Positions 1-32,000 of a DNA stretch of 32,000 bases are shown in pieces (the stretch's first letter is position 1; every line of letters starts with the position of its first letter). The position numbers and the translations under genes were made by a program. The notes beneath the pieces are model-generated. The model had not been told where the DNA came from. It saw only the letters and a program-made list of their open reading frames with translations, and searched no databases. The stretch comes from Phycisphaera mikurensis NBRC 102666. Its GTDB lineage: Bacteria > Planctomycetota > Phycisphaerae > Phycisphaerales > Phycisphaeraceae. The stretch lies in the NCBI RefSeq assembly GCF_000284115.1, contig NC_017080.1:1290001-1322000 (forward strand), in the 5' to 3' direction.

Positions 1-57
1 CAGCCGGCGGGCGGCGGCGCAGGAGAGCAAGAAGTCGTCGTGGAGGTACGCGGGCAT
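1..57 (-). CDS. Partial CDS of unknown function; only the N-terminus is in the window and it continues past the left edge
   Basis: Minus-strand ATG at 57-55 reads MPAYLHDDFLLSCAAARRL with G/C at nearly every third codon position. It lies 63 nt downstream of the kinase-like gene stop on the same strand. Too short to identify. Confidence 0.3.
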   Translation of the reverse strand, partial: MPAYLHDDFLLSCAAARRL

Positions 58-120
58 GGCTTCGGGCAAGGCGGTGGGTGCGGCGGGCGCAGAAGGGTTG
101 GCGAAGCGACCGTCGCGGCC

Positions 121-1539
121 TCAGCGGCCGCGGCCGCGGGCGAGCCGGCGGCCGAGCGTCCGCAACGCCTCGAGCAGTTCGGCGGTCGTGGCGATCACGG
201 GCTCCCCGGGAGCGGGCCGCAGCACGCCGCGCCGCAGGCGGGAGAGCTCCGAGGCTTCGCGCTTGCTGCTCCGCAGCAGGCCGCTGAACTCGGCGTGGCG
301 GGCGGCCTGCGTCAGGTTCTGCGCGACGCTGTACAGATCGACGGCCGGACCCGGCGGGTCGTACGCGTTCTCGAACACCGGCGAGGTCACACGGTCCTTC
401 CGCTGCATCCGGCGCAGGTCCTGCCGGATGCGGGAGGAGGACAGCATCTCCTGCAGCAGCTTGTCGAGCATGCCGCGGCTGTCGAAGGTCTCGCCGACGC
501 GGATGCCCGAGCCGAAGTCGACGAGGCAGACGCCGCTGTCGGTGATGACGAAGTTGTCGAGGCGGAGGTCCAGGTGGACGATCCGCGCCACCCGGTGCAG
601 CTTCTCCACCAGCTCGACGGCGCCGGTGGCGAAGGCGACGGCGCCGATCGGCGGGCCGCCGAGCCGCAGCCACGACATCTCGATCCGCTTGACGAAGCCC
701 CGCTCGTCCTTCTCGAGGTCGAGCACCCGGGGGAAGCGGCCCGCGTCCACCAGCTCGGGGAGGCGCTCCTGCAGGATCTTCAGGAAGGCCGCTTCGCGGG
801 TGAGAAACACCGGGAAGATCTTGTTGCCGAGCTTCCGGGCCGCCTGCTCCAGGTCGGCGTGCTTGGCCCCGCCGCCGCGTTCGGCGTGCCGGGCCAGCCG
901 CCGCTGGATCGCGGTCATCGTCGGCACGCGCTTGATGACGCGGAAGCCGCTGGGCTGGCCGGCATCACGGCCGAGGCGGACGTCGAAGGAGTGGTGGTAG
1001 AGGCTCGGCCGGTCCTCGGGCTCGTGCCGCACCTTCCGCCAGGCGCGGGCGGCGGCGCGGCGGCCGGGCCATCCCAGCACCGGGCCCAGCAGGCCCGAGG
1101 GCGCCAGCGGCCAGGGCGGGAGCGGGCAGGGATCGCCCTCGGCCAGCCACTCGCCGCCCGCGAACCCGGCCTCGCGGGCGGCGAGCGCCCGCCGGTTGGC
1201 CGCCGTCAACAGCAGAACGCCGCCCCAGCGCAGCCGCGCGAGCAGGGCGTCGGCGGGCACCGCGGCGGGGGCGGCGGCGACGTAGAGGTTCACCGCCGGC
1301 TCCGGGGCCTCGGGGTCGGTGGGGGCCGGCGGCGCGGCGGCGGCCGCGGCGGGAAGCCGGTGCAGGCGGGCGACCCGCTCGGGCCCGGCCTGTCCGGGGC
1401 CTCTGGTGGGCTTCCCGTTCAGGCGCGTGGCGACGGCGGCCGCCACGGCGTCGCGGGCGCGGGGGGTGCCGGTTCCGGCGACGCCGCCGGGATCGCCGCG
1501 GCGCTGCCCGTCGGCGGGCGTCTCAGGGCGTCCGCTCAT
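121..1539 (-). CDS. Protein-kinase-fold protein (Hanks/lipid-kinase-like catalytic core) with an unassigned N-terminal region
   Basis: The track ORF is 121..2202 (-), but only the part from ATG 1539 is free of the upstream gene. Kinase-fold signatures: FRVIKRV (candidate beta3 Lys), EAAFLKIL (candidate alphaC Glu), IVHLDLRLDNFVI (HxDxxxxN catalytic loop) and LVDFGSG (DFG). ATG 1539 overlaps the upstream gene stop (1523-1525) by 17 nt. Confidence 0.65.
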   Translation of the reverse strand: MSGRPETPADGQRRGDPGGVAGTGTPRARDAVAAAVATRLNGKPTRGPGQAGPERVARLHRLPAAAAAAPPAPTDPEAPEPAVNLYVAAAPAAVPADALLARLRWGGVLLLTAANRRALAAREAGFAGGEWLAEGDPCPLPPWPLAPSGLLGPVLGWPGRRAAARAWRKVRHEPEDRPSLYHHSFDVRLGRDAGQPSGFRVIKRVPTMTAIQRRLARHAERGGGAKHADLEQAARKLGNKIFPVFLTREAAFLKILQERLPELVDAGRFPRVLDLEKDERGFVKRIEMSWLRLGGPPIGAVAFATGAVELVEKLHRVARIVHLDLRLDNFVITDSGVCLVDFGSGIRVGETFDSRGMLDKLLQEMLSSSRIRQDLRRMQRKDRVTSPVFENAYDPPGPAVDLYSVAQNLTQAARHAEFSGLLRSSKREASELSRLRRGVLRPAPGEPVIATTAELLEALRTLGRRLARGRGR

Positions 1540-4519
1540 CCGCTCCGTCCGCGGGCTCCTGCCGTCGCTCCACGCGGGAGGCGGGCATCGACGAGGCGAT
1601 GTGCCGGTCGACGAGGCGGTCCAGCGCCGCCTCGTCGCTCGCGGCGGCGCGGGGCGGGGCGGCGTCGGCGGTGCCCGCCCCCTCGGACGAAGGGACGCCC
1701 GAGGCGATGCGCTCGGCGAGCTCCGCGGCGATCCGCTCGGGATCCCGCACTTCGGCTCCCGGTGCCTCCTGGGCGTCGTCGCGTCCCGCCGCGGCGGGAC
1801 CCGACCCGCTGCCCTCGCCGCTCGGGCCGTCTGCGTCCTCCTCGTCGCCGAAGCGGACGGCCGCGAGGACGTCGTCGAGCGCGACGTCCTCTTCCGAGCC
1901 CTCCTGATCGTCCCCGAAGCCCGGCGTCTCCGCGGCGGCCGCGGACGCCGCCTCGGCCTCGGCCTCGGCCGCGTCGGAACTCCCGATCCTCCGGGCCGCG
2001 GGTGCGAGCGCCGCGACGGCGGCTCGGTCCGCGGCGGTTCCGGCCGCGGGCGTGGCGGCCTCGGGCGGATCGGCCTTGGCCGCTTCCGCGGCGGGTCCGC
2101 GTCGCGGGTGGGCGGAGGAGCCGCCCACGGCGGCGGCGAACATGCCCGAGCCCTGGTCCTGCCAGCCCTGCTCCAGCGCCGCCCGCGCCGAGGCGGGGGC
2201 ACCGGGCCGCGGCGAGCCCGGGCGGCCCATCCGGTTCAGCACAGTGCCCAGCACGACCGCACCGCTGGCGCGCAGCCGGGCGAGGGCCCGGTCCACCGCG
2301 GCCTGCCGCTCGCCGCCGCTGACCACCAGCACGACGCCGTCGGCGGCGGCGGCGGCGAAGAGGGCGTCGAGGCCCACGGCGACGGCGGAGGTGTCGATGA
2401 GCGTGACGTCGTGCAGCGGCCGGGCTTCGTCCACGAGCCGGCGGATGTGCCGACCGGAGAGGCGGCTGCCCTCCAGCGGGCCGGGACCCGCGGGCAGCAG
2501 CGACAGCCCCGGGATCTTCGTCTCGAAGCACGCGGCCTCGAGCCCGTCGCCCCCGAGGAAGGCCGGCAGGCCGATCGGCTCGTCCGCCTCCGCGTGCTCC
2601 AGCAGGTCGGCGTCCTCGGGGTGCAGGTAGCCCATCCGCAGCGCAGCGGTCTGCAGGGTCTGCCGGTCGCTGGTGGCTTCGGCGTCGGGACGGTCCGCCC
2701 AGGCGGCGTCGACGAGGAGCACGCGCTCGCCCGCGGCGGCCAGCGACGCGGCGAGCCCGAGGCACAGCCCGGTCTTGCCGCTGCCCGGCCCGCTGCTGGT
2801 GACCGCGAAGGTGCGTCCGCCGGGCTCGGCCGCGGAGCCGGCGGCGCGGCCGGCCCGGCCCTCGAGCATCGCCCGCACCGCGTGCACCGCGTCGGCGAGC
2901 GCCGCGGCCTCGTCCCGGGCCCGCTGCTGCTCTCTCTCGGAGAGCGGGCCCTCGGCGCCCGTGCCCGCGGCCTGGCCGCGGACCAGCGGGACGGTGCCCA
3001 GAACGGCGACGCCCCGCGCCGACCAGGGCCGGCTGTCCCCGCGGGAGACGCGGTCGTCGGAGGCGAGGTACAGCAGCACGCCCAACGCGCCCAGCAGCGA
3101 GCCGAGCACCGCCCCGAGCGCGGCACCGCGGGGGCGCGCGTCCGCGACGGGCGTGGCCGAGGCTTCTCCCGCGGTCACCCGGTCGAGCGCAGCGGCGGGC
3201 AGGGGGGCGGCGCGGAGGCGGGCGGCGGTCTCGGCGGCGTTCTCCGCGGCGGTCTGCAGCTCCTGCTGTTTCCAACGCAGCGACTGCAGGGCCGATCGCT
3301 CGAGCTTCGCGACGGCCGAAGCCGACGCCGCCGCCCGGGCGTCGATGCCGGCGGCCGCGGCGTCCCGCTCGAGATCGGACAGGCGGACGAAGGCCCGACG
3401 CCCGTCCTCGGCCTCGACGAAGCGCGCGTCCTCCACCACGGCGGCGAAGCGGGCCGCCGCCGCGGCGGCCTCCCCCAACGACCCGACGAGGCCGCGGTTG
3501 CGGGCCGCCGAAGCCAGGGCGTCCGCGGCCGCCTGGGCCGCCCGGACCGCCGCGTCCTGGGCGGCGGGCTGCTCGCGGACGAGCGAGGCCGCGAAGAACA
3601 GCGGGTCGCGGGCCGACGCCCGGGCGTCCCGCACGCGGGCATCGGCGGCACGCCGCCGCTGCGCCGTGCCGGCCTCGGCGGCCGCGAGCACCGCGGGGTC
3701 GCTGCCCGCGGCGAGGCGGTCCTCCGCCCGCGCCACCTCCACGCCGTTCATCGCCAGCGCCGTCCGGGTCGCTTGCACCTGCGCCTCGGCCTCCCGCCGC
3801 GCGGCGGCCGCCGTCTCGACCTCGGCCGAGCCCGGCAGAGCGGTCTTCCGCTCGAAAGCGGTCGCGAGCGCCGCGGCCGATGCGGCCGCCCCGGCGGGGT
3901 CGGGATCCCGGACCTCCACCACGAGGCCGAAGGGCGGCCGGCCGCTCACGCTCGCCTCGATCCCGGCCCGGTCGGCCAGGTCGGTCAGGACGGCCGCTTC
4001 ACGCTGCAAGGTCTCGGCCACATTGAGCGCCTCCGCCGGCACGCCGCCCACGCCGCCGGCCACCGTCCGCGGCTGCAGCTCGACGCCGACCTCGGCGCCG
4101 AAGCGGGGCTCGCCCTGCAGGTACCCGATGGCCGCGCCGGGCACGGCCGCCGCCAGCGCCACGCCGACCAGCAGCGGCCACCGCTGGGCCGCCCGCCCGC
4201 AGAAGCGCCCCCAGCCGCCGGGATCGGAGGCGTCGTCCGCGGGCTCCCGCGGGTCGACCGCGGGCGCGGGATCGAGCGCCGCGGCGGGGGGCGCGGCATC
4301 GGGCCGGCGCGGGGCACCGCTCGCCGCGGGAGCGAGGGCGCGCGCGGCGTTGCCGTTGAACTTCCAGCGGGCCGGGTAGAGGTCGTCCGCGGATCGGCGG
4401 CCGTTGCGGCGGTCGGCGGGATCGTGGGTGTCGCTCAAGGTCGGCTCTTTCTCTCGGGGGAGGGGCCATCCGGGATCCGGATGCGCAGCGGGCGGGGAAC
4501 GGGGGCGGCCCGCCCACAC
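1523..4519 (-). CDS. Polysaccharide co-polymerase / BY-kinase-like P-loop ATPase (Wzc/GumC-like architecture)
   Basis: 998-aa ORF starting at GTG 4519, with an alternative TTG at 4438. It has a hydrophobic helix (WPLLVGVALAAAVPGAAIGYL), about 400 aa of Ala/Arg/Glu-rich helical region, and a second helix (ALGAVLGSLLGALGVLLYLA). A P-loop domain follows: Walker A VTSSGPGSGKTG, A' RVLLVDAA, B VTLIDTS. The long acidic/Ala-rich C-terminal tail contains no Tyr. Confidence 0.8.
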   Translation of the reverse strand: MWAGRPRSPPAAHPDPGWPLPREKEPTLSDTHDPADRRNGRRSADDLYPARWKFNGNAARALAPAASGAPRRPDAAPPAAALDPAPAVDPREPADDASDPGGWGRFCGRAAQRWPLLVGVALAAAVPGAAIGYLQGEPRFGAEVGVELQPRTVAGGVGGVPAEALNVAETLQREAAVLTDLADRAGIEASVSGRPPFGLVVEVRDPDPAGAAASAAALATAFERKTALPGSAEVETAAAARREAEAQVQATRTALAMNGVEVARAEDRLAAGSDPAVLAAAEAGTAQRRRAADARVRDARASARDPLFFAASLVREQPAAQDAAVRAAQAAADALASAARNRGLVGSLGEAAAAAARFAAVVEDARFVEAEDGRRAFVRLSDLERDAAAAGIDARAAASASAVAKLERSALQSLRWKQQELQTAAENAAETAARLRAAPLPAAALDRVTAGEASATPVADARPRGAALGAVLGSLLGALGVLLYLASDDRVSRGDSRPWSARGVAVLGTVPLVRGQAAGTGAEGPLSEREQQRARDEAAALADAVHAVRAMLEGRAGRAAGSAAEPGGRTFAVTSSGPGSGKTGLCLGLAASLAAAGERVLLVDAAWADRPDAEATSDRQTLQTAALRMGYLHPEDADLLEHAEADEPIGLPAFLGGDGLEAACFETKIPGLSLLPAGPGPLEGSRLSGRHIRRLVDEARPLHDVTLIDTSAVAVGLDALFAAAAADGVVLVVSGGERQAAVDRALARLRASGAVVLGTVLNRMGRPGSPRPGAPASARAALEQGWQDQGSGMFAAAVGGSSAHPRRGPAAEAAKADPPEAATPAAGTAADRAAVAALAPAARRIGSSDAAEAEAEAASAAAAETPGFGDDQEGSEEDVALDDVLAAVRFGDEEDADGPSGEGSGSGPAAAGRDDAQEAPGAEVRDPERIAAELAERIASGVPSSEGAGTADAAPPRAAASDEAALDRLVDRHIASSMPASRVERRQEPADGADERTP

Positions 4520-4525
4520 GCCAGC

Positions 4526-5746
4526 TTAAACCCGCGGCGAGGGCTCGCGAACGGCATTCATCGGTTCGCAGCGCTCTCCGCTCATCGGCCGGGCGGGGCC
4601 CGGTTCCTCCGGCCGCGCCCGCAGCGTCTCCTCAACGTCCGAGAAGAAAGCGCGGACCGCGTCCGCGTCCGGAAGGGCCTGCACCCGGTGCCGCAGGCGC
4701 GGCCACGGCTGCAGGTGGGCCGAGTACTTGCTGATGCGCTGGCGGAGCGTCCGCAGCGCAACGGCCTCCCCGCGGTGCCGCACCAGCAGCTCGAAGTGCA
4801 GCAGCACCAGCCGCGCCCGCTCCGCCCGCGGCAGCGGCGGGGGGTCGGCGCCCGTCGCCAGCCGCGCGGCGCAGTCGCGGAAGAGCCAGGGCTGGCCCAT
4901 CGCGCCCCGGGCGATCATCACCCCGTCGCAGCCGGTCGCCGCCACCATCGCGGCCGCGTCCTGCGGGGTGTCGACGTCGCCGTTGCCGATCACCGGGACC
5001 AGCGGGTGCTCCGCCTTCACCGCCTCGACCGTCCGCGCGATCCCCTCCAGGCGCACGCTGGGCTTGAACCGCATCGCGGTCGTCCGCCCGTGCACGGTGA
5101 TCGCCGCGACGCCCGCGTCGCACAGCCGCGGCGGCAGCGTGTCCGCCACGAAGGAGTCGTCGTCCCAGCCCAGCCGGATCTTCGCGGTCACCGGCACCTT
5201 CACCGACCGCACCACCGCCGCCGCGAGGGCGACGGTGCCCGCCGGGTCGCACAGCAGCTTCGAGCCGCCGTGCTTCTTGGTGACCTTGTCCACCGGGCAG
5301 CCCATGTTGATGTCGATGACGGCGGCGCCGCGGTCCTCCGCCCACCGCGCGGCCTCGCAGAGGATGCCGGGGTCGCTCCCGTACAGCTGCATGCACACCG
5401 GACGGTCCGCGGGGTCGGTGGCCGCCCGCCACATCGCCCGGTCGGCCTCACGGAGCACCGCGTGCGGGCACAGCAGCTCGGTCGAGGCGAGGCCGACGGC
5501 GCCGTAGGTCCCGTCGCCGGCGTCCCGCTCCCCGCCCCGGTCGCCGGGGGCGCAGGGCACGCCGCGGACCGAGCGGACGCACAGCCGGTAGGCCAGGTCG
5601 AAGTAGCCCGCAACGGGCGCGAGCAGCAGGTTCGTCGGCAAGACCACGTCGCCGATGCGCAGCGACAGCCGCCCGCGGTGCGGCGGCGCGGCGGCGGGGG
5701 CGGCGGCGGGGGCGGGGGGAGGCTCGGAGGCGGCGGCCGGGCTCAT
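4526..5746 (-). CDS. dus: tRNA-dihydrouridine synthase (Dus family)
   Basis: Family motifs LLLAPVAGYFDLAYR, MQLYGSDP, IDINMGCPV (catalytic Cys), VTAKIRLGWD, ITVHGRT, IGNGDV and VMIARGAMGQPWLF. ATG at 5746. There is a Pro/Ala-rich N-terminal extension. Confidence 0.9.
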   Translation of the reverse strand: MSPAAASEPPPAPAAAPAAAPPHRGRLSLRIGDVVLPTNLLLAPVAGYFDLAYRLCVRSVRGVPCAPGDRGGERDAGDGTYGAVGLASTELLCPHAVLREADRAMWRAATDPADRPVCMQLYGSDPGILCEAARWAEDRGAAVIDINMGCPVDKVTKKHGGSKLLCDPAGTVALAAAVVRSVKVPVTAKIRLGWDDDSFVADTLPPRLCDAGVAAITVHGRTTAMRFKPSVRLEGIARTVEAVKAEHPLVPVIGNGDVDTPQDAAAMVAATGCDGVMIARGAMGQPWLFRDCAARLATGADPPPLPRAERARLVLLHFELLVRHRGEAVALRTLRQRISKYSAHLQPWPRLRHRVQALPDADAVRAFFSDVEETLRARPEEPGPARPMSGERCEPMNAVREPSPRV

Positions 5747-5774
5747 CGCGATCCGCGGACCGTAGGCCCGCGAC

Positions 5775-5800
5775 CGCCGCGGACCCGGCGGTCCGCGGCG
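5775..5800. repeat. Tight GC hairpin carrying the CCGCGGACC/GGTCCGCGG motif: 11-bp stem, 4-nt loop
   Basis: cgccgcggacc-cggc-ggtccgcggcg, with a further direct copy of ccgcggacc at 5753-5761. It lies between the lipoprotein gene stop (5891) and the dus start (5746) on the minus strand. There is no U-tract. Confidence 0.4.
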
Positions 5801-5890
5801 CTTCCCCCGCTCCGCCGGCCGGGGGGCCCGGCGGGGCCGGCGGAGCCGGTGAGGCCTCTGCCGGCCGTCGCGGCGGCTGGAGGCGTTCCG

Positions 5891-8149
5891 TCAGGGTGAT
5901 CCCGGGTCGAGCAGGTCCTCCACCGCGGCGATCCGCGCGCTCACGCCGGGCTTCATCGCGGGACCCAGCAGCAGGCGCAGCTCGTTGAGGACGCGGCGGG
6001 CGCGGCTGCGGCGGCCGGCCCGGGCCTGCTCGTCGGCGACGTCGAGCAGCAGGTCGACCAGCGGGTCGCCCGCGGCGGGCTGGACCAGCACGCCGCCGGG
6101 GGCCGTGAAGAGGGCGCGGGCCACGCCGAAGGCCCGATCCAGCTGGTCCGAGAGCAGCGCCGCCTTGACGAATCCGCGGGTGGCCCGCTCGCGCTGGTCG
6201 TCGGAAAGCACCTCGGCGGGGGCGAGCTCCGCCGGCCCACCCGGGGCCCCGCCCGGGGTCGCCGCCGGCACCAGCGCCTCGAAGTCGGGCACCGCGAGGC
6301 GGGGCCGCCCGTCGGCGAGGCGCAGCTCGCCGCGGGCGAGCAGCAGCGCGGCCCGGGCGATCGGCCCGGTGCCGCCGGGCCGGCGGTCCAGCGCCGCGGT
6401 CAGCACCGCTTCCCGCAGCGCGGGCGCAGCGCCCGCCCGCTCCAGCGTGGAGGCCACGCCGGCGACGGCATCGGGGTCGGTCCGCCCGGCCGCGGCCACC
6501 AGCGCCCGCTCCCAAGCCACCCGCTCCGCCGGATCGGCCGGGGGGCGGGCGGCCAGGGCGAGCAGCGCAGGCGCGTCGCGGCCCCGGCGGCTGGTGGCGG
6601 TGATCGCCACCGGGCGGATCACCGGATCGTCCGCCCGCTGCGCCAGCGGCAGCAGCGGGCGGTCGGCGTCGGCCCAAGCCTGGGCGGCGGCACGCTTGAC
6701 CACGGGGTCGGGGTGGTCGATCCAGGCCCCGATGCGGGCGAAGTCGCGGTCGCCGCCGAGGCGTCCGAGCAGCGTGACCACCGCCGGCGGCGGATCCAGC
6801 GGGCCCTCGTCGGCCGGGCCCAGCAGCCGCCGGACCCGGCGCAGCACCCGCAGCCGCTGCGCGTCGCCGAGCAGGCCGGCCTCGGCCGTGGCCGCCAGCA
6901 CCGCCGCCGCCTCGGGCCCCAGCGCCGGGTCGTCGAGCAGCTCGTAGGCCGCCTCCACCGCCTGCACCCGCGGCTGCCGCGTCAGCAGGCGGAGGTCCGC
7001 GCGGAGCACCGCCGTCACCGCCTCTCCGCCCGCCGCGAGGCGGGCCGCCAGCAGGTCCGCCGCCGGGCCGTCGCCCAAGTCGCGGAGGAGCGCCGCGGCG
7101 CGGCGGCGGGTGTCCGGCCGCACCGCGTCGAGGTTGGCCCGCAGCGCCCGCCTCAGCGGCTCGTCGAAGCCTTCGCCGGCGGACAGCCGCTGCTCCGCGA
7201 GGGTCAGGCCCAGCTCCGCGAGCGGCCCGAGCTCGTCGCCGAGCAGGTCGGTCAGCACGCGGGGCTTGTCCGCCTCGCCGGCGACGCGGTACAGCGTCGC
7301 GTTGAGCGTGACGAGGCGGTCGACGAGCTGGTCGGTGTTGACGCCCGCAACGGCCTCCCGCCGCTCCACGTTGCGGAAGAGGCTGCGGGCCCAGGCCTCG
7401 GCGTCGAGCTTGCGGTTGTCGCGCCACCAGGTGGTCCAGGCCCGCGGATCCTCCCCGTAGGCGTCGATGCCCGACAGCGTGGCGAGGCTGGCGAAGGCCG
7501 CCGACCGCACGTCGCCGGGCCGGCGGGCGTCGGTGAGGGCGACCAGCAGCTCGGCCACGGGCCGGGTCCGCCGCTCGCCGAGCACCGCGATCGCGCGGTT
7601 CCGCAGCGGCTGCGGCGTGTCGGCCCGCTCGGCGAGGCGCATCAGCTCGTTCGCCACCCGCCCCCGCTCGTAGCGGGCGAGGGCGCGGCCCAGGTCGTCG
7701 AGCAGCGGGGGAGCGACGTCGCCCAGCCGCCGCATCAGCGGCTCGCGCATCGCCTCGGGCGGCGGCCTCCCCGGCGGCCGCGCCGCGATCGCCTGAAGCA
7801 CCGCCTGGTTGACCGCGGGCGTGCGGGCCGGCTCGACCGCCCATGCGAGCACCCGCAGCGCGTCCTGGCCGCCGTCCTCGAGCAGGCGCGTGGCGGCGGC
7901 GGTCCGCCCCGCGAGGTCGAGCCCGGCCGAGGAGAGCCGCCGGTAATCGCCGAGCACGCGCGACGAGAGCAGGCCCTCGTTCAGCCGCACCGGCCCCCGA
8001 TCGACCCGGTCGCGGCCGCAGCCCGCCGGCACGCCGGCGCCCGCGACCGCCAGCAGCGCAGCGAGCAGCGCCGCGTGCTTGCGTCGTGGCGGCGGGGTGC
8101 GGGGCATGGTGCGGGGCGGGGTGCGGGGGCTTTCGGCCGGCCCGGGCAT
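5891..8149 (-). CDS. Putative lipoprotein with HEAT/ARM-like alpha-helical repeats, function unknown
   Basis: The N-terminus ...RRKHAALLAALLAVAGAGVPAGCGRD has a charged n-region, a hydrophobic core and a lipobox-like AGC. ATG at 8149, alternative ATG at 8107. The body is Leu/Ala/Arg-rich with repeated helix-pair segments such as RNRAIAVLGERR and DPVVKRAAAQAWAD. High GC3 throughout. Confidence 0.7.
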   Translation of the reverse strand: MPGPAESPRTPPRTMPRTPPPRRKHAALLAALLAVAGAGVPAGCGRDRVDRGPVRLNEGLLSSRVLGDYRRLSSAGLDLAGRTAAATRLLEDGGQDALRVLAWAVEPARTPAVNQAVLQAIAARPPGRPPPEAMREPLMRRLGDVAPPLLDDLGRALARYERGRVANELMRLAERADTPQPLRNRAIAVLGERRTRPVAELLVALTDARRPGDVRSAAFASLATLSGIDAYGEDPRAWTTWWRDNRKLDAEAWARSLFRNVERREAVAGVNTDQLVDRLVTLNATLYRVAGEADKPRVLTDLLGDELGPLAELGLTLAEQRLSAGEGFDEPLRRALRANLDAVRPDTRRRAAALLRDLGDGPAADLLAARLAAGGEAVTAVLRADLRLLTRQPRVQAVEAAYELLDDPALGPEAAAVLAATAEAGLLGDAQRLRVLRRVRRLLGPADEGPLDPPPAVVTLLGRLGGDRDFARIGAWIDHPDPVVKRAAAQAWADADRPLLPLAQRADDPVIRPVAITATSRRGRDAPALLALAARPPADPAERVAWERALVAAAGRTDPDAVAGVASTLERAGAAPALREAVLTAALDRRPGGTGPIARAALLLARGELRLADGRPRLAVPDFEALVPAATPGGAPGGPAELAPAEVLSDDQRERATRGFVKAALLSDQLDRAFGVARALFTAPGGVLVQPAAGDPLVDLLLDVADEQARAGRRSRARRVLNELRLLLGPAMKPGVSARIAAVEDLLDPGSP

Positions 8150-8233
8150 CGGCCCGACGAGCGGCCGGGCGACAGGATCCGGCGGCCGCGGCGGGCGGCT
8201 TCTCGCCGGCTTCCGTACGCTCTACCTTGCCCG

Positions 8234-9635
8234 CATGATCGACCTGCGCCGGCTCCGCGAGAACCCCGACCGCTTCCGCAAGGGCACCGCCGACAAGGGC
8301 GGCGACGCCGAGCTGGTCGACCAGCTGGTGGAGGCCGACGCCGCCGCCCGCTCGATCCGGGCCACCCTCGAAGACCTGGTCGCCGAGAAGAACCAGCTCG
8401 GCAAGGCGGTGGGAGAGGCCGCCGCGAAGCTCAAGCTCGCCCGGCCCGAGGACGAGGAGCGGATGAAGCAGCGTTTCGCCGATCTCCAGAAGCGGCCCAA
8501 CGCGATCAAGGCGGAGCAGGAGAAGCTCGCCGAGCCGCTCCGCGCGGCCGAGGCCGAGCGTGACCGCCTCTGGCTGCTGATCCCCCAGCCCGCCGACGAG
8601 GACGTGCCCGTCGGCCGCGACGCTTCCGAGAACGTCGAACGCTCGCGGTGGCACCCCGAGGGCGGCTTCGATCCGGCGAAGAGCTTCGAGGACAACCGCG
8701 GCTTCCGCGGCAAGTCGCACGTCGAGCTCGGCGAGGCCCTGGGTCTCTTCGAGTTCGAGCGGGGGGTCCGCGCCTCCGGCTCGCGCAGCTACGTGCTCAC
8801 CGGCATGGGCATGCGGCTGCACCAGGCCGTGCTCCGCCACGCCTTCGACCGGATGGTGGAGCGGCACGGCTTCACGCCGATGTCCTCCGCCGCGCTGGTG
8901 AAGCACGAGACGATGGTCGGCACCGGCTTCTTCCCCGGCGGCCGCGACCAGGTGTACGACGTCGCGAACCCCACCAGCGAGGACGGCCTGGCCCTCTCGG
9001 GCACCGGCGAGGTCGGGCTGATGGCGTACCACCAGGGCGAGATCCTCGCCGCCGAGGACCTGCCCCGGAAGTACGTCACGCTGTCGACCTGCTTCCGGCG
9101 CGAGGCCGGCGCCGCCGGTCGCGACGCGGCCGGGCTCTACCGCATCCACCAGTTCGACAAGGTCGAGCAGGTGATCCTCTGCGAGAGCTCCGAAGAGGCC
9201 AGCCGCGCCCACCACCGCGACATGCTCGGCCACGTCACCGGCATGCTCCAAGACCTCGGCCTGCCCCACCGGGAGCTGCAGTGCTGCACCGGCGACCTGG
9301 GCCTCAAGAACGCGGACATGGTCGACGTCGAGTGCTGGATGCCCAGCCGCGTGCTCCCCGACGCCCCCGCCGGCGACCCGAGCGGCTGGGGCGAGACCCA
9401 CTCCGCCAGCCGCCTCTACGACTTCCAGACCCGCCGGCTGAGCCTGCGCTACCGCGACGCGTCCGACCCCAGAGGCCGCAAGACCGCCTTCTGCCACAGC
9501 CTCAACAACACGGTCGCGGCGAGCCCGCGGCTGCTGATCCCGCTGCTGGAGATCCACCAGCAGGAGGACGGCTCGGTCTGGATCCCGGAGGTGCTGCGGC
9601 CGCACCTGGGCGGGATCGACCGGATCGGCGGGTGA
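8234..9635 (+). CDS. serS: Seryl-tRNA synthetase
   Basis: Begins MIDLRRLRENPDRFRKG with an N-terminal coiled-coil arm. Class II motifs are FRREAGAAGRDAAGLYRIHQFDKVE and HSLNNTVAASPRLLIPLLE. The track ORF (8079..) has an implausible Gly/Arg-rich extension, so I start the gene at ATG 8234. Confidence 0.95.
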
Positions 9636-9663
9636 GGCGGCCGGGGCGGTGCGGCCGGCCGCC
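9636..9663 (+). terminator. GC hairpin immediately after the serS stop (weak terminator candidate)
   Basis: ggcggccgg (9636-9644) pairs with ccggccgcc (9655-9663) across a 10-nt loop. No U-tract follows. Confidence 0.25.
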
Positions 9664-9823
9664 GGGTCCGCGTTGCCGGCGATGAGGAGGGTCGGCTGGA
9701 GCACCGCGCCGCCCGCGACCGGCCCCGCTCCGGCCGCACCTGCGTCAGCTTCTAAGTCGCTGTTTCGCAACAACTTATTCGCCGGGGTTTGCGGCTGGAG
9801 ACCGTTTTCGGTAACCTGGCTCG

Positions 9824-11353
9824 ATGCCCAGACGCTCCCTCCCCGCCGCCACCGCGGCGACGGCTGTCGCCACGACCGACGCCACCGACGACGCGACGAC
9901 TCACGCTTCCGCTGCCTTCAAGCCTTCCGGGTCGGTCCGCGAGAAGGCGCCCTCCATCGCCGCCCAGCAGCTCTCGGCGCCCCCCGAGGCGATCCGGATC
10001 GACAACTACCAGGACGCCAAGGCGTGGCTGATGTCGCACGTCGACCACGAGCGGCTGCGCGTCGTCGACTACAGCGACGGGACGTTCGCGCTCGACCGCA
10101 TGCACGCCCTGCTCGGCCTGCTCGGCGACCCGCACCTGGAGGTGCAGACCGTGCACGTCGCCGGCACCAAGGGAAAGGGCTCGACCTGCTCGATGCTCGC
10201 GTCGATGCTGCGGGCCTGCGGGTACACGACCGGCCTGTACACCTCGCCGCACCTCATCGACCTCCGCGAACGGATCACGATCAACGACCACATGATCCCC
10301 TACGCGGAGGCCGCCGAGGGGCTCCGGCGGATCGCCGCCGCCGAGCAGGAGCTCGGCTTCGGGCTCACCTTCTTCGAGGTGATGACGGCCCTGGCCTTCG
10401 TGCACTTCGCCGAGAACGCGATCGACATCGCCGTGCTGGAGACCGGACTCGGCGGCCGGCTCGACTGCACCAACGTCTGCCAGCCGCTGGTCACCGGCAT
10501 CACCTCGATCAGCCTCGACCACACCGCGCTGCTTGGCGACACGCTCCCGGAGATCGCCCGCGAGAAGGCGGGGATCTTCAAGGACGGCGTGCCGGCGCTG
10601 TCGGTGGAGCAGCCCAAGGAGGTCGTCAAGACGCTCAAGGAGTGCGCCGAGGAGGCAAACACCGCCGTGCACTTCGTGGGCAAGGACGTCGACTTCTCGT
10701 ACCGCTTCGAGAGCAGCCGCGAGCTGGGCCCGCACACCCGCGTCTGCCTGGCCACCAAGCAGAACCGCTTCGACCACCTCGCCGTGCCGCTGCCCGGCGA
10801 GCACCAGGCCCACAACTGCGGCCTCGCGCTGGCGATGCTCGACCGTCTCAAGGAGCACGGCTTCTCCGTGAAGGAAGAGCAGGTCTTCCGCGGCCTCCAG
10901 AACACGCGCCTGCACGGCCGCATGGAGATGGTCTGGGAGACGCCGCGGGTCATCATCGACGGGGCCCACAACGGGTCGAGCATCGAGGCGCTCATCAAGA
11001 GCCTCGGCGCCCACATCAAGTACGACTCGCTGGTGATGATCTTCGGCTGCAACGACGACAAGGACGTCCCGGCGATGCTCCGCGAGGTCGGCCTCGGCGC
11101 CGACAAGGTCCTCTTCACCAAGAGCAAGAGCAACGTGCGGGCGGCGGAGCCGACCTCCCTGGAGTCGCGCTTCGAGGAGGTGAGCGGGAAGATGGCGCAG
11201 GTGTGCCCGACGCTCGAGGACGCGCTGAAGGTCGCCGCCCGGGCCGTCGGCCGCGACGACCTCATCGTGATCTGCGGGAGCTTCTACCTCGCCGGGGAGG
11301 CCCGGAAGTACTTCCTCGAGGCGAAGAAGCGGGTCGAGAAGCAGAAGGGCTAG
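9824..11353 (+). CDS. folC: Bifunctional folylpolyglutamate synthase / dihydrofolate synthase
   Basis: Mur-ligase-type P-loop VHVAGTKGKGSTCSM, plus YTSPHLIDLRERI, LETGLGGRLD, IIDGAHNGSS and VICGSFYL. There is an N-terminal extension of about 60 aa, so the true start could be further downstream. Confidence 0.9.
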   Translation: MPRRSLPAATAATAVATTDATDDATTHASAAFKPSGSVREKAPSIAAQQLSAPPEAIRIDNYQDAKAWLMSHVDHERLRVVDYSDGTFALDRMHALLGLLGDPHLEVQTVHVAGTKGKGSTCSMLASMLRACGYTTGLYTSPHLIDLRERITINDHMIPYAEAAEGLRRIAAAEQELGFGLTFFEVMTALAFVHFAENAIDIAVLETGLGGRLDCTNVCQPLVTGITSISLDHTALLGDTLPEIAREKAGIFKDGVPALSVEQPKEVVKTLKECAEEANTAVHFVGKDVDFSYRFESSRELGPHTRVCLATKQNRFDHLAVPLPGEHQAHNCGLALAMLDRLKEHGFSVKEEQVFRGLQNTRLHGRMEMVWETPRVIIDGAHNGSSIEALIKSLGAHIKYDSLVMIFGCNDDKDVPAMLREVGLGADKVLFTKSKSNVRAAEPTSLESRFEEVSGKMAQVCPTLEDALKVAARAVGRDDLIVICGSFYLAGEARKYFLEAKKRVEKQKG

Positions 11354-11510
11354 CGCACCGTGCGCAATTTTCCGATCGGCCTGCGTCCGCGCGTCGTGTT
11401 CCTCGTGAGGAGGCGAAGCAGCCCTGCCCCTGCAGGGGGATGCAGCCGACGAAGCGAGGGGCACGACTCGCCCGCAGAGGCGATCGGAAAATTGCGCAAG
11501 GTGCGCTAGC
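11349..11510. repeat. 162-bp imperfect palindrome (long hairpin) with roughly 30-bp terminal inverted repeats
   Basis: The left arm gctagcgcaccgtgcgcaattttccgatcg (11349-) matches the reverse complement of the right arm cgatcggaaaattgcgcaaggtgcgctagc (-11510) with one mismatch. Inner segments also pair (gcgcgtcgtgttcctcg / cgaggggcacgactcgc). The centre is the perfect palindrome cccctgcagggg (11427-11438). The left arm includes the folC stop codon. Confidence 0.7.
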
Positions 11511-11598
11511 AGGCCGCGGGAGGGCGACGACCGGAGCACCCGGCGGCGGCGGGGGGAGAGCGAGGAAGGGGAGCTGGGGAGGAAGCTGCGTCCGCGGA

Positions 11599-12978
11599 TC
11601 AGGTCAGCAGGCGCCCGGCCGCCGGGCCGTCCGCCGTGCAGCGGCCCCGCTCGGCCACCGCCACGCCGGCGGCGATCGTGAGGCGGGGCCCGCCCACGAG
11701 CTCTTGCCCCTCGAAGGCCGAGTAATCCACGTTCATCTCGTGCGTCGCCGCCGAGACCGTCCGCGTCTGCTCCGGGTCCCACACCACCACGTCCGCGTCG
11801 GCCCCGGCGTGCAGCGAGCCCTTTCCCGCGAGGCCGAAGCACGCGGCCGCGGCCGCCGAGAGCAGCCCCACGAAGCGGCAGGCGTCGAGCCTGCCGCTCC
11901 GGACCCCGTGGTGCCAGAGCAGGGCGGGGCGGTGCTCGATCGACGGGATGCCGTTGGGGATCGTCGTGAAGTCGCCCTCCGGCGGGCGGCCCATCTCCTT
12001 CTGGCCGGCGAAGTCGAAGGGCGCGTGATCGGTCGCGACCGTCGAGATCTCGCCGGTCCGCAGCGCGTGCCACAGGAACCGCTGGTGGTCCAGCGACCGG
12101 ATGGGCGGGCTCATCACGTACTTCGCGCCCTCGAACCCGGCGGCCTGCGCCGCCGTGTCGTCGAGCACGAGGTAGGGGATCACCGTCTCGAGCGTCACGT
12201 CCACGCCGCGACGCCGGAACGGCAACGCCGCCTCCACGGCGTCGCGGCAGGAGGTGTGGACCACGTAGCCGGTCGCGCCGGACTGCTCCAGGAAGGTGCA
12301 GAAGTGGGAGACGCCCGCGGCCTCCACCCCCACCGGACGCGACCGCTCGTGCGAGGCGGGGCCCGGCTCGCCCGCGGCCACCAGCCGGTTCTGCCCGGCG
12401 GCCACCAGCTCGGCGTTCTCGCAGTGGGCGCACACGACCACACCCAGCTCCGCCGCCAGCGAGCACACCCCCAAGAGCCCGGCGTCGTCGAGGTCAAACG
12501 CCCCCTTGTACGCGAGAAACACCTTGAAGCTGCGGATCCCGCCGGCGACCGCTTCGCGGAGCTGCCGCTCCACCTCCGCGTCCCAGCGAGACACACCCAG
12601 GTGGAAGCCGTAGTCGCACACGCTCGCCCCGGCGGCCCGCGCCGACCAATCCGCGAGCGCCTCTCCGGGCGAATCGTCGTGGGCCGGGCACACCATCTCC
12701 AGGTACGCCGTGGTCCCGCCCGCGACCGCGGCCCGCGAGGCCGTCGCGTGGGTGTCCTTGGCGGCCGTGCCCATGAACGGCAGATGAACGTGGACGTGCG
12801 GATCCACGAAGCCGGGCATGACGAGGCAGCCGGCGGCGTCGACCACCTCCGCGGACGGCGCCTCGCTCGGCTCGATCGTCTTCGCGATCCGCGACACGGT
12901 CCCGCCCTCGAGCAGGACGTCGCCGTGGAAGCGGGCATCGGCGTTGACGACCTCGCCGTTTCGGATGAGCAGCGGCAT
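11599..12978 (-). CDS. Cyclic amidohydrolase: D-hydantoinase / dihydropyrimidinase
   Basis: MPLLIRNGEVVNAD..., GFVDPHVHVHLPF (HxH metal site), SFKVFLAYKG (carboxylated-Lys region), VCAHCEN, YVVHTS and VATDHAPF. ATG at 12978. The track ORF continues upstream as an artefact. Confidence 0.9.
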   Translation of the reverse strand: MPLLIRNGEVVNADARFHGDVLLEGGTVSRIAKTIEPSEAPSAEVVDAAGCLVMPGFVDPHVHVHLPFMGTAAKDTHATASRAAVAGGTTAYLEMVCPAHDDSPGEALADWSARAAGASVCDYGFHLGVSRWDAEVERQLREAVAGGIRSFKVFLAYKGAFDLDDAGLLGVCSLAAELGVVVCAHCENAELVAAGQNRLVAAGEPGPASHERSRPVGVEAAGVSHFCTFLEQSGATGYVVHTSCRDAVEAALPFRRRGVDVTLETVIPYLVLDDTAAQAAGFEGAKYVMSPPIRSLDHQRFLWHALRTGEISTVATDHAPFDFAGQKEMGRPPEGDFTTIPNGIPSIEHRPALLWHHGVRSGRLDACRFVGLLSAAAAACFGLAGKGSLHAGADADVVVWDPEQTRTVSAATHEMNVDYSAFEGQELVGGPRLTIAAGVAVAERGRCTADGPAAGRLLT

Positions 12979-13152
12979 GGGGTGTTCCTCGGGGCGGGCG
13001 GGTGCAGGCGCTCCCGTTGTACGGCGCCGGCTCTCGATGCCGCGGCCACGGCCCACGGGGCCCGACCGCAAGTTGTCCGATTGTCCACACGTTTTCCGGC
13101 GTCGGCCCGCCGCTCCGGTCGGGAAGGAGGAGCAGCCGCTAGCGTGCGACTC

Positions 13153-15360
13153 ATGAGGAGTTCCCCTACTGGTTGTTCCATGCGCGCGGTCGTCTGCCTG
13201 GTGCTCGTCGCGGCGGCTTCTCCCGCCTCGGCCGACGCCTTCGACGCTCCCGCGGGCTTCTACGACGGCGTCGGGGGCACCGGCGCCTCGCTGGAGCGGG
13301 ACCTCCGCGAGCGCATGAGCCGCGGGCACAACCAGAGCCGCTACGGCGACATGAAGGATTCCGCCGCGATCCTCGACGCCGATCCCGAGCGTCCCGGTTT
13401 CCTGCTCACCGCGTACGACCGGCAGTCGGTGAGGGCTCGGTGGGACGGCGGACGCACCTGGAACCGCGAGCACGTCTGGCCGCAGAGCCGGCAGCCCGGC
13501 TCGGCGCGCGACTCCAGCCGCGGCAACCTCGGCGACCAGCACGCCCTCCGGCCCGCCGACCCGAGGCTCAACAGCAGCCGCGGCAACGAGCACTTCGTGG
13601 GCGCCGGGCTCACCGGCGGCCCCCGCCGCACCGGCGGCGGCTTCTTCCCCGGCACCGCGGACCGCGGCGACGTGGCCCGCTCGCTCTTCTACTCCTCCAC
13701 CCGCTACGGCCTCGGGCTTGTCCGGGGAGAGCCCGGCGGGCAGCAGATGGGCGACCTGGACACGCTGGTCGCGTGGCACTACCTCGACACGCCCGACGAC
13801 TTCGAGCGGCGGCGGAACCACGCCGTCTACAGCCGGGACCTCAACCCGCGCTTCTTCCAGAACAACCGCAACGCCTACGTCGACCTCCCCGAGGCGGTGT
13901 GGAGCGTCTTCGTCGATCAGCGCAACGACTCCCGCCTGTCCCTCGCCGGCGCGGCGACCGATGCCGACGGCGGCTCGGCCCGCACCCAGCGCGAGACCGT
14001 CTACCGCGGCGCGAGCCCGTCGCGTGCCGGCGGCACCCTCGGCCTGGCCGCCGAGGGGGTCGATCCCACCTACTACCGCGTGACCGCGGCGGGCGTGCTG
14101 TCGCTGACCGATCCTTCCGGAGACGGCGACGCCACGACCCTCCGCGCGGCCGTCGGCCCCGCCGCGTTCGACGCCGGCCCGGCCCCGGTGGGTTACCGCG
14201 TCGCCGGCGGGCTCTCCGCCACCGCCGGCCGCAAGGCCGGCAGCCTGACGCTGGACAACCTCGACCTCACAACCGACGGCGGCCGCGGACGCGGGGCCAA
14301 CGACGCCGACGACGTCTTCACCTACGAGCTGACGGTGCTCGACCACGCGACGGCCTCGCTCGCCGCCGGCGAGACCCGCCGAAGCGGCTCGCTGGACCTG
14401 GGGGTCGTCGCCCTGGGCGGCCCCGGCTTCGCGGAGGACGTCGCCGTCTTCAACCGCTCGGGCACGCCCGGCTTCACCGCCGACCTGCTCGCCGACGGGA
14501 CGCGCAGCGACGACGCCCGCGTCAGCGCCGGCTCCTTCGGGACCGTCGCCGGCGGCGCGGCGGGCACGGCCCGCGTCTTGCTCCGCGGCGACCGCCTCGG
14601 CTCCGTGGACGCCCGCGTGAGCCTCGACGCCCGCGAGCCGGCCTTCGCCGGGCAGCGGCCGATCGAGGGGCTGGACCTCAGCGTCACCGGCCGGGTCGCC
14701 CTTGGCGGTGATGCGACCCTCGACGGCCGCGTCGACGCCCGCGACGCCGCGGCGCTGCGGGCCGGCCGCCTCGCCGGCGCCGATGCGTGGACCGGCGGCG
14801 ACTTCGACCGCGACGCCGACGTCGACGCCGACGACCTGCTGGTCTTCGCCGCCGGCTTCGGCACTGTCGAGAACGCCGGCGAGGCCGCCCGCGCCGGCGG
14901 CCCCGCCGCGGGCAGCGGCGACGCGGTCCTCGCCGCCGGGGCGAACGCGTCGGCCGGCGACGGCTCGGCCGACTTCCTCTACGACGTGCTCACCGGCGAC
15001 TTCTTCGTCGACGCCGACGGCGAGAGCCTCTGGTCGGTCTCGGTGACCACGCTCGCCGACGCCTCCGCCGCCGGCTCGCCCGCCGCGGACTGGGCCTTCG
15101 CCGACTTCGGCAACCAGCTGGAGCTGACCGACCGCTCCGCGGGCGCGGCCGCCACCGACGGGTCCTTCCTGTTCGCCTCGCTCACCGCCGGCCTCACGGC
15201 CGACGCCTTCGGCGGCGTCTCCTACTTCAGCCTCGCGTCCGACACCGCCCGGACCGGGGGCGTCGTCCTGCTGATCCCCGAGCCCGGCACGCTCGCCGGC
15301 GCCGCGGTGCTTCTGGTCTTCGCCTCCCGCCGGCCGCGGACCGCGGGCGCTTCGGCCTGA
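13153..15360 (+). CDS. Secreted endonuclease-I-family nuclease with dockerin-like repeats and a C-terminal PEP-CTERM sorting signal
   Basis: Signal peptide MRAVVCLVLVAAASPASADA; possible starts are GTG 13144, ATG 13153 and ATG 13180. Endonuclease I motifs: NREHVWPQS, DQHALRPADPRLNSSRGNEHF, RGDVARSLFY and DDFERRRNHAV...NNRNAYVD. Two Ca-binding-like repeats: GDATLDGRVDARD and GDFDRDADVDADD. C-terminus LLIPEPGTLAGAAVLLVFASRRPR. Confidence 0.85.
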   Translation: MRSSPTGCSMRAVVCLVLVAAASPASADAFDAPAGFYDGVGGTGASLERDLRERMSRGHNQSRYGDMKDSAAILDADPERPGFLLTAYDRQSVRARWDGGRTWNREHVWPQSRQPGSARDSSRGNLGDQHALRPADPRLNSSRGNEHFVGAGLTGGPRRTGGGFFPGTADRGDVARSLFYSSTRYGLGLVRGEPGGQQMGDLDTLVAWHYLDTPDDFERRRNHAVYSRDLNPRFFQNNRNAYVDLPEAVWSVFVDQRNDSRLSLAGAATDADGGSARTQRETVYRGASPSRAGGTLGLAAEGVDPTYYRVTAAGVLSLTDPSGDGDATTLRAAVGPAAFDAGPAPVGYRVAGGLSATAGRKAGSLTLDNLDLTTDGGRGRGANDADDVFTYELTVLDHATASLAAGETRRSGSLDLGVVALGGPGFAEDVAVFNRSGTPGFTADLLADGTRSDDARVSAGSFGTVAGGAAGTARVLLRGDRLGSVDARVSLDAREPAFAGQRPIEGLDLSVTGRVALGGDATLDGRVDARDAAALRAGRLAGADAWTGGDFDRDADVDADDLLVFAAGFGTVENAGEAARAGGPAAGSGDAVLAAGANASAGDGSADFLYDVLTGDFFVDADGESLWSVSVTTLADASAAGSPAADWAFADFGNQLELTDRSAGAAATDGSFLFASLTAGLTADAFGGVSYFSLASDTARTGGVVLLIPEPGTLAGAAVLLVFASRRPRTAGASA

Positions 15361-15381
15361 AAACGCCGGCGGTCCGCGGCC
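15332..15381. repeat. Palindromic element GGCCGCGGACC-N28-GGTCCGCGGCC, copy 1, spanning the nuclease stop codon
   Basis: Perfect 11-bp arms at 15332-15342 and 15371-15381. The loop itself pairs further (gcgggcg / cgccggc). It sits between the convergent nuclease and leuS genes and is a possible bidirectional terminator. Confidence 0.55.
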
Positions 15382-15412
15382 TCGGGTCGCGAGCGGGCCG
15401 CGGCCCGCCGGG

Positions 15413-18355
15413 TCAGCCCGCCACGAAGTTGACGAGCTTTCCGGGCACGATGACCACCTTCTTCACGTCCAGCCCGTCGAGGTGGACGGCGACGTTCCCG
15501 TCGGCCCGGGCCGCGGCTTCCACGGCGTCGCGGTTGGCGTCGGCGGGCACCGTGACCCTCGCCCGCAGCTTCCCGTTCACCTGCACGGGCAGCTCCAGCG
15601 TGTCCTCCACCAGGTCGTCGGGGTCCGCGTCCGGCCAGGGCGCGTCGGCCACCGAGGCGTAGCGGCCCTCGTGGAGGCCCAGCCGCTCCCAGAGCTCCTC
15701 GGCCAGGTGCGGGGCCAGCGGGGCGAGCAGCGTGACCAGCGTGACGGCCGCCCGGTGCGGCACCGTCTCGCGGGCGACCAGGGCGTTGTTGAACTCGATC
15801 AGCGCCGAGACCGCCACGTTGAAGTGCATCTGGTCCATCGCCCGGCTCACGCGGTCGATCGTCCGAGCCATGAGCTTCCGCAGCTCGGCCTCCGGCTCGT
15901 CCTCGCTCACCAGCGGAGCGCCGCCCGGCGTCGACCCGCCCTCCGACGATCCCTCTCCCGGGGTGTCGTCGCCCACGAGGTTCCGCCAGACGCGGTTCAA
16001 GAAGCGGTGGACGCCGACGATGTCGGCCGTGTTCCAGACCTTGCTCTGCTCCAGCGGGCCCATGGACATCTCGTACAGCCGCAGCGTGTCGCAGCCGTAC
16101 GTCTGAATCACCGCGTCGGGCGAGACCGCGTTCTTGAGGCTCTTGCCCATCTTCCCGAAGTGCCGCGTGACCGGCCGGCCCTCGCACCGCAGCTCCAGCT
16201 CCGCCTCGTCCCGGTCCTGCACCTCCGCCGCGGGCTTCCCGCTCTTGGCGTCGACGACGGCGGAAGCCTCGACGCGGACGCCCTCGGCGTCCTCGTAGTA
16301 GAACGCCTGGATGTAGCCCTGCGGGAAGTACCGCCGGAACGGCTCGGGCGAGGAGACGTGGCCCAGGTCGAAGAGCACCTGGTGCCAGAACCGCGCGTAC
16401 AGCAGGTGCAGCACCGCGTGCTCGACGCCGCCGACGTACAGGTCGACGCCGGAGCGTTCCGGGTCGTCAGCCCCCATCCAGTACGCCTCCGCACCGGGAT
16501 CCACCAGGCGGTCGTCGTCCCCCGGCGACAGGTAGCGCAGGTAGTACCAGCAGGAGCCCGCCCAGTTGGGCATCGTGTTCAGCTCGCGGCTGTACTCGAC
16601 GCCGTCGAGGATCACCTTCCGCCACGCCACCGGCGCGCGGCCCAGCGGCGGCTCCGGCGGGGCGGTGCCGTCCTGCTCTTCCGGCGGGGCGGGCCGGAAG
16701 TCCTCCATCTCCGGCAGCTCCACCGGCAGGTCCGCCTCGTCCACCGGGCGGATCTCGCCGCCGGGGCCGTGCAGGATCGGGAACGGCTCGCCCCAGTACC
16801 GCTGCCGCGAGAACAGCCAGTCGCGCAAGCGGACCTGCGTCTTCTCGCGTCCCCGGCCTTCCTGCTCCAGGTAGCCGACGATGTCCTCGGTCGCCGTCGC
16901 CTGGTCCAGGCCGTTCAAGTCCAGCTCCGCGTTGGCGGAGTTCATCAGCGGGCCGGTTCCGGTCCAGGCTTCCAGATCCGTGTCGGTTCCGCCGGGCCCG
17001 TCGATCACCTGCACGATCGGCAGGTCGTGCTGCACCGCGAAGGCGTGGTCGCGCGTGTCGTGGGCCGGCACCGCCATGATCGCCCCGGTGCCGTAGCCCA
17101 TCAGCACGTAGTCGGCGATCCAAACCGGCAGCGGCTCGCCGTTGACGGGATTCACCGCGAAGCCACCCGTGGGGACGCCGGACTTGGTCTTCTTCCCGGG
17201 GAGTGATCCCGCCGCCGCCTGCCGCTCCTCGTCGCTCATCGCCGCGCAGCGGGCCACGTACGCGTCGACCGCCTCTTTCTGCTCCGGCGTCGTCAGGTCC
17301 TCCACCAGCGGGTGCTCGGGCGCGAGCACCATGTACGTCGCGCCGAACAGCGTGTCCGGCCGCGTCGTGAACACGGTGATCTTCTCGACCCGCCCCGCGT
17401 CGGCGTCGTCGCCGGCGGGCCCGGCGACGTCGAAATCCACCTCGGCCCCGGTGCTGCGGCCGATCCAGTTGCGCTGCAGCTGCTTCACCGGCTCGGGCCA
17501 GTCCAGCCCGTCGAGCCCGTCCTCCAGGCGCTCCGCGTACTCGGTGATCCGCAGCATCCACTGCTTCAGCGGCCGCTTCACCACCGGGTGGTTCCCCCGC
17601 TCGCTCCTGCCGTCCGCCTTCACCTCCTCGTTCGCCAGCACGGTCCCCAGCTTCGGGCACCAGTTGACCTCGACCTCGGCGAGGAAGGCCAGCCGCCGGC
17701 TGTCGAGCACGTCGTTCTGCTCGTCCTTGGAGAGCGTGTGCCACTTCCGCGCGCCGATCGGCAGGCCCGACAGCGCCGCCATGTCCTCGTCGATGCCCGA
17801 CCACACCAGCTCCCCGGTGATGCCCAGCAGGTAGTCCTCGCCCTCGAGCTTCTCGACGAGGTTGGAGATCGGCGCCGCTTTCTTCTCCACCGGGTCGAAG
17901 TAGCTGCCGTGCATCTGCAGGAACGCCCACTGCGTCCAGCGGACGAAGCCCGGATCCGTCGTCGCCAGCCGCCGCGACCAGTCGTAGCCCAGGCCGAGGC
18001 TTTTCAGCTGCGCGACCATCGTCTCGATGTTCTTCTCGGTCGTCACCCGCGGGTGCACGTTGTGCTCGATCGCGAACTGCTCCGCCGGCAACCCGAAAGC
18101 GTCGAAGCCCATCGGGTGCAGCACGTTGAAGCCCTTCATCCGCTTGTGGCGGGCGACGATGTCGGTGGCGATGTACCCCAGCGGGTGCCCCACGTGCAGG
18201 CCCACGCCCGAGGGGTACGGGAACATGTCCAGCACGTAGAAGGGCGGCGCGTCCGCGTTGAAGCCCGCGTCCCCGGGATTGGGCGTCTTGAAGGTCCGAT
18301 TCGCCTCCCAGCGACGCTGCCAGCGGGACTCGATCTCGGCGAAGGGGTAGGCCAT
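15413..18355 (-). CDS. leuS: Leucyl-tRNA synthetase
   Basis: MAYPFAEIESRWQRRWE..., FYVLDMFPYPSGVGLHVGHPLGY (HIGH-type motif), a CP1 editing region and KMGKSLKN (KMSKS). 980 aa with ATG at 18355. Confidence 0.97.
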   Translation of the reverse strand: MAYPFAEIESRWQRRWEANRTFKTPNPGDAGFNADAPPFYVLDMFPYPSGVGLHVGHPLGYIATDIVARHKRMKGFNVLHPMGFDAFGLPAEQFAIEHNVHPRVTTEKNIETMVAQLKSLGLGYDWSRRLATTDPGFVRWTQWAFLQMHGSYFDPVEKKAAPISNLVEKLEGEDYLLGITGELVWSGIDEDMAALSGLPIGARKWHTLSKDEQNDVLDSRRLAFLAEVEVNWCPKLGTVLANEEVKADGRSERGNHPVVKRPLKQWMLRITEYAERLEDGLDGLDWPEPVKQLQRNWIGRSTGAEVDFDVAGPAGDDADAGRVEKITVFTTRPDTLFGATYMVLAPEHPLVEDLTTPEQKEAVDAYVARCAAMSDEERQAAAGSLPGKKTKSGVPTGGFAVNPVNGEPLPVWIADYVLMGYGTGAIMAVPAHDTRDHAFAVQHDLPIVQVIDGPGGTDTDLEAWTGTGPLMNSANAELDLNGLDQATATEDIVGYLEQEGRGREKTQVRLRDWLFSRQRYWGEPFPILHGPGGEIRPVDEADLPVELPEMEDFRPAPPEEQDGTAPPEPPLGRAPVAWRKVILDGVEYSRELNTMPNWAGSCWYYLRYLSPGDDDRLVDPGAEAYWMGADDPERSGVDLYVGGVEHAVLHLLYARFWHQVLFDLGHVSSPEPFRRYFPQGYIQAFYYEDAEGVRVEASAVVDAKSGKPAAEVQDRDEAELELRCEGRPVTRHFGKMGKSLKNAVSPDAVIQTYGCDTLRLYEMSMGPLEQSKVWNTADIVGVHRFLNRVWRNLVGDDTPGEGSSEGGSTPGGAPLVSEDEPEAELRKLMARTIDRVSRAMDQMHFNVAVSALIEFNNALVARETVPHRAAVTLVTLLAPLAPHLAEELWERLGLHEGRYASVADAPWPDADPDDLVEDTLELPVQVNGKLRARVTVPADANRDAVEAAARADGNVAVHLDGLDVKKVVIVPGKLVNFVAG

Positions 18356-18511
18356 CCGGGCAGCCTAGAGAGACGCCAAGTCCGCCAGATGCCGGCCGGT
18401 TGGAGGTCCGGGCGCGGGTTGCAGACAAACCGTGCATCAGCGGGACGCTCCGAGGGTGAAGACCCCTTGCTTGGACGGTGACGGCATGGCATCGTCGATC
18501 CCAGCCACGTG

Positions 18512-18616
18512 GTGCTGACCGCCTTCGTCGTCCCCGAACCCGCCACCGCGGCGATCCTCGGCCTCGCCGGCTCGGCCCCCTCAAGCCGCCGCCCGCGACC
18601 CGGCGCGGGCCGCTGA
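18512..18616 (+). pseudogene. Orphan PEP-CTERM-like tail fragment, possibly a remnant of a decayed secreted-protein gene
   Basis: This frame reads VLTAFVVPEPATAAILGLAGSAPSSRRPRPGAGR*, that is VPEP, a short hydrophobic stretch, then an Arg-rich end. An in-frame stop at 18479-18481 leaves no room for a mature domain. It lies in an unusually long 665-bp gap. Confidence 0.25.
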
Positions 18617-19020
18617 AGCCGACCCGCCATCCAGCCCCCTCGCATACAAGCCGGCGAGGCGGCGTCGCCGCTCCGCCCGCGCAGCTCTCCCGGCCGGCGC
18701 GGAGGCAGCGGAGGAGCCGATCGTGCGGAGTTGCTTCCATCCGGCTTTGCCTCCTCCGCGTGAAGGAGCACCGCTGCCCACCCGCCGACCGGTCTCCAGC
18801 CGCGGACTGTGGAGCCGCACGGCTAGATTCACCGACGGTCCGCGGTGGCGGAGCCTCATCCGGCGGACCCGATGCCCCGCTTCCCGAGCGATCGCGGAAC
18901 GGCCGGCACGTCCCGGACGCGGGTTGCTCATGGTGTCTGCATCGCCTCCTGCGGTCGGCGGAGCGCGGCCCGTGCCGGAAGGATCCCGCAGAGCCGCGCG
19001 GCGATGACGGAGCCACGAAC

Positions 19021-19866
19021 ATGGACAGGAGCCGAGCCAACACCTGGACCTCCGACGCGCTCCAACGCGGCGACATCGGTGCCATCCAGGAGCGGTTTGC
19101 GGCAGACCCCGGCTACGCGGAGGCCCGGGACTTCGTCGGAGACACCCCGCTGCTCACGGCGGTCTCCTTCGATCACCTCCCCCTGGTGGCGTGGTTGCTC
19201 GATCGCGGCGCCGATCCCAACGCCCCGGTGGACGACGGGTACACCTGCCTGCTGACCGCGGTGGAGTCCGATTCGGCGGATTCGGTCTCGCTGGTGGACA
19301 CGCTCCTCCGGGCGGGTGCGGACGTCAACGCCGCGGGCACGAACGGTTGGACGCCTCTGCACATGGCGGCCGCCCACGGCCACGTGCAGAAGGCTCGCCT
19401 GCTGATCGGCGCCGGCGCCGACGTCAACCGCCGGAAGGACATCGATGGCGAGGAGACGCCGCTGATGGAAGCGGCTCACGCCGGACGGGCCGGGGCCGTG
19501 TCGCTCCTGCTGGCGAGCGGGGCCGATGCCTCGTTGCGCGACACGGTGCACGGCCGGACCCCGCTGGACACGGCGAAATCCGCGGCCTGCGGGCTCGATC
19601 CGGGGGTGCTGAAGCTGATCGAATCGGAGTTCCCGCCCGGCAACGCCGCCGCGCTCCTGAGCGAGGCAGGCGTGCCGGCGGACGGCCTGGGGGAGATCGC
19701 GGAGGCGGTCGGGGCGTTGGACTTCCGGCAGATGTACCGCGACGCGACGCGGAAGCGGCTCGAGGAGGGCGATTTCGCCGCGGTGATCCGGATCCTGGAA
19801 GCGCACGCCGGATCGCTCGACGGCGGGGAGCGAAAGGGGGAGGATGCGTCCGGCTGCTCTTCGTGA
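19021..19866 (+). CDS. Ankyrin-repeat protein
   Basis: Repeats of the ankyrin consensus: GDTPLLTAVSFDHLPLVAWLLDRGADPN, GWTPLHMAAAHGHVQKARLLIGAGADVN, ETPLMEAAHAGRAGAVSLLLASGADAS and GRTPLDTA. GGAG lies 9 nt upstream of ATG 19021. The in-frame upstream part of the track ORF is Arg/Pro-rich junk. Confidence 0.85.
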   Translation: MDRSRANTWTSDALQRGDIGAIQERFAADPGYAEARDFVGDTPLLTAVSFDHLPLVAWLLDRGADPNAPVDDGYTCLLTAVESDSADSVSLVDTLLRAGADVNAAGTNGWTPLHMAAAHGHVQKARLLIGAGADVNRRKDIDGEETPLMEAAHAGRAGAVSLLLASGADASLRDTVHGRTPLDTAKSAACGLDPGVLKLIESEFPPGNAAALLSEAGVPADGLGEIAEAVGALDFRQMYRDATRKRLEEGDFAAVIRILEAHAGSLDGGERKGEDASGCSS

Positions 19867-19891
19867 TCCTGATCGAACGTTGACCCCGCCC

Positions 19892-20731
19892 TCAGGGCTT
19901 CGCGCCGTCAAAGCTCGTGGAGAACCGCATGTTGTCGAAGAAGATCTCGATGTCGTCGTGCTGACCGCCCTTGCAGTAGACGCCGTAGTGCACGTCGATG
20001 TCGTTGTTGCTGGCGTTCTTCCAGTTGTTGCCGAGCTTGCCGCTGTACGTGCTGATCGTCTTCCAGCGGCTGCCGTCCTTGTAGTAGAGCCGGCACTCGC
20101 CCCCGCCGGTGTGGTTCGCCTTGATCTTGAGGATGAAGCGGTGCCACTTGCCCTTCTCGAGGAAACCGAGCCGGTGGTTCTTGTAGCCGTCGCTACCGTC
20201 CTTGTCGCCCTTCCCCCACCTGCGGCTGAGGATCCACTCGAACTGGTTCCGGTCGTTGGTCTTGGGCTTCAGCTCGATGGCGACGATCGGGCCCACCGGG
20301 CCCTGCTGCACCTGCAGCGGGATGACCCACTTGTCCTTGTGCAGGTCCACCCACTTGGGCAGGTAGAAGGCACCGCCGATGTACCGCGTCTGCCCCGCGT
20401 ACCACTGGTTGGGGTTGACGAGGTAGATCTCGCTGCGCGACTTCTTGTCGTTCCCGCCGCGGCTGACGCGGGCGCGGATCGACTTCTGGCCGCTCAGCCG
20501 CGGGCTGTCGCGGATCGACGGCCGCTGCCCGCGGCCCTCGATTCTGTTGATGAAGTGGGTGTTCCCGTCTTCCTTGTAGAGACCGCCGGTCCACGCCGGC
20601 TTGTCGCGCGTCGTGACGCTGGCGTTCTCCCCGGTGTTTTCGAAGAGCCGGCCCGCGTCGGCGGGGGGCGCGGCGACACCACCGGCCAGCGCGAGCGCAG
20701 CGGCGACGATCCAGGGGCGAGGGAGTTGCAT
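19892..20731 (-). CDS. Secreted jelly-roll / polysaccharide-lyase-like protein (functional call tentative)
   Basis: Signal peptide MQLPRPWIVAAALALAGGVAAPPADA from ATG 20731, with AAGGA 5 nt upstream. It is Lys/Asn/Trp/Tyr-rich with a pattern (RSEIYL..., YIGGAFYLPKW, IPLQVQQGP, KGKWHRFILKIKAN, CRLYYKDG, IDVHYGVYC) that recalls the concanavalin-like polysaccharide lyase family from memory. G+C is lower than in the neighbours. Confidence 0.7.
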   Translation of the reverse strand: MQLPRPWIVAAALALAGGVAAPPADAGRLFENTGENASVTTRDKPAWTGGLYKEDGNTHFINRIEGRGQRPSIRDSPRLSGQKSIRARVSRGGNDKKSRSEIYLVNPNQWYAGQTRYIGGAFYLPKWVDLHKDKWVIPLQVQQGPVGPIVAIELKPKTNDRNQFEWILSRRWGKGDKDGSDGYKNHRLGFLEKGKWHRFILKIKANHTGGGECRLYYKDGSRWKTISTYSGKLGNNWKNASNNDIDVHYGVYCKGGQHDDIEIFFDNMRFSTSFDGAKP

Positions 20732-20844
20732 GCTGATCCTTCTGAAAGAGGAGAGAGATGGAGCCCAGCGGCTCGGCCAAGAGGCGGTCGAAGCGGCGAA
20801 ACGATCCGCCGCGTGTTCCGCCGGCGGAGGGCCGGGCGGGAACG

Positions 20845-20856
20845 GCAAACGTTTGC
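20845..20856. promoter_or_regulatory. Perfect 12-bp palindrome GCAAACGTTTGC, a candidate LacI/PurR-type operator
   Basis: The palindrome lies 114-125 nt upstream of ATG 20731 in a non-coding gap. AAACGTTT is the centre of LacI/GalR/PurR-family operator consensus sequences. Confidence 0.35.
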
Positions 20857-21151
20857 AGTATGAATCCTACCGCCGGAAGCGGCTTCCGGGTGGCCGGAGG
20901 AGGCGGCGGCGCGATTTTCAGGGGTTCCCCCAGGTCCGGCCACTTGTTCCATCGGGCTGCGTCGCCGCGCCGTGTTCGCGGCGTGCAAGCCTCCCGTGGC
21001 GGGCTCGGCTTCCCCGACGCGGGCCATGATGGATCCGCCGCCGCCGTCGCCGCGGCGTTCCCTTGCCGCGAGCGGCCGCGTGTGCGCTTCTGCCCGCTGG
21101 CCTTGGCTCCTCGGATGGCTGTGGCGGCCCGCCCCGTGCCGCGGGGCGGCT

Positions 21152-21201
21152 GGCCGCGGACCATCGTGCGGCGGGGCCCCGGACGCCGACGGTCCGCGGC
21201 C
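21152..21201. repeat. Palindromic element GGCCGCGGACC-N28-GGTCCGCGGCC, copy 2, just downstream of the carB stop
   Basis: Perfect 11-bp arms at 21152-21162 and 21191-21201, with the same arm sequence and the same 28-nt spacing as copy 1. It starts 7 nt after the carB stop (21208-21210) on the minus strand. A second 8-bp GC hairpin lies at 21129-21149. Confidence 0.55.
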
Positions 21202-21207
21202 GCGGCC

Positions 21208-24666
<3,459 letters not shown>

Positions 24667-24729
24667 GGGGCGGGAGCGTAATGGCGCGGGGTGGGCAGCG
24701 GCTCCGCCGCTCATGCCGCTTCGCGGCAG

Positions 24730-24854
24730 GCAAGCGCGGAAGCGAAGAAGCGAAGAAGCGAGGCGGTCAGAGAGTGCGGCCTGCGGCCGTGTCGGAGGCG
24801 CCTCGACGCATGGCTGACTTCTTCGCTCGCTCTCTTCTTCGCTTCTTCGCTTGC
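24730..24854. repeat. Roughly 125-bp imperfect hairpin built from GAAGAAGC-type purine repeats, in the carB 5' leader
   Basis: The 41-nt arms are gcaagcgcggaagcgaagaagcgaagaagcgaggcggtcag (24730-24770) and ctgacttcttcgctcgctctcttcttcgcttcttcgcttgc (24814-24854). They are complementary at 32 of 41 positions by hand alignment, with a 43-nt loop. The element fills most of the 194-bp gap between the ThiF-like stop and the carB ATG. Confidence 0.65.
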
Positions 24855-24860
24855 TTCTCC

Positions 24861-26051
24861 TCACCCCCCGAGCAAACGGGCCACGAGGACCCGGGCCCGG
24901 GCCGGATCGCCCGTTCCGCGCACGAGGCAGCGGCCGTCGGCGAAGAGGGTGAACTCTTCGGGGCCTCCCGCGGGCGTGACGAACCGGAGGAGGTGCTCGT
25001 TCGTGCGGAGGATCTCGGTGCCTGCCGGCAGACTCGCGGCGACGGCGGGGAGCACCGGGGCGGGCGTGCCCGGGGCGGGGCTGACCTGCACGGCGCCGCG
25101 GCCGCAGAGGACGGCGGCCGCGGACCGCGGCGCGTTTTCGAGGAAATCGAACGCGGTCCGCGGATGCTCGGGCACGAGGGCGGCGACGTCGAGGTGGCCG
25201 GAGCGGTTGCCCCACAGATCGACGTGCCAGAGCTTCGGGTTCACCGCGGGCCAGTCGCCCAGCAGCACCTTGAGCACCTCGGCGGCCTGGTAGCCGGCGA
25301 CGTGGTGGATCAGCGGGCCGAGCACGCCGGCGGTGTCGCAGGTGGGCACGGCCCCGGCGGCGGGGGGTTCGGGAACCAGCTCGCGGAGCGTAGGGGTGGC
25401 GATGCCGGCGATTTCCCAAGGCGTCTGGCGCGTCGCGGTGCGGGGGAGCAGGCAGAACGCCGTGCCGGCGGTGCCGACGGCGCCGCCGTACGCGTAGGGG
25501 ATCGCGTGCTTGACGGAGACGTCGTCCAGCAGGAAACGCGTGGCGAAGTGATCCAGGCCGTCGGCGATGCAGCCGACCCTCCGGCCGCCGCCGCGCACGC
25601 CGCAGAGGGCTTCGGCGTTGGCGGAGGTGAGATCGACGGCGTGCGCCTCGACCGCGACCAAGGGGTCGATCGCCCGCAGCCGCTCGGCGGCGGCGAGCGC
25701 CTTGGGGCGGCCGTCGCGGGCGTCCGCCTCGGTGAAGAGGATCTGCCGCTGGAGGTTGCTCTCCTCGACGACGTCGCGGTCGACGAGCACGAGGCGGCCC
25801 ACGCCGGCCCGGCAGAGCGTCTCGGCGAGGACCCCGCCGAGCGCCCCGACGCCGGCGATGAGCACGCTGCTCCCGGCGAGGCGGCCTTGCCCGGCGTCGC
25901 CCACGCCGGGCAGCCGGGCCTGCCGGGCGTGACGCGGGCGCGATGGGGGGGTGGCGGGCACGGGGGCGGCAGGATGAGGCACGGGCGATGCTTGCGGCGG
26001 GCGCTGCGGGGCGGTGGAGAAAAGAAAAAGCTTCCCAAGGGGGCCGCACAT
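24861..26051 (-). CDS. ThiF/MoeB/HesA-family adenylyltransferase (E1-like) with a C-terminal extension
   Basis: [64 protein letters not shown] (Rossmann GxGxxG plus the RQ motif), the [10 protein letters not shown] loop and [12 protein letters not shown] in the C-terminal domain. I start at ATG 26051, because the longer track ORF overlaps the divergent gene. Confidence 0.85.
25116..25163. repeat. Palindromic element GGCCGCGGACC-N28-GGTCCGCGG, copy 3, inside the ThiF-like CDS and in frame
   Basis: Arms at 25116-25126 and 25155-25163 with the same 28-nt spacing. On the coding strand it is translated as [16 protein letters not shown]. Confidence 0.45.
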
Positions 26052-26080
26052 CTCTACGGTCGCGGTCGACGCCGGGGCGT

Positions 26081-26116
26081 CACTTCTTCCGCCGCGGTCT
26101 GCGGCACTTCCTTCCG
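26081..26116. promoter_or_regulatory. Direct repeat CACTTC(C)TTCCG x2 in the divergent ThiF-like / zinc-ribbon-gene promoter gap
   Basis: cacttcttccg (26081-26091) and cacttccttccg (26105-26116), 24 nt apart, within the 76-bp intergenic region. The complement is purine-rich GGAAGAAG, like the arms of the carB-leader hairpin. Confidence 0.25.
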
Positions 26117-26127
26117 AGGGTCCAAAC

Positions 26128-27549
26128 ATGCTGATGACGATCGATTGTCCCGCGTGCGGGCAGCCGCTGAAGGTGCCCGGCGAGGCCGCCGGGAAGCGCG
26201 CGAAGTGCAACGCGTGCGAGGCCCGCTTCGTGGTGCCCTCGGCGGAGGAGATGCTCGAGTCGACGGTGAGCAGCCTCGCCGAGGAGGAGCTCCAGGACCG
26301 CCGGCGCGGCCGGGCGGCGGCGGCGGCCCAGCGGGGCTCTCCCGCGGCCGCGGCGCCGGGCGGCGTGGCCGCGGCCGCGCGGCCGGCGCCGCCTGCGCCC
26401 GCGGACCGCTCGGGCGTCGAGGCGGCCGCCGGCGGCACCCTCGTGGGCGTCCCGGCGGTCGAGCCCGAGCCGTCAAGCTCGTCCACCGGCGACCCGCTCG
26501 CCGGTGCGCCGCTGACCATCGACAGCTTCGGCGGCAGCGCGGTGGGGATCCCCGCGATCGGCGACGGCGAGGCGGAGCCCGAGGAGGCCGACGCGCCCGT
26601 CGCCTACAGCCAGGACGTCGCGCCGAGCGGGCGGCGGCCGCACCTGGTGGTCCGCCGCGTGAGCGTCGACGGCGTCACCCTCGGCTTCGCGTCGGAGTGG
26701 CTCGCGAACGACCGTTTCCGCGGGTCGATGCCGGTCCGCGGCGTCTTCGGCGGCCAGCGGGAGCGGGCCCGCCTGAAGGCGCGGCCGATGGTCTTCATCG
26801 ACAAGGTGAAGGACCCGTCGCTGCAGTGCCGCCTCATCGAGATCCGGCACGAGTGCGAGAGCCCCGGCGAGGGAGAAGAGGGCCGCGTGTTGCTGCTGAA
26901 GAAGATGGGCAGGATCGCGGGCATGCGGAGTCCTTTCGACCTGCCCATGCCCTACTACGTCGACAAGGGCGAGGAAGCGCCCGCCTTGGACTGCCGGGTC
27001 CTCGAGAGCTCGTCCATCGCGAGCACGGCGATCTGCGAGGTCACCATCCCCCATGGAGCGGTGGCGGCGGACTGGATGGCGTCGGTCAATGGTGTCTGCT
27101 GCGAGGAGCTGGGGATGCTGCGGCGGGAGGTCGAACGCATGGGCGCGTCGGCCTGGTCGCGCCTCCCGCGGGACGTCCGCCAGCGGCTGGAACCCTGGTG
27201 CCGCTTCAAGCCGCGGGAGCGGTTCCTGGGCTACTTCAACGACCCCGACTTCACGAGAGCCGAGCGGGGCCTCGCCGGGGTGGTGCTCACCGACGCCCGG
27301 CTCATCTACCACCGCTTCCGCCGCCTGCGCGACGTGCCGCTGCACAAGCCGGTCACGCTGCACCTCCGCGAGGACGGCCCGCTGACCCGCTTGGCGGTGT
27401 CGTACGGCGGCAACCGGGCCAAGGTCGGCAAGCTGGCGACGCGGCGGGTCGGCGACTTCCTCGGGACGCTGCCCCCGGGCCACCAGCTGAAGCTCGACGG
27501 GCCCTCGCCCGTGGCGGCGGGGTCGGATCCGGACTCGGATCCGGACTGA
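26128..27549 (+). CDS. Zinc-ribbon protein with a conserved C-terminal domain of unknown function (paralog A)
   Basis: MLMTIDCPACGQPLKVPGEAAGKRAKCNACEARFVVPSAEEMLESTV is a CPxCG-X16-CxxC ribbon. An Ala/Pro/Gly/Glu-rich linker follows, then a roughly 300-aa domain from RRPHLVVRRVSVDG to TLPPGHQLKLD. High GC3. The start is chosen by alignment with paralog B, and GAGGG lies upstream. Confidence 0.8.
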   Translation: MLMTIDCPACGQPLKVPGEAAGKRAKCNACEARFVVPSAEEMLESTVSSLAEEELQDRRRGRAAAAAQRGSPAAAAPGGVAAAARPAPPAPADRSGVEAAAGGTLVGVPAVEPEPSSSSTGDPLAGAPLTIDSFGGSAVGIPAIGDGEAEPEEADAPVAYSQDVAPSGRRPHLVVRRVSVDGVTLGFASEWLANDRFRGSMPVRGVFGGQRERARLKARPMVFIDKVKDPSLQCRLIEIRHECESPGEGEEGRVLLLKKMGRIAGMRSPFDLPMPYYVDKGEEAPALDCRVLESSSIASTAICEVTIPHGAVAADWMASVNGVCCEELGMLRREVERMGASAWSRLPRDVRQRLEPWCRFKPRERFLGYFNDPDFTRAERGLAGVVLTDARLIYHRFRRLRDVPLHKPVTLHLREDGPLTRLAVSYGGNRAKVGKLATRRVGDFLGTLPPGHQLKLDGPSPVAAGSDPDSDPD

Positions 27550-27676
27550 CGCTCGCGACGCGGCCGCGGGCGCCGCCGGGCCGCCGCACCCCTGCCCGCT
27601 CGGTAGACTCCCGGTGCGGCGCACTCGCGCTGGCACCGCCCGCGGTTCTCGCGGGCCGATTCCATCGGAGAACGAG

Positions 27677-29068
27677 ATGCTGATGACGATCGATTGTCCG
27701 GCCTGCGGCGAACCTCTGCAGGTGCCCGAGCAGGCGGCGGGACGGCGGGCGAAGTGCAACCACTGCGACGGCCGCTTCGTGGTGCCCTCGGCGGAGGACC
27801 TGCTCGAGAGCACGGTCACCCACTTCGCGCTCGACGAGATGGACCAGCGCCGGCGCGAGCACCGCTACGAGGAAGCCGGTGGCTCGGGTGTGGCGGCCGT
27901 CGCCGAGGCGTCCGCCGCGGCGCGGACACGATCCGCCCCCCGCGAGCCCGATCTCTCGGGCGGCACGGTGGTGGGGATCTCCGCCGTGGGCCGCAACCCG
28001 GCGGCGGGCTCGCCCGGGGACACCGCCACCGGGGTGCCCCTCACCGTCGACCGCCTCGGTGGCTCCTCCTCGGGCGCCACGCCGGAAGAGGACCCGCCGC
28101 CCGCGACCGCGGGCGCGGCCAGCGACTACCCGCAGGACCTCCGCGCGGCCGCGGAGCGGCCGCACCTGGTGGTCCGCCGCGTCAGCCTCGACGGCGTGCT
28201 GCTGGCTTTCGACGCGAGGTGGCTGCACCACGATCGGTTCCGCGCGTCGATGCCGGTGCGGAGCGCCTTCAACGGCGAGGCCGATGCGGCGAAGCTGACG
28301 GCCCGGCCGATGGTCTTCCTCGACGCGGTGGAGGAGGCGGCGCCGCGTGCGCGTCCGATCGAGTTGCGGTACGAGCACGAGAACGTGCACCAGGCGACGA
28401 CCGCGGCGATGCTCGACTCGATCGGCTGTCTGCGGGGGGTGCGTGCCCCCTTCGATCGGCCGATCCTCTACTACGCCCACTCGGACGACGCGGTGCCCGC
28501 GCTCTCCTGCCGGGTGCGAGAGGTGGGCGACGAGCGGGACGCGCAGGTCTGCGAGGTGCTCGTGCCGCACGGCCGCGTGGCGGCGGAATGGCTCGCGGCG
28601 GTCAACGGCCGCTGCGGCGAGGACTACGCCAAGCTCGGCGCGGAGGTGGAGAGCATCGGCCAGACGGCCTGGGACGGCCTGCCGCAGAAGGTGAAGATGC
28701 GGCTGGAGCCCTGGTGCGCCTTCCAGCGCGGCGAGCGTTTCCTCGCCTACTTCAACGACCCCGACTTCACCTCCAGCGAGGCCGGCCTCGCCGGCGTGGT
28801 CGTGACCGACAAGCGTTTGATCTACCACAAGTACCGGCGGCTGCGGAGCGTTTCGCTGCGGTCCGCGGCCACGCTGCACCTCCGCCGGGATGGCGCCGTG
28901 ACGCGGCTGACGGTCACCGCCGGCGAGCGGCGGGCCAAGGCCGGGAAGATGCCGCACGCCAAGGTGGCGGACTTCCTCAAGACGCTTCCCCCGGGGCACC
29001 GGCTCGCGCTGGATGCACCGCACCTGGGCCTCTCGTCCCGTCCACCCGCCGCATCGTCGCACCCGTAG
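27677..29068 (+). CDS. Zinc-ribbon protein with a conserved C-terminal domain of unknown function (paralog B)
   Basis: MLMTIDCPACGEPLQVPEQAAGRRAKCNHCDGRFVVPSAEDLLESTV, a linker, then ERPHLVVRRVSLDG...TLPPGHRLALD. GGAG lies 6 nt upstream of the ATG. It is collinear with paralog A along its whole length. Confidence 0.8.
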   Translation: MLMTIDCPACGEPLQVPEQAAGRRAKCNHCDGRFVVPSAEDLLESTVTHFALDEMDQRRREHRYEEAGGSGVAAVAEASAAARTRSAPREPDLSGGTVVGISAVGRNPAAGSPGDTATGVPLTVDRLGGSSSGATPEEDPPPATAGAASDYPQDLRAAAERPHLVVRRVSLDGVLLAFDARWLHHDRFRASMPVRSAFNGEADAAKLTARPMVFLDAVEEAAPRARPIELRYEHENVHQATTAAMLDSIGCLRGVRAPFDRPILYYAHSDDAVPALSCRVREVGDERDAQVCEVLVPHGRVAAEWLAAVNGRCGEDYAKLGAEVESIGQTAWDGLPQKVKMRLEPWCAFQRGERFLAYFNDPDFTSSEAGLAGVVVTDKRLIYHKYRRLRSVSLRSAATLHLRRDGAVTRLTVTAGERRAKAGKMPHAKVADFLKTLPPGHRLALDAPHLGLSSRPPAASSHP

Positions 29069-29087
29069 GGCAGGTCGGCGACCTGCC
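29069..29087 (+). terminator. Hairpin immediately after the paralog B stop (weak terminator candidate)
   Basis: ggcaggtc-ggc-gacctgcc gives an 8-bp stem and a 3-nt loop starting 1 nt after TAG (29066-29068). It is followed only by ATTGG, so there is no real U-tract. Confidence 0.3.
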
Positions 29088-29122
29088 ATTGGACCCGCAG
29101 GGCCCAAGCGTTCTTGTTCCCA

Positions 29123-29173
29123 GCAGCCCCACGGCGGGTCGACGCCGCCGGTCTGCAGCCCCACGGCGGGTCG
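29123..29173. repeat. Perfect 19-bp direct repeat x2 (gcagccccacggcgggtcg) upstream of the tRNA
   Basis: Copies at 29123-29141 and 29155-29173. The 32-nt period is not a multiple of 3, so this is unlikely to be coding. The copies lie 95-145 nt upstream of the tRNA 5' end. Confidence 0.6.
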
Positions 29174-29267
29174 CCGACCCGCCCGATGAGAAGCGCGGCG
29201 TGCTCCGTCGCCGGGTGCGGCGTCTCGCCGTGCTGTGGCACGCCGGATGCCCCTAAGGTTCACCCGC

Positions 29268-29340
29268 GGCCGCTTAGCCCAACGGCAGAGGCAGTCGATT
29301 TAAAATCGACCAAGTGCGGGTTCGAGTCCCGCAGCGGCCA
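29268..29340 (+). tRNA. tRNA with anticodon UAA (Leu by anticodon) but class-I length, atypical
   Basis: Hand-folded cloverleaf. Acceptor ggccgct/agcggcc with discriminator A. D arm gcc(c)-aacggcag-(a)ggc containing GG. Anticodon stem gtcga/tcgac with loop tttaaaa. 5-nt variable region caagt. T arm gcggg-ttcgagt-cccgc. No encoded CCA. Confidence 0.75.
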
Positions 29341-29425
29341 TGCGCAGCGGCGGCCCTCCCCGCCGCAGGCTCCTCCTCGCCGCGGCATCGGCCCCGGGCC
29401 GCCGCGGCCGGGTACCGTCGCCGCG

Positions 29426-30601
29426 ATGCAGGAGCCGTCACGCCCCGGACTGCGCCCCCTCGGCATGCTCGGCGGCGGGCAGCTCGGCCGCATGTTCGTC
29501 CAGGCGGCGCACGCGCAGGGGCGGGAGGTGCACGTCTTCAGCCCCGACGCGGACGGCCCGGCGGCGCAGGCGGCGGACGCGCACACGGCGGCGGGCTACG
29601 ACGACCTGGACGCGGTGCGCCGCTTCGCGGCGTCGGTGGATGGCGTGAGCTACGAGTTCGAGAACGTGCCGGCGGCGACGGCCGCGGCCTGCGCCGAGGC
29701 GGGGCCGGTGCGACCGGGCGGGAACGTGCTGGCGGTGGCGCAGGACCGCCGCGAGGAGAAGGCGTTCCTCGAGGGGGCGGGCGTCCCGATCGCGCCTTGG
29801 GCGGCGGTCGGGAGCGAGGCGGAGCTCGCGGCGGCGGGCCGGCGGCTCGGCTTCCCGTGCGTGCTCAAGACGGCACGCGGCGGCTACGACGGCAAGGGCC
29901 AGCGGGTGCTCCACGACGCGGCGGAGGTGCCCTACGCCTGGGCGGACCTGCAGCCCGGGGACGGCCGGGAGGTGCCGTGCGTGCTCGAAGCGAGGGTCGA
30001 CTTCCAGGCGGAGGTCAGCGTCATCGCGGCCCGTGACGCCCACGGCGGGACCGTCACCTGGGGGCCGATCGCCAACAGCCACCGCAACCACATCCTCGAC
30101 GTGTCGGCCGTTCCCGCGGGCCTCGGGGACGCGTTGGAGGCCGAGGCGGTGGCCGTCGCCGAGCAGGTCGTCGCGGCTTTCGAGCTGGTGGGGGTGCTCT
30201 GCGTCGAGTGCTTCGTGACGCGGTCGGACGCGTCCGGCCCGCGGATCCTCGTCAACGAGATCGCGCCACGGCCGCACAACAGCGGGCACCTGACGATCGA
30301 GGCCTACGAGCTCTCTCAGTTCGCGGCGCAGGCGCTGTGCCTCGGCGGCGGGCGGCTGCCGTCGTCGCCGGGCTTGCGGCGGCCTGCGGCGATGGCGAAC
30401 CTGCTCGGAGACGTCTGGGGGAAGGGCGGGGAGCCGCCGCGGTGGGACGCGATCGCGGGCCGGGAGGGGGTGACGGTGCACCGCTACGGCAAGGCGGTGG
30501 CGCGGCCGGGGCGGAAGATGGGGCACGTGACGGCGCTGGCGGGGACCGCGCACGAGGCGGTCCGCAACGCCGTGGAGGCGCGAGCCGCCCTGCGGGCGTA
30601 G
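29426..30601 (+). CDS. purK: N5-carboxyaminoimidazole ribonucleotide synthase
   Basis: LGMLGGGQLGRMF, an ATG-grasp-type ATP-grasp core (PCVLKTARGGYDGKGQ, EVSVIAAR), VNEIAPRPHNSGH and GRKMGHVT. ATG at 29426. The track ORF begins further upstream and reads through the tRNA. Confidence 0.93.
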   Translation: MQEPSRPGLRPLGMLGGGQLGRMFVQAAHAQGREVHVFSPDADGPAAQAADAHTAAGYDDLDAVRRFAASVDGVSYEFENVPAATAAACAEAGPVRPGGNVLAVAQDRREEKAFLEGAGVPIAPWAAVGSEAELAAAGRRLGFPCVLKTARGGYDGKGQRVLHDAAEVPYAWADLQPGDGREVPCVLEARVDFQAEVSVIAARDAHGGTVTWGPIANSHRNHILDVSAVPAGLGDALEAEAVAVAEQVVAAFELVGVLCVECFVTRSDASGPRILVNEIAPRPHNSGHLTIEAYELSQFAAQALCLGGGRLPSSPGLRRPAAMANLLGDVWGKGGEPPRWDAIAGREGVTVHRYGKAVARPGRKMGHVTALAGTAHEAVRNAVEARAALRA

Positions 30602-30650
30602 CCCGGCGCGGTGCCCGACGCCCCGCGGGACACCCGCGGCGGCGCCGGGA

Positions 30651-31229
30651 TCAGGCGAGCCGCCCCAGCACGGCGTCGCGGATGGCCTCGGGCTCGGCCA
30701 TGCGGCCGGCGCCGCCGGTGCGGCAGGCTTGCCAGCCGGATTCGGGGCCGACGGTGGAGAGGTCCGGCAGCAGGTCGCGCAGCGCCGCGAGGTTCCGCCG
30801 GACGACGGGGTTGGCCCACATGTCGGCGTTCATCGCGGGGGCGAGGACCAGCGGCCGGCCGGCGGGCAGGGCGGTGACGGCGAGGGCCACCGGGTCGTCG
30901 CAGAACCCCGCCGCGAGCCGCGCGAGCAGATTCGCCGAGCACGGGGCGACGACCGCGGCGTCCGCCCAGCGGGCGAGGCCGACGTGCGGCGAGCTCGGCT
31001 CGTCGTAGGCATCCCAGAGCGAGGTGGCGACGGCGGCGCCGGAGAGCGACCGCAGCGTGAGCGGCCCGAGGAAGCGCGTCGCCGAAGCGGTCATCGCGCA
31101 GCGGACCTCGCAGCCCGCCTGGACCAGGCGGGAGACGAGCGTGGCGGACTTGTACGCCGCGATGCCCCCGGAGACGCCGACCAGCACGCGGCGGGGCCGC
31201 CCCGCGGCCTCGCCGGCCGCCTCAGGCAT
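30651..31229 (-). CDS. coaC: Phosphopantothenoylcysteine decarboxylase flavoprotein (CoaC domain only)
   Basis: RVLVGVSGGIAAYKSATLVSRLVQAG, VVAPCSANLLARLAAGFCDD, LAPAMNADMW and GWQACRTGGAGRMAEP. At 192 aa it has no CoaB (synthetase) half attached. Confidence 0.85.
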   Translation of the reverse strand: MPEAAGEAAGRPRRVLVGVSGGIAAYKSATLVSRLVQAGCEVRCAMTASATRFLGPLTLRSLSGAAVATSLWDAYDEPSSPHVGLARWADAAVVAPCSANLLARLAAGFCDDPVALAVTALPAGRPLVLAPAMNADMWANPVVRRNLAALRDLLPDLSTVGPESGWQACRTGGAGRMAEPEAIRDAVLGRLA

Positions 31230-31467
31230 CCGCCGTCGCGGCCTCTTCGGGCGCCGGCTCGAGCTGGTCGTCGCCCTCCTGGGCGATGGTGATCTTGCCC
31301 TCGATGATCTCGGCGACGGCGATCTCGAAGTCGCTGCGGCCGTTGCGCTCGACCAGCGGCCGGGCGCCCTCCATCAGTTCCCGCACCCGGTGCTGGACCA
31401 GCGCCGTGAATTTGAAGCGTCCGCCCATGGCGTTGATGACGGTGTCGTCTTTGAGTTCTTCGATCAT
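31222..31467 (-). CDS. rpoZ: DNA-directed RNA polymerase subunit omega
   Basis: 81-aa product MIEELKDDTVINAMGGRFKFTALVQHRVRELMEGARPLVE..., which matches the omega-subunit pattern as I recall it for Planctomycetes-type rpoZ. The stop overlaps the coaC start (ATGCCTGA), a common rpoZ-coaBC synteny. The upstream part of the track ORF is Arg/Pro-rich junk. Confidence 0.7.
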   Translation of the reverse strand: MIEELKDDTVINAMGGRFKFTALVQHRVRELMEGARPLVERNGRSDFEIAVAEIIEGKITIAQEGDDQLEPAPEEAATADA

Positions 31468-31835
31468 CGGGGGTGATCCGGTCGGATGCGGGTCCAGGTG
31501 CGGGGTGGGGGTGGCGGATGTCGGGCCTCGACGCGCAGCAGGCCGCCGGCCGCGCGCGGTCCGGAGTCTAGCGGACCGGCGCTGGAGGGGCGCGCCCGCG
31601 GCTGCGGGCCGCGGCCGCGGGCCGGTCTGGGCCGTTCTGGGGCCGGACGCCCTCTCCCGCGACGCGGCGGCCTCCCCCGCGCCGTCTCCGGGCGGTTCGC
31701 GAGGCCGGTTCTTGCGCCGCCTCCGCGACACCTCGCCTCGCCCGGCGTAGAGCGGGCGGCGACGCGATGAACCGACCCCCAACCCGTTCCCGTAAGCTCG
31801 GCCGCCGCCCCTTGCCCCTCCCCCGGGACCTCCCC

Positions 31836-32000
31836 ATGACCGCCGCCGCCTCCGGACCCGCCTTCACCTCGCCGCCCGATCCGCCGGTGAACCTGCCGCC
31901 GGTGACGGAGCGGTCGGAGGCGGCGGCGGACGAGCAGAAGGGCGTCGACAACCTCATCAAAGCGGCGATGGCCGGGTCGGTGGTGCTGCTGGTGGCGATC
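31836..32000 (+). CDS. Partial CDS of unknown function, possibly membrane-associated; only the N-terminus is in the window and it continues past the right edge
   Basis: ATG 31836 opens MTAAASGPAFTSPPDPPVNLPPVTERSEAAADEQKGVDNLIKAAMAGSVVLLVAI. Codon third positions are almost all G/C, and the frame is open to the window end. It ends in a hydrophobic stretch. Confidence 0.4.
   Translation, partial: MTAAASGPAFTSPPDPPVNLPPVTERSEAAADEQKGVDNLIKAAMAGSVVLLVAI

What the first reader, a model, noticed from the sequence alone, without database searches (positions are those of the whole stretch)
26128..29068. Tandem paralogous zinc-ribbon genes with an unassigned, Cys-conserving ~300-aa domain
Two adjacent same-strand genes (473 and 463 aa) share one architecture. 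Each has an almost identical N-terminal head, MLMTIDCPACGxPLxVPxxAAGxRAKCNxCxxRFVVPSAEE/DxLESTV (an MJ0042/DZR-style CPxCG...CxxC ribbon), then a divergent low-complexity linker. The collinear C-terminal domain is identical at roughly half its positions by eye. Shared blocks include PHLVVRRVSxDGVxL, DRFRxSMPVR, ARPMVFxD, PFDxPxxYY, PALxCRVxE, CEVxxPHGxVAAxW, VNGxC, RLEPWCxF, ERFLxYFNDPDFT, GLAGVVxTDxRLIYHxxRRLRxVxL, LHLRxDGxxTRL and DFLxTLPPGHxLxLD. Four Cys and one His are conserved in the C-terminal domain, which could form a second metal or redox site. The GxxGVVxTDxRLIY segment looks like a bacterial PH/GRAM-like strand pattern. I cannot place the domain in any family I know. Stretches of 23-27 nt are identical at the DNA level (atgctgatgacgatcgattgtcc; cgcttcgtggtgccctcggcggagga; cggccgcacctggtggtccgccgcgt), which suggests recent duplication or gene conversion at the functional cores. 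The pair is divergent from an E1-like ThiF/MoeB gene and directly upstream of an odd tRNA. Any role as a sensor/adaptor pair is pure inference.
Basis: partly seen in the sequence, partly recalled or inferred. Interest (0 to 1): 0.75.

Follow-up and report, generated by a model that had tools for sequence, protein, structure and literature searches.

The report
Old tandem zinc-ribbon/double-PH gene pair
Two neighbouring genes of Phycisphaera mikurensis are old duplicates of an uncharacterised protein family found only in that bacterial class; each protein joins a small zinc-binding head to two PH-like binding domains, it is probably a non-enzymatic adaptor, and nothing ties it to the neighbouring genes.

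Summary
Gene A (26128-27549, 473 aa) and gene B (27677-29068, 463 aa) are 51% identical (E 5e-156). Both are annotated as hypothetical proteins of Phycisphaera mikurensis.

They belong to an undescribed family. An exhaustive search found 280 clusters at 50% identity, and every named member is from Phycisphaerae or Planctomycetota. Almost all share one architecture: a CxxC...CxxC Zn_ribbon_4-type head, an acidic helix, a disordered linker and a ~290-aa C-terminal domain. That domain has no Pfam, NCBIfam, PADLOC or PDB sequence match.

AlphaFold2 models it confidently (pLDDT >90 over most of it). Foldseek places it only weakly among PH folds; the best hits are double-PH modules.

- The Cys/His "second metal site" is not conserved across the family.
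- The identical 23-27-nt runs are what codon bias predicts.
- The duplication is old: A-type and B-type clades occur in other genomes, and copy A evolves about 3.5 times faster.
- Across the family the genes are singletons with variable neighbours.
- ThiF adjacency is confined to the closest relatives.
- Adjacency to the tRNA reaches about 40% identity, but that tRNA type is widespread without this gene.

The most likely role is a non-enzymatic adaptor. This is an inference.

The parts
26128..27549 (+). Gene A (473 aa + stop), the fast-evolving 'A-type' paralogue; BAM03270.1 / WP_014436489.1
   Evidence: ORF and translation. 100% identical to P0001 of P. mikurensis. A-type clade in the NJ tree. 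dN/dS against A-type orthologues 0.41-0.45.
26128..26238 (+). A: N-terminal zinc ribbon (residues 1-37; C7, C10, C27, C30)
   Evidence: PF13717 Zn_ribbon_4 at residues 3-34, E 0.011, below the cut-off. The four Cys are invariant in 126-131 family members. Four short strands at pLDDT 91-95.
26239..26337 (+). A: conserved helix after the ribbon (residues 38-70, 'PSAEEMLESTVS...'); acidic across the family
   Evidence: Helix 39-69 at pLDDT 85-94. Family consensus ExTVxxW. Median net charge -8 over 33 residues.
26338..26622 (+). A: disordered Ala/Pro-rich linker (residues 71-165), with a clade-specific GGT(L/V)xG(V/I) motif at 102-108
   Evidence: pLDDT below 50 for 77-147. Composition A 17%, P 14%. 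The motif is found in 14 of 139 members and in 0 shuffled controls.
26623..27102 (+). A: first PH-like half of the C-terminal domain (residues 166-325), with helical insertions
   Evidence: Strands 174-179, 182-188, 216-220, 275-279, 288-293 and 301-307, then helix 310-321, mostly at pLDDT >90. The best Foldseek hits are double-PH modules, all E >= 0.013.
27103..27198 (+). A: helical connector between the two halves (residues 326-357)
   Evidence: Helices 326-338, 340-344 and 348-354. W343 and W357 are near-invariant or invariant.
27199..27492 (+). A: second, canonical PH-like domain (residues 358-455). It carries the invariant E364, G381, G384 and the near-invariant R391, plus the GLAGVVxTDxRLIY strands.
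   Evidence: Seven strands (366-437) followed by the C-terminal helix 438-446. Single-PH matches: bacterial PH protein 3b77 (85 columns, rmsd 3.2, probability 0.92) and chain k of entry 7xti, an RNA polymerase II-nucleosome elongation complex (84 columns, rmsd 3.8). Conservation.
27677..29068 (+). Gene B (463 aa + stop), the slowly evolving 'B-type' paralogue. This is the type kept as the single copy in a syntenic relative. BAM03271.1 / WP_014436490.1
   Evidence: ORF. Exact match in the collection. B-type clade, 79% identical to P0008 and 75% to P0005. dN/dS 0.15-0.25. L005/L006 have only this type in the same carB-ThiF-X-tRNA-purK context.
27677..27787 (+). B: N-terminal zinc ribbon (residues 1-37)
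   Evidence: PF13453 E 0.0016 and PF13717 E 0.0045, both below their cut-offs. Alignment.
28145..29014 (+). B: C-terminal double PH-like domain (residues 157-446, collinear with A residues 166-455)
   Evidence: Alignment to A and to the family. No Pfam hit for either half at E <= 10.

Best explanation
These are two real, expressed-looking genes. They are ancient tandem paralogues of an undescribed, soluble protein family restricted, as far as named members show, to Phycisphaerae.

Each protein has four parts: a Zn_ribbon_4/MJ0042-type zinc ribbon, a conserved helix that is acidic across the family, a long disordered linker, and a ~290-aa module built from two PH-like beta-sandwiches joined by a helical connector.

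The most likely way of working is non-enzymatic. The double PH-like module would bind a ligand, either a protein segment or a membrane or other polyanionic surface. The flexibly tethered zinc ribbon would bind a second partner, or fold back on the module. The protein would then act as an adaptor or scaffold.

Copy B is the conserved, ancestral-type orthologue. Copy A is a diverged duplicate that is still under purifying selection. It has probably sub- or neo-functionalised, and may partner with B.

Shown: the architecture, the family, the fold class, the age of the duplication and the unequal rates of the two copies, and the lack of a conserved operon partner.
Inferred: zinc binding, the absence of catalysis, the adaptor role and any A-B interaction.
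For: Paralogy: 51% identity, E 5e-156.

Family size and architecture: 280 clusters at 50% identity with E <= 1e-3, of which 256 have E <= 1e-10. Most are 380-600 aa, with the domain at the C-terminus and a CxxC...CxxC head.

Taxonomy: every name attached to a member is Phycisphaera, Phycisphaeraceae, Phycisphaerae, Poriferisphaera, Algisphaera or Planctomycetota.

Zinc ribbon: PF13717 is hit in 52 of 65 members (best E 1.4e-7) and is above its cut-off in P0033 and P0143. The four Cys are invariant.

Structure: the model built from 65 sequences has pLDDT 84 overall and mostly >90 for residues 160-460. The second half has the canonical seven strands plus C-terminal helix.

Fold matches: the top Foldseek PDB hits are double-PH modules (Spt16M, Rtt106, Pob3M), Sec7-PH and DH-PH proteins, and a bacterial PH protein.

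No enzyme family or defence family matches. Longer members add only extra zinc ribbons and longer linkers.

Duplication: there are separate A-type and B-type clades. For the same pair of genomes, winA-P0003 is 54% identical and winB-P0008 is 79%. dN is 0.35 against 0.10, and dN/dS is below 1 for both.

Neighbourhoods differ between clades.
Against: No experiment or expression data were found.

Several invariant or near-invariant polar residues (E364; R198, D372, T388, R391) could equally mark a catalytic or metal-binding site, so an enzymatic role is not excluded.

Inter-domain contacts and an A-B complex could not be examined, because no coordinates, predicted aligned error or multimer prediction were available.

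Some neighbours are tRNA-related: the tRNA gene, pheT, and a PolyA_pol-family nucleotidyltransferase gene that may encode the CCA-adding enzyme. These hint at a different, RNA-linked role.
Confidence: 0.55

Rival explanations
1. The protein is an RNA- or tRNA-associated factor. It would act on, or be co-expressed with, the short tRNA-Leu(UAA) gene just downstream, for example in its processing, modification or use. The zinc ribbon and the basic second PH-like domain would bind the RNA.
For: The same short tRNA(UAA) lies on the same strand downstream of the family gene in the window, L001, L002, L005/6, L003, L007, L016, L017 and L019. The gap is about 30-200 nt in most of these and about 730-745 nt in L001 and L002. 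The outer neighbours differ.

Other members sit next to pheT (L009) or overlap a PolyA_pol-family nucleotidyltransferase gene, possibly the CCA-adding enzyme (L022).

The second PH-like domain of A and of B carries a net charge of +11.
Against: The tRNA is absent next to more distant members (L009-L014, L018, L020-L023).

Of 115 loci carrying this tRNA type in metagenome contigs, none encodes a family member. The same tRNA type is annotated in hundreds of phage genomes.

The positive charge of the second PH-like domain is not a family trait; the median is +1.

No RNA-binding family matches.
Confidence: 0.1
2. The C-terminal domain is a redox or metal sensor that uses its conserved Cys (and His) residues as a second metal or disulfide site. 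A and B would form a sensor/adaptor pair.
For: C289, C303 and C324 are invariant among the 13 closest homologues. C303 is Cys in 157 of 162 family members.
Against: Family-wide, C324 is kept in 130/163 and C289 in 110/162, where it is replaced by T, G or A. C358 is kept in 82/163 and is Phe or Tyr in 58, which fits a buried hydrophobic position. The His is kept in 16/162. No set of three or four ligands is conserved. The tandem pair exists in only three genomes seen.
Confidence: 0.05
3. The pair works with the divergently transcribed E1-like ThiF/MoeB enzyme, for example as targets or adaptors of a sulfur-carrier or ubiquitin-like conjugation system.
For: ThiF is divergent and adjacent in the window, L001, L002 and L005/6, even though the genes beyond ThiF differ between some of these loci.
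Against: Those loci are all close relatives (B-type proteins 74-79% identical). In the 40%-identity clade the upstream gene is a hydantoinase/oxoprolinase, and elsewhere the neighbours are unrelated.

The ThiF protein matches ordinary MoeB/ThiF adenylyltransferase models over their full length.

No ThiS/MoaD-like or JAB gene was seen between them.
Confidence: 0.04
4. One or both ORFs are not functional genes: either chance ORFs of a 74% GC genome or a decaying duplicate.
For: High-GC DNA gives many long spurious ORFs. Copy A evolves fast. No expression data are available.
Against: GC3 is 0.91-0.93, with a coding-type gradient across codon positions. Homologues form 280 clusters. dN/dS is 0.41-0.45 for A-type and 0.15-0.25 for B-type orthologues. 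Both frames are intact, and Shine-Dalgarno-like motifs precede both starts.
Confidence: 0.02

Closest known systems
MJ0042-type / Zn_ribbon_4 (PF13717, TIGR02098) N-terminal zinc ribbons of Myxococcota and Planctomycetota proteins
   Same: An N-terminal CPxC-(16)-CxxC ribbon of about 35 residues, followed by a low-complexity linker and a variable C-terminal module. PF13717 is hit in 52 of 65 family members.
   Different: A and B themselves score below the Pfam and TIGRFAM cut-offs: 16-17 bits against 30.3, and TIGR02098 11.5 against 20.9. The C-terminal partner domain here is not one of the described ones.
Eukaryotic double-PH modules of histone chaperones (FACT Spt16-M and Pob3/SSRP1-M, Rtt106)
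   Same: These are the best Foldseek PDB matches, aligning about 165-220 columns across two consecutive PH-like sandwiches. As in those proteins, a strongly acidic segment accompanies the module (median net charge -8 in the helix after the ribbon).
   Different: E-values are only 0.013-0.1, rmsd is 11-14 A, TM-scores normalised by target length are at most 0.31, and identity is 3-12%. There is no sequence similarity. Here the acidic segment is N-terminal and a zinc ribbon is attached. No histone-like partner is known.
Bacterial PH domains (bPH families, e.g. PDB 3b77 Exig_2160) and GRAM-type PH domains
   Same: The second half has seven strands and a C-terminal helix. It superposes on 3b77 over 85 columns at rmsd 3.2 with probability 0.9. 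It contains a 'G..G.v.T..RL.Y'-type strand pair; the resemblance of this motif to GRAM/bPH sequences is from my own knowledge.
   Different: There is no Pfam bPH or GRAM hit, even at E <= 10, for the isolated halves. No transmembrane segments flank the domain, unlike the bPH_2 proteins. The domain is fused to a first, insertion-rich PH-like half.

Membership tests
Zn_ribbon_4 / MJ0042-type zinc ribbon (PF13717, TIGR02098) | Two CxxC knuckles about 15-17 residues apart at the N-terminus | tested here: met
   C7, C10, C27 and C30 in A and in B. They are invariant in 126-131 aligned family members.
Zn_ribbon_4 / MJ0042-type zinc ribbon (PF13717, TIGR02098) | Score at or above the curated cut-off of the family model | tested here: inconclusive
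   A scores 16.1 bits and B 17.3 bits against a cut-off of 30.3. TIGR02098 gives 11.5 against 20.9. Homologues P0033 (33.1) and P0143 (30.6) pass, and 52 of 65 members hit at E < 0.1.
Zn_ribbon_4 / MJ0042-type zinc ribbon (PF13717, TIGR02098) | Binds one zinc ion | not testable with these tools
   Needs metal analysis of purified protein.
PH-like fold superfamily | A seven-stranded antiparallel beta-sandwich closed by a C-terminal alpha-helix | tested here: met
   In the predicted model only. Strands are 366-371, 384-388, 391-396, 399-404, 409-416, 419-426 and 429-437, followed by helix 438-446, mostly at pLDDT >90. Foldseek hits to PH domains have probabilities up to 0.96.
PH-like fold superfamily | Significant structural similarity to solved PH domains | tested here: inconclusive
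Curated bacterial PH / GRAM sequence families (Pfam bPH_1-6, GRAM) | A profile match to the family HMM | tested here: not met
   No Pfam family at E <= 10 for either half of A or of B. None in 65 members at E <= 0.1.
FACT/Rtt106-type double-PH histone-chaperone module | Two tandem PH domains in the fixed relative arrangement of Spt16-M, Pob3-M and Rtt106 | tested here: inconclusive
   These are the top-ranked hits, spanning about 165-220 columns, but rmsd is 11-14 A and TM-scores normalised by target length are at most 0.31. The two halves show no mutual sequence similarity (hhalign probability 0.3).
FACT/Rtt106-type double-PH histone-chaperone module | Binds histones or other basic chromatin proteins | not testable with these tools
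   No partner data are available.
ThiF/E1-linked conjugation or sulfur-transfer system | Gene linkage with the E1-like gene conserved across the family | tested here: not met
   ThiF is adjacent only in the window, L001, L002 and L005/6. It is absent in L003, L007, L009, L011 and L016-L023.
Known anti-phage defence systems (PADLOC) | A match to a defence-protein model | tested here: not met
   No PADLOC family at E <= 1 for A or for B.

The most novel reading that the evidence does not exclude
The C-terminal module is a true bacterial counterpart of the eukaryotic double-PH histone-chaperone module (Spt16-M, Pob3-M, Rtt106). Together with the adjacent acidic helix and linker, it would chaperone basic nucleoid or nucleic-acid-binding proteins in Phycisphaerae. 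That class belongs to the Planctomycetota, a phylum noted for eukaryote-like cell biology. The tandem A/B pair would then be a heterodimeric version, echoing the Spt16-Pob3 pairing.
Probability: 0.05. Interest if true: 0.8.

Novelty: new variant of a known kind. Interest (0 to 1): 0.3.

Why it matters
The family would make a new Pfam-type entry. It is a protein restricted, as far as named members show, to Phycisphaerae and usually present as a single gene at the loci examined, and it has no assigned function.

Its fold is confidently predicted. It pairs a tethered zinc ribbon with a double PH-like module, an arrangement described mainly in eukaryotic chaperones and signalling proteins.

Knowing its partner could shed light on cell biology specific to Phycisphaerae, which is poorly understood. 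As it stands, this is a well-delimited domain of unknown function rather than a new mechanism.

The checks also remove three attractive but unsupported ideas: a second metal site, gene conversion, and coupling to ThiF.

Tried and rejected
Searches and tools that failed or gave too little:
- The first AlphaFold2 run, with 13 sequences, was poor (pLDDT 59). It was replaced by a run with 65 sequences.
- The search for related loci rejected the diverse alignment. The run with the close alignment gave 9 loci.
- The consensus promoter and terminator scan found nothing. The intergenic folds are only mildly more stable than shuffled controls, z about -2.
- Literature searches for the proteins, the locus tags or a described short bacterial tRNA-Leu found nothing relevant.

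Ideas tested and rejected:
- Internal duplication of the two PH-like halves: hhalign probability 0.3.
- Informative domain fusions in the longer family members: they add only extra zinc ribbons.
- Gene conversion.
- A conserved Cys4/His site.
- Coupling between the tRNA and this protein. The first, strict tRNA pattern found nothing. The relaxed pattern found at least 115 such tRNAs, none with a family member nearby.
- Reassignment of the UUA codon: TTA codons in relatives align with L, V, F or M.
- A family-wide linker motif: GGTxxGV occurs only in the closest clade.
- A family-wide basic PH surface: the median charge is about 0 to +1.
Full report
OBSERVATION

The window is from Phycisphaera mikurensis. 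Gene A is 100% identical to BAM03270.1/WP_014436489.1 and gene B to BAM03271.1/WP_014436490.1. Both are annotated as hypothetical proteins and lie on a 3.8-Mb contig.

Gene A runs from 26128 to 27549 (473 aa) and gene B from 27677 to 29068 (463 aa), both on the + strand. BLASTP gives 242/474 identities, E 5e-156, collinear over the full length.

Both frames have coding-type composition (GC3 0.91-0.93). GAGG and GGAG motifs lie 8 and 6 nt upstream of the ATGs. The MLMTIDCP start is shared by homologues.

THE FAMILY

A word-indexed search found only 12 clusters. An exhaustive HMM search with a profile of the C-terminal domain found 280 clusters at 50% identity with E <= 1e-3; 256 of these have E <= 1e-10 and 147 have E <= 1e-30.

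Most listed members are 380-600 aa, carry the domain at the C-terminus and begin with a CxxC...CxxC head. Every name attached to a member is a hypothetical protein from Phycisphaera, Phycisphaeraceae, Phycisphaerae, Poriferisphaera, Algisphaera or 'Planctomycetota bacterium'.

Pfam, NCBIfam, PADLOC and PDB sequence searches give nothing for the C-terminal ~290 residues. This holds for A and B, for 65 diverse members, and for the isolated halves at E <= 10.

The head is a Zn_ribbon_4/MJ0042-type ribbon. PF13717 is sub-threshold in A and B (16-17 bits against 30.3), but it is hit in 52 of 65 members and exceeds its cut-off in P0033 and P0143. The four Cys are invariant. Longer members add only further ribbons and longer linkers.

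STRUCTURE

With a 65-sequence alignment, AlphaFold2 gives pLDDT 84 overall:
- Zinc ribbon: pLDDT 91-95.
- A helix at residues 39-69.
- A disordered linker: pLDDT below 50 for residues 77-147.
- Residues 160-460: pLDDT mostly above 90.

The second half (358-455) has seven strands and a C-terminal helix, which is the PH topology. The first half (166-325) is a strand-rich sandwich with helical insertions that also ends in a helix. Three short helices connect the two halves.

(a) Second metal or redox site. Over about 163 family members, C303 is Cys in 157/162, C324 in 130/163 and C289 in 110/162. C358 is Cys in 82/163 and Phe or Tyr in 58. The His is kept in 16/162. No conserved three- or four-ligand set exists. 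The invariant positions are F187, W357, E364, G381 and G384; P202, R198, R391, T388 and D372 are nearly so.

(b) Recent duplication or gene conversion. The identical runs of 27, 27, 24 and 23 nt are real. However, among identical residues the same codon is used in 0.63 of cases (0.73 in the head), against 0.59 expected from the genes' own codon bias.

An NJ tree separates an A-type clade (winA, P0003, P0007) from a B-type clade (winB, P0008, P0162, P0005, P0002, P0004, P0006). The duplication therefore predates the split of P. mikurensis from at least two other genomes.

For the same pair of genomes, the A-type orthologues are 54% identical and the B-type 79%. dN is 0.35 against 0.10. dN/dS is 0.41-0.45 for winA against its A-type orthologues (0.23 between L001A and L002A) and 0.15-0.25 for B-type. 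Both copies are under purifying selection, and A is the faster, diverging one.

(c) Conserved pair and neighbourhood.
- Tandem copies occur only in the window, L001 and L002.
- L005/L006 have the same carB-ThiF-X-tRNA-purK-coaC-rpoZ synteny as the window, but with a single B-type gene.
- The 40%-identity clade is a singleton lying downstream of a hydantoinase/oxoprolinase gene.
- More distant members sit beside pheT, a sigma-54 activator, a PLP-dependent enzyme and an alkaline phosphatase, a squalene/phytoene synthase and a CYTH protein, enolase, an Rsm22-like methyltransferase and a PolyA_pol-family nucleotidyltransferase (possibly the CCA-adding enzyme), or a methyltransferase.
- The ThiF neighbour is an ordinary MoeB/ThiF adenylyltransferase. 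The rest of the window neighbourhood is housekeeping: purK, coaC and rpoZ, and carB by the translation and the orthologous Pfam hits.

THE tRNA

The gene at 29268-29340 is a bona fide tRNA (Rfam 61.5 bits). Its anticodon is UAA and its variable loop has only 5 nt.

The same tRNA follows the family gene in the window, L001, L002, L005/6, L003, L007, L016, L017 and L019, although the outer flanks differ. It shows compensatory stem changes between loci. It is absent beside the more distant members.

A scan from the tRNA side found at least 115 such short tRNA(UAA) genes in metagenome contigs. None had a family member nearby. Similar sequences are annotated as tRNA-Leu in 333 phage records. The adjacency is therefore best read as lineage-level synteny, possibly a shared transcript, and not as functional coupling.

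MECHANISM

Nothing points to catalysis or to a pathway. The conserved features are a metal-binding ribbon, an acidic helix (median net charge -8), a flexible linker and two PH-like sandwiches. PH-like domains are, from general knowledge, typically ligand-, peptide- or lipid-binding modules.

I therefore favour a soluble adaptor or scaffold with two binding ends, with B as the ancestral-type copy and A as a diverged partner or variant. This reading is inferred, not shown.

Rivals are a tRNA/RNA-linked factor (0.10), a Cys-based sensor (0.05), a ThiF-linked system (0.04) and non-genes (0.02).

COMPARISON AND NOVELTY

The components are known kinds: a Zn_ribbon_4 head and the PH-like fold. The sequence family and this combination are undescribed in the libraries searched. 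I rate it a new variant of a known kind, of modest interest (0.3).

The most novel reading not excluded is a bacterial analogue of the FACT/Rtt106 double-PH chaperone module (probability about 0.05).

Noticed in passing
window 29268-29340 (+); also L001 12424-12496, L005 9482-9554, L003 9459-9533, L007 6734-6807, and L024-L143: The tRNA with anticodon UAA is class-I shaped: 73-77 nt with a 5-nt variable loop. It keeps bacterial tRNA-Leu hallmarks: A73, A14-A15, U48, G18G19, a 3-bp D-stem with a 13:22 mismatch, and the A36A37A38 motif.

One metagenome example (L024) resembles E. coli tRNA-Leu(UAA) in the acceptor, anticodon and T arms; this comparison is from my memory of the leuZ sequence.

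A review (PMC9976931) states that tRNA-Leu has a long variable arm everywhere except in animal mitochondria. Yet a capped metagenome scan found 101 distinct short versions, at locus GC contents of 34-75% and some inside phage-like tRNA arrays. In addition, 333 phage records hold similar sequences, annotated as tRNA-Leu in the listed records that carry annotation.
   Followed up: partly
window genes overall; L003 and L007 genes: The codon this tRNA reads best, UUA, is absent from 7608 codons of window genes; UUG occurs 20 times. In relatives with 63% GC, TTA is rare and aligns with L, V, F or M in orthologues, so there is no sign of codon reassignment.
   Followed up: yes
window 29069-29087 and 29123-29141 / 29155-29173: Directly after the stop codon of B there is a perfect 9-bp inverted repeat (GGCAGGTCG-G-CGACCTGCC). 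It is followed by a 19-nt direct repeat (GCAGCCCCACGGCGGGTCG) that occurs twice, 32 nt apart, upstream of the tRNA. The spacer folds somewhat better than shuffled controls (z about -2.3).
   Followed up: partly
L001 10085-11695 (P0008) and L002 10912-11652 (P0162): In two relatives from one metagenome assembly, the B-type copies look damaged. P0008 has an unrelated C-terminal tail after '...KAGKMPHAR', and P0162 is a 246-aa fragment. These may be true decay or indel errors of the assembly; this was not resolved.
   Followed up: no
L022 3547-5184 / 5165-6487; L009 3578-5590 / 6001-7164: One distant family member overlaps by about 20 nt a downstream, same-strand gene with PolyA_pol head and RNA-binding domains, possibly the CCA-adding enzyme. 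Another lies downstream of pheT. Together with the tRNA adjacency, this gives a weak tRNA-related theme among otherwise unrelated neighbourhoods.
   Followed up: partly
window 1000-8200: This stretch has very high GC (0.78-0.81, against about 0.70-0.74 elsewhere in the window). It carries several long minus-strand ORFs (1523-4525, 4526-5890, 5891-8221) with GC1 of 0.77-0.86. They were not examined.
   Followed up: no
window residues A 102-108 (26431-26451) and B 95-101: A short motif, GGT(L/V)xG(V/I), sits inside the otherwise disordered linker. It is conserved only in the Phycisphaera-proximal clade (14 of 139 members, 0 in shuffled controls). The model shows it as a tiny strand pair at low confidence. 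It could be a docking peptide.
   Followed up: partly
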